Positions 1-64,000 of a DNA stretch of 64,000 nt are shown piece after piece. A program made the position numbers and the translations under genes. This DNA is from Anolis carolinensis (Eukaryota). The notes below the pieces were generated by a model. That model saw only the letters and a list, made by a program, of their open reading frames with translations, made no database searches and had not been told where the DNA came from. The first letter of the stretch is position 1; each line of letters starts with the position of its first letter. The stretch covers positions 23,795,190 to 23,859,189 of the forward strand of contig NC_085846.1 in NCBI RefSeq assembly GCF_035594765.1. Direction: 5' to 3'.

Positions 1-875
1 TCACTTTCAGCTCTTACGGTTCTACATTTGTCTCTCTGTTCTATACTTAATCTACCATGAATTCAGCATATACTGGTACTTTTCACTATAATGTAAGACA
101 GAACATCATATTCTGAGCATAAGTTGGAATAACAGGTGCTGGGTGCATACAGGGAGGACTCTAGACTTCAAGCCAAACTTTCAGCTTTATTCATTTGTTC
201 TGTTCATATCTTGCTTTTACTCTAAAGAGCTTGCAGTGGCATGTATGGTCTTCCTCAATGTGAGAGACAGTGACTGGCCCAAGAGTCATATTGTGAACTT
301 CATGGCCAAGAGAGAATTCCAGTTCTCCAAGATTCTTACCATGATGCCTGCTATACTATGCAGAAGTATTGGCCACAGTTGGAAGCAGAATGTTAGGGTA
401 GAGTGAACCCTTGATCTGCTCCAACAAGGCTCATATTATTTCATTTTATGGGGATGCTTTCCTCCTCATATATCAGGTGAAGAGTTGCCTGGGATGGCAA
501 AGCCATGATATTTTGTGACCAGCATGTAGGGAGTATGCTGAAGTGCAACTCAAGGACTTTTTTCACAGTAAAGGTAGGGAAACATTGGCATATATGGTCT
601 TCTTTCTTCTTTCTCTTTGGCGTGTGTATGGTAGCATGCCTTCTTCATTATAGCAGTTCTAATTAAAAGCTAAGGCTTGCCTTTTACTGGTTTGAATTCT
701 ACAAGTTGAAAGGGCATTGTGTTATGCACTGCTGCCCCTTTTGTGTGTGTGGATTATGTTCATACTGTCATGATAAATTCCACACTTCATATAGTGTCAG
801 TGCACTACTGGGTGTGTATCTCCTTTTTCTTAAAAATAGGAACAAGTTTCCTTCCAATTTTATTTCTTTCCTATA

Positions 876-1100
876 TGTGTGTGCACCTTTAAGTTGCCTG
901 TTGACTTGTGTCAATCCCATGAATTTAATAGAGTTTTCTTAGGCGAGGAGTACTCAGAGGTGGTTTTACCAGTTCCTGATATATAGCCTACAGCACTGGG
1001 TATTCATTGCCAGTTTACCAACTAAGTACTAAGCAGGGCTGACCCTGCTTGACTTTCAAGATCAGACAGGATACGCTGCCTTAGAGTATTGGTGGTAGGC
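876..1100 (-). mobile_element. 5S rRNA-derived SINE with RTE-type 3' tail
   Basis: Reverse complement of 986-1100 resembles 5S rRNA (ctgatcttgaaagtcaagcagggtcagccctgcttagtactt...gaatacccagtgctgtaggct). It is followed by a tail ending ...caacttaaaggtgcacacaca. Confidence 0.8.
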
Positions 1101-2093
1101 CTCACATTTCGTCCAGTTCTACAAATAATAAGCAAGCATGTACTGCATTGTAAGAATTGCATTTTCTGTGAAATGGAGGCAGGACACACACACACTCACT
1201 CACACACTTTGTGTTCTAGGGAAATGTGATATCTCCACAGCAAGCTCAACTCCATGGGTTGAAATGTCTAGATCCTGGCAACAAAATAGTAACAACTGAG
1301 TATTTGCCCATGAAGAAATGTTCTCCTTTTCAAAGCAAGTAGCTCCCAGAACATTCACCCTTGCTTTCTGTAGGCCCTATTACAATTTATGTGAGCATGC
1401 CTCTGCTTATATTCTGACTGGGTAGGGTGATTTAAGCAGGAAAAGCCCCGTGTTGTGTGACTGTCCCTCTGTGGTGAAAACCAAGGCCTTGAGATAGGGA
1501 AGACAGCCGTTTGGGATATCTTCTTACCGTGTGTTGTGTGACCCTCTCCCTTGACGTGATCTGAAAGGCCAGCCACGCTAAGAAGGATGTGTGGATGAAA
1601 GGGCTCCAATGGTCTGCTGTCCACTCATGTCTACATAAATAGTTTCTCTGACGTTAAGTCCAAAAGCACATGAGGAGGGTGTAGAATGGGCCAGTGGCCT
1701 ATAAATAACCCAGGGCTATTTTAAACATTTGGGTTTTGAATTAACATGCTGGTAAATACAGGCCTTGCTCTTGACCTGGCTAGAAATATCTTAAAGGCTG
1801 CAATGATATGACTTATCACTGTAGCTTGTGGGTGATGAAGAAACTAAAAAGCAATATTGGATATGCAGGAATTTGCCTTAAATGAAATCAGGCCATTGGT
1901 CCATTTAGCTCAGAAATATCAACATCCAGTCTGGGAAGGCTATAGCCCTGCAGATGTTGGTGACTGCTAATTACAACCATATAAGAAAACATTGCTAAAC
2001 ATACATTAAAGAAAAGGCATTCATCTGAAGGCTGTTGTGTAATCTGGCACCTGAACACATCCAATATTAGAGTGTGATGGACATCACTTAGAG

Positions 2094-2228
2094 CAGTGGT
2101 TCTCAATCTGTGGGTACCCAGATGTTTTGGCTTTCAACTCACAGAAATCCTAACAGCTGGTAAACTGTCTGGGATTTCTGGGAGTTGTAGGCCAAAACAC
2201 ATGGGGACCCACAGGTTGAGAACCACTG
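2094..2228. mobile_element. 135-bp hAT (Charlie/Buster-type) MITE
   Basis: TIRs cagtggttctcaa / ttgagaaccactg, palindromic body, 8-bp TSD acttagag/ccttagag with central TA. Confidence 0.9.
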
Positions 2229-3020
2229 CCTTAGAGTGACATTCTACAAAATGAGTACCAGTAATGTGAAGGACCCAAGCATTGTGTCTTGATTTATTTG
2301 ACAGCCTTGAAAATGAAGCCAAGAACTGGTATCTGAATGGCATTTAAAGAGAAGGCATGGCCTTGTAGGCTGATGGGTAGCATGTCATGGGCCCTATTGT
2401 TGGTTTCCATTTGTCTGATTTGTTAGAAATAGGAGCAAATTTCGAATCCTTTTTTGGCTAAATTACCTTTCAAAAATTAGGGTGCACATTAGATTTGCAT
2501 AATATGGTACTCTTAGTGCTGAGCCAAAGCAAAAGGGTCAAGCTACTTCATCTGGAGATCCTATTTGAGGGACATCATTTCTAATTTAATTGCCATAGCT
2601 TAATGCGATGCAATCCTGGAATTTGTACTTTGGTGAGGCATCAGCATTCTTTGGCAGCTCCCATGACCCCATAGCATTGTGTCAGAACAGTTAAAGTGGA
2701 TTCATTCTACAGCATAGTGGCTGCATGCTTATAATTCCTTCTTTAAAAACAAAAGTGCAGAACACCAAAGCTTTCAGCAATAGAAAAGAAAACCTTGGAG
2801 TGCATATTTAAAACCTGTTGTAATTCTTGCAAGTCCATTGTTGACACTAGTCTGGCTGATGCATTGGCACTGAACACCTTTCAAAGGGATTCCCATCTAG
2901 GATTTACCTGGATTATATTAGTATAATTGGGAGTTAACTGAGGCATGAACCACTATTGGCAAATTTACCTTCCACTATAAAGAGTTTATGAAAAAAAGTC
3001 ATATTGGAGGCACATCTGTA

Positions 3021-3439
3021 CCGTGTTTCCCCGAAAATAAGACAGTGTCTTATATTAATTTTTGCTCCCAAAGATGCTCTAGGTCTTATTTTCAGGGGAT
3101 GTCTTATTTTTCCATGAAGAAGAATTCATATTTATTGTTAAACAAAAAAATGAACATTTATTATATACTGTACAGTAGTTGTCATCACAAACAAGCATAA
3201 CCAGACAAACTGTGAATCCTATCAAGAATTTCTTGTTACTACCATTATTTCCATGTACAACACCCTATGGTACGTACATTTACCAATCCTGCATTCCCTG
3301 GTGTTCTGTTCATTGGGCATGCTTCCAAACAAAAACTTTGCTAGGTCTTACTTTCGGGGGAGGCCTTACATTTAGCAATTCAGCAAAACCTCTACTAGGT
3401 CTTATTTTCTGGGGATGTCTTATTTTAGGGGAAACAGGG
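3021..3439. mobile_element. Non-autonomous Tc1/mariner (Tc2-like) DNA transposon
   Basis: TIR ccgtgtttccccgaaaataagac / gtcttattttaggggaaacaggg, TA on both sides, internal taggtctta repeats. Confidence 0.85.
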
Positions 3440-4489
3440 TATGTATAGCATATGTTTTGCATGCAGAAAGTTCTAGTTTTGGTAGATTGAGAAATGTGGA
3501 CACTGCCCTGAAACCCTAGGAAGCTTTTGCCAGAAAATGCATTGTTGGAATTACTGAAGTAAACAAAGCAGATGAGAAAGTATGGCTGTGGATCAGCATG
3601 GCTTGCTAAAACTTGGGTGGTTGATGAGAATGTGACAGTGTTCTTTCTAGCAGGTATCCTTGAGCAGAGATGAAGAAGTGGAATAAAGCTAACAATAAAA
3701 GTCAGTGCATATTTACTCAAGAGTTAAGTCCCAGGTGTTCATTGGGGATTGCTTTTATTGTACATAGGTATACTCTATAAGGCAGTTCTTGCTTCCGTTT
3801 GTATTATAACGTCATAATACAAAATTGAGTATGAATTCTGAGTATGTGGAATTGTTTCATAGAGCTGCACTGGCATAGGGTTCAAATTAAAAGATATAGT
3901 AGAAGGAATCTGAGGACACAGAGAACACTTGAGACACAAAATGCTCCATTCTTTATTTACACTAGTCTGTTATTAAAATGGAGGAATGGGTGGCCTAGTA
4001 ATGTATGATCCAGTTAAGATGAAACTTCAGAACATGAGAGATGAGAGGTTGAAAAAATGTCAGTGGCTGGTAAGGGTACAGCTTTCTTGGTCATGACAGT
4101 ATGCATACTTTATCCACAATGCAAACTGTTGGGATTGTTATGGGTGTAACATGTTGCCTTGGTGCATTTTAAAAAGCAGATATACCTAGCTTTAATATCT
4201 GCAAATGTGAATTTAGGATTACACCTTTCAGTGGGAGGTTTGTTGTGGTTGCTGTTTAAATCACATCCTTAAAGAGCATCCCATTCAAAACCATTGAGTT
4301 TAATAAATCATTCAGCCTGTCTCTGTAGGTGGACACTGACATCCACAACACAGAAGCAGCCATTCCACTCCCTTTTGTTCTAGACTTGCCTTCCTTTGCT
4401 TGGCTGCCGGCACTGCCTTTCCCCAGGGGATCTTTTCCACTGACCCCAGTGGTTGAAAAGCAGCTTCTGATAGGCAGGCAGCTCCTTTT

Positions 4490-4700
4490 GCCTGAACCAT
4501 CCCAGCTCCCAGCGAGCTCAGCCGGGTTTATTTATAGCTGGCTCCTCCCTGACAACCTTCTATTTTGAGTCACCCCGGCAGAAGCCATCTCGCTTGGTGG
4601 CAGGGATGGGAAGCAGTCGCATGCACAGAGCCGTCTCATGGAAAAGGAGCCTTCATCAGATTGACAGGCAGCTGCCGCTTTCCTTTTGTTAGAGTTCTCT
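4490..4700 (+). promoter_or_regulatory. Candidate alternative HDAC5 promoter/enhancer with MEF2 site
   Basis: Repeat-free, locally CpG-richer stretch. TTATTTATAG at 4528-4537 matches YTAWWWWTAR. It lies about 700 bp upstream of an in-frame ATG. Confidence 0.4.
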
Positions 4701-5246
4701 CCTACAGACTCATTCCCGGATGTTTTGTTCTGTTTTTTTTTAAACCTTCTCTTATGTTTTAAGGAAATGTTGTAAAATGTGTCGTTTCCGGAATGAATCA
4801 AACTGCACCTGAGATGTAAACCCTTCCCTTTCCTTATTTTTTGCCTCTGCTTCCTTCTGTATTTTGAGATTCGTCTCTCCCATTGCTCTGGAGTTGAGAG
4901 AACAGTTGTCTCCTTTCCACTTCTTCTGCCTGCAAGGAATTTTTTTCATCTCTAAACACTTTTTATTTTTCTTTCCTGGTGGCTTCAATTTATTCTTGGA
5001 GGAGGTCGCCTTACCACCACGACCTCCCTTTGTTTCAGTTGTTGTGAAACACTTTAAGTTTTACTATACCACAAGGAGGACAGATGTGCACATGTGTTTC
5101 TGACTAGTCTTAATAGGGGGTTGCTGGATGACTTGAAATGGCAGTCTAACATAAGAAAAGGTAACCCCACTCAAAGCCTTTGATTGTGCAACGGATTGTC
5201 ATAAAGGAAACTGAAGTGGAATAACAGTGTGCGACCGCTCCTTGGC

Positions 5247-5325
5247 ATGCTTCTTGTATCCTCGGTGTTGGGACTGCCAAAGATGTTGCAGACAATTTAT
5301 GAAACTGAATCGTGTTTCTCTTCAG
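5247..5325 (+). CDS. HDAC5: Putative alternative N-terminal extension of HDAC5 (MLLVSSVLGLPKMLQTIYETESCFSS)
   Basis: ATG 5247 (G at -3) and ATG 5283 (A at -3) are in frame, with no stop, with the exon at 5326. Confidence 0.6.
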
Positions 5326-5397
5326 ATGGAGTCTCTGGGCGTGAGCCATCCTTGGAACTCCTGTCGCGGGCACAGATCCATGCCATACCTGTGGCAG
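5326..5397 (+). CDS. HDAC5: HDAC5 coding exon A (DGVSGREPSLELLSRAQIHAIPVA)
   Basis: ttcag acceptor, G|gtaagt donor, 72 bp, phase 1-1. Matches human HDAC5 DGMSGREPSLEILPRTSLHSIPV. Confidence 0.93.
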
Positions 5398-6781
5398 GTA
5401 AGTGTTTTAAGGATCTTTAAAATGAGCCTTTAAAATAATAGTTTAAACTGTAATCAAGTATGCTTGAGGTTGGTCTGCAAGTAGGGACAAGGTAGTTGGC
5501 ATGTTTAGGACATCAGAGTGTTCCTGAACAGTATACAAAGGCAACTGAACCTCAGTAGTGGGACTCCGTGTTTCATAGAATTTGGCCTTTCTGGGCCTGC
5601 GGGCAGGATGGAAATGAGTACCAGGTACCTATTCCACTTGGAAAACATACAGTCTTTGTTCAGAACTGGTGCCTGACGGATTTCAGTATGTTTATATGTA
5701 GAGCCATTAATTTTCATATAGGCCACTTGAAAATTCTTGCAAGTCTGTGAGTGAGGATTGAATTTGAATCAGGCCTCAGTTCCATAACATTTGAAATGCT
5801 AATATTCTGTCACTGAATATGTAACAGACTATATGTGCTGAAAAGTGCCTCTGATAATAGGAAAAATGTTTTCCAGTCAAAGGTAAAGAATCACAATCAC
5901 CCTCTGTGCACTTAAAGATTAGGGTGCCAGGTTTCTTACCCAACATAAGGCCCAACACCTATATTTCATCACTAGCACTATAGCACTTCACCCTAGAATG
6001 TTACTGCTAATCTCTAGAACCATTTCGTTATTATCCTGTAACAAATTGGGCCTTTTGCTGAATAGAAAATACAGAAGACTTGAAGGGCAAAGCACCAAAA
6101 GCAGTATTTGGGACTCAGTACATTTTTGAAATTTAGGTAGCAAAATGGTTTCGAGATAAGTTTTAATTTTTGAGACTTTTAGGAAAATATGGAAGTATTT
6201 TGACAATTTCACTATCACTAAAGATTGCATTGCATTCTCTTGGTTGGAATTCTGTGTACAAATATGATTTTAGTCAACATACATGTTTTTGCACATGTGC
6301 TTTATTTGCTGGATAGGAGGTCTGTCTCTCTTCAAATTTACTTCCAACTGTCTTAAAGCAGGGAACAATTGCATTTCAGAGCCGAAGTGCATTTGAAATT
6401 AACCCACTGTGGTGAGGATGATGGAAACCTGTTTTAAATTGGGAAATTTGTGGTTTTAAAACCACAGCATGGACTTCTGTTGGGTTGAGCTCTGCTCTAT
6501 AGAGTACTTAGCATTACAGTTCATACCAGCTTGATCACACTTCATTCAGTGTATGACTCACATTAATGTGAAATTAAGCCTTGGATCTCCCAATGAGCTC
6601 AGCATTGTTAGATTAATACTTGAGAATAATTTCATTTCAGGAAGTAATTGCTTTTCTTTCCCCCCATAATCATTGGGAAGCAAATATTGTGGAGGTGGAG
6701 GATGTGTGCTTGCTGGGCAATTCATAAGACTAGTTTCCCAAGGGGCAAATCTCTGGAGTTATGTTTCTAAAGATACCATAA

Positions 6782-6806
6782 GTGTGTGTGTGTGTGTGTG
6801 TGTGTA
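6782..6806. repeat. (GT)n microsatellite
   Basis: Direct reading. Confidence 0.9.
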
Positions 6807-8398
6807 TCTTGCTTTTACACAATTTCCCAGTGATTTCCCATCTAGATTGTTGATCAAGCTGATATCGTGTGACCTCAGATAGTTCCATAGACCTTTTTTG
6901 GAAGCAATCTTAGAGTAGGATTCTTTTTAAAAACCTATATTGTGGTACCTGTCTTGAGCCATTACCTGCAGTCTATTGATGTCAGAATGGTTCTGCATGC
7001 CACACACAAGTGTGATCTAGCACAAGTAGAGCATTAGATTCTTTCTATCCAGCTGTTGTTTATTTATATAAACTAGGTGGTCTAAAAATGTAAAGTTGGG
7101 TCCAAAAAGGAATTTGAACTGTTTCTTCGGGGTTATTAAAGGACATGTATACACATACGTGAATTGGCATTGATTCTTATCTACTTGTTGATTTTACCCA
7201 GTAAACAGCACAAACTCTTCACTGTCAGCCATTGGATGGACATAACTGTGAGGTAATACACTCCAGTCAACATTGTGTGTTAGCTTCAGCCAAAGTAGGT
7301 CTGTGAAATCAATAGTAACTAGGTAAGCCAGCTCTTACGTAAGGTTTGTTCATTCACCATATCTATTTGAGCTGGGACTAACAGTCGGCTTCTGCCTTGG
7401 AAGGCCAAAGGATACCTCTCCCATAGATGAATGCAGCTAACATGTTTTTTGCCAAGGCCACATGCTCAGTCTCATCCTGTTTAGAGCATGGTAACTTGCA
7501 CACCCTTTTGTGATGGTGAGCTAGATATCTGGATTTACACACTTCAGGGTGCACTTTGGCCTTCAATGATAGCTAATATTCTCTGTGTTGCTGAGTGTTT
7601 ATATCTGGCAAAGGCACAGAAGGGAAGGGGAAGAGAATGACTGATCATATTTTATGGTTTATTTGTTCTTTTCTCCTTCATTAAGGCTTGACTCATTCAA
7701 ATAGTTTAAAGCCATTTTTTGCAAAAAAAAAAAAAAAGTTTCAAGGGCACAATACTCTTATTATGGGGAAGAAAGCTCTGTGTTTCATGGATTCCGAGGG
7801 AGGTATTTTTGGATAATCCTTTCTGATATGGGATGAAATGGTCTTTTGATATTTTATAGGGCTGGAATTCTATAGATTTCCTGGAGAAGACTTGTCAGTA
7901 ATAGAACTTGCCCTAAAGAATGGGATTTTTGTGCCTTAATTGTAAACTTAGTCATAGCATGAGAGCTTTGAGAAGTTACATTTTAGAGAACAGTGCCTAG
8001 AATCGCTGTCAGTGACTTTACAGTGTGGGATTCTGGGTTTTGTAGTCCCAAAAGTAATGTTTCCAGGGTCTATGTGCTGTGGAGAGTCAGTATGAATAAA
8101 ACTGCTGTAATAAAAGAGGGTTTTAAAAAATTAATATGTTCTGCTCCATTTTTTTGAAAGATGGATAGACATTGTATTTCTGGGCATTTAACAGAGACCC
8201 CTTTGGTAAAAAACATTAGAATGAATATTGCCTGAGACTATTTAGGGATTTTTCTTCAGTTTACTAGCTTCTATATTTTGTATATTCCTGGAATTTTAAA
8301 AAGTACTGATTCATAGTATAGTTAAATATACTACAGGTATTTTGGGGATTACCTGTGTCTTCTGCAATATGTTAGCAAAATGTGCAAATACTCTAAAC

Positions 8399-8532
8399 CT
8401 GTGTTTCTTAATCTCTCCTGCTCCAGGTGTTTTGGGACTTCAGCTCCCACAAATCCCAGTTAGTTACCAACTGTTAGGTATTGTGGGAGCTGAAGTCCAA
8501 AACATCTGGAGGATTACAGTTTGAGAAACTCA
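8399..8532. mobile_element. Degenerate hAT MITE related to the 135-bp family
   Basis: Palindromic ccaggtgttttgggacttcagctcccac / gtgggagctgaagtccaaaacatctgg body; TSD ctctaaac/ttctaaac. Confidence 0.75.
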
Positions 8533-10016
8533 TTCTAAACATTTTACACATAAATTAGAGGCTACAGGTATTCAAAAACACGTGTGTATCTTACTACTAC
8601 ATTTTGTATGCCTGCAATAGAACGCATCATGGTAAGGCTAGTTCTTCTGCACCAATCATATCATGTTGAATAGCTCAGCAATGGTATAAGTTGCCTAAGA
8701 ATATTATATAATCTCATTTCTTGGTGATTTCAGGTCTTATCTACATCTGCTGCAAAAAGCAGTTGGGGATGAGGCAGTAGAATGAACTGTACAATTGAAG
8801 ATTACAAGAAGAATATCATATTTTTGAATGCATCCCTATGCAAAGTCAAAAGACATAAAATATCCTCTGGTAATATCCACCTTGCAGCTAGACAAAACTT
8901 TCTTATTCAATGTACAGTTTTCTCCTGACATCATTTATTTATTGATTTCACATACCCGAGCATTCAAATCATGACTCCCCTTCACCAAATCTGAGGTCTG
9001 AGATAAACTGCTAAACTCTTCGTTTTAATATCATAACTCTTTGTTCTGGTGCAGTTATAAACCAGGACTTAAGTCTTGTTTGCCATGCTATACTTAACAA
9101 GAGAAGAAATAATGAAACTACTTAAGAGATGGCAAAGTAGAAATACAGGTGGATTGTGTCAACATCAAGCTAACATGACATCACAAAGTTTAAAAATGGA
9201 ATAGGAAAACAAAACAAAAGCATATTCTCAGTTTCTACTAACACCATATTTTTACAACAAGCAGCATGAGTGAGATGTGATTCCAGAGTAGTGCTTCTAC
9301 TTTAACTATTTATTGTTTCAGAAGTTGAGAGAATGTTGTTGAGTCTCAAGTGGATATTTACATCGCGCCAGAGGACCAAGAGAAAGTAGCATAGACAAAT
9401 AATGAAGTTTGGATGTTTTTCCAGATTTGCAGGATGGAGATTTTGAAGAAAAGCTTGTGTAGATTTCTTTTATTAATGCTAAAGGAACAAAAAGGTTATC
9501 CTCTTGAATTTAGCCCAGTGTCTTGCACCCTCAATTTTATCACTCAAGAATGGCCGTTTGAATATAGTTCAGGCATTGTATCTGGGCTGTCCTTTGTCTA
9601 AATTCTGGACCATGTATACCCTTATCCTTGGAAGCAAAGCAGTATTGGAAAGGGAGGAGATGACTGAAAGTTTTGTTGAAGCAGAACTCAGGAAAACATA
9701 ACTGTGTAGAAGGTATTGAAGCTCCTGTGCACATATTCACACCACACACGTATTTATCATGGTGAAATCATGAGCATTTTCACCCTTCTTATTTACTGTT
9801 TTCAAAATTTAATCAGACATGGCTTGTGTACTTTTTCTCTTCAACCATGATAGAGGAAATTTGTTTTTCAAACAAGCTGAAAAAGAATCTAAAGCCAAAG
9901 TTCTTCAGATGCTTATTTAGAATGCTAGACACTGCTAGCATCTCAGGCTGTTGCCTTGGAAAGTATTTGCAGTGTAATCATGGAGACATGAAACATACAC
10001 AGACTTCTAGTTTAGA

Positions 10017-10101
10017 AATCTAAACAACTATAGCAGTTTTCTCCAGCAATCAAAATTGGCTATTTCGATTGCTGGAGGAAATTGCTATAGTTGTTTAGAT
10101 T
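10017..10101. repeat. 85-bp near-perfect hairpin
   Basis: 40-nt arms at 10017-10056 and 10062-10101, 37/40 Watson-Crick, 5-nt loop. Confidence 0.9.
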
Positions 10102-11404
10102 AGTATTCAGATTAACTTGGTATCTGGCTTTACAGTTGCTTCTGTTTTTTTCTGCAGAGTTTCCAAACCACACTCTTTGGGGCTCATTCAGACTGATTAA
10201 AAGACTAGACAGACCCAGATTTTGTTCCTCTTCTGACTGATTTTATTTTTGAATTTTACATTTTGTTTACTCCAGAAATATCTTCTGTCACCTCCTGGTG
10301 TGAGCAGATATTATTTTTATACCCGTTCCCCAGGTCAGTTTATCTTAATCCAGTACAAAATCAGAAAGAATGTGAACATCTGGGACTTTTTGGTTAGTCT
10401 TTGTTTTGTGACCTTTATTCAGGTAAACGTAGGAACCATTTATATTTCAAATGGTAAGCAGTAAAATATCTCAATCAGAACTCCCATCTCCTTTCCTTCC
10501 TCCATCTTTAGTGATTCTTTCGCATGTCCATTTTCGTTCCCGTGGACCATTGTTATCCTTCACTTGTATTTTGAATAAATATGAATAGTTTATGACAGGA
10601 GTGGGAATGGGGGCTGGGGGGAATATGCCAGTGTCTAAGAATATCAGAGTGGGTATTTTTAGTGCAAAGGTCTAAGCTGCTTATGGCTGCCAACCAGATT
10701 TTAACTCTTGTCATTACTGAACTGACAGTTCCTTCTTCATCATTGTGGTGCTTTCTTTTTATCTCTTGCTCAAACTCAGAGCAAAAGGGAGATTGTGAGT
10801 GTAGAGTCTGAAAAGTATGAACCAGCTAGAGTAATAATCTGTTATAATCTTTAGATAAACCTATTTTTTCTGTTGTAAACCCATGTTCACTGCTGAGTCC
10901 TGTTTCAGATACCAGTTGGAGGCATTACAAATCTTCATACCCACACCCAGTAGCAGAGATATGGATGAAAACCTGAAGTTCTGACTGAAATCTCTGAAGC
11001 TGGATTTGGGAGGTGATAGGAGCCAAGGGAAGCTTCTAGCAGCTGCATGATACTAGTATTGGAGTTTTGTAATTCCTTCCTAGGCTTTAGTAGTGGCTGG
11101 TGGTTTTTGTGTTAGTAGTGAGGGTGGTTAATCCACTCTGGGTTGTAGTCCAGACTTTAAAAGTGCTATCCTCCAAATAGATTCAGTGCTTTGGATGGCT
11201 CCTTTAAAGTTTGGAAGACAATCCAAAGTTCTTTATGAGCCTCCTGACATGAGAGACACCATCTTCTGCTTCTCTCCTAAAAGAGCCTGTCCTCCTCGGA
11301 GGTATTCCAAGCCTTTCCTGGGATGACTCTGAGGAAAAATATTCCATTTTCAGATTTCATCTAAGCAGCAACGAATGAGTCAGTGTGACTAGCCCTTTTA
11401 TGGG

Positions 11405-11650
11405 AAGCTCAGTGATAGGATGTGTGCTTTTAGTTATTTTTAATTTGATTCATACCATGCATTTCCCCCAAAAATTGGGAATCAAGGCAGCTTTGCATGC
11501 AGAAGATGCCATGTCCAAATCCTAGCCTGTCCAGGTAAGACTGGTTTCCTGCCTGAAACCTTGAGTGTTGATGCTAGTTAATGTGGACAGTACTGGGCTA
11601 AATGGAGGCATGTTTCTACTTTTGATGAGGCAGCTTCTTGTGTTTCTTCA
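11405..11650 (+). mobile_element. Old tRNA-derived SINE with CR1-type tail (Squam3-like), interrupted
   Basis: gctcagtg...gcatgcagaag head; cctgcctgaaaccttg...tactgggctaaatgga...aggcagcttcttgtgtt tail. A similar tail fragment lies at about 33200-33270. Confidence 0.5.
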
Positions 11651-13254
11651 AAAAGAACAAAAAATATGGAGGTAGTATTCTACCTAGTTGCTATTGAAAT
11701 CAACTGTCTATTAGTTTGAACATGGTCCCATTGGCCACTTTTTGTCAATGGGTGTGAAGGCACCACATTAACTGACAAGCATTTGTCACTCCCCTTTCCT
11801 CTGGTAGATCATTTTATTAATACATAATACAATACAATAACATCAACTTATTTGGTTGCCTGTTTGGTTGCCCTTCTGTGCTGCTTCCTTAGTACCCTCA
11901 GTCCTTCTGTGTAACATTTCTGGTGGACCTAATTGTCCCTAACTGTGGCTGATGTAATACATTTTTCAAAATAAGTGTATACATTTAGATTTGTTTTAAA
12001 TTTATTCAAGGGTGAAAGATGCAGAACGTTCTTGGCATATAGTTGACAAGTCTTCTAACACAGTTCTGTTTATAACCTGTCATGCCTGGAAAGTCAGCTG
12101 ATCAGCTTTATAATATCAAGAACACTTAAACCAGCAGTAATTTTAGACAGTCCCAACCTGCATTTCTTTCTGTCTGTCTGTCTTTCTTGTATCCTTTAAT
12201 AGGATCTTTTTTGTTTCTCCAGTTTCAGATATTTTAGCCATCTGGAGGTCTCTTGCTTTCTAACATGTCTTTGCACATCTCCTCTTCCTGTCCATTTCAG
12301 ATTAGAAGTCCTCTGACCTGTTGCATACCATGGGCTGAGGATCCTGTTTTCCCTGTGATTGGTTTGTCAGTGGGTGGGGCCAGAACCATGGTGTGTAGAG
12401 CGAAAGCCACTGTGACTTACATCCATCTTGGGTGCTGGGCCACCATTTACTCACCGTAATACTAAGCAAGTTTAAGTATGTGTAATTGCATTAGATTGCA
12501 TTAATCCTTTGCTATCTAGGAAGCTGCATTATATCAGGGAAACTTTCTTTGCTGTTCTTTAATCTACCCCAGGGCCTAAAAACATTGCTAATGCTTACAG
12601 TTTTAAAATTATTTTAAGATATTGTGATTTTTTGTGGACATGTAACCACCTGCAGAAATGCCCTTGTGAATCACCTGGAAATGTCAGCTGGCTACTGAAG
12701 AGTAGGATGTGAATAATGCCAGGCTAGAGTTAATACAGGTTTATCTATGCAAATAGTATCTGCTTTGATTGGTAGCAGATTTCCAGGGAAAGAGGAAGAC
12801 ACATGTCATTGGGGTCACATATTATCTGATTTTTGTAACTGAAGGTGCAACATACTGAGCCTGATAAGAGTAGTTTAACATTGGAAACAATAGATGAAGC
12901 AAAGCTTGGAAGCATTAGTGTCTGAATGATTGCTGCATGATCTAGCAAGTTGTAGCCCATAAACATGCTTTACAAGTTGTGTTTTTGACTTTTAAACTTT
13001 TTTTAAAAAAAATTATGATTTGTTTTTTAAACAAGCAGAAATGGGCACATCTAATAGCACCCACAAAAGAAACAAGAGGCACAGCTTAAATGTTCAAAAG
13101 ATGGTTGTTGTATTAGGAACATTTGCCTTTTCTACCAATACAACCATCATCTTTCGCTTAACCTATAACTTGCAAATTTGCTTTTCTTCATACAATAAAA
13201 AATGGCATTCCTGAGAAAATCCAGTGCCGTGCTATGTTCTGCTTTTTTCATGTT

Positions 13255-13508
13255 TCCCAGTGGCGCAATGGGTTAAATCCTTGCGCCGACAGGACTGCTG
13301 ACCGAAAGGTCAGCACTTTGAATCTGAGGAGCATTGTGAGCTTCTGTCTGTCAGCTCCTCCCCATGAAGGGACATGAGAGAAGCCTCCCACAGGATCATA
13401 AAATATCAAACATCCAGGCATCCCCTGGAGCATGTCCTTGCAGACGGCCAATTCTCTCACACCAGAAGCAATTTGCAGTTTCTCAAGTCACTCCTGATAT
13501 GAAAAAAA
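13255..13508 (+). mobile_element. tRNA-derived SINE (Sauria/Anolis-type head, Vingi-like tail)
   Basis: A-box-like gtggcgcaatgg, body shared with the copies at 51281 and 51739, A-rich end. Confidence 0.85.
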
Positions 13509-15237
13509 TGGCTTACATTCTTTCTTATAGACTGTTCAATATTCCTTCAGAATAAAACTATACATGAGAGACACATACTGGTGTTATTTTGTTTCATAAC
13601 ATGAATCTAGGAAATTGTGGTATATGCATTTAAAAGCAGTATTGGGCTGGAGTGTTTAATTTTCTGCTTCCCTGCTGATTCTCTCCTGCCCACATCCTTC
13701 CATCCTTTGCAGCTTCTCTTTTTCCATCTTAAGGATCAGGAGCAAGAAAATACCAGACTAAATAACAGACTAAAATAGCTGAGGGTGAAAAGATTGAAGG
13801 GGTGTTATAGAGGACTAACAGCCCCGCAGAAACCTAGCACTCCCCCCTTCGATTCTCACAAGTTGCACTACCTTGACAGAAGGGGTTTGAGAATATGTAT
13901 CTGCAGAGGTAAGGCATAGCTCAGTGTTACATAATAAGCAGAGGGCTGGAGAGAGAGGAAAGGAGAATCTTTACTCCTTTTGTTGATGCAAATTAATTGC
14001 TCGCAAAGTGAGCCTGGCATTTTCCCTTGCTATCAATTAAAACCACGAGAGCCTACTTGTGGGGGCTTCCAACCTACGCAGATCCCTCTCCAAAGAGACC
14101 AATAAGTCTTGTTGGCAAACACTGCAAATACTGCTGATTTCCTCCAAGGGAAAGCTTGGGCGAGAGGGTGTTTCTAACACCATTTCTCTGTCTTCACAGA
14201 TCCATCCTCAGAGGCAAATGACTTAATAGATACCAACCAGGTGTAATCGCTCTTTCTGCTTCCAGCAGAGTGCCCCACAAGAAGGGGATATTTCCAGTGT
14301 GTGTGTGAGAAAGAGATGGGAAGAAAAGGAGAGAATGATTAACGCTTTCCCTCCATGTCTTTTTTCCCTTAAAAAAACCCTCTCATTTGAAAGCATTTTG
14401 GAGTTGTGTTGCCTACGGAGAACACGTAGGACCCCATAACAGTATAATCGGTTTGCATCGATGGGAATTAGTTTCAAGAAGAAAGTGACTTTCGGAGAAA
14501 GGGTTAAGGATTCTGCTTCCTTGTCTCTCATTAAAGTTATCAACCTCTTTGATTGCTTGGCAGAGAAAACACACTTTGATATAACTGTAATATAACATGT
14601 AATTTGACCCCTTCTACTGTGACCCCATTGCTACAGTCTCATTACATCTCTGTGTTAGCCTTCTGTCATTGTTTGCACACTTTAACAATGGGTGGAGGAT
14701 GTCTAGAATTCCATTCAAAGCTTCAATTGTCTCCTTTCCTTCTACTATCATCCCTGATACAAGAAAGGATAAGCTAGAGAAGGCAGAGTCTTATCCTCTA
14801 AACTTCCTATAACATTTAAATGCAGCCACCCATAAAAAAGAGAGTGTATATGAAATCAAACAAGATGGCAGCAAAATTCTTGGAATTATCTTGTTCTCTG
14901 GATCACAGCTTGGGGAAGTCATAGTTCGTACTGCAGCTCCCAAAATCCCTGAATCATGAAGGGAAAGGTTACTGGTCATTTTGATGGCGGGATTCTGAGA
15001 ATTAAAGTCCAAGAAAATAACATGTTCAAACTTTGTCTAAAAGAACTGTCCATATATGGACAGACCTTTGAACTTAAAATCTGCTTTCAGTTTTCTGAGA
15101 TGCAGCACACTATGTAGTAGTTACTGGAACCCATTCCCAATTTGAGGACCTTCTAGGTGTGCTGGACTGCCGTCCTATCATCCTCCCAGCTTGGTTATTA
15201 CAAGCCAACATATTTGGAAGGTGATGCATTGAGTAAA

Positions 15238-15465
15238 GGAGCCAATGTAGTACAGTGGCTTGAGCACTGGACTACGATTCTGTAAGTTAGAGTTCGAATC
15301 CCCACACAGTCATGGAAACTCACTGAATGACTTTGGAGAAAACCACACTCTGCCCCAGTGGAAGACAAGGGCAAACCCCCTCTGAACAAATCTTGCAAAG
15401 GCAATCCTATGATAGGTTTGGTTTAGGACTACCATAAACAAAAACCAAAGTAAAGGTACATGACA
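15238..15465 (+). mobile_element. tRNA-derived SINE with RTE-type tail
   Basis: B-box gttcgaatcc and body ggcaaaccccctctgaacaaatcttgc, shared with several other copies in the window. Confidence 0.75.
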
Positions 15466-16958
15466 AGTGTTGGGTAAATACAGATTAGCATATTTGATAT
15501 AGGTGAGGGGATTCTGGCTTCAAATCCTCTCTTAGTCCCAAACGTGGACCAGTCATTCTGTCTTAGCCTTGCCTATCTCACAGGATGGCCATGTAGCTAA
15601 AATACAATGTGGGTAGTTAAGTATATTGCCCTTGGGAAATTTGGGTTTAAATATTGTAAGGTGTTTCTGAAGTTGCCCATGCTTATATTATTATTGATTG
15701 ATTTGCCTATGGTCCTGCCTTTATTCCATGGCCTTATTACTTTCACAGGGGTTTCTTATACAAGGAATACTCAGAGTTTGCCAGTTTATTTCCCTGTAAT
15801 GCCCTGTGTATTTAACTGACATAGTCCTTCTGACCTTCTCGGACTGAGGAGCATATCATATGTAGATGTTATAAGCTTTCTTTGTAGTGAAGGCTACATA
15901 AGCATACTTTTCTTGCTCAAAATCTTGCCCTTTTAGTCCTGCTCAGCAAAGACCATTAGAAATAGAACCTTCTGAAAAGAAAAGGCAAATCTAGACTGCC
16001 TGTGTCTCATTTAGCCTGAGCTTGAATAAATGGAGAGAAACACTTTGGACCGAAGTGGTGCTAGGGAGGACCTGCTGAGGCGAGTTTGGAGCGTAGCCGA
16101 AAGAGCTATAAATATGTCGAGTGTTTGTGGTGACGACAACTTTAAACCTCAACAGCTAAACCAGAATTTGGCAAAGGCTACATGCTGAGGAATTTTGGGG
16201 TGGGTTATAAAACTCCTGAAAATAGATTCTGAGCAGGATGGAGCTCTTCCATGCAATCTGGTTTGCTAACATGGTTTTGGTAGCATTCTTGTTTTCCCCT
16301 TTGCTGTTATGGTGGTGGTGATGGGAGGATGCAGCTATCTAATCTGTGCTGCGATATGGATCTAGCAGAGAGGATCTTGAAAGTTTGGTTGATTTTCTTA
16401 ATAATTTGGTAAAAGGAGGGGTTGTAGTAGAACAGGAAAAGAAGAATGAGAAAGGAAAATTAGATCTAATACTGTCTTCCTCTGTCTCATATCCTCCAGA
16501 AATACTTTATTTAATCTCCATCATCTCAATTCAGTGCAGCTTTGGCCATGCTGATGGAGATGATGAGTGTTGTAATCCAATTCATATGAAGGGCAGTAGG
16601 CTTCGTAAGGCAGTCATACTCAAGAGAGGAAATCAGATGGAGGCCTTAGATGTGGGAGCACACTGTTTGTGCCACTATGGGAACAACCACTTAGCACATA
16701 CTGTAAATGAAGGTGTAATTTTGCTTTGGTATCTTATCTTTTGTAATGTAGCCATTCAACTTGTACTGTATATTTCCTGTGAGCATCAAATGCTTTGGTG
16801 ATATGGGTAAACTACAAATTTGTGTGTGTTTGTGCCTTCAAGTCACTTGTTGACTTATGGCAACTCCATGGCGATCCTAGTGTTTTCTTAGGCAAGGAAT
16901 ACTCGGAGGTCATTTTTGCAGTGGTATAAAGTTTCATAGTCCAGAGCTCACTTTACTG

Positions 16959-17093
16959 CTGAGTTTCTCAATCTGTGGGTCCCCAGATGTTTTGGCCTTC
17001 AACTACCAGAAATTCTAACAACTGGTAAACCAGCTGGGATTTCTGGGAGTTGTAGGCCAAAACATCTGGGGACCCACAGGTTGAGAACTACGG
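16959..17093. mobile_element. 135-bp hAT MITE
   Basis: Same family as 2094; perfect 8-bp TSD ctttactg. Confidence 0.9.
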
Positions 17094-17102
17094 CTTTACT
17101 GA

Positions 17103-17255
17103 ATTGTTGCTGTGGTTTGCCTTCCTTTTTGTTTTCTGTGATTTATGGTGAAATTTAAGATTTTCTAAGGCTCAGAGTGTGTGAATTGCCCAAGGTCATC
17201 CAGTGGTTTTTTCATGGCTGAGCAGGAATTCAAACTCTGGTATCCAGATCCACTG
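17103..17255 (-). mobile_element. tRNA-derived SINE fragment (RTE-type tail family)
   Basis: Reverse-strand similarity to the 15238/52658 family (cccaaggtcatccagtgg...catggctgagcaggaattcaaac). Confidence 0.6.
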
Positions 17256-17279
17256 AACTCATCACTGAAGCCTCTAGAA

Positions 17280-17414
17280 TAGTGGTTCTCAACCTGTGGG
17301 TCCCCAGGCGTTTTGGTCTATAACTCCCAGAAATCCCAGCCAAATTACCAGCTGTTAGGATTTCTGCGAGTTGAAGGCCAAAACTTCTGGGGACCCACAG
17401 GTAGAGAACCACCG
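17280..17414. mobile_element. 135-bp hAT MITE
   Basis: TIRs as at 2094; TSD ctctagaa/ctctagga. Confidence 0.9.
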
Positions 17415-17429
17415 CTCTAGGAGCTGAAT

Positions 17430-18038
17430 AAACTCCTGTTGATAAACTCTACAAGTTAGCTGGCATTGCCCCTCCTGACGTGTGACCGGAAGTTGCTGCT
17501 AACTGTGAGAGAAATAAGGTTGAACATTGTGAAAGCCATCCACTGCATGACTATCAGCCTCCTCCCACCAGACTCAAATCAAGGAAGGGCTTCATAAGAA
17601 CCACCACTCCTCTTGATGTTCCTCCAGCAGCAGCAAGGGTGTCCCTCTGGGCAGCTAAACCTGGCAATTCCAACTGGATGGCCCCCCTCGAGGGTCTTCC
17701 TCCTGGGGCAAACCAAGAATGGGCAACTTGGAAGTCCCTGAACAGACTCAGAAGCGGAGTGGGCAGATCTAAAGACAACTTGGCGAGGTGGCATTACCTG
17801 GAGGAATCCTCCACCTTGTGTGACTGTGGAGCAGAACAAACAACTCCGCATATGTATGCTTGCCCACAATGTCCTGCCTCATGCACAGAGGAGGAGTTGT
17901 TTAAAGCTACGGACAATGCGGTTGCTGTTGCCCGCTTTTGGTCTAAAACTATTTAGTTGTTTGTGATTTCCTCTATTTTTTTCATCATTTTTAAAATGTA
18001 TTTGTTATGCAATGCTTTTGACACGAAATAAATAAATA
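17430..18038 (+). mobile_element. 5'-truncated Vingi/Ingi-clade LINE
   Basis: C-terminal ORF remnant LAGIAPPDV...WKSLNRLRSGVGR...CDCGAEQTTPHMYACP, (AAAT)n tail, 11-bp TSD aggagctgaat (17419-17429 and 18039-18049). Confidence 0.8.
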
Positions 18039-18166
18039 AGGAGCTGAATCCTTTTGCAGGATATTAAGTTTTGTGAAGAAGTATTGGTGAAGGATCATGT
18101 CCCAAGCAAAGACATTATACCAGTAACTTTTGTTGATTCCTTCTAATTATCTTGCTTATTATAGTT

Positions 18167-18556
18167 CAGTGGTTTTCAACCTGTGGGCCACGGCCCAGCA
18201 GTGGGCCATGAGAACGAAAATTCAATCCATGAACCTCCTTCCTCTTTATTTTATTTTATTTCCACTCCTTTCCGCAGAGCTGACTTGGTGTCTTCATTTC
18301 TAAGCCTCTTCCTGGGGTTATTTGGGGTGCTGATTCAGAAAATGTTCTGTATCAGAAACCAAAGTTGATGTAGTCTATCCAATATCATTTTCTGGATCAG
18401 CACCCCAAATAACCAAACTGAATCTATAGTTGACCAAAAATCGATTTGTAACCCTTTTGCTACTAATGTTGGAGAGTGCTCCCTGGTCAAAATGGTCCGT
18501 GGTCAAGTGGTCCGTGGTCAAGTGGGCCCTGGGCAAAAAAAGGTTGGGAACCACTG
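18167..18556. mobile_element. 390-bp non-autonomous hAT element
   Basis: TIRs cagtggttttcaacct / aggttgggaaccactg, TSD ttatagtt/ctatagtt, subterminal tggtccgtggtcaag repeats. Confidence 0.88.
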
Positions 18557-18644
18557 CTATAGTTAATTCCTTTTGTGAAGGGCATATGATGCTGATACAA
18601 CCATGCCTGAAAAGGATTTCTTGTTCTTATGATATTTAGATGCA

Positions 18645-18876
18645 TACATATACACCTTCAAGTTGCTTGTTGTCTTATACAAGCTCTATGAATTTTATAG
18701 GGTTTTCTTAGTCAAGGACTGTCCAAAGGTGGTTTTGCCAGTCCTTTAGTCTGAAATTGAGCTGACAGCACCTGGTATTTGGTGGTGGTCCTCGTTCAGA
18801 GTACTAACCAGGTCTCACTTTACGTAGCTTCTAAGATCAGATGAGATCTGGTGCCTTTCGGGTATTTAGGATGGCA
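18645..18876 (-). mobile_element. 5S rRNA-derived SINE, second copy
   Basis: Colinear with 876-1100; reverse complement contains ccagatctcatctgatcttagaagcta...cctggttagtact...aataccaggtgctgt. Confidence 0.8.
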
Positions 18877-18953
18877 TGATCTGAGAAATAAACTGAGTAG
18901 GACCATGTTCTCATCTAACCTTGTATAGATCTCTCAGTTTGGGAATATGTTTC

Positions 18954-18986
<33 letters not shown>
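18954..18986. repeat. (AAT)n left flank of the R4/Dong insertion
   Basis: Direct reading; a matching tract lies at 19857-19888. Confidence 0.95.
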
Positions 18987-19327
18987 TGTGCGGTTTTCTG
19001 GCATTGTGTATTTCTGCCGCTTCTGTGACTGTTCATTTGGGGTTTGATGATTCTGTAGCCCACTTGTCAATGGATGTCCAGAATCAGCAGCATCCACCGC
19101 GGTCCTTTTTATCCTGGGCGACGACCGAGCCAGTATAGACTTCGTTTGGGTTTGTTTCTCCATAATGCTAATGGGTTAGGTGCTCTTAGTTCTGCTCCTC
19201 AGCTGAGGCCTCTCTGGCTTGGTTGGACCTACCGGTAGTTACACTACCGCCAGCACAGCCCTCAGTCATCATTGGAGCAGTTAAGCCCCCCCCCCCCACG
19301 TCAAGGTGGCACCTGCGGGGGGGGGGG
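18987..19327 (-). mobile_element. Inverted 5' UTR and ORF start of an R4/Dong-clade LINE
   Basis: The minus strand reads a structured leader, then ATG 19163 MEKQTQ...KRQKYTMPENRTI, resembling the R-x-K-W/Y-T-x-x-E-N motif I recall from Dong/Rex6 N-termini. It sits inside the same (TAA)n flanks as the 3' part. Confidence 0.65.
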
Positions 19328-19392
19328 TGGCTCCCCGTCGGGGAATCGAACCCCGGTCTCTCGTGTGACAGGCGGGGATACTTACCACTATA
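19328..19392 (-). pseudogene. Retro-copied mature tRNA-Asp(GTC), nt ~11 to CCA
   Basis: Reverse complement TATAGTGGTAAGTATCCCCGCCTGTCACACGAGAGACCGGGGTTCGATTCCCCGACGGGGAG-CCA. About 3 mismatches to vertebrate tRNA-Asp-GTC, first 10 nt missing, CCA present. Confidence 0.92.
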
Positions 19393-19856
19393 TGAACACG
19401 CAAAGATACTGTGGGACTTCCGAATCCAGACTGACAAAGTTCTGGAACACAACACACCAGACATCACAGTTGTGGAAAAGAACAAGGTTTGGATCATTGA
19501 TGTTGCCATCCCAGGTGACAGTCGCATTGAAGAAAAACAACAGGAAAAACTCAGCCGCTATCAGGACCTCAAGATTGAACTTCAAAGACTCTGGCAGAAA
19601 CCAGTGCAGGTGGTCCCAGTGGTGATGGGCACACTGGGTGCCGTGCCAAAAGATCTCAGCCGGCATTTGGAAACAATAGACATTGACAAAATTACGATCT
19701 GCCAACTGCAAAAGGCCACCTTACTGGGATCTGCACGCATCATCCGAAAATACATCACACAGTCCTAGACACTTGTGAAGTATTCGACTTGTGATTTTGT
19801 GAAACGAAATCCAGCATATCTATCTTGTTTGCTGTGTCATACAACGTCGTTGTGTC
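19393..19856 (+). mobile_element. 3' end of an R4/Dong-clade LINE (restriction-like endonuclease domain and 3' UTR)
   Basis: Open frame KILWDFRIQTD...NTPDITVV...IIDVAIPGD...EKLSRYQDL...PVVMGTLG to stop 19768 (PD..D RLE motif), ending in (TAA)n, the Dong target. Confidence 0.9.
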
Positions 19857-19888
<32 letters not shown>

Positions 19889-19889
<1 letters not shown>

Positions 19890-20050
19890 TTCTTGTATCC
19901 TACCCCATCTCTCCGAGGGGACTCGGGGTGGCTTACATAGTGACCAGCCCAGCTATATACACTAAAATAATAACAACGTAAAATACATTCCAATTACAAC
20001 AAATTAATACATCAGAACTATAAAATCGCAACATCACATAATAAAATCCT
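19889..20050 (-). mobile_element. L2 LINE 3'-end fragment
   Basis: ccccatctctccgagggg...actcggggtggcttaca stem-loop tail, shared with the copies at 33894, 35638 and 39670. Confidence 0.7.
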
Positions 20051-20343
20051 AGCCAGTAGCCAAGGGGACCACAATGGCGATTCCCCCTGCATCTTGATTT
20101 AGTTCTGTTCCAGTTCAGGGTAGAAAGCCACAAAACATTGTGTACTGCCTTATTGATTTATTTAAAGCATATATCTCTCACCTGTCAATCTGCCAGGAGC
20201 CCCAAGGCAATATACAATGGATATGAATTACCTGCTCAAATCTGAATGGAAAAATGTGACCATAAAGGTGGCCTGTAGCTTAAGTGACATCTCTAGCTTC
20301 CTTTTCCTTTTCTCAGCTGAGTTTTGGATCATTTTTCTTGGTA

Positions 20344-20666
20344 CAGTAGAGTCTCACTTATCCAACACTCGCTTATCCAACGTTCTGGATTATCCAACGC
20401 ATTTTTGTAGTCAATGTTTTCAATACATCGTGATATTTTGGTGCTAAATTCATAAACACAGTAATTACTGCATAGCATTACTGCATATGGAACTACTTTT
20501 TCTGTCAAATTTGTTGTATAACATGATGTTTTGGTGCTTAATTTGTAAAATCATAACCTAATTTGATGTTTAATAGGCTTTTCCTTAATCTCTCCTTGTT
20601 ATCCAACGTATTCGCTTATCCAACATTCTGCCGGCCCGTTTATGTTGGATAAGTGAGACTCTACTG
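20344..20666. mobile_element. Tc1/mariner (pogo/Tigger-like) MITE
   Basis: TIR cagtagagtctcacttatccaa / ttggataagtgagactctactg with TA TSDs. Confidence 0.92.
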
Positions 20667-22224
20667 TAGTTGATTTTTCTGGAGATGGTTTTGTCACCAT
20701 TTTGTAAGGCAAGCCTTGTGTGCATCTAAAAATACATACCTAACATGAAAGCACCTTTTTTGCTGCTCTCACTCGAGTGCGATGGTATAGTGGAGGCAGA
20801 AACTACAGACATTTTGAATAATACATGTTCCATTTTTGTCCTTAAAAAGAGCCCCCAAAGTGCCTTGCATAAAACTACACAGCAATAACAAGGAGAACAA
20901 AGTAAAATTGGAAAGCATAATCAACAAGGAAAAATAAAAAATATTTATTGAAAGTTAGATATTAGGTCATGCGGAATTCTGGTAGTGATATTGATGGTTC
21001 TATTAGTATATGTGTGATATCCCTACTCCTGGTTGGTTTGTTTGTCTATCAGAAATTCATCGGATGGATTGACTGGATTCATGATATAGATATATGTTTC
21101 TGGCTGCTGTTGCAAATCTCTGTAGTTTGCTTTGTGGCAGTATCTTGATGATGAAGTAAACTGCAAAATGGCCCCATCTTTCCAGAAAATACCTTATCCA
21201 TTTTATGATACCCTTCATTTCTCCCCTGGAAGGAAGAGACCATGCACAGAATCTAGTAAGCGGAATAAAGGTCTCATTGAAATCAGTGGGACAAATCAGG
21301 TGTGCCAGCTTAAACTCCATTGGAAGTAATTGCAACTGACTGAGTTTGGATTCTGTATGTATTGTTGGACCCAAAGTAGTGTAAATGCAAAGGTGTCTGC
21401 TGAGGGAGAATTATACCCTGGATTTGATGTGTTAATAGAAAAGCCCTGGGATTTGGGAGGAGAGACTCCAGCTGGAGATAGAAATTAGTGGGGAATTTCA
21501 GCAGAGGTAGCTTAGGTGAATAGAGCTCTACTTTTGGGGAAATGCAACAGGGAGAATAGGGAAGGGTATGCCATTGTGCAAATATGTAATTTGACACAAT
21601 CCATACATCTTTCCTTTTTTTCAGTTCCTTCAACCCCAGCAATAATCAGATAATATTTATGTATGTATGTATGTATGTATGTTCCAAGTTTCAAATGCAT
21701 AACTCATGGGCATCATTTTAATGATACCCAAATGAAAGGCATCATTTTAATGGATACTTATTTGGCTATGAAATGCTGTGGAAGAATACTGGAAGATGGC
21801 TCCATGTTTTGTCCACATCTGCAATAAACCTGAGTTACTGTAACATTTTGAAAATAGAGTATCTAACCATCCATGGCTTGCCTAATAACAAGAGGTAGAA
21901 CTCCAGCATACAATAAATACAATCATATCCATGACAGTATCTTAAGCTGTTGAAGTTTTCCTGAGCCATCACACATTTGCACCTGATTTGGATTTAAGAA
22001 CAAAAACCACATATTTGTAGCACACAGTGACAAATACACATCTGTGCCTACAAATACGAGCTAAATATACTAGTCATGTGCATACAATGGTTAATGGGAG
22101 TATCAACATTTTATGGTATGTTCCACATGAGTCCACATAACTCATTCAGATAGTAGAGCACATGCAGTAATACAATCCTGTATGTTTTTTCAATTTGGGA
22201 CTTTAATAATAATAATCATCATCA

Positions 22225-22510
22225 TCATCATTTATATCTCACTTTTTCTCTCCACAAAGAAGACTCAAAGCAGCTTACATTAAAAGCATTTCAATACAAT
22301 TTAAAATATAAAAATATACAAACATTAAAAGAGAATTAAATTTCAATAGTGTTACAAATTCACAGTTAAAACCCATAAAAACTTATTTAAAATGTATTGA
22401 GAGCTAAAACCACAGCACTCCCTGACTTCATCTTAAAAATCTTCTTCTTTGAAAGCCTACCTGGATAAAATGTTTTAGCCTCCTGCTGGAAGAACATCGG
22501 AGGATAGTTG
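22225..22510 (-). mobile_element. L2 LINE 3' fragment
   Basis: tttatatctcactttttctctcc...gactcaaagcagcttaca tail and decayed ORF end; similar to 62178. Confidence 0.65.
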
Positions 22511-23264
22511 TGAGTAGAAAACAGGAAGAAGATCCATGAATCTCATTCGAAGAAAAGTGAAAAACAAATATAACTAGAGTAGTAGCAGCAGCTGTAATTA
22601 CAGCTACTAATACTACTACTAATTTTATCATAAAACCTTACATTTAACAAGAAATATAAAACTCAGCATGAGAAACAAGGTGCAAAAGAGAAGAAAGGGT
22701 TAAAAATAAATGAATATTAAAATTCTGAACTCTATAGAAACAAAAGAAATTTGGGAGCAAGTATGAGACATCATATGGCAGGTGTATAAATCAGTGTACC
22801 ATTGTGTGTCATGTATATCTTTCAAGGTAATGGTAATGGAACTCCACCAGACCAATGTTTCTGTCACCATGTGATTTTGTTTATGCTCCACTGAGCTGCT
22901 GCTCATTGTGAGGCACATGTCAAGTCCATTGTTAATAGCAATAGATCAATACAATGCAAACTTGGCATCATAATGCAAAGTTGCGATGTAAACATGGCAT
23001 TATTCAGAGCCAATAAAATACTCAAAAACTGTGGGTCATTTGGCCATATGAATGGAAAGAACCAAAGTTAATGATAAGCAAACTTAAAGAAAGTCATTTC
23101 TAGATGATCTTTAGTACAGACAGTGATTGTTGCCTCAACAAATTTATGTCTGGTTTTATAGGCCTCAGCAATGAATAAAACTTCTGCTCTTGATGTACTT
23201 ATTTTATCAACCAACCATCCTTTGCCTATTCAAACCATAAGCACAGATATAAAATAGGTGATAC

Positions 23265-23392
23265 ATGGTTCGGCAGCACTACACGAGAAAAGGACCTTGA
23301 GTTTGTAGCTGATCATAAATTCAACATGAACCTGCAATGTGATGCTACAGCAAAAGAGGTGCATGCTGTTTTAGCCTGCATTAATAGAAACA
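23265..23392 (+). mobile_element. Degenerate CR1 fragment
   Basis: gagaaaaggaccttgag...aaattcaacatgaacctgcaatgtgatgct resembles the CR1 EKDLGV..KLNMSQQC region at 31230. Confidence 0.6.
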
Positions 23393-23553
23393 AGTCCTGT
23401 TATATTCATACTCAGGATTGATGTTTCCTCCCATTTGACTTTCTAAGAGGAATGGCTGAGGACAAGCATCGCCTAAAGGGACTTCTTTGCTGTCTGGCTC
23501 AAGGTTAGAAGGCAATTATGGAACCATTTCCTTTTGTTCCAGGCTTGATATTA

Positions 23554-23876
23554 CAGTAGAGTCTCACTTATCCAAGCTAAATGGGCCGGCAGAAGCTTGG
23601 ATAAGCCAATAACTTGGATAATAACGAGGGATTAAGGAAAAGCCTATTAAACATCAAATTAGGTTATGATTTTACAAATTAAGCACCAAAACTTCATGTT
23701 ATACAACAAATTTGACAGAAAAAGTAGTTCAATACGCAGTAATGTTATGTTGTAATTACTGTATTTATGAATTTAGCACCAAAATATCACAATATATTGA
23801 AAACATTGACTATAAAAATGGCTTGGATTATCCAGAGGCTTGGATAAGCGAGGCTTGGATAAGTGAGACTCTACTG
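23554..23876. mobile_element. Tc1/mariner MITE, opposite orientation to 20344
   Basis: Same TIRs, TA TSDs, 323 bp. Confidence 0.92.
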
Positions 23877-26044
23877 TATGTTTAAAAGAGTTGGTGCATC
23901 TCTTGGCATCCCTTTTTGTGACCACATTTTGCTTGATGCTTACAGGCGACTCAAATAGTTGACTCTTGCTGGAACTGAAGAAATGTGAAATCATAGCTGG
24001 CAGAGTAAGTTATAGCTTAAGTCGTGAGGGTGGAACCTGGGCAAAAGGACACAACAATGTTAGTTACTGGCCTTTTTCTCATAGAATCTCTATCTTTGAA
24101 AGATGAATGATCATGTCCATCTGAGAAGGCCTCCTCTATAGCATTACTTGCAGAAGTTCTCCATAAACACTTTCATTTATCTGCCGAATACCACATGCAA
24201 ACATATTTTGCAAACACTTTTCATTTATTTATTAAAGCGAGTTAGGCACAGCTGTTACCGTGAGTGTGTGTGTGTAAAACATTGTGTTGCTATGCAAACT
24301 GGAGTTCTCATTTTTCGCCCTTCTTTTTGCTACCACTTGCATTAATTATGTCTAGCTTAATGTTTGATTATTGAGGCTTAGGTTTGCCTAGAAAAAGGTT
24401 TCACCTTTTTTCCTAGAAGTATTTGTTCCTTTTTCTCCATTTGCAGAGTAGACAGGGTTTGGTTCTAAATCCTTAATAGGGAAAGCAAGGTATTTGCTGC
24501 TTTGCTTTCCTTGTTCTAAGGTCAGTTAGCTTGCTTGTTTGCTTTCTCCATCCCCTCCCTAATGTGGCTTGTTTGCTCTGCAGCACATTTTGTTTATTCC
24601 AAGTCTTCTGTTTGTGACCTGGATTTCATGGATTGATGAAGGGGATATGTGAGCTAAATGGGTTCTGAGAACAGTAGGAAGAAGGAATTTATATTGGCTT
24701 TATCTCTAAAGCCAACAGGACTACTACTTGCAAATGTGTGGCCAGAAGTACAAGTTCTTGGGGGAATCTTTCTCCCTGAATTTTCAGAATGAAAGGAATG
24801 AAATACAAACATCAGAGAGAGCAGTAGCTTTAACATCCCTGCTAATTCCCATCTTCGAGGGTCACTGGCTCATTCAGTTTCAGTCAAAGACTGCAGGCAT
24901 CCATCTTGCCTGTCTGCTTGTCTGCATCACACTAGCACACGCTACTGCAAGGCTAAGGAAAGGCTGCATTAGTATTCAGGGCATCCTTTTCTCCTATCCA
25001 TCCCCTGAATCATCTTCCCCTATCCCACGCCACCCCCAGCTTCCTGTTTGGATTAAGAACAGGTTGTTCATTCAGCTGTGCAGGGCCCCTCACTCGCATA
25101 CAAATGACACTGCGTCTATGAGTCGGTTACTCACAACTGCAGAGGGTTCATTCAGCAAAGACACCTGCTGCAGTGCTGGAATGAGCAATGTTGACAGTAG
25201 AAGGGGAGGAAGAAGAGTCAGAAGCACTTCTGATGCAGTCTCTTCTTATGTCGCGTTCCTTTTTTTGTCTGCTCCCCCTCTTATCAATTTCAAAAAGATC
25301 ATATTGTCTTTTCAAGGTCAGATCTTTTTAATTGTTATATGAGATGAATCTGTCCAGATGTGTACGTGGACCTGATATCTACAAAGAATGCTGTAATGTA
25401 AAGAGAGAGGCCCAAATTTTGGAAGGTTTGCTACTACTCTACTGCTCTGCATTTGGGCATCTGTCTGGATAAGCCTTAAAAAAACAGACTAGGCTTAAGA
25501 ATTCCAACTGTTTGAAAGGCATAATTTTAATGGATACTTATTTGACTATGAAATGTCATGGAAGAACACTGGAAGATGACTCCATGTTTTGTCCACATCT
25601 GCATTAAAGGATTGTATTATTACATATGCTCTACTATCTGAATGAGTTATGTGGAGTTTATTGTTATGTTGTCATTATGCTTAATTTTCTAATAATTCAT
25701 TTTCATTGTTTTTAAAAGACCACATTTGAGGAATGCCTCAATGTTTTCAAAATCCTGGCTATATTTAACAACAAACAAAATACTCATGAACATATGTAGA
25801 GTACCTTTCTTTAACTAAGATTTAATCATAGTATGGAAGAAGTCTGGAAGTCACACACTCCAAATGGCAGTAGTTGACTCTTTATGAAGCATATCTATGA
25901 GACAACATGTTGCTCAAAACATTTTCCAACCCCAGGATTCCCTGGGATTGATACCAACATCTCTTTTCCAGCATTGTTCTTTAAAACCTTCTATTAAAGC
26001 AAAAATGCAAATAAGGTGTGGGCAAAGCACATCTTGTTTTAGAG

Positions 26045-26178
26045 CAGGCATGGGCTAACTTCAGCTCTCCAGGTGTTTTAGACTTCAACTCCCACAATTC
26101 CTAACAGCCTACCGGCTGTTGAGATTTGTGGAAATTGAAGTCCAAAACAATTGGAGGACCGAAGTTTGCCCATGCCTG
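26045..26178. mobile_element. 134-bp hAT MITE (caggcatgggc TIR)
   Basis: TIRs caggcatgggctaactt / aagtttgcccatgcctg; perfect TSD ttttagag. Confidence 0.9.
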
Positions 26179-27112
26179 TTTTAGAGACAAATTATATTTC
26201 CCAGATGCATAATTCTATTTTTGGGGGAATCCAGGTTTTTTTTTAATGAGACAAAAATATTTGCTCCTTATGCGGCCACAAAAACATTATTGAATCCTGC
26301 ATGATTTCCATCCTTGTTTTATTGTATGATTTTTTTCAAGATGAATCCAAGTATTGATTAGCTTTTTGTTTGTTGTTATTGGTTGCATAGCTGGCCCCTG
26401 GAAGTTCTTTCTGTTCTCTCTTTCCTTTCTCATGTATTGCAGAAAGAATTTGCTTAATTTCCCAGTTGCTGAGCTCTAACTTGTATAGCTTGTTCTTAAC
26501 AAACCTCCAGACGCAAGCAACAGAACATGAACCTTTTGAACTGTGACAAAAGTGAGATTGAAGAGAAGTTTGTTCAGTCATATACCTGTAAGGCAAGTTC
26601 TTCCTCCGTATAATCAGTTTGTCCTTTATGGTGCAATGCTAGGAGAGGCAAGGGAAGGTCATCTGAATGACCATTAGATCAAAAACACTGTAAACTGGGG
26701 TCTGCAATTCCTGCAGCTGAGCCAGAATTGAAGATAAAGGAAATCGATTTTTGCGTCAAATTATCTTAGCCAAACGGGGTCATCTCAATGTTTTACGCAC
26801 TGGGCTTATTTTGGATGTCATAGTGTCAACAGTTATTAGGGTAAACTGATTGAGGCCAAGTCAGATGTGTATTGTGAAAGTTCTAGTATGACTTCTCTCG
26901 CTGTCTCTTACCATTATTTCTTCATAAAAAAATTATCTGATTTGCAGTCCTCCATTTGAGCCCTTACTATCCATATACATCTAGCTCTGCTTTCTTGTTC
27001 CTTTAAGTTTTGATTTTCTTTCCTCATAGCCTTACAGGTTGTCAACTTGTGTAAAAAAAAGTAACTTTTCCATGCCCTGGGCTAGTTTGTCCCAGTAGAT
27101 CCTTGCCTCTTT

Positions 27113-27251
27113 GGCCCCTTCTACACAGCTGTATAAAATCCACATTGAACTGGATTATATGGTAGTGCGACCTAAAATAATCTAGTTCAAAGAAGATATT
27201 GTGGATTATCTGCTTTGATATAATGGGTTATATGGCTGTGTGGAAGGGCCC
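27113..27251. mobile_element. Palindromic PIF/Harbinger-like MITE
   Basis: ggccccttctacacag ... ctgtgtggaagggcc termini; related copies at 27818, 43305 and ~48890. Confidence 0.7.
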
Positions 27252-27817
27252 CTTGTTACTTTTACTACTACTTATTTTGTTGTTCTTTGACCCTGGGCCC
27301 AGTTCAGCACCATTACCCAAACTCCTGCTCCTTCTCCCTGCATGGTTTGATATCATAATAAAATAAGTTTTGGTGGCAAAGAAGGAAGAGTATGTTTGTT
27401 CACAGAGCAGAAATATTCATGAACAACATAGATCTCCTTCCCATCTTGTCTCCGCATTTGTGTAGTATTTCTGCATTACCACTGAGCAAAGTACTGACAT
27501 GTGGATTGCAACCAGAGTATGGATGGGAAATACATGGCCCCTGAGAAGTTAATCCATGGTAACTGTCATTCCCCATAGTTGCTTTCTTAATTAGTATTGA
27601 TGGGAGTTGTAGTCCAGCAACATGTGTTGGACACACGTTCCTGCCCTAAGGAAAGGTTCTATCGCATTTAGATTTCTTCAGTGATTTTCACTGCATATAA
27701 TCATGTGTGTCCAGAAATTTTAATCAGGAAATCAACCCGAAAACCCTGGGTTGACTCATCCATGGATCAGTGTAACTACTGTACCTTGTCAAAAATAGAC
27801 ACCATCTCCTTCTCTGA

Positions 27818-27958
27818 GGCCCCTTCTCCACTGCCATATAAAATATCTATTTTGAACTGGGTTATATGGCAGTGTAGACTCAGATAATAGAGTTCAAAAC
27901 AGATAATGCGGATTATCTGATTAGATGATCTGGATTATATGGCAGTGTAGAAGGGGCC
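27818..27958. mobile_element. Palindromic PIF/Harbinger-like MITE
   Basis: ggccccttctccactgccatata / tatatggcagtgtagaaggggcc; 3-bp flanks tga/aga. Confidence 0.75.
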
Positions 27959-28689
27959 AGAGTAGAGTTGCAAAAGGTGAGAGACGTGTACTTCCTGAAA
28001 GAACCAAAAAGAGGCACTTTGCTCTCTGTACCACAGTGCCATTTCGGACTTTTTTTGAATGCTTGGGTTGGGAATATGGCAGCGGGGCAGCTAACCCCCT
28101 AAGGAGGCACTAGTATTTTCCCTTTCTGTTGCATTCCCCTTGACTTATTCGCAGTTCATAATTTTGACCTTAAAATCTTGACTTATAAATGAGATCAACT
28201 TATACATTCGTGATATTGAAAGGCAAGAATGAAAAGTGGTTCTTTTGTGAACTTTGTGCTTCTTCCTGTTTGCAGAATGGAGAGAAATCAGAGTACTGAA
28301 CCTCACAAACTGTCGGGTGTCATTCAACAGAGCTCATCATCTGAGCCCCAGCACTTTCATTTTAAAAATTCAGCACTATTCCCTAGTAGTTTTCAGGACA
28401 TCTTCAACTCGATGTGGTGGTATACAACTGTAATAAATTATTGATGGTCTACTCTACATGGTCCTGCCTTGAAAGCCGAACCAGCCTTGCATGTCTGTGT
28501 AGGAATCTATTTTATAATGAACTTGGTGATTGAGTTGTTGATGGTTGTTTCATGAGACATGATAGATAGAATTATAAGCTCTTAAAGAATACCGTGAACT
28601 TTTTTGGTTTTACTTGAGAGAAGTGGTGATTTAGCGTCACTTAGCACTGTGTCACAAATACTAATGTTAAATTAATATGGTAATGAAGA

Positions 28690-28910
28690 AAGCCAGTATG
28701 GTGTAGTGGTTTGAATGTTGAACAACAAATCCCCACTAAGATACCAAACTCACTGGATAACCTTAGGCCAATCACATTCTCTCAGCCTCAGAGGAAGTCT
28801 AAAGACAAAACACCCTCAGAACAACTCTTGCCAAGAAAACCCCATGAAAGATTCACTTTAGAGTCACCACAAGTAGGAAATGACTTAAAGGTACACCACA
28901 ACAACAACAC
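28690..28910 (+). mobile_element. tRNA-derived SINE with RTE-type tail
   Basis: tggtgtagtggtt head and ...gacttaaaggtacaccacaacaac tail. Confidence 0.7.
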
Positions 28911-29199
28911 ATTAATATTTTAACAGCTGCCCTTGAGGAAGATTCTTATCAAAGTACATTGAGCATTAAAATATGCACTCTAGGAATAGCATTCTCATTG
29001 AGAACTAATAGATTGCCTTTCTTTTTATTTATTTTTTAAACTCCCAATGCTCTCCCCCCTTCTTCTAAGCTAGGAAAAATAAATATTTTAAAAAATAAGA
29101 GAATAAGCAGTCATTATCCCTATGTTTTCTTTTTCTCTGCTGCTTGCTCCATTCTGCCTTCCTCACCTCTCAGTTGACTGCCACTGTTTCTTCCTCCCC

Positions 29200-29610
29200 C
29201 TTCTTTCTGCGAACAGCTGTTGTTTGGCTTCCTCTATATTTAGTTGCTGATTTCTTTGTCGTCTTTGTCAGCTCCCCATGCTTATAATTACAACAGAACC
29301 AGGAGTGGGTGGAGGGCAGAGGATTTGTGTAGCTAAATAGTTTGTCAGCTGCTTCTGCAATGCTTGTCCTCATTGCTGCAGTGCTGCTGGGTTCATCTTT
29401 TTCTGGGTCCAGGTGAAATAGTTTGGGGGTGGTGATGGTGGGCTGGGGCTGTGCATGCATGCACTCACAAGTACACATGTGTGTCTTAATAAAAACAGCA
29501 CATGCTTTTCTACAACAGACTGCAAGGCGTGAAAGCAGAGGATACGCATCTGATGAGTCACCAAAGGCCTTGTTCATTCACAGTGTGCCAAAACGGATGC
29601 AAATGACTCA
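29200..29610 (+). promoter_or_regulatory. Candidate intronic muscle-type promoter
   Basis: MEF2 CTATATTTAG 29234-29243, CAGCTG E-boxes at 29214 and 29346, AP-1 TGAGTCA at 29554; repeat-free. Confidence 0.45.
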
Positions 29611-29732
29611 GATCTGGTGCCTGGAAGAAAAGAATGGTGGTGTTGGCAGCAATGATGATGGTGATTTGGGGAGTGCAGAAGGGTTTGCTACTAGCCAGGA
29701 TGGCTATATAGCATCTCCTTTTATGAGAGGCA
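29597..29732 (+). CDS. HDAC5: Candidate alternative first coding exon of HDAC5 (MQMTQIWCLEEK...)
   Basis: ATG 29597 in an open frame. Phase-1 donors at 29661 (G|gtgatt) or 29733 (A|gtatgc) are compatible with the 33625 acceptor. The 3' end is uncertain. Confidence 0.4.
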
Positions 29733-30064
29733 GTATGCAGCTTAGTTCCAGCTATTGAAGAACCCAAATACAAGTGAGCTTTTGTTAGGAATTGTGGGAG
29801 TTGAAGTACAAAACACCTGGAGGGCCTACGTTTTTCCATGACTGGTCTAGACACTGTGCTAGCAGAATGCTTGAACCGATAGGTCTTTGGTCTGCCCTAT
29901 CAAGACACTTCTTAAATTCTTCTTTCTGTATGAGAGAGATTTGAAAATGCTGTTGGCTGCATTCTCCCCAGTTACCCATCAGGTGATGTGGCTTTTTTCT
30001 AAAACCAGACACGGTAAGGCCTGAAATTTATACCATTTGTCTGATAATCCTTTCTTTATAATCT

Positions 30065-31370
30065 CAAGGCTAAAGCGCAAAATGAGCTCAGGCTTGCCAG
30101 GGACATAAAAAACAACAAAAAAGTCTTTTTTGCTTACGTTGGTAGAAAAAGGAAGAACAAGGAGGCGATAGGGCCACTGCGAGGAGAAGATGGGGTGATG
30201 GTGACAAGGGACAGGGAAAAGGCAGAACTACTTAATGCCTTCTTTGCCTAGGTCTTCTCACAAAAAGAAAGCCATCTTTAACCTCAGCAACATGGAATGG
30301 ACGAAGGATTGGGGGAAATCCAACCCCAAATAGGGAAACAAGTTGTCCAGGAACACCTGGCCTCTCTAAACGAATTCAAGTCCCCAGGGCCAGATCAGCT
30401 ACATCCAAGGGTATTGAAGAAACTAGCAGAAGTTATTTCAGAACCATTCGCAATTATCTTCGAGAGTTCTTGGAGAACGGGAGAAGTCCCAGCAGATTGG
30501 AGGAGGGTGAATGTGATCCCTATCTTCAAGAAGGGGAAAAAGAACGACCCAAACAATTACCGTCCGGTCAGCTTCACATTGATACCAGGCAAGATTCTGG
30601 AAAAGATCATTAAGGAAGTGGTCTGCAAACACTTAGAAACAGATGCAGTCATTGCTAATAGTCAACACGGATTTACCAAAAACAAGTCATGCCAGACTAA
30701 TCTGATCTCTTTTTTCGACAGAGTTACGGGTTGGGTCGATACAGGGAATGCCGTGGATGTAGCGTACCTAGATTTCAGTAAGGCCTTCGACAAAGTCCCC
30801 CACGACCTTCTGGCAAACAAACTAGTAAAATGTGGGCTAGACAAAACTACGGTTAGGTGGATCTGTAATTGGCTAAGCGAACGAACCCAAAGGGTGCTCA
30901 CCAATGCATTGTCTTCATCATGGAAGGAAGTGACAAGTGGAGTGCCACAGGGCTCCGTCCTGGGCCCGGTTCTGTTCAACATCTTTATTAACGACTTAGA
31001 CGAAGGGTTAGAAGGCACGATCATCAAGTTTGCAGACGACACCAAACTGGGAGGGATAGCTAACACTCCAGAAGACAGGAGTAGAATTCAAAATGATCTT
31101 GACAGACTAGAGAGATGGGCCGAAACTAGCAAAATGAAGTTTAACAGGGACGAATGAAGATATTTCACTTCGGCAGAAAAAATGGAATGCAAAGATACAG
31201 AATGGGGGACGCCTGGCTTGACAGCAGTATGTGCGAAAAAGACCTTGGAGTCCTTGTGGACAAGTTAAACATGAACCAACAATGTGATGCGGCAGCTAAA
31301 AAAGCCAACGGGATTCTGGCCTGCATAAATAGTGGTATAGCATCTAGATCCAGGGAAGTCTTGCTCCCCA
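30065..31370 (+). mobile_element. CR1 LINE ORF2 fragment (reverse transcriptase)
   Basis: ORF 30297-31157: [42 protein letters not shown]. Stop and frameshift at both ends; no 3' tail. Confidence 0.95.
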
Positions 31371-32670
31371 TCCAAAGTTGAATGGGTTGTGCTAGTGCAG
31401 ATGCATACCAAAGCTGAGCTGTGTTGTGGCAATTCATTGGTTGGATGATTAAAGATTGAAGTAATTCTAATGTTATTATTAGAAAAATGAAATATTTTGA
31501 AGGAAATGATGGGTGAAGATATCTGTTGAATGTTGTCTTTGTTGTTAACTTGTCTCCATCCCACTCTCAGCTTAGAAAGATTCATTTTTGAAGTGCATTT
31601 CCCAGAAGTCACTACATTGACTGGGGGATTCAGGGAGCAGAAGTGAAAAAGTCACCTTTCCATGCTCTTCATTGTCCCCACAATGACACCCAGTCATTAT
31701 GGACACCCAGTCCATAATGAAGACCTCAGAGGCTGCGTCCTAAACTCAGATGTAGCAGTAGAAGTAACTAGAGGACTCCCCAGTAAGAAAACCAGCTGAC
31801 ATATCTTCTCTCCCTACCTAAACCTTTATCTTAATATCATCTTTAGCAAGTTCTGTATGTGATAAGGCTCACCTAGTGGCCCACTTTATACAGTACAGTC
31901 CTCTGGAGTTTTTGATTTTGAAGGCTCTCTTTACCAAATTTAGTTTCAAGTCAAAGCATAATTAGAAGGGAAAGCTATACGGATGGTCCTTTATGTCACC
32001 CATCAGCTATTAGTATATGGATCACAGGATTACAGGTGTGCCTCAACTTACAAAGTAGATCAGTTAACCATGAAAAATGTTCTCATTTCCCTTTTCTCTA
32101 GAAAATACTTATGTGTTTGGGTTGCTTCAATTAAAGCTCACAGTGGTCTACATGTGTATATCAGTCTAAGGTGATGCAATAGTGACTTGTACCATTTCAG
32201 CATACAGTTGGAGATGCAATTTTGCAATGTTCTTCTATACTGAAAAACAATTTTGCAATGAAAAACAAATAAACAGTGACTAGTATATCAAGCTGAACTA
32301 GTTAGCCTGCTCTTTTTTGCCTAATTTTTAACATGCAAGGCATTGTTCATTCCAAAGAGCATATAAGAATGTGATAGGACATCATTTTGCTGCATGTTAG
32401 TCCGAGGACTGAATTCCATGATTTGAAAAATAAAAATATGGAGATTGGTCTGTGATAAATATGACACCTATCATTTTTACAGAACCCCAAAGATCAGGAA
32501 TGTGTTTTAAAAAGCTCAAAGATTTAAAGCTCAAAGATGTGTGAACTTTGTAATATGTAATACTTGGCCATGGAAACCCACTCGGTGATCCTGACTAAGT
32601 CATACCCTCATATCCCCAGAATAAGGCAAACACAACCCCCTGTGAATAAGTCTTGCCAAGAAATAACCAC

Positions 32671-32872
32671 AGGTCCATCTACACTGTCAAATGAATGCAG
32701 TTTGGCACCACTAACTTCCACTGCTCAAAAGCTATAGTTTTACAAGGCCTTTAGCCTTTTCTGCCAAATAGTGCTGGTGCCTCACCAGACAACTTCCATG
32801 AATCCACAACATTGAACGATGATAGTTAAAATAGTATTATGCTGCATTTATTCTACAGTGTAGTTACACCCC
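32671..32872. mobile_element. Degenerate Harbinger-like MITE
   Basis: catctacactgt / acagtgtagtt termini; similar fragments at ~2590-2720 and ~53930-54075. Confidence 0.55.
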
Positions 32873-33624
32873 ATGATGGGTACAGTCATAATGGGCAGCA
32901 GTGATTGTGTCGGCCTCCTGAGCCAAAGATTGTGTATCTTCTAGGCATTAATTTTACCTGGCTACAGTTGGCAAATCTTAGCATTTTAGTAAGAATCACA
33001 CTCAGTACAGGCTAGAAGCCTAATGTCTGTATGCATGTGGTTTAAGAAGAAGGGACCTTGCACTCTTTTGTTAAAGGGGGAAGGTCATAGATTTATTATA
33101 AAGTACATGTTCTCCATCCTGAAAACCTCAGGAAAAAAACAAAACAAAACACCAGCCTCTCTGGAACTTAGGCAGGCAAAATATCTTCATGTGACTATGG
33201 CATTGCCAATCAGAATAGCCTATACTGGGCTAGATGGACCAATGCTCTGAGAGGATTAGGCAGATTCATTGGGAACGTGGGCTCCATGCTACAAAAATGG
33301 TTGCAATTATTGCTGTTTTCTTGTTGACAACAAAATCAGACAAAAACATGAAGAATCTTTATGAATTTTCCATGACGTCAGAGTAGGCTAATCAATGGCA
33401 TGGGAGGGTTCACAACTGACATTGTTGTTTGGCCGTGTTGCACATAAAAGTGATAGTGCCATTGGAATGTATCCCTGAGAATCTACCATGCAAACAGGGG
33501 TGTTACTAATCTCTGCTGAACTTGTCCTTAGAAATACTATCACTACCACCATCATGAACTCAGCACCCCACTTCATTGCAGAGATTGTACCATTTCAATC
33601 ACAGTTCCTCTTCTTTCCCTCCAG

Positions 33625-33890
33625 CTGTGGACTTGAAGCCAGTACTTCCTGTGGTTATGCAGAGCTCTTGCAACAGCAGCAGCAGTAGCAGCCCGGTGGA
33701 CTTGCGGATGGATGCCCGGCCCAGTGTGCCTACCATAGACCCAGCCGCCCGGGAACAGCAGCTGCAGCAGGAACTACTGGCCCTGAAACAGCAGCAGCAA
33801 TTGCAGAAGCAGCTGCTCTTTGCTGAGTTTCAGAAGCAGCACGAACATCTAACGCGGCAACATGAAGTCCAGTTGCAGAAGCACCTCAAG
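33625..33890 (+). CDS. HDAC5: HDAC5 coding exon B (CtBP-type motif, Gln-rich helix)
   Basis: ccag acceptor, AAG|gtaatt donor, 266 bp, phase 1-0. AVDLKPVLP...PVDLR...[47 protein letters not shown]. Confidence 0.97.
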
Positions 33891-33893
33891 GTA

Positions 33894-34030
33894 ATTTATT
33901 TATTTATTTACATCACTTTTACCCCGCCTTTCTCTCCGAGGAGACTCAAAGCGGCTTACAGTAAATAGGCAAAAATTCAATGCCTAAAAACAATGTAAAA
34001 ACAACAGTTCATATAAAACAGATACCATTA
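33894..34030 (-). mobile_element. L2 3'-end fragment abutting the splice donor
   Basis: (ATTT)n followed by ccccgcctttctctccgaggagactcaaagcggcttaca. Confidence 0.75.
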
Positions 34031-35027
34031 CAAAATAAAGTCACATTATATAAAATTTTAAGAATGTCCAAGATTTTGAATTTGGAGGTGAATTTGTGAA
34101 TCTGTCTTCTCCAAAGTCACACAGTTCATACATTTCACACAGTACATTCAGTTGTGATGCTGCAGCTCTCCAAGCTCCCAGTCCTGGTGAGATCCTTTTA
34201 ACTTGAGGGGTTTGGGATGGGATTGATCTTTCAGTGTGCTTGCACTCCACCAAGTGCAATTCTGTGCAAGTACTACCCGCAAGCCCCCATAGAAAGCAGT
34301 TTCCTAGTAGCAGAGTACACCCTGTGAGTATTTAGTGGCTGGCGGAGGGTGAGGAGGTGGCATGCAGGTCTATTTAGCTACAGTTATACAGTTAGGAGAA
34401 GAAAGTAGACATTGCTTTCTCAGATCTCCAACAAGTATGGGAAGAAGATAGCTATTAACAGCAAGGCTGTCCACTAAATGCCAGTGTGGACCAACTTTGG
34501 TGCTTACAAAGTGTCTTCAGTAGATAAGTCATGCAAGAAAATATTGAATCTCTCCAACTTGTGCTAGCTAACATTACTAACAATATTTTAGCCTATGCAT
34601 GCAAAACACGTGCTTTGCCACTGACTAACAATTCCCTTCATGTACTGAAAATCTAGTCCTATCTGTGTTTTTTGCAGGTTTTTTTTTTTTTAAAAAAAAT
34701 CCCCCACTATTACCTAAAGCAACTGCTGTGCACTTATGTGCAGTTGAGCAGGACTTCTAGGATCTGTTTTGTACAAAAGTCAACTAGATTTCTTTTAAAA
34801 AAGCAAGCAAGAGAAGAAGCCTTTTTGTATTTTGTCTATCATGCAATTGAAGAGTGAGGGAAGATGCTGCTAAGGAGGAGGAACCCCTAACCTACCGGTT
34901 CAAATTTCTGGGGGGAAAAACTCCGCACATCTTAATCTGTTGGAATGTGTTTAGTTTTGGATATCTACATAGACACTTTCCCTTGCAGTGGTGTCAGCTC
35001 ACCCCCCCCCCCCTTTTCTCTCTGCAG

Positions 35028-35172
35028 CAACAGCAAGAGATACTGGCAGCAAAACGACAACAAGAATTGGAGCAGCAACGCAAGCGAGAACAACAGCGGC
35101 AAGAAGAGCTGGAGAAACAGCGTCTGGAGCAGCAGCTACTTATCTTGCGCAACAAGGAGAAAAGCAAAGAGA
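35028..35172 (+). CDS. HDAC5: HDAC5 coding exon C
   Basis: tctgcag acceptor, A|gtaatg donor, 145 bp, phase 0-1. QQQEILAAKRQQELEQQRKREQQRQEELEKQRLEQQLLILRNKEKSKE. Confidence 0.96.
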
Positions 35173-35636
35173 GTAATGCATTTTTCTTTCCATTGTAGTT
35201 AGATTTTTGATATCTTTTCTTGGGAAGGGAGCTGGAGTAGGCCTGAATGTGACACTCTGCCATCTCAAAAAATAAGACCAAAGAAGCAGCAGCAGCAGTT
35301 GATGATGATGTTACATTGTGCAGTTGAAATAACCCTAACCAGCATAGGTAAACCATTTTGAAATGGCCGTTAGCTTTCTAGCTTTAGCTCACACACTGCC
35401 ACATTTCTTAGGAATTGTTCATTAAACACATCTGTCATCACCTGTTTCTGAACTATATCAATAAGAATCTTTCCATTGATGTCCTTAAATATTTGGAGTG
35501 CTCAAGCTTCATTTAGGAAACATTGAAATAAACTTGATTGAAGCTAACATTTATGCTGTAAGTTTGCCTGTTGATAAATGTGTTTTAAAGATTCTGCTTT
35601 ATCTGAAATACCATATTAATAATTTGAATTTAATAC

Positions 35637-35637
<1 letters not shown>

Positions 35638-35679
<42 letters not shown>

Positions 35680-35830
35680 CTTTATTTATACCCCGCCACC
35701 ATCTCCCCAACAGGGACTCGGGGCAGCTTACATGGGGTCATGCCCAGAACAATACAATATAACAGAATATAAATAGAACAACAAATCATAACACATTGAA
35801 CAATACAATAAATGATAATATACACTACAT
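35638..35830 (-). mobile_element. L2 3' end with (ATT)n tail
   Basis: (TAA)n 35638-35678, then tttatttataccccgcc...gggactcggggcagcttaca. Confidence 0.75.
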
Positions 35831-36109
35831 AACGCAATTTGAGTGGTTCATAAGAATTATGTCTGGCTTCAGATAGTGTCATAACTTCTACACCAATCAA
35901 TAATTAAAGAAACAGATAAGGAGGACAATAAAATTAAGATAGTGTTGAGGAACATTTCAATATGATAACTACAAAAACTGTCTTGAATGGGTGGAGTGTT
36001 ATTTTTCCAATCACATGCTTAATTGATTTCAAGCAGATTAGAAACGAGTAGCTTATAATGTGGGATAAGAGACTAGATTGTCCATAATGCAATCCATAGA
36101 TTACATAGA

Positions 36110-36732
36110 TTATGTGTGAAAAAGATCTTGGAGTCCTCATGGACAACAAGTTAAACATGAGCCAACAATGTCATATGTCAGCTAAAAAAGCCAATGGGAT
36201 TTTGGCCTGCATAACTAGGAGTATAGTGTCTAGATCCAGAGAAAACATGCTTACTCCTCTATTCTGCCTTGGTCAGACCACACCTGGAATGCTGTGTCCA
36301 GTTCTGGGCACCGCAATTGAAGGGAGATGTTGATAGGCTGGAATGTGTCCAGAGAAAGGTGACTAAAATGATTGAGGGTCTGAAGAACAAGCCCTACGAG
36401 GAGCGGCTTAAAGAGCTGGCCATGTTTAGCCTGCAGAAGAGAAGGCAGAAGGCTGAGAGGAAACATGATAGCCAGGACACAGAACAACAGCTTCAAACTA
36501 CAGGAAAAGAGATTCCACCTGAACAGTAGGAAGAACTTCCTAACTGTGTGAGCTGTTCAGCAGTGGAACTTTCTGCCCCGGAGTGTGATGGAGGCTCCTT
36601 CTTTGGAGGCTTTTGAACAAAGGCTGGATGGCCATCTGTCGGGGATGTTTTGAATTTGATTTTCCTGCTTCTTGGCAGTGGGTTGGACTGGATGGCCCAT
36701 GAGGTCTCTTCCAATTCTATGACTCTATGATT
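36110..36732 (+). mobile_element. CR1 LINE 3' end
   Basis: EKDLGVL..KLNMSQQC and [14 protein letters not shown] remnants; terminal ttccaattctatgactctatgatt. Confidence 0.93.
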
Positions 36733-37238
36733 ACTGCATGCTAGGAAATTGTGTGATGGGCAGTCTCATAGTGATAAGGTCACATGCTGTGCCCTCTGGC
36801 AGGAAAGAGGAGGGCAGTGTATGTATGTGAGATGCCTTAGGGGTTAAGAAAGCCCTTTCTCATCAGAAGACAATGTTTTCCTGTGTTGGTTCAGCCTTTG
36901 GCCTGGCTCAGATATAATAGTCATGGTCCAATAAGCTTAGTGCGGTTTATTGGCGCAAGAACAGTGAATATGTTCTCAGGCTTCTTCCTCCTTTCCCTGA
37001 TGTGCGGTAATTGACATTTCCAGTTTGCTAAAATATAATGTCCCATTGTATCCAAACTGGGAAACTCTGGTTTAGCCTTTGATTACATATAAGGATGATA
37101 AACCAGGATGGCTTTTTGGTCAGAGATTAAACCACAGCTCAAGACTCAGTTTAATTGAAAAATACAGATGTGGTATATTGGATCAGGACAGTTGAGCCTT
37201 CATGTTTTTTCCACCAGGGTTTTTCTGTATTTTCCCAG

Positions 37239-37356
37239 GTGCCATTGCCAGCACTGAAGTGAAGCTGAAACTTCAGGAATTCCTTCTCAGCAAGTCAAAG
37301 GAACTGGCTTCAGCAGGCGGCTTGAACCATTCCCTCCCTCAGCACTCCAAATGCTG
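37239..37356 (+). CDS. HDAC5: HDAC5 coding exon D (MEF2-binding motif)
   Basis: cccag acceptor, TG|gtaggt donor, 118 bp, phase 1-2. [40 protein letters not shown]. Absent from the ORF track. Confidence 0.96.
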
Positions 37357-38270
37357 GTAGGTACTGCCATTGGCTCAAGCAAATATGGGTGGAGCTCTCC
37401 AGATATTTTCGACATTAACCAGTCCTGTAAGTAGTCAGAAATTATGAAAGTTACAGTGAAAAAGATCTGGAAGTCTCACTTGACTTGTCTGGGACAGGAT
37501 GAGGATCTAGGTAATGCTACAGATGTAATGATTGCAACTCTGAGGAAAACACTATGTTAGAAGGTCATTAATTCATATTGTTATTTAGTGTACACCTGGG
37601 CAGTGCAGAAGAGCACCAAATAATTAGTAGCTGTTCCTCTTTTGCTAAAACCAGACTTTTAAAAAAAGAAATAATCTTTTGCATGCAGCCTCAGATAATG
37701 ATAATCATTATCATTAGATGTGATACTGTTATTGAATACATTCACATTTCCCCGTATTGCTTAAAATAGAATTTTTAGCATGCCTGACTTTATTCACACT
37801 CAATTCCAGGACATATTTCTTTGCCTGTATATGTGTATTGTCACCAAAGGCACACTATTCTATTTTGGGCAATAGAGAAATGTAGGGGTGCAGGAAGTGT
37901 GAGCCACTATGTACTTCCTATTCTGTCCTCAACAGCATTACCCTGGAAGGCGCCAGTACATCCTCATTGTAAATTTTTTAACACTAACAAACAGGGAACT
38001 AAATTTCTCAAGAGAATAAGATAATTTCATTTCAGATGGCGTAGCTTAGTTCTTTCCTGGCTGTTTCATATACATCCAGGCCTCCTTTTCTCCACAAAAA
38101 GTCTGTTAATATAACTTTATGTCTTGGATTACTGTTCTACAGAGAAAAAATATTGATAGGGAAGTGAATTTAGTGCTGTGTTGGGAAACTCTGAAGCATT
38201 CAGAGGAGCACTGTGGAGGAACATAGAGATACGAAAAATAAAATGTTGATTTGTTGATTAAAACCAGCAC

Positions 38271-38526
38271 TTTGTTTTAGAGTTCATTATTTGACTCATT
38301 GGGAGGGAAGGCTAGCTCCTTGCTGTTTTTGCATGTCACACAATAAATGAACTTCAGAGCAAAGATTCATAACTTTCAAAATTACTCCCATGACAAGCAA
38401 ATGAAGAGTTTTCACCATCATGCTATGTATGGTTCGTAAACCAGGGTTCCTCTAGAATCCAATCCCTGATGATATTGAACTGAGCTGTTGAAATCAGTGG
38501 GACCAAAATGAGCAAGTTAAGTTGGG
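38271..38526. repeat. Left arm of a diverged ~260-bp inverted repeat (right arm 40260-40530)
   Basis: Colinear reverse-complement matches, e.g. ctccttgctgtttttgcatgtcacacaataaatgaact vs agttcatttttgtgacatgtgaaaacagcagggag. Confidence 0.8.
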
Positions 38527-39669
38527 TGTCAACTTGACAAAAGTACAAGCCTGAACATTTTGCAGAAATGTTTTATTGGACTAGCTTTTCACAAAAATGC
38601 TAAGAAAGCTTGTAATAAATTTAATCTGCTGTGGTTCAAAGTGTTGCAGTGTACAGTTGTAGTTTAGACATAAAGGCCTTTATCTTACAGTCTCTCCATC
38701 TCCAACATAGGATTCTACAGCAATCAAGATGACATCATCTTCTATTTGTATTTATCCTGGATTTGTTTTATGATGTCTTCCATCATTTCTTTGCTAGAAA
38801 AAAAACCCTGTTAAGGATCAAAAAGTGGAGGATTGTTATTGTGCTTTTTCATTTCTAGTGCCTTCTGTTTCTAAGCACCCCCTATTTAGTGTAGTGATTA
38901 ATATATTGGCCTGGGATTTGGAAGATCCAGGTTCTTGTCCAGGTGAACACATTAAACGTGCTGGGTTATCTTGGTCCAGTCACTCTTCCTTTGGCCTGAC
39001 CTATTTCACAAGGTTGAACTGAAGATGAAGTGGGGATGAAAAAAACCATATCAATCACCTTGAGGTCCCATTGGTTGTTTCGTTAACTAGTGACTTTTGT
39101 AATTTGTTGTGATGCCACGTAAGAATGTGTAACAATAAAATTCTAGAAGGAGAGAAGCCCAAAGAATGTTTGAAAGAGCAGTTTCTTTGTCTTCCGGGCT
39201 CAGTAAACGTGAACATGCAGGATTCTATTGTTGAATATGGGTTAACGGGATTGGAGGACATGACCCAGAAGGTGACGAGGGCCAGATAAGAATATCTTTG
39301 TGAAACAGAGGGAAGTGAGGAAGGTGGGGGTAGGGATAATGGTCCATCTGGGATCTGTTCTAAGCTGGATAAATGGATTACAGCTATAAGCACCAAGGCC
39401 CAGGAAATTCAGTGGGTAATCAAGAAGGAAGAGGCTACAGGTGGAAGAAGTCAGAGGCCAAATAGGGGTTACAAGAAGCATTGGTTAGGGACAGATGGCC
39501 ATGGTAACTGGGGAACTGGAGTCTAGAAAAGGTATTTTACTCAAATTTAAGCTTATATTTGGCAGGGCTGGATCTACACATGTACTCCCATAAATCACAA
39601 TCATTATAGTGAAGATCTAGAGAAGCCATGATTATGAAGCACAAGCAGAACAACAACAAAAACAAAAAC

Positions 39670-40200
39670 AACTTTATACCTTGCCACCACCTCCCAGAAG
39701 GACTCAGGGCAGCTTACAGAACTACATACAAGTGCCATAACACATAAAAATAGAAGTAAAATTACATCACATATTAAACAATGACAACGTCAGTTAAGAT
39801 AAAACAACACATTACAAAAAGGTCCAATTTAAAAATCAATAAAACATAGTACAAATCGCCATAAAAACGAATAATACAGCATTTCAGCCGCAGCCCAATT
39901 CAACCATTAAAGTACTAGTGACAATATTAGACTGTTTGGTCCTTAGATTAGCAGATGTCTTAATCATTTCCAAAGGCCTGCCTGAAGAGCCATGTTTTTA
40001 GCTCCTTGCAGAAACATTGTAACGTGGGGGTAAGCCTAATATCCCTGGGGAGGGAGTTCCAAACCCGGGGGGGGGGGCACTCTGAGAAGGTCCTCTCTCT
40101 CCCCCCCACAAGCCGCACTTGAAATGGAGGCGGGCCTGGGAGGAGGGCCTCCTCAGCAGATCTTAGAGCCCGCACTGGTTCATGGGAGAGATGCAGTCAC
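39670..40200 (-). mobile_element. L2 LINE 3' portion
   Basis: ORF remnant RALRSA...RTFS..PRVWNSLPRDIR...KELKTWLFRQAF plus the L2 tail stem-loop. Confidence 0.88.
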
Positions 40201-41409
40201 AAAGATAGGTAGATTTCAGTCTTTTTTTGTGGTAGATTTCAGTCTTTTGAGAAAGTTGGATTCAACCGTAGCTCACTCATTTAGGTCCCATTGATTTCAG
40301 TTGCCCAGGTCAATATGATAATAAACCAGGGTTACAGAGGAATCCTGGCTTATGAAGTACGAACAGCATGCTGATGAATGTTCTCCACTTGTCTCCAGTT
40401 GCAATGGGAGCAGTTAAATAACTATGAACTTTCAGTCGGTAGTTCATTTTTGTGACATGTGAAAACAGCAGGGAGCCAGATTTCTGGCTTGTTTCCCTCT
40501 CAACATGCCAGAGAATTAATTCTAAAACAAACCCTGGATTATTTCTCTGTCTCGTCAGGCAGTGGTAAGCCAGAAAGCTGGGTCCTGCTGGGTTTGCACT
40601 TTATACTAAAGCAGACCAAGAATGTAGTCTGTGCTCTCCTGCTGCAAGTGGAAAGGATTACAGTGTATACCCCCAGATCTTGAATTTTTGTGGTATTAAG
40701 CACTGCCAATATGTCTAACCTAAGTATGGCTAGCTCCAAATTTTGCCCAGAGTCTCCAATGGTAGGAAGTGCTAATAATATCATAGAAAATATACTGTGT
40801 ATGTATGTTTAGGGGAGTTGTCTTTTATCAGAGACAGCAAACAGGATTTTAAGATTTGCATTGCGGATAGAGCAAGAAAGTATTTGCAGAGCTATGATAT
40901 AAATTTGTGTCCTCCTTATTAAGTTTTGTTTTGTTTTTTACCACCGAGAAGCTCTATCTGTTAACTGTATTGCACTTTTAAAAAAGTGAAATGTAGTAAG
41001 TTATAACTTGATTGAGGGTAGGAACAGGAGCCGGGCAGTATTTTAGAAACATTCTATGTGTATGTGCTCACATTGGTCTAAGCAAAGGGGAACACACATG
41101 CAGGGGCTAAGGGCCATTTCCTCTTCTGCACTTCTTCATAGTCCACAACCCACTATATTCACCGAACAAACAGTGACTTCCACTATGTATTAATGCTTTC
41201 CACTTTACTGGGATGAGCAAAACAATAATTAAATGGAATGTTCACCTCCACTGGAAGTGTTCTTATTTTCCCCTCAACTTTTAAAAGGGGGTATTGCAGG
41301 GGTCATGGGTTAACAAAAAAAAAAAAAACCATTGTGTCCACAGCATTCCGAACCCTGCTTTCCATCTTGATAATGTGGTCTTTTTCTTCTGTTCTTCTTG
41401 TTTCCACAG

Positions 41410-41540
41410 GGGGGCTCACCATACCTCATTGGACCAGAGTTCCCCTCCCCAGACAGGAAGCCCGGGAACACCACCCTCTTGCAAACTACCTTTACTCGGC
41501 ACTTATGATAGCAGAGATGATTTTCCACTCCGGAAAACAG
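41410..41540 (+). CDS. HDAC5: HDAC5 coding exon E
   Basis: cacag acceptor, G|gtaagc donor, 131 bp, phase 2-1. GAHHTSLDQSSPPQTGSPGTPPSCKLPLLGTYDSRDDFPLRKT. Confidence 0.96.
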
Positions 41541-41659
41541 GTAAGCAAACACACACTAATGCTGGGGAAAACAATAAAAACAGGGAGAAATTGATGGATC
41601 ATGATAAAAAAAATTCAACCCTTTATAGGAAGGAGCCTTCTGGCTTTCAAGTACAACAT

Positions 41660-41951
41660 AAATGGGCCGGCAGAATGTTGGATAAGCGAACATGTTGGAT
41701 AATGAGAGATTAAGAAAAAGCCTATTAAACATCAAAATAGGTTATGATTTTACAAATTAAGCATCAAAACATCATGTTATACAACAAATTCAACAGAAAA
41801 AGTAGTTCATTAACATTAATGCTATGTAGTAATTACTGTATTTATGAGTTTAGCTTCAAAATATCACAATGCATTGAAAACTGACTACAAAAATGTGTTG
41901 GATAATCCAGAACGTTGGATAAGTGAGTGTTGGGTAAGTGAGACTCTACTG
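41660..41951. mobile_element. Tc1/mariner MITE, one end truncated
   Basis: Same family as 20344; ends aagtgagactctactg-ta. Confidence 0.88.
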
Positions 41952-42171
41952 TATGTTGATTTGAAAAATCCACTTCTCTGTGTGTGTGTGCATTTGAGAG
42001 AGTGAGAGAGAGAGAGAGATATCTGAATTGAAGAGTCATGTATATGACAAAGAAATACTCAATTAACCTTAGATTATATAATATGGACAACTAAGATTTT
42101 GAACCCAGGACAACCCAGTGAACTGCACTGCAGGTAAGGAGCCTCTTTGATGGCTTCCATGAATTAGGTAA

Positions 42172-42545
42172 GGGGCTGGGCTGTGGCGCAGGCTGGTGAG
42201 CAGCCTGCTGCAATAAATCACTCTGACCGTGAGGTCATGAGTTCGAGGCCAGCCCGTGGCGGGGTGAGCACCCGTCAATTAAAAAAAAAAGCCCCTGCTC
42301 GTTGATGACCTAGCAACCCGAAAGATAGTTGCATCTATCAAGTAGGAAATAAGGTACCACTTATAAAGTGGGGAGGCAAATTTAACTAATTTATGACGTT
42401 GGAATGAGGAAGTGCCGTCACAGTGGATGAAGAAACAGCTGCTCCCCCCTGTGGTCAGAATCGAACATCCCCTCAAGAGAAGGTTAAATTGCCTCTGTGT
42501 CTGTCTCTGTCTCGGTTCTATGTGTATATGGGCATTGAATGTTTG

Positions 42546-42600
<55 letters not shown>

Positions 42601-42652
42601 GTGATCCGCCCTAAGTCCCCTTTGGGGTGAAAAGGGCGGAATATAAATATTG

Positions 42653-42682
<30 letters not shown>
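42172..42682 (+). mobile_element. Young tRNA-derived SINE with L2-type tail and internal (TA)n
   Basis: A/B boxes tgtggcgcagg / gttcgaggcc, CpG-rich, (TA)n at 42549-42598, tail tgtgatccgccct...gggcggaatataaat(AAAT)n. Confidence 0.82.
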
Positions 42683-42683
<1 letters not shown>

Positions 42684-43304
42684 AGGCCAGGGTAAAAGGT
42701 ATTTGATCCTAAGCTCAAAGACACAATATGTGTAGGTGTGAAGCTGTGGGCTATTTAAGGTCAGTCAGCTTCAGCTACAACCCATCCTTCCACCTTCAGT
42801 TCAGTGTGAGCTTTGCTGGTCACTTTGGAGCCAGACAGGAATTTATTCTCATTTACAGTTTCCTTCCCCTCCCCATCCCATACTGTATCTGGGGAACTGA
42901 TTGGCTAAAGGAGTGTCTGTAAAACAGTTGTCTCTGACAGGTGTTGGGTGAGGGGCGAATATAAGAATTCGATGTACACTTTGGCAGACTTTTGGTGAAG
43001 AATAGGCCTCTGGAACTTTAAGTCTGTAGGTCCTGTGATCCAGGGGATTGTGAAAGAGCCTGCCTCTGGGGTAACCTGGAGAGTTTATTCTCTCTTAAAA
43101 AGTTCTTTAACTTGGGAGGGAGTGCTCTATGTTTGACTTCCAATAAACAACTAGTGGAGGTGAGCAACCCATAGTATTGGAATGCCCTTGGGGTCAGGTG
43201 TTTCACCCAAGGGAGGCTGAGCAGATGGTCACAGATTGATACCTGGCCTCAAGTAGACCTTACCAGGTTTCTCCCCCCTCTTGCTTACTCTCATACATAA
43301 CTTG

Positions 43305-43408
43305 GGCCCCTTTTACACTGCCATATAATCTAGATTATCAAAGCATATGCCATAAAATCCAGTTCAAAGCAGATAATCTGGATTTTATATGGCAGTGTAG
43401 AAAGAGCT
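43305..43408. mobile_element. Harbinger-like MITE
   Basis: tacactgccatata / tatatggcagtgta arms as at 27818. Confidence 0.7.
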
Positions 43409-44600
43409 TTCAATTAAACAGGTTCCAGGGCAAATAAATTGGCCCTTGTTTAATATCTCTGTTGCAGAAAAAAATCCTGATAGAAATTAATTATAATAAA
43501 CCTAAACTTACATTTGACGTCGGTTTTTCCTAGAGTACTACTTCAGCTAGGACTTGCAAGACCTACTGTGCTGATATTCTTTACAAACAACCTATTTTTA
43601 GATGCCATCAGAGCTCTCTTGCAAGAATGCAACTGTTTGCGTGCTAATTATATAACAGCTCAACTAGCCTTTGCAAGAGCTTCTCTGTAGACAAACTGTA
43701 AGAAAAGCAACAACCCAGCTGCTATGTGAAAGCAAACCTCCTTAGTTATTATTTCTCCATCTAATCTAGTGTTGTCTAATTCAACTGGCAGCTGGTCTCT
43801 GGGGGCTGATGAGAGACAGCTTTGTCATCACCTGTCAGTCTTTTCAAAATGGAGATACCAAATATTAAATTAGGACTTTATACATGTATAATGTGGGGGC
43901 TATTAATGAGCTGTAGGTCTGCCATGAATTGATGTGAGACTATAATTCTCATCACTCCTTACCACTGATAGTGTTGATGGGGCTTATCTGAATTGGAGCC
44001 ATCAACATTTGGAGAGCTCTAAATTCCCCATTCTTAGACTAAAGCAGCTCTTCTCAAAGTGGTGCTCTGCGGGCCACTGCTCATCTGTGAGACATTGGCT
44101 ACTGGTCTGTGATGAGTTTACAGTAATGACAGGAATAGTTGTTACCAATGGACTCAAATTAAAGTGTTTAAAAAGTTATATTTTCAACTTTTGCCCAACA
44201 AAGCTGGACAGGCATATGTGTGAATGAATGGTTCCATTAGGGTCCCCTGACATGCATAGATTTCCCATGTGCAGAGCCTGTCATGTTCTCACACATTTTT
44301 AGATTTATTTGGGAAGCATCTCTAACCACATACCGTAATTCCCTATGCATGGTGGAGTCCATTTGAGTTGGTATTACCTGTCTGCTTTTGTGGATTACCA
44401 TTAAACTTGCCATCGGTGAATAATCTATGCAGTATCATTAAGATTCCTGTTTTCAGCTGCTCTTCTTCAAGTGGGAAGATAACTGACTTCTGCAAGTGGA
44501 AACACAGTTCCTTCCCCAGACATCTCACTGCCTTATCTAAACCACTGTGCCAGCAGTCTTACTATTCTGTCCCTCTTATCTTGTTTCTCTTCTCTTCCAG

Positions 44601-44732
44601 CCTCGGAACCCAACCTAAAAGTGCGTTCACGATTAAAACAGAAGGTTGCTGAGCGAAGGAGCAGCCCACTGCTGCGGAGGAAAGATGGGACCGTCATCAG
44701 CACCTTCAAAAAACGAGCAATCGAAATCACAG
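44601..44732 (+). CDS. HDAC5: HDAC5 coding exon F (14-3-3 site equivalent to S259, NLS)
   Basis: ttccag acceptor, G|gtgaga donor, 132 bp, phase 1-1. [44 protein letters not shown]. Confidence 0.97.
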
Positions 44733-44924
44733 GTGAGAAAAACGAGGAGTCCAACTTGGGGGAGATTGGTAGGAAGCATTTGTCTATGGGATTTTGGTAA
44801 ACAGGGAATGTATTAAATGCCCCCATTGCCTTCAAGGTCCAAACCATCCTTGTGTTTTCATGATATCAGAAAATTGGAAATTGGAGGGATTTGTTGAGCT
44901 AGTGCCAGTTTGATCCTCAGAAAC

Positions 44925-45120
44925 ATAGTGGCTGGAGTGCTGGACTAGGATTTGGGTGACCAAGTTTGAATTCCTTCTCAGCAATGGAAATGTGATGAAT
45001 TACTTTCATCCCACTCTCCTAGCCTTAAATTAGGCAATGGGAAACCTTCTCCGAAAAAATCTTGCCAAATGAATCCTGTGAAAAGGTTGTAATACGTTAG
45101 AGTTACCTTGAAAACATATA
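44925..45120 (+). mobile_element. Degenerate tRNA-derived SINE (RTE-type tail family)
   Basis: tagtggctggagtgctggactagg...aggcaatgggaaacct...aaatcttgccaa. Confidence 0.6.
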
Positions 45121-45558
45121 AGAAACATTTCCTTAGAAGATGGATTATTTCAGACCTGTCCATATCTAGTAGTACATTATTCTCCTCTAACAAAGGCTTA
45201 AAGTGTACTTTTTGTGGATGTAAGACAAATAACTTGTCCCTTGTTCTAAAAGAATACTTTGGTCTAGCATTATGCTCCCTGAGCTTTCAGTGTGAAATGA
45301 GACATCATGGTGGTGGAGGAGAAACCTGGGGTTAAAATTCCAACAAGTGTACTGTGGGAGCTGTGGAGTACAAAGGGGCTGTGCAGAGTGGTTTATGTGG
45401 GAGCTATGTATTACGGTGGGACTGAAAGTGAGAAGATTGGTGTCAAAGAAGAAATATGAAAAACTCCTTGAAATTGTATCTTGGTTAACAGATGGCAGTT
45501 AACAGATTAACATCATCACTTATGGGAATGTATTGTACAGAGTCCCCCCCTGCCCTGC

Positions 45559-45560
<2 letters not shown>

Positions 45561-45610
<50 letters not shown>
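45561..45610. repeat. (CA)n microsatellite
   Basis: Direct reading. Confidence 0.95.
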
Positions 45611-45611
<1 letters not shown>

Positions 45612-47787
45612 CCCTTTTTGCATTCTGAGGAGGAGCCCATTTCACTTATATGCTGTGCAGAATTCTCTGTGATTTCTGAATTTAAGAAGCTATTGTCAAA
45701 CTAGGCTTAATCTTGGCTTGTTTTGAATAATGATAATTCTTAGATAATAAGGAGTTTAATTGCTTTAAAGTCTAATAATTATAAATGTAAAACAAAGTTT
45801 GAATAATATTTTGAGAGAAATCTTTTGTGTTGTTGGTATGTAACCATCAAGACATACAATATCTATTTATAGATTCCTAAAACTCATTGTAATCTGAGGG
45901 GAGGGAGTAAAGAGCAGATTAAAACAGCAAATAAATGTCTAAATAAAGCACGCAGCCAAGTGTTTTGCCCTCCAGTCCCTTCAAATGTGCTACTGATAAA
46001 TTAAGAAATTAATCTAGACAGTTGTAATCTGTATGATGGCCATTTTATTTGGAATGTGTTGGGGCAGAGATGACCAGATATATAATCCAGAAACATCTGC
46101 TGCTTCTGAAGGGGTTTTTATTTTAGTTGGCAAAAGGGAATAGCAGCAGGCTGGCAATCTGCTGTTACATAAGCACATGAGCTTTCTGTGGTTTGAGGCT
46201 CCTTCTTGGGGACTACAATTTTATATGTACTCGATTTAAAATAATTATTTGTAGATGATGTAAACACAGAAGGATTGAAGGAAAAAAAACAAGTTTTAAA
46301 TATGTTTGCTGCTCAAAATGTGGACTTAAAGTAAAGCTTCAGAACAAATTTGAGGGATTTGTCAAAAACACACAAACCTACAGTTGTTGTGTGAAGAGAG
46401 CCATGGTCTCTGATTCTTCCCCTTCTCTGTCCTCCAGATTTTTGAAAGAGCAAAGTGTAAATTTTGTAATTTAAATATAACAGTCTGTCTTCATGGTACT
46501 TGCTGGTGAAGGTAAAATTTGCAGCTCTTGGAAAGCTCATCAGAGATTCTTGGGAAAAGTCAATAAAGCATAGTGATTGGAGTTTGAAGACAATCTTGGG
46601 AGTTCTGCTCTGCAATGGTCTGTGAAAGTCAGTAGGTGGTCTTGGGTCAGTTACGTTCTCTTGGCCCAACCTAGCCTCCAGGTTCTTGTAAGGTTAAATG
46701 GGAGGAAGTGCAAGAGCATTACCTTGAGCTCATTGGAAGAAAGGTGGGATAAGAAATACTTTGGCTTCCCATGTGTTATTAGGTTATTATCCCTGACTTT
46801 GGGCCATGATGCCTGAGGCTAATGGAAAATCTAGTCCAGTAACATTTGGATTCACAACAATATTTGATTGCTGCAACCCTTTTGTACATGGCCCAGAATC
46901 TGGCAGAGTAAAAGGGACTGTAAAATGTTTCAAATCAGTAAAAATGAGAAATGATCATACTGGAAAATACCTTGCCTACCTTGTGCCTCCACTAGTAAAT
47001 ACTGTGCTTTTGTGCTGATTGCACTCAACATAAACAGAGTTCTTTCAGAATTCCAGAAAGATTCAGAATCATTTGCAACATCATTCAGGGGTACCTTGGT
47101 AGAAATGTAGATGTCATATGATCAGGAAAAATCCTTCTATCAGGAAAAAGAAGGGGGACATACTGTGCAAGGATTTCTCCTGCCTCTTCTTTTCTTGCTG
47201 TTGGCTTTGGTTTCTTAACACAGATTTTCACTTGGGTTTTTTCTACAGTACCAGACCTGGAATTTTTGTACAAAACATTGTATACACAAAATCTAGTCCT
47301 GTTTGCCAATTCCCAGGTTTCTTGCCTAATTTGGGGAGAAATAGCATTTTTCTCATTACTGTTTTTAAACCACTGGGAGTTGGGAAGCCATGGTGATTTA
47401 CTAAAAATCAACTATGAGAAGATCACAATCTACCTTCTGTCTATCCCTGACTTGACATAAGCTATTCCCCCACTTCCTGCAGATGACACAAGATGTGGAT
47501 GACATAGGTGGCATTGATCAAAGTTTTAAAGGAACAGTGAGGCTGAGGTGGGCAAATTTAAAGGAAGGACAAACACATAGCTTCTCTCTGGTTTTTCATA
47601 TTGTAGCATTCCATAAATGAATCCCCTTCCATGAGGACTTTAAGTTTGATTCTGCTTCAGATTGGAAGCTGAAATTCTTAACAACCTAAAATTTCATGCC
47701 AATACTGTGTATTGTTTTGAGTATATGGACTAGCCTGAGGGTAATTTCTCTCTCTCTTTTTTATTTTACTCCACCGCCCTTTTGCAG

Positions 47788-47900
47788 TGTCTTCAATGTG
47801 CAACAGTGCCCCGGGGTCTGGCCCCAGCTCCCCAAACAGCTCCAACAGTGCTATCACAGAAAATGGGCTCACAGGCTCAGTGCCTAATATCCATACTGAG
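47788..47900 (+). CDS. HDAC5: HDAC5 coding exon G
   Basis: ttgcag acceptor, GAG|gtaagg donor, 113 bp, phase 1-0. VSSMCNSAPGSGPSSPNSSNSAITENGLTGSVPNIHTE. Confidence 0.96.
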
Positions 47901-50900
47901 GTAAGGTTGGCGAAACAATTTGAATTTTCCAGGACCTGCTGAGCCTTTCCCTTTATCTCTGTCCCCAGTGTACTGAACTTGTTTATGATGTTTTCTCTTC
48001 TATCCCTCATGAATATAGAAGTTATGCCTTTGAGATTTTAGATATACAGTGAAAAGATCTGAGTTAAAGTCTCAGCACATACATGATGCTCAATGAGTGA
48101 CTTTGTGCCTTTTACTCTGTTTGTTCAAACCCTTCCTCACAGAATTACTGAGAAAAAAATGATATATGTCTGTCATGTATTCTGCTCAAAGTTCTTGGAG
48201 GAAGAGTGAAACATAAATATAATCAGTTTCTCTCAGAGAGCCAGAACAGCATGTGCCAACAAGCTTGTGAAGCCTATATTTGCAATATTTTTAAAAATAA
48301 CTCTCATATAAAATGTGCATAAAAACAAATCTAATGCCAGAAAAAACAGCAAATGTTTAAACCTAAACCCCCTGTGAGCTTGAGTCTCTGGGCAAAGAGC
48401 TCTCCTGCCCATCTCCATTGATTCAGATTCCAACCAAACCTTGCCTGAACCATTTAGTTATCATCTGTGAGAGAATTCAGCTGTCACCAAGCATGTATGA
48501 AACAAAACCTGCTTCTTCTTCTTCTTCTTTTTTACTGTTATAGTGTTCACAGAAAAATAAAATATGAAAGAAGATCTGAAGATTAGTCTTAGTTCTTGCA
48601 ATTAGGGGAAAAGGTAGCTGATAAAAAAACTTCTCTGATTGTCTTACCAGCTTATTATTTTTTATTTTTTGTTTCTGGTCTACCGACCTTGCTGTATCAT
48701 TGCTGAGAAAAGATTATAAAGAATGTTTTTTTTAGGAATTTGGTTAGGGAAAGTAGTGTTAAAAGCGAGAAACTAAAAATTTTATCCAGTGATATTATTC
48801 CACTAGTGTAGAGCTTTTAATTGAACATGCATTAAATATGATGCTTTCATACTACTTGCACAAGGAGTTGCAACTTCATCAAGACAGAAAATCCCACAAT
48901 ATCTGCTTTGAACTGGATTATCTGAGTTACACTCATAGTTCAAAGCAAATAATGTGGAATTTTATTCAGCTGTGTGGAAGGGGCCTTGGTGGAAATGCTA
49001 ACAGAACAGTGACAATGGGAAAATTACTGAAATCTTGTTTGAATAAATCCAGACAAATGACAAGCACATACCTTAGAAGTTGTCAGGGAACTGAAATTTG
49101 TGCTGTGAGTTACACTTATTTGTCTATCCACATGTATGTTGTTTGTGTACTTTAATGGAATCACAGCAAGTAAACAGTAGTGCCCATAATGTCTGTTTAA
49201 AAAATTGGTTGTGGTTATAAAACAGTTTTCTCCAACCTCCAGACGTTAGAGCATTGCTGGCTATGTTAAGGAAATTATGCTTCAGCACATCTGGAGAGCA
49301 CTAGGTTGAAAAGGCTGTTATAAAGGGATCTGGATTTTGGATTTACACCCAGTTTTACAGCTCATGTATTGGAACCTATAGCATTGGATTTGCCAGGTAT
49401 CTGCATGTTCTGGGGCAAAATAATTTGGATGGGTGATATTAGCTGGTTTTGTCACAAACACTCTCATTTCAAAGAGGCAGGATGGCTGCTTTGAGAATGT
49501 AACTACTACATTCCCCCAGTGAAGTGGGGTGAGTAGGGCTGCCTTTGTTTCTTCCCAGTTTCCTGGTTGGCAGAGCAAACAAGGAATTCCACGCATATGA
49601 ATGAAGAAGGCTAGCAGGAAAGATAGACTGCTCTGTTCATTTGCTTTCATCCAGTCCATTTGATCCATTTGAGCCCTTTCGTCCACAGCTAGTAGGAAAG
49701 TACAAGAGACTGGTGAACAAGAGAAAGAGACAGCCATCGTTGCCAGTCCACTGAAGAGAAGGCATTTTACTTTTACTGGTCTGTAAGGAAGCTAAGGAAA
49801 AAAGCCCAAACTAGTAATGTTTCTGTTTTTGTATGCAGCGCTCGAGTAGAGTCTGATTTTCAAGGCCATCATTTTTCACCCTGCTTGGTACTATGGAATA
49901 ATTGCTGCTTACCTTCTAAAAATGGAAAATAAATACAATTTAATCTACATAGAAATGACTGAATAATTAAGCAGTGACAAATTTGATGCAGTGCAGAATT
50001 TCACCAAACTACATTTATCCAAATATGTAAGTGTGATTGCTTTCTGATTGCGTGTATATGTTGTATGTGTCGGGTATATCATTGAGTTGTGTGTGTCATG
50101 TATCGTTGAGGTTTGCAAATGGATGGAAATGGAAGTGCACTGACATAAAATAGAAACTGCTTAGAGCCACTTTTGTTGGTTGCTCAGGAGTGACTCATAA
50201 AGGGAGAGGGGTTCCTTGGTGAGTTGTGATTTTTTTTCAAGTTTATTTTTAGCTATGTTTCTGAAGATGCAGGATTTCCCCCCCTCCATTTAAGATGGTG
50301 CCATTTAAAACAAATCAAAACACCAAATTCTTTAAAAGCAAAGAGCCACAGACAAACACAGGCAGTCACTGGTCTGTGGCAGAGGCGCTGTTCAAACATT
50401 ACACAAAACACAAATTAGGAAAATCACTTAATTTGAATATTGACATACATTAGAGAAATCATGCCATGGGACTACAACTTCCCCAGTTATCCAGCCAAAA
50501 TAACCATGACTATGGTATATAAAGGGTTTTAGGTTCTACAGTCCAAGAAAAATAATTTCCATGTAGCGTAATTATAGATTAAAACCATTTATATGCCATC
50601 ATTTTCTTCTCAAATTATAAAATCACTTCCATTTTCCTGGTCTGGCAGCTTGTTGAGGCAGAGTAGTGGTTCTAATGATGGTGAGTCTATTCAAACCACA
50701 GTGTTGAACATTAATAACTTCCAAGCTCTCTGATTCAGCCACTTTGCTGTTTGTCTGTCCTTCATTTAATTTCTTCACTTCACATAATTCTAAACTAGAG
50801 TTTGCACAAAAGATGACTTACACAGCCACTTCAGATAAGTTATTGTTGGGTTTTCTAGGCCTAAGCCATGGTTTCTCAGTCAAATTATATTAGATTTCCC

Positions 50901-51280
50901 TAAACAAAGTTTGAATTGTTGTCTGAATTGAGCTGCTATCAGAACAAAATATTGCTCATATATGGACAAGATTTTCTTTGTTTTTCTTTCATATGTTTTT
51001 ACAGAGTTGACATAGATAGTAGTGAGGAGTATTTTTACATCAAAGGAAGAATTACTATGGTGGAAATCTACTTTGGTGGAAATCTACCTTAGTTTGAACT
51101 CTCAAAAGTATATACTTTTGGAGTTGACATGTGAGAAGGCAAAATTAGACAGGCAGAATCAGTACAACAGTGTGTTTTTAGTCTTTTCTGAATCTACTTC
51201 AATTTTTATCCAGGCCAGCCTTTCATTTTTCTCCCATTTTTCCCAATTTAGTTTCTCTATCTCCCTTTCTCTGCTTTCCT

Positions 51281-51528
51281 ATGGATTAAACCTTTGTGCT
51301 AGCTGAACTGCTGATCTGAAGGTTGGGTTGCTGACCTGAAGGTTGCCAGTTCAAATCCGTGAGACAGGGTGAGATCCTGTCTGTCAGTTCTAGCTTGTGG
51401 GGACGTGAGAGAAGCCTCCCAGCTAACACATCCAGGTGTCCCCTGGGCAACGTCTCCGTATATGGCCAATTCTCTCACATCAGAAGCAACTTGCAGAATG
51501 TTCTCAAGACACTTCTGACACGATAAAA
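51281..51528 (+). mobile_element. tRNA-derived SINE (Vingi-like tail)
   Basis: Shares its body with 13255; ends ttctcaagacacttctgacacgataaaaa. Confidence 0.82.
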
Positions 51529-51738
51529 ATTTAAAAAGTGGCTGTTAGTGTTTTTTAAAGTCACCATTCACCTTTTTTGTAAGTGTAATAATCTTCTGTC
51601 AGCAGATGGGGAGTAGAGAGTTGTCCTTTCTTGATCTGCTACCTTCTCTCTCAAGCCAACTCTACATCACTTTTTTAAAAAGAAAAAAGCTCTCTTTTAT
51701 ATGAATGTGAACCAGGGTTGTTGTATGTTTTCCGGGCT

Positions 51739-52006
51739 TTTTTTTTTTCGTGTCAGGAGCAACCGGAGTTGCTTCTGGAGTGAGAGAATTGGCCGTCTGC
51801 AAGGACGTTGCCCAGGGGACGCCCGGATGTTTTGATGTTTTATCATCCTTGTGGGAGGCTTCTCTCATGTCCCCGCATGGAGCTGGAGCTGATAGAGGGA
51901 GCTCATCCGCACTCTCCCCGGGTGGGATTCGAACCTGGCAGCTTTCAGGTCAGCAACCCAACCTTCAAGTTACGAGGCTTTTATCCCCTTGGCCACCGGG
52001 GCCTCC
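51739..52006 (-). mobile_element. Young tRNA-derived SINE inserted into the Penelope fragment
   Basis: Poly-T end, B-box gggattcgaacc, 12-bp TSD gttttccgggct (51727-51738 and 52007-52018). Confidence 0.92.
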
Positions 52007-52046
52007 GTTTTCCGGGCTGTATGGCCATGTTCTAGATGTATTCTCT

Positions 52047-52087
52047 CCTGACATTTCGCCCATATCTATGGCAGGCATCCTCAGAGG
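52047..52087 (-). ncRNA. Minimal hammerhead ribozyme remnant
   Basis: Minus strand ccu-CUGAGGA-u-gccugc...augggc-GAAAu-GUC-agg; one substitution in GAAAC. Confidence 0.65.
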
Positions 52088-52657
52088 TTGTGAGGTATGG
52101 AGAAACTAAGCAAGGAAGGTTCATATATATATCTGTGGGAAGTCCAGGGTGAGGGAAGAACTCTTGTCAGTTGGAGGCCAGCTGTAAATGTTGCAATTAA
52201 TCACCCTAATTTGCATTGAATGGCAAGCTGTAAATGTTGCAGCTTGCCATTGAATGTGAACCGTGTATTTAAATTGCTGTGCAAAGAGTGGGACAGGAGC
52301 TGGGGGTCAGGTCCCAGGAGGTCATGGGACAGATGATAGGGTGCTACGGGTAGCATCTGGTGAAGTCTGATACAGGTTCCCCATTCCTGATTTAGACTAT
52401 TCCATGTTCTATACCACTTAAGTTGCTGCACGTATCGACCATGTTTTCACATACACCTATTTCTGTTGAACAAGCTTTTTACAGTAGAAAGATGTTAAGG
52501 TGAAGTAGAATATTGATTTGCTTTTTCCCAGGTGTTGTTCACAATTCTACTCATGATCAGTTTCTTCACGTCGACATGTTCAGGTACCTGATAAGAAACC
52601 TTCATGACTGACTTGGACAACCATAGAGAAAAAACTGTTTGATTTTTGAATAGTCAA

Positions 52658-52880
52658 AGTGTGGTGTAGCGATTTGTGTGCTGGGCTAGGACTCTTGGGA
52701 GACCAAGGTTCAAAACTTCACTCAGCCACAGAAACCTCACAGGAAAGTTTTTGACAAGTTATGCACTCTCAGCCTTAGAGAAAGGCAAAGGCAAACTCCC
52801 TCTGAATAAGTCTTGCCAAGGAAATCCCATCATAGGGTTGCTATAACTCGGAAATGACTGCAAAGCACATAACAGCAACA
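52658..52880 (+). mobile_element. tRNA-derived SINE with RTE-type tail
   Basis: gtggtgtagcg head; tail gggttgctataactcggaaatgactgcaaagcacataacagcaaca. Confidence 0.75.
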
Positions 52881-54562
52881 AGATTGAGCAGCAAATCCTG
52901 AAATACTATTTCAAATTTTCACTCTCCCTTATTATGCACTGTGCAATTCTTCCATTCTTGACATCTGCAGAACTGAGCTGCCAACCAGAAGGGTATGTAA
53001 TTACCTTCCATATGGCAGGTCCGCCCTTGCTTCCCTCAGTCATTTAGTAGACTTCTTAAAAATGGACTCCATTGTTTCAAGAAAAAGTGCCACCCGCTGG
53101 TTAGTGCTATCTTTAAGACATCCTAAATAACAATATTTTTCTGGTCCCTAACAACAAGCAACAGCAACAACAAAAAAACAAACAAACCCACAGTTGTTTC
53201 CCTTTTCTGCCTTGATAATGACATTTTCATTATCTGGAACCACAGAGCATAGCATTTGAGAAATTTCACAGGAATTTCAGCTGCTTTTGTCCCTCAGCAT
53301 TATCCAACTTGCACATCAGATCTGCTTTCTCTATCTTACATGCTACTATGCAGTTATCATATCAACATCATCTTATACCAGCAACCCACTCAACATTTTA
53401 CATCCATGTAGACTTCTGGTTATCACACCATATATTTTTACTACAAAGGTCAGTAAAGTGCAGCCTTCCAGGTCTTGTGAATATCAACTCTCACCATCCC
53501 TAGTCAGCATAGTCAACAGTGGATGATTTGGGAAGGTCTTCCCAAATCTTCTGATCTTCTGCCAGCAGCAACAGAGAGTTACTTTGCCCATTCTTACTTT
53601 GCAATACAAGTGCATTTGTTCTAGTCCTGCAAAAAGGAATTTCATGCCTAACAAACAGACATTTTGAAAACAGATATATCAGGCAAGTGAAGAACAACAG
53701 TCATAAGGTTAGACTAGTATCTAAAAGTTGTCTATTATAGAAAAGTGGTGGAGTAAAGAAACTGAGTTCCATGTTTACTTCAATTCTGAAATCTGTTCAA
53801 TGTATTTTCAAGAATTTGTAAGCCATCAAAGAAAACAACGTCTTTCTTGTGTGGCCCTCAGTGACACTGTTTTTGCTTAGGCTGAAATGGCTGCTCAGCA
53901 GCTACAACAGGCTACCAAAGAAATACAACATGGGAGTTGTGATTTGGTGAGGCACAGCACTTTTTGGCAGAAAAGGCTAAAGATCGTGTAAAACTATAGG
54001 ACCTATGATTCTGTAACATTGAGCCATGGCAGTAAAAATGCTTCAAACTGCATTAATTCTCCAGTTATAGATACAGTCTTAGCCCTAGAGGTTTCAACTT
54101 TATCCCATTATGTTATGGATAACACTATTACTGCCAGCCACTTACCAGGGAACCATTAATCCGCCCCCACACATGCACTTTAGTTGTTAGTCTCTAAATA
54201 TTTGAAATATCTCTGGTTATCTTTAGACTTAGTAACATTGCACATTGCTTAGTTAACCTTGACAGTCAATTGCTCCTGCTATGTTTACTATTTTTAACTC
54301 ACCTTTCTGAATAGGCATTGCTGCCAAATCTTACAATTTGTATAACCTTAAGAACCTGTCAGAATATCGGATGCTTAGCATGTGCAATCTCTTCCACCAT
54401 GACCCTGTGGGCTAATACAGTGTTTTTCTCATTGTGCCAGCTCATTATAAAGGCCAGCACAAACATTATACAGTCTTACCTTTACATTTTTACTACCGTA
54501 ATTGCCTTGAAATTCTTGGTAGCATTTTCTCTTGGCCTTCTCAGAGCTAGCAATATTTAAAC

Positions 54563-54688
54563 CAGGGTTGTGGTTCTTCAGATGTTTTGCCTCCAACTCC
54601 CAGAAGTACTAGCAGGCATGTTCAATGTCCAGGAAGTTTGGGAGCTGAAGTCCAAAACACCTGGAGGGCCACAAGATGTGCAGATTTG
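54563..54688. mobile_element. Degenerate hAT MITE
   Basis: Palindromic cagatgttttgcctccaactccca / tgggagctgaagtccaaaacacctg; TSD atttaaac/ttttaaac. Confidence 0.65.
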
Positions 54689-55489
54689 TTTTAAACCATG
54701 GACAACTAATGTGCAGCAATCCAGATGTGGTTGACTTGCAACATCAAAAGGCCACTTGTTCTTCAACCTTGATTTAAATTCTCCTACATTGAATTTCTGC
54801 ATCTGAATAAGATCTTCTTCAGCTTAGCCAGCTTTAGTGCAGAAAAGGTAACTTTCCTTCATTCTGATCCTGAATCCCTCATTGCATGATGGGCATGAAT
54901 ATTTTAGCATCTTGGCCTTGCATATTAGCTGACTGGTGCTTTTTCCTCTCTTTAGAAGATCACAAGCATCGCTTGTCTCCCTCAGCAGCTAATTCCATTT
55001 GGCTGCATCAGAGGGAAAGGTGACGCAGCAAGGCCCCCTCCATCAGCTTGGCTGGCACCAGCTGCCACTTGACTCCTCCCTTACCATAACTGTCTGTTGC
55101 AGTGAGCATCCCACCAGGGCATTATGTAACTCCATTATGTAACACTATGAAATAGTTAGAGCCTGAATTTCCTCTTGTTTCCCTCTTCCTGCCACTGTTC
55201 TATTTTTCCTTTTCCATCATGCTTTCCATAGATTGTGAGTCATTATTGTAACCTGTGCTCGTTGTAGTGGTGTATAAGTGCAGTACATTGGTAACAATAT
55301 TTATGTGGCAGCCTCTAGAGTAGTAGCTCAATATATTTTGCAGCCCAAGAAAGGGCAGCAAGTGGCACTCCTGCCCATTAGTTTAATTATATTTCGTCAC
55401 CAGTGTGCACAGTACTTCACTAAACTTTGTAGTGTCTATAAGAGGCTGTCAATACCTTTTGTTGGATAGGTCTGGACATATCTTAATAA

Positions 55490-55665
55490 AGCATGGTGCA
55501 ATGGTGTGAGTGTTAGACCTCTACTCTAGAGACCGGTTTTACTTTCCTACTTAGCCATAGAAACCTACTGGGTGACTTTGGATGAGTCACATACTCTCGG
55601 CACCAGAAAAACCTGTGTTAGGATTGCCATACGTTGGAAATGATTTGAAGGTACACAGTAACAGA
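55490..55665 (+). mobile_element. tRNA-derived SINE with RTE-type tail, internally deleted
   Basis: catggtgcaatgg head; tail ggattgccatacgttggaaatgatttgaaggtacacagtaaca. Confidence 0.65.
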
Positions 55666-58000
55666 ACAAACTGCAACTAAGATTCACATTATATGGCTTG
55701 CCACTGTCCAGATATAATTGAAACCAACCCTTGTCATCCCCAGACAGCATGGTAATTGTTGTTACTACTCTGTCTTCCCTCCTTTTGCTCATTCATGAAG
55801 TTGCCTGTGAGAATTGTTTCAGGTAATCAAAGGCTCATTGAGATCAGATCTTGCTGGGGATATAATAGATCCCTCATCAGCTTCTGTGACAAGTTTACCA
55901 GGCACTGTGCAGATATGATTTCTCCTATTAGCTTTGAATGTGGTGGTGATATTGATACAGCCTTCCAGAGCACTGTCTAGCTTGGTTTGTAACTGTAGTA
56001 GATGCATTGTGAGGCTTTGGAGAAGATATTTGGAAGGGGTAACACTGACTTTTTATCTCCTTGGCCCTGACAAATAAAAGCTAACTGGAGGTGGACGGAT
56101 TTTACTATATCATGTTGCAGGCAACATTTCTATAGAGTGAGGGTACATTGTAAATCTTTTAAATAAGAAAGGTGTTGGGGAACATAACTTTGAGATTTTT
56201 TTAAACCAGTGATAGTTATTTCCCAGAGAACACGAGTAACTGGCATCCCCTCCTGGTTCTGATAAGATAATGAGGTGATCACAGTGCTTTCGGGTTTATT
56301 TGTTTGTGGTAGAAATGAGCAAAATGTGGTCTGTCAAATATTGTATTGCAGCTCCCATCTAATTAACAGTATCTAATAGGTCACATTTTTCTTATCGTGA
56401 TAATGATATTGCTCTTACTTCACTCCTGTAGTTGAATGGTAGGATTTTATTAATTTACTTATTTTTGTGAAATGATGTGCATTTCTGCTTAAAAGTTTAA
56501 GGGGGCATTCCAACTGTCTGCAGACCTTTTGCTGGAGCTCACTGACTTTTCCAAATTGAACTTGTGAAGTCAGAAGTAACCACCACTGACTTCACTGAAA
56601 CTTACTTCCACTTTACTATGCCTAGAATTGCAACTCTGCTGATTTAACAAATTCTGTATTGTGCTCTGTGTACACTTTTCTTAGAAGCTCAAATGTTTTA
56701 AAATTTATCACTGCTCTACTGCTGTCTGCATAGTAATATATCCTGAAATGATCTGTCCCATCAGGACTTTCTTCCTGTATGTCAAGTTCTAACTTGTCAT
56801 TTTTGTGTGTGATATATTTCCCAGGGCTGTGCTCCAGTCTACAAAGCTGTCAGCAGAAATACTTTTATTTTCTATTATAAAACTTTGATTCTTAAATTCT
56901 GAGCAACTTGCTTGTTGGGGAAAGAGCAATATTTTCAGTCAGTCCTGGTTCTCTTGAGCAGATAGTTGTTCTTAAAAACTTTGAAAGGATCAAAAAATGA
57001 GCTTTGCTAATTTAATTATTGATTGTGTTCTATTTTATTGTGTGGATTCAGACTGAGGCTCATTGATTTTCATGTGAAAAGTCAGCTATGGCTTGAGTTT
57101 GCTTTTTGGTGGGAACTGTGTAACCAACTAAGGAGAAAATCCAATAGTGCACGTCTCTTGGTAGAATGACAATTTCTTCTCCCTCTACTAGTATCACTCT
57201 GTGTCCTTGTGAGAAAATGTGCATCTTCTTTTGCTTTGCTAAGAATTCAAAAATTGCATAGTGACAAAATTTCCAGTCCTTTACGTAGCTCAAACAAGTA
57301 ATTTGCTGTGGAAAATAATGAAAGGATACAGCTGAAACAAAAATGGCATAATTCAGAAAATGATATGAGTACATTTGAGAGTCCAAAGAGATTGTACAGT
57401 TGACTGTAAAATGTGACATGAGTTCAGAATGTTTAGCTTGTATAGCGCAAGCGAAGACTATTTGCCCTGACTGACTCCTGAAATTGTTGGTGCTGTGCAT
57501 AGGATTGGAGTTTACCTGATATTACTTTTTGTACTCATTTGGGTTAATGGATAGTTTTCCCTGCATGGAAAGTAATGGCTGTGTTAACTAGGATGAGGGA
57601 AGATGTATCCCAGCACATCTGGATAGTACCAACTTGAAGCAGATGCACTTTTGTTATCTTCACAAATACATAAGCAATACTTAAGCAATGTTTATTTGCT
57701 GCCTTTTTTGTTGTGCAAGTGAGGCATCTGTTTTAATTGACTCCTGAAATCTCTGTATAGGATTGCAATCTACCTGCTGTTAACTCTTTTGTATGTCTTA
57801 CTAGCATACTGATTTCAAATAAGCAAGTTGCATGTCAGGTATACGGCCTAGTAGTTTCTTGCCTTTTTAGTAAGAACCAGCCGGAGTGGCAAAATATCCT
57901 TTATCATGATTTGTTGAAGTTTCTTAATTTCTTCTTATCGTTACCCCTCATACTGCATTTCCAATCTTTCCCTTAATTTGTGTTTCCTTTAATATAGCAG

Positions 58001-58132
58001 ATGCTGCCCCAACACCGAGCTGTCAATATGGATGGGTCGGCTAACCAACTCAGCTTGTACACTTCCCCATCTCTGCCCAACATCTCCTTGGGACTTCAGG
58101 CTACCGTCACAGTGACAAATTCGCACCTCAAT
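58001..58132 (+). CDS. HDAC5: HDAC5 coding exon H
   Basis: tagcag acceptor, AAT|gtgagc donor, 132 bp, phase 0-0. MLPQHRAVNMDGSANQLSLYTSPSLPNISLGLQATVTVTNSHLN. Confidence 0.96.
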
Positions 58133-59499
58133 GTGAGCATGTGGACAAAAATCCTCACAAACATCTTAGGACAGGGATGGGCAACTAAGGCCAGGCTGAG
58201 GGTCACTTTCCAGTTGGCCAAATGCATGAGGGCTGCAGTTTTATTTTCATTCTGTGGAATACTTACATGTAATCATTTGTAAATAACTTTCCATTCTTTG
58301 TTTTGGTTTTCATAGGTAGTAAGCAGAGGCAATGTTCTCTCTCTGTGTATTTGTGTATTCTATTTAAAATCTTATTTATGCTCATGGCTATTGCAACATA
58401 GTGTTTAATCTCTGGTTGCATACTGTCACTTTCACATGCAACTGCTACCTATCAAATTCACAAAAAAAAAAACACCATTAGAATGCTTTACTGCTACCAC
58501 AGATCTTTGCTTTTGTTTTATAGCTCTTGTTTGATTCATATTCTTCCTCCCACAAGCATTGAACCTTCCTTTTGAAAGAAAGTGATGGTGATCCACCCAA
58601 AAGAACATTTAGAATTGTTCTTCTTTTTGTTTTCTTCTGCTCTTCGGAGGGGCCCAGTCTGGGTTTTGTTTTCTCGCACATCAACTGGTGTCCAGCTGTG
58701 ACCTATTTATTGCCTCCCTCTGGTGACAGGCACCGAACTTGGCTCACGTTGGATATGTGGTACTCATGCCTAGTCTACAACTTGGCTATTTTCAGCATCA
58801 GAAGTTGGAAATAGCTGACTGGCAGACTTCACATTCTGCTGGTCTCTGCTGTGATTTGTTTTCATCCCCGAAGAGCTGCAAAGATATTATGGCTGTGCTT
58901 GTGTGCTCCAGACACCCAGGCTCAGCCTGAAATTAGAAAGAGCCCCTGACTTCTTTTAATGGTCTGCATTCGAGTTTGGGCCCAGTTAGATGAATTAGTC
59001 TATACAGGGCTATCATGCTCTGAAATATAGCTCTGTTGCCGCTATGGATTTGGGCTTCCTTGCCCCTACCAACACTAACATCGTAATTTCCAAAATATAT
59101 TGAAGGCAAGAAAGGAGACATTTCTAGATATATACATGATTGGACTCATCTTGAAGTCTAGCAATACTTGTGTATCTTTCCTATGGTAACCTTATCATCT
59201 CAATTTAATTTGGGGAATGCTTCGAAAAGATGGAGACCACAATAGGCTGATTTAGAATTTACTCAGACTTCTGAAGAAATGTGGATCTAATCTTAGTTGA
59301 TATATGAGATAAGCTTTAAAAAGTAAGAAAGAACCACATAAATCCTGTATTCAAATGCCTGTTGAGAGACATAAATATTGGGTAACAATGTCCGACTTCT
59401 GAAAGGGCAGAAACCCCGAAAGCAACAGAAATCAGGTTAATGTTTCACAGCCTAGATTTTCATGGGGTGCTGTAAGCATTCTTGTATTTTCTCTTTTAG

Positions 59500-59722
59500 G
59501 CCTCTCCGAGTCTTTCCACTCAGCAGGAAGCAGAGCGGCAGGCCATCCAGTCATTACGACAGGGGGGTGCCTTGACAAGCAAGTTCCTGAGCATGTCGTC
59601 GATCCCCAGTTGCCTTCTGGGGGTGGCCCTTGAGGGCGAGACCAACAACCATGGCCATGCATCTTTGCTTCAACACGTCCTGCTCCTTGAACAGGCTCGG
59701 CAGCAGAATACACTAATTGCTG
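59500..59722 (+). CDS. HDAC5: HDAC5 coding exon I
   Basis: ttttag acceptor, G|gtgagt donor, 223 bp, phase 0-1. ASPSLSTQQEAERQAIQSLRQGG...HASLLQHVLLLEQARQQNTLIA. Confidence 0.96.
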
Positions 59723-60160
59723 GTGAGTAAGAGGTTAAGGTGATATGGACACACCATATAGATCAAAACAGCTTGTACAAGATGGAAGGTAATACTCAGC
59801 CACTATTGTTGACAACAGCTGGGAACAACTAGGAGATTGTACAGGCTGATGACATCATCTTTCTGTTCCTGATTCAGATCTGCTGGCTATTCACCAGGCT
59901 TGCTCTGTGTGACTTGGTCTCATTTGACTCCCTGCCTGCCTTCCTCCAAATATGGAGTACCTCTTTTCAGTTAATGGTTGGTTCTCAGTTGCAGCAGCTA
60001 TGTAGTACATTATTCCTCCAGCACAAGCCATCAGTGGATCTTCAGCATCTCTAGGGAAACCTTGCTAGGCATTGTTTCAGTAATATTTCTCCCCTCTGTA
60101 AATACAAAAGGTGGTAATTTGTCATCCAGGTTCACTGAAGAAATAGGGAAGATTGTTTTC

Positions 60161-61355
60161 ATTTATTTATTTATTTTACATGTCAGAAGCGAATTGAGAA
60201 TACAGTTATAATGTATAAAAACCACAAACAAAGTTAAAAACTTGGCATTATACTAAATTTTCTTTGACTAGAAGCTGGCCAATTTGAGTGCTTCTGGTGT
60301 CACTTTAAGAAGGTCCTGAATTGTGCATTTGGCAGGGCTTAGACTGCATCGTAATAAGTGATCTGTGGTTTACTCTTCTCCACACTCGTGTGTTGTGCAC
60401 TCCACATTGTAGCCCCATTTCTTAAGTTTGGCTTTGCACTTGTGGTGCCAGAGCATAGTCTGCTCAGCGCCTTCCACGTCATCCAGTCTTTTGTGTGCCC
60501 AGGAGGGAGTTTCTTATCCGGTATCTGTCACTATTGAGGTTCCAGGTTTTAGCCTGCCACTTTTGGACTTTCGCTTGCTGAGGTGTTCCTATGAGTATCT
60601 CTGTAGATCTTAGAAAGCTAATTCTTGATCTAAGACATTGGCATGCTGGCTGATATCCGAACAGAGTATGGGCCAGAGATGTGAATGCCTTGGTCCTTTC
60701 AGTGCTCGCTGCTACTTCAAGTGGTGCAATACTGGCTAAACAGTATAATTTCTCCAGCGGTGTAGGGCGTTGACATCCTGTGATAATGCGGCATTTCTCA
60801 TTAAGAGACACACACATTCAGCAGAGTAGCAAAGCACAAGGGCAGATGTCTTCACTGTGTTTGGTTGTGATCCCCAGGTTGTGCCAGGCAGCTTTTGTAT
60901 GATATTATTTCTAGCACCCACTTTTTGCTTGACAATCAAGCAATGCTTTTTCTAAGTCAGCACGGTCCAGAGTAACTCCTGGGTATTTTGGTGTGCTACA
61001 ACGCTCCAGTGGGATTCCTTCCCAGGTAATCCTCAGAACTCGAGATGCTTGTCTATTCTTAAGATGACAAGCACACATATGTGTTTTAGATGGATTAGGA
61101 ATCAGCTGGTTTCCCCTGTAAGAGCACCTAAAACTTCGGAGAGCTTCTGTTCAACCATTTCAAAACTCCCTGCTTGACCGGTGATGGCATGATCATCAAC
61201 ATAGATGAAACTCTCTGTCCCTTCTGGAACTGGCTGATCATTTCTGTAAATGTTAAACATTTCTGGAACAAGCACGCTCCCCTGGTGCAGGCCTTTATTC
61301 TGTTTTCACTATCTACTTCTCTGGCCTTGGAGCTCCACAAAAAAGCTCCTTTTTT
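60161..61355 (-). mobile_element. 5'-truncated, decayed Vingi/Ingi-clade LINE
   Basis: Minus-strand remnants GLHQGSVL, FIYVDD and CRIITGC.RPTP...LASIAP; (AAAT)n tail at 60161. Confidence 0.82.
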
Positions 61356-61505
61356 CATAAATCACTGTGTTCATTCAGAATGCTGCAGAAATCATCTATA
61401 TAAATAAAAGTAGTCATGAGAGTTAGAAACCTGTGGATTTTCCTTTTTTAAATGAAATATCAAGTTCTAGAATTGTCTTAATAATGTCTAATCCTGTCCC
61501 TGCAG

Positions 61506-61717
61506 TTCCTTTGCATGGCCAATCCCCTCTGGTGACAGGGGAGCGCATCCCCTCCAATCTGCGGACTGTAAACAAGCTGCCTCGGCACCGACCTCTGAGC
61601 CGCACCCAGTCATCACCACTGCCTCAAAGCCCTCAAGCATTACAGCATTTGGTTGTGCAGCAACAGCATCAACACTTCTTGGAGAAGCAGAAGCAACAAC
61701 AGATTCAACTGGGAAAG
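61506..61717 (+). CDS. HDAC5: HDAC5 coding exon J (14-3-3 site equivalent to S498)
   Basis: ctgcag acceptor, AAG|gtgggc donor, 212 bp, phase 1-0. [14 protein letters not shown]...[24 protein letters not shown]...QIQLGK. Confidence 0.97.
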
Positions 61718-62177
61718 GTGGGCAGAGAAGGTGGTGGTTCATCTGGTTAAGATACGGGGGTCTGAATTTTGCAACTCTTGCATGCTGGGCTTCTTGTATA
61801 TTAATTTTTGTTAGGACAATATATTATATAATATATAATGTTAGGACAGTGGGTAGGAGTGAGTGGCCCTCTTCCTGTTTTCTCCTTATCACTTCCACTA
61901 TGTTGTAAGCTAGTTTGGGTTGCTATCTCCCATCCTGTACCTTCCTGCCTTAGGACAGAGAAGTGGAGTTGCATTGTTATTGTTTTCTCTCAGTTTCCTC
62001 TCTGTTCTGCAATGAATTGAAAGAAGTGGCAAGTAGAACCAAAAACTCAGCTAGTCAAGAAGGAAGAAAAACTTGAATGCTGCCTCTAAGCTGGTCTCTT
62101 TGGACCCAGTGAGACCATCATTGCAGAATTTGGTAGCAAAGTGAAACTATGATTTCTTCTTCTGTTGTTGTTGTTAT

Positions 62178-62335
62178 ATTTATTTATACCACACCTTTTC
62201 TCCCCAAAAGAGACTCAAAGCAGCTTGACATAAAAGCATTAATATACAATTAAAATATATACAAAAATGCAAATATTAAAATAGAATTAAACACAAGCAG
62301 CATTTAAAAAGTCATAGTTAAAATCTATCAAAACA
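62178..62335 (-). mobile_element. L2 3'-end fragment
   Basis: atttatttataccacacc...gagactcaaagcagctt; similar to 22225. Confidence 0.65.
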
Positions 62336-62362
62336 GTATTATTATTATCCTGCTTTTTGTAG

Positions 62363-62656
62363 ATCATCACCAAGACTGGTGAGCTGCCACGACCACCGAC
62401 CACACACCCTGAAGAAACAGAGGAAGAGCTTACAGAGCAGCAGGAGACATTGGGCTTAGGTTTGAGCCAAGGGCCTTTTCTGGTGGATGGGTCAACAGAG
62501 AGTGAGGAAACACAGGATGACTTAGAGGAGGAGGACAAAGTGGTGGAGGAGGAAGAGGAGGAGGAGGTGGTTGAAGAACAAGTAAAGGATGAAGCTGGAG
62601 AGAACAAGCTGGAAGAAGAACAGGAGGTGGAAGAGCTGGGAGTGACCTACAGACAG
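62363..62656 (+). CDS. HDAC5: HDAC5 coding exon K (acidic region)
   Basis: ttgtag acceptor, CAG|gtgagg donor, 294 bp, phase 0-0. IITKTGELPRPPTTHPEETEEELTEQQ...GSTESEETQDDLEEE...QVKDE...GVTYRQ. Confidence 0.95.
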
Positions 62657-63543
62657 GTGAGGACTGCATTTGTTCATTCTGTTTTTTACTTATTTATTTT
62701 TTTAAATCATCCATTTCGATAATCATGTGATCTCAGGGTGGGAAAAAGATAAAATAATATAAACAACTTGAGATTGAATTGATCATATTAGAAGCTGGAG
62801 TAATCCACCAAATCGATAGATTCAGGATAGACAACCATAAATATTTCATACAGTACCTAATTAGTCGGGAAATTTCTCAGCCCAGGAATTGGTGATGACT
62901 ACTGGCTTAGATGGTGTGGGCATTTTAGGTAAAAACAGATTCTGGAATAGTGGCCCATAAATATCTTAGAATGGAGATAAATTATTTTTTGGATCACAGG
63001 TAAATTACTTACAGCCATCTAGCTACCGCACGCAGCTTGGCTAATGGCTGATGTGTCAGAGTAATGCGCACAGCGTAGCAGCAGATGTATGAAGTCAGTT
63101 GAGCGCAGAACACTATCTATGCACAAATCCCACATTAACATGATGGACCCAAGGGTTTGTTGTCCAAAAACTAATTTTTCACAGTTCTGCAATAACTACT
63201 AATTGTGACATCTGCATGCAGTCTCTGTCTTCAAAGACAATGTCTTGGTCTCTGGAAAAGATATATTGGACTTTTCTTGGAAGCTATGTCTTTCTCTGAG
63301 TAAATGTATAGCTCGCTCACTGTAATTTAGATCCTCCTGTCAGGAAGCATAATTTGATGTGATTGCCAAAATGATTATAAGATTTTTGTAATTGACTATC
63401 ACCTCATATGTCTGCTACTTGGCAGCAAGGACAGGAGAAGGCTATCACTTCCAATTTATTGCTGGTGGTCTTCCATAGGATACAAGATAGTATGTCAGGC
63501 ATTATTCTGATCCTAGTAGTGGTCCTCTTACGTTCTTATAAGG

Positions 63544-63678
63544 CAGTGGTACTCAACCTGTGGGTCCCCAGGTGTTTTGGCCTACAACTCCCAGAAATCC
63601 CAGCCAGTTTACCAGCTGTTAGGATTTCTGGGAGTTGAAGACCAAAACATTTGGGGACCCACAGGTTGAGAACCACTG
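63544..63678. mobile_element. 135-bp hAT MITE
   Basis: TIRs as at 2094; perfect TSD ttataagg. Confidence 0.92.
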
Positions 63679-64000
63679 TTATAAGGAGATGATGAGTAGT
63701 CAGTCTTTTTTTTTTTTTTTGAGCAGGGGAAAGAAGTAAAATCCTTACAACACTATTATTTGGGGGAATGGTCAGGTATAGTGTTGACAGCAGGATGATA
63801 CAGTGTTACCATGTAAGAGCAGACTCTGGAGCATTGCAAGATGCACAGGAACATGAAAAAGAAGTAAGGCAGCATCATTTGTTTCCATACCTCATGCCAT
63901 TCATTTGAGATAGCACTAGTGGAGTTTACAAAAGGGAGAGTGACTCATCTTCTACCTCACAGCCATCATTTCTGTCTCTCTCCTGCCCTTGTTTTCTCTG

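Follow-up and report, generated by a model that had tools for sequence, protein, structure and literature searches.

Reverse transcriptases related to that of R2 are able to move from one RNA template to another. The R2 enzyme jumps serially between templates (PMC8594491) and copies whole tRNAs (PMC12140624). End-to-end jumping by R2-type reverse transcriptases is reported in passages of PMC8594491 and, according to PMC3774820, by Bibillo and Eickbush (2004), and the natural 5' junctions of R2 include one putative template jump (PMC3774820). In vitro, template jumping of the R2 type is well documented, and methods of RNA sequencing exploit it; few natural traces of template jumping are known from genomes, and most of them come from LINE-1. 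Twin priming, with its inversion and deletion at the 5' end of LINE-1 insertions, was reportedly described by Ostertag and Kazazian in 2001. It has been invoked for the primate chimeras of LINE-1 and tRNA, most of which carry the tRNA antisense to LINE-1 (bioRxiv 10.1101/2025.02.02.635956).

The R4 clade is present in Anolis carolinensis and is active there (PMC5389967). In Dong of Bombyx and R4 of Ascaris, HDV-like ribozymes cleave precisely where the element's 5' end lies and so free the TAA repeats that lie upstream (PMC3774820). Here we describe a locus of A. carolinensis at which an element of this kind meets a tRNA. It lies in a stretch of 64,000 nucleotides (assembly GCF_035594765.1, contig NC_085846.1, positions 23,795,190 to 23,859,189 of the forward strand), which we refer to as the window. 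Judged by its sequence, the locus is a chimera of a tRNA-Asp copy and two fragments of one Dong/R4 family that are inverted relative to each other, in the manner of a twin-priming inversion and deletion.

Anatomy of the chimeric unit

The whole chimeric unit is 865 bp long. Direct reading of its minus strand gives, in order, nucleotides 11-73 of a tRNA-Asp(GUC) (19392-19331), CCA (19330-19328), a run of 11 C (19327-19317), the rest of a Dong leader and an ATG at 19163. This agrees with the initial annotation, which had described a tRNA-Asp with CCA that runs directly into C11, a 5' UTR and the same ATG. The tRNA and the Dong 5' fragment agree in sense, both being on the minus strand, and no genomic sequence lies between the CCA and the C-run. 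With the C-run, the leader is 164 nt long (19327-19164); the part beyond the run (19316-19164) begins GCAGGTGCC.... The partner piece from the 3' end of Dong is on the plus strand. It spans 19393-19888, including 3' UTR and tail, and adjoins nucleotide 11 of the tRNA.

The Rfam tRNA model aligned with 19402-19331 on the minus strand at 26.3 bits (E 0.004-0.015), against a gathering score of 29. In this alignment the T arm is perfect and the anticodon loop carries GUC, which specifies Asp, and two pairs of the anticodon stem are broken. The tRNA had been called near-perfect, a description that is slightly generous. ARAGORN called no tRNA in the window; its silence fits a copy that lacks nucleotides 1-10 and has two broken anticodon-stem pairs. 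Relative to what we take to be the vertebrate tRNA-Asp-GTC sequence, the 62 nt of the copy show about three G-to-A changes, of which two fall at CpG. The boundary at nucleotide 11 (19392) was set by comparison with four other Dong copies. The A box is incomplete, nucleotides 8-10 being missing, and the B box was found intact, as first noted. In our reading, 19331..19392 (minus strand) is a retro-copy of the tRNA that has decayed; it covers nucleotides 11 to 73, the last being the discriminator base.

After base 73 this upstream partner stops at the 3' end of a mature RNA. The CCA (19328..19330, minus strand) that follows would be the end added to the tRNA after transcription. To our knowledge of eukaryotic nuclear tRNA genes in general, rather than of those of Anolis itself, CCA is not gene-encoded. 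A tRNA gene was also considered as the target site, as in LINEs that target tRNA genes; the CCA, the missing nucleotides 1-10 and the (AAT)n flanks rule this out.

The Dong ORF begins with the ATG at 19163-19161 and is cut at codon 59/60 (18986..19163, minus strand). Its 59 codons match residues 1-59 in P0266, P0273 and P0285, Anolis Dong ORFs whose first residues are MENQTQTKSILARSS...; the 5' UTR and the ATG proposed for this element are real. After these codons the reading frame runs out in (ATT)n; beyond it the minus strand has no long ORF. At the DNA level the 5' piece is 92% identical to a copy in locus L002 and 96-97% identical to one in L005; in both loci the matching sequence lies upstream of a reverse-transcriptase ORF and is co-linear with it. 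P0266 has 1137 aa and is one of 42 proteins clustered at 90% identity; it matches RVT_1 of Pfam (E 9e-31), with zf-RVT below the Pfam threshold, and its closest relatives of solved structure are R2 proteins (E 5e-31).

The 3' piece consists of the last 125 codons of the Dong ORF with the stop (19393..19768, plus strand), which is the C-terminal endonuclease region of a 5'-truncated copy on the strand opposite to the 5' fragment; of the 3' UTR (19769..19856, plus strand), whose terminus is ...CATACAACGTCGTTGTGTC; and of (AAT)10AA (19857..19888, plus strand), a tail or target microsatellite that forms the right border. The product of 19393-19768 is 87-94% identical in protein sequence to A. carolinensis P0002-P0004, and by eye a motif of the PD...D...K type can be read in it. 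In its DNA, the plus-strand piece shares 94-96% identity with the copies of L001, L003 and L004 (assembly GCA_035594765.1). Both fragments are thus parts of an Anolis R4/Dong-type LINE, a class that we assign from domain and protein matches rather than from reference R4/Dong proteins. The initial annotation had named an R4/Dong retrotransposon here. It had the family right, but of the element only the first ~340 nt are present in this part, in the opposite orientation to a 3' fragment that belongs to the same family. All 22 Dong 3' ends of the fetched loci, as well as the one at the locus itself, are followed by a microsatellite, mostly (AAT)n, with GAA repeats in L002. An exact 21-mer of the 5' UTR had no match in metagenome contigs.

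The left border is a TGTTTC(AAT)10AA tract (18948..18985, plus strand), a microsatellite of the (TAA)n type that Dong targets. At the left joint, the agreement between the window and L005 extends through ...CCGCACAATTAT and stops there. The last 5 nt of the tract (18981-18985, plus strand) form a microhomology as judged against L005: ATTAT is common to (ATT)n and to Dong codons 60-61. At the middle joint, the tRNA gives way to the Dong 3' fragment at 19392/19393, with one base in common, as seen by comparison with four Dong copies. At the right joint, the terminus ...CATACAACGTCGTTGTGTC(AAT)n recurs in the copies of L006 and L009, and the right border is therefore the element's own 3' end. A direct repeat TGTKTC(AAT)10AA stands at both borders, the left tract recurring at 19851-19888 with 37/38 identity. 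We considered this 38-nt repeat as a target-site duplication and dropped it, because its right copy is the Dong family's own 3' terminus. The left flank has no similarity to the Dong 3' UTR. Thus, no unambiguous target-site duplication surrounds the chimera, the right TGTGTC(AAT)n being the element's 3' end.

Several other observations concern the family and the neighbourhood of the unit. The proteins P0001, P0155 and P0156 were compared with P0266, the Anolis Dong ORF. Predicted proteins from two scorpions, Centruroides sculpturatus and C. vittatus, share 83-86% identity with this ORF over 270-481 aa, and a protein from the lizard Hemicordylus capensis shares only 66%. As far as these alignments go, the likeness between scorpion and anole could be due to horizontal transfer or to contamination. 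Short Dong 3' ends separated by (AAT)n form tandem arrays at L001:11428-11825, at L004:42315-43021 and on the minus strand of L006 at ~12063-13330 (counted on the reverse complement). The arrays hold at least two variants of the 3' terminus, ...GTCATAATAAAATAAT and ...GTCATACAACGTCGTTGTGTCAATAAT. A Dong copy of ~2 kb at L002:9232-11256 has true 5' and 3' ends but large internal deletions, in which ORF residues ~90-340 and some of the reverse transcriptase are lost; perhaps this copy is a deletion derivative of the non-autonomous kind.

In the window itself, 18760-18878 (minus strand), ~70 nt outside the insertion, resembles 5S rRNA (29.7 bits, against an Rfam gathering score of 38) and is probably the head of a squamate 5S-derived SINE. 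At 18312-18420 there is a long near-perfect hairpin, probably a MITE-type inverted repeat; several miRNA-precursor models that are unrelated to one another match it on both strands, with scores that all fall far short of their gathering thresholds. Further away, an ORF of 105 aa (17639-17956, plus strand) ends ...CDCGAEQTTPHMYACPQCPASCTEEELFKATDNAVAVARFWSKTI and has no significant Pfam match; we assume from its look that it is the C-terminus of another LINE ORF, presumably CR1/L2-like.

The 5' leader and the start of the element

Ten Anolis loci were fetched for comparison. In 8 of the 10 there are 5'-truncated copies only, and L002 and L005 supplied the two other 5' ends. The L002 copy follows (AAT)n(ATC)n and starts with C6 and then GCAGGTGCCACC...; the L005 copy follows (AAT)n and starts with C7 and the same GCAGGTGCCACC sequence. 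At these 5' ends (n=2 copies) there is no tRNA in the 150 nt upstream of the C-run and no CCA, and ARAGORN found no tRNA in either locus. As both copies begin at the same C-run directly after the microsatellite, the run (19317..19327, minus strand) is made up of the element's own first bases. The position of the C-run at the terminus of other copies means in turn that the CCA belongs to the tRNA.

The initial annotation had raised the possibility that CCA is the start of the element consensus. This is not the case: the other copies have (AAT)n or (ATC)n and then C6-7 GCAGG, with no CCA. It had also called for an alignment of what lies 5' of the C-run in other copies. That alignment was done for L002 and L005 and showed the tRNA junction in neither, although two copies are all that it covers. 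L002 and L005 may, moreover, belong to other subfamilies than the one with the 3' terminus found here, whose copies in L006 and L009 are 5'-truncated. From these comparisons we conclude that the tRNA copy is joined exactly to the first base of the Dong RNA. The C-run has 11 C here versus 6-7 elsewhere, and the G-run with which it pairs is also longer in this copy. This hints, as far as the three sequences tell, that the source element already carried longer C/G runs.

The leader appears to be a structured RNA. Its predicted fold has a z-score of -3.5, and a nested double pseudoknot can be drawn for the leader, with P1 formed by the C-run and the G-run (G12, 19286-19297), P2 by AGGUGC and GCACCU, P3 by CAC and GUG, and P4 by a long hairpin; the J4/2 segment of the drawn fold includes a C. 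For the comparison of candidate ribozymes we used 19164-19327 (minus strand) of the window, L002:9232-9385, and L005:8984-9086 and 9941-10000. In the proposed fold 96.8% of cells pair, versus 43-51% with slid partners, figures that come from only 2-3 copies. P4 has three compensatory pairs between the locus and L002. Rfam gave no match to a ribozyme family in the 5' UTR. On the strength of the modelled fold, we think that the Anolis C-run is probably the P1 strand of a candidate HDV-like ribozyme: the C11 run would be the 5' strand of P1, and the sequence 3' of it (19164..19316, minus strand) would be the body, with P2, P3, the 3' strand of P1, P4 and J4/2.

The candidate resembles the ribozymes of Bombyx Dong and Ascaris R4 in that the element follows a repeat of the (TAA)n type and forms structured RNA from its first nucleotide. 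Cleavage is proven for Bombyx Dong, whereas the Anolis leader is known as a sequence that has no Rfam match; and unlike in Bombyx Dong and Ascaris R4, the candidate P1 pairs two homopolymers, C and G, and varies in length. If the ribozyme is active, it would cut just 5' of the C-run. We infer from the fold and from PMC3774820 that any upstream head would then be lost from every transcript. This would be a mechanistic argument against an inherited tRNA head.

Origin of the chimera

We think it likely that the chimera arose in a single aberrant Dong/R4 retrotransposition into an (AAT)n microsatellite, in which twin priming was combined with a template jump onto a mature tRNA-Asp. The hallmark of twin priming is present: an inverted 5' segment (codons 1-59, minus strand) accompanies a sense 3' segment (the last 125 codons, plus strand), and the middle of the element is missing. 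The microhomology at the internal priming site is 5 nt. Because the unit has no clean target-site duplication, it is from the direct abutment of its pieces that we infer a single event, as we also infer the order of the steps and the jump itself.

Our model for this event has five steps. A first cDNA would have been primed normally at the 3' end of the Dong RNA, and the last ~450 nt would have been copied (19393-19856, plus strand). The other DNA end, ...AATAA-3', would have paired with AUUAU within codons 60-61 of that RNA and served as the primer of a second cDNA by twin priming. The latter would have been extended to the 5' end of the RNA, the C-run, an end that was probably made by self-cleavage of the HDV-like ribozyme. 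There the reverse transcriptase would have made an end-to-end jump to a mature tRNA-Asp, landing on its CCA-3' and copying it as far back as nucleotide 11. Finally, the two cDNAs would have been joined at 19392/19393, with the deletion of ~codons 60-1012. Precedents for these steps are the findings on R2 and on the primate LINE-1/tRNA chimeras that were cited at the outset.

The pieces could also have come together in two or more events. A 5'-truncated Dong copy may have been inserted first and a tRNA/Dong-5' cDNA captured later, for example during double-strand-break repair, or a longer chimeric copy may have undergone local inversion and deletion. The 865-bp unit is not bracketed by a clean target-site duplication and this family does pile up in tandem arrays at (AAT)n tracts, both of which are compatible with such a history. 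Yet there is no microsatellite or other filler between tRNA nucleotide 11 and the Dong 3' fragment, and the microhomology at the left end is typical of internal priming. Furthermore, the 5' fragment has no Dong 3' end and so cannot be an ordinary target-primed insertion by the established R2-type mechanism. We therefore regard a multi-step origin as unlikely. Still less credible is an error of assembly at one of the joints. The C11 and G12 runs and the (AAT)n tracts are hard to assemble and a false join at G/C homopolymers and microsatellites is conceivable, but the architecture makes mechanistic sense down to its microhomologies, and in 20 sequencing runs from nine studies of the one organism 51-82% of the sampled 31-mers of 18700-20100 were present. 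The presence of these k-mers argues against an artefact of one assembly, though it falls short of proving the joints. Of all the explanations weighed here, we give an artefact the least credence.

The initial annotation had left two readings side by side: a one-off jump onto a mature tRNA, or a Dong family in which a tRNA head gives an autonomous LINE a Pol III promoter. The evidence agrees with the former, in that the CCA is present, the junction is at the terminal C-run and two other 5' ends have no tRNA. The latter would make the tRNA-Asp a part of the transcribed unit of a Dong subfamily. Its B box is intact, and the comparison extends to just two other 5' ends, the copies of the subfamily with the L006/L009 terminus all being 5'-truncated. 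However, the tRNA is found at 0 of these 2 ends, the anticodon stem is broken, and with nucleotides 8-10 of the A box cut away the internal Pol III promoter is incomplete. Since CCA is not gene-encoded, such a head would itself go back to a one-time capture, and the ribozyme cut described above would strip it from the RNA. Thus, we find a family with a tRNA head quite improbable.

The junction may alternatively have been made in RNA, by ligation of a tRNA to the 5'-OH of a ribozyme-cut Dong RNA and reverse transcription of the fused molecule. Ribozyme cleavage would leave a 5'-OH that is, in principle, a substrate for ligation, and the resulting sequence would be identical to that left by a template jump. 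Against this, ligases of the tRNA-splicing type require a 3'-phosphate or cyclic phosphate, so a mature CCA-3'-OH is the wrong substrate for the known enzyme. Jumping from end to end, on the other hand, is a property demonstrated for R2-type enzymes, as the passages named at the outset report (PMC8594491; Bibillo and Eickbush 2004, cited in PMC3774820). We give ligation very little weight, and favour the template jump onto mature tRNA-Asp.

Relation to known systems and meaning of the locus

The closest parallel to the proposed jump is the template jumping of R2, which belongs to the same group of LINEs with a restriction-like endonuclease and whose proteins are nearest to the Anolis ORF among solved structures. 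The Anolis case differs in that it is a genomic fossil of a Dong/R4 element, that a mature tRNA would have been the acceptor, and that the jump would have taken place on the second, twin-primed cDNA. As in LINE-1 twin priming, an inverted 5' segment lies next to a sense 3' segment, with an internal deletion (here ~codons 60-1012) and microhomology at the priming site. The LINE clade is a different one, however, and in the Anolis locus the inverted part extends all the way to the RNA's true 5' end and from there on into a second template.

The locus also shares features with chimeric retrocopies made by LINE-1, such as U6/L1 and others, and with the primate tRNA/LINE-1 insertions (bioRxiv 10.1101/2025.02.02.635956). 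Each of these joins a small Pol III RNA to part of a LINE within a single insertion, a probable one in the Anolis case. In most of the primate insertions, as in the Anolis locus, the tRNA runs antisense to the 3' fragment of the LINE. The primate tRNA parts are mostly 5' halves (nucleotides 1-37), and the enzyme, L1 ORF2p, has an APE-type endonuclease. In contrast, the Anolis chimera holds tRNA nucleotides 11-76 with CCA, located between two fragments of the same LINE and exactly at the 5' terminus of the LINE RNA.

In sum, the locus is most likely a new example of a known enzyme behaviour, a one-off copying accident, and not a new class of element. Read in this way, it is a clean trace of a template jump for a vertebrate Dong/R4 element, in which the copy of a mature, CCA-ended tRNA stands at the first nucleotide of the element's RNA. 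The junction offers independent support for the start of the Dong RNA, at the same base where the cut of a 5' ribozyme would be expected.

It is conceivable, though a long shot, that the Dong reverse transcriptase often jumps from the ribozyme-cut 5' end to CCA-ended tRNAs, in which case some copies, or the subfamily with the ...CAACGTCGTTGTGTC terminus, would carry tRNA heads. If jumps were frequent in this way, the birth of a tRNA-derived SINE would have been caught in progress for a vertebrate LINE with a restriction-like endonuclease. Even as a single accident, the locus would bring together a LINE enzyme, a LINE RNA and a tRNA in one cDNA, which is the type of accident that is thought to spawn tRNA-derived SINEs.
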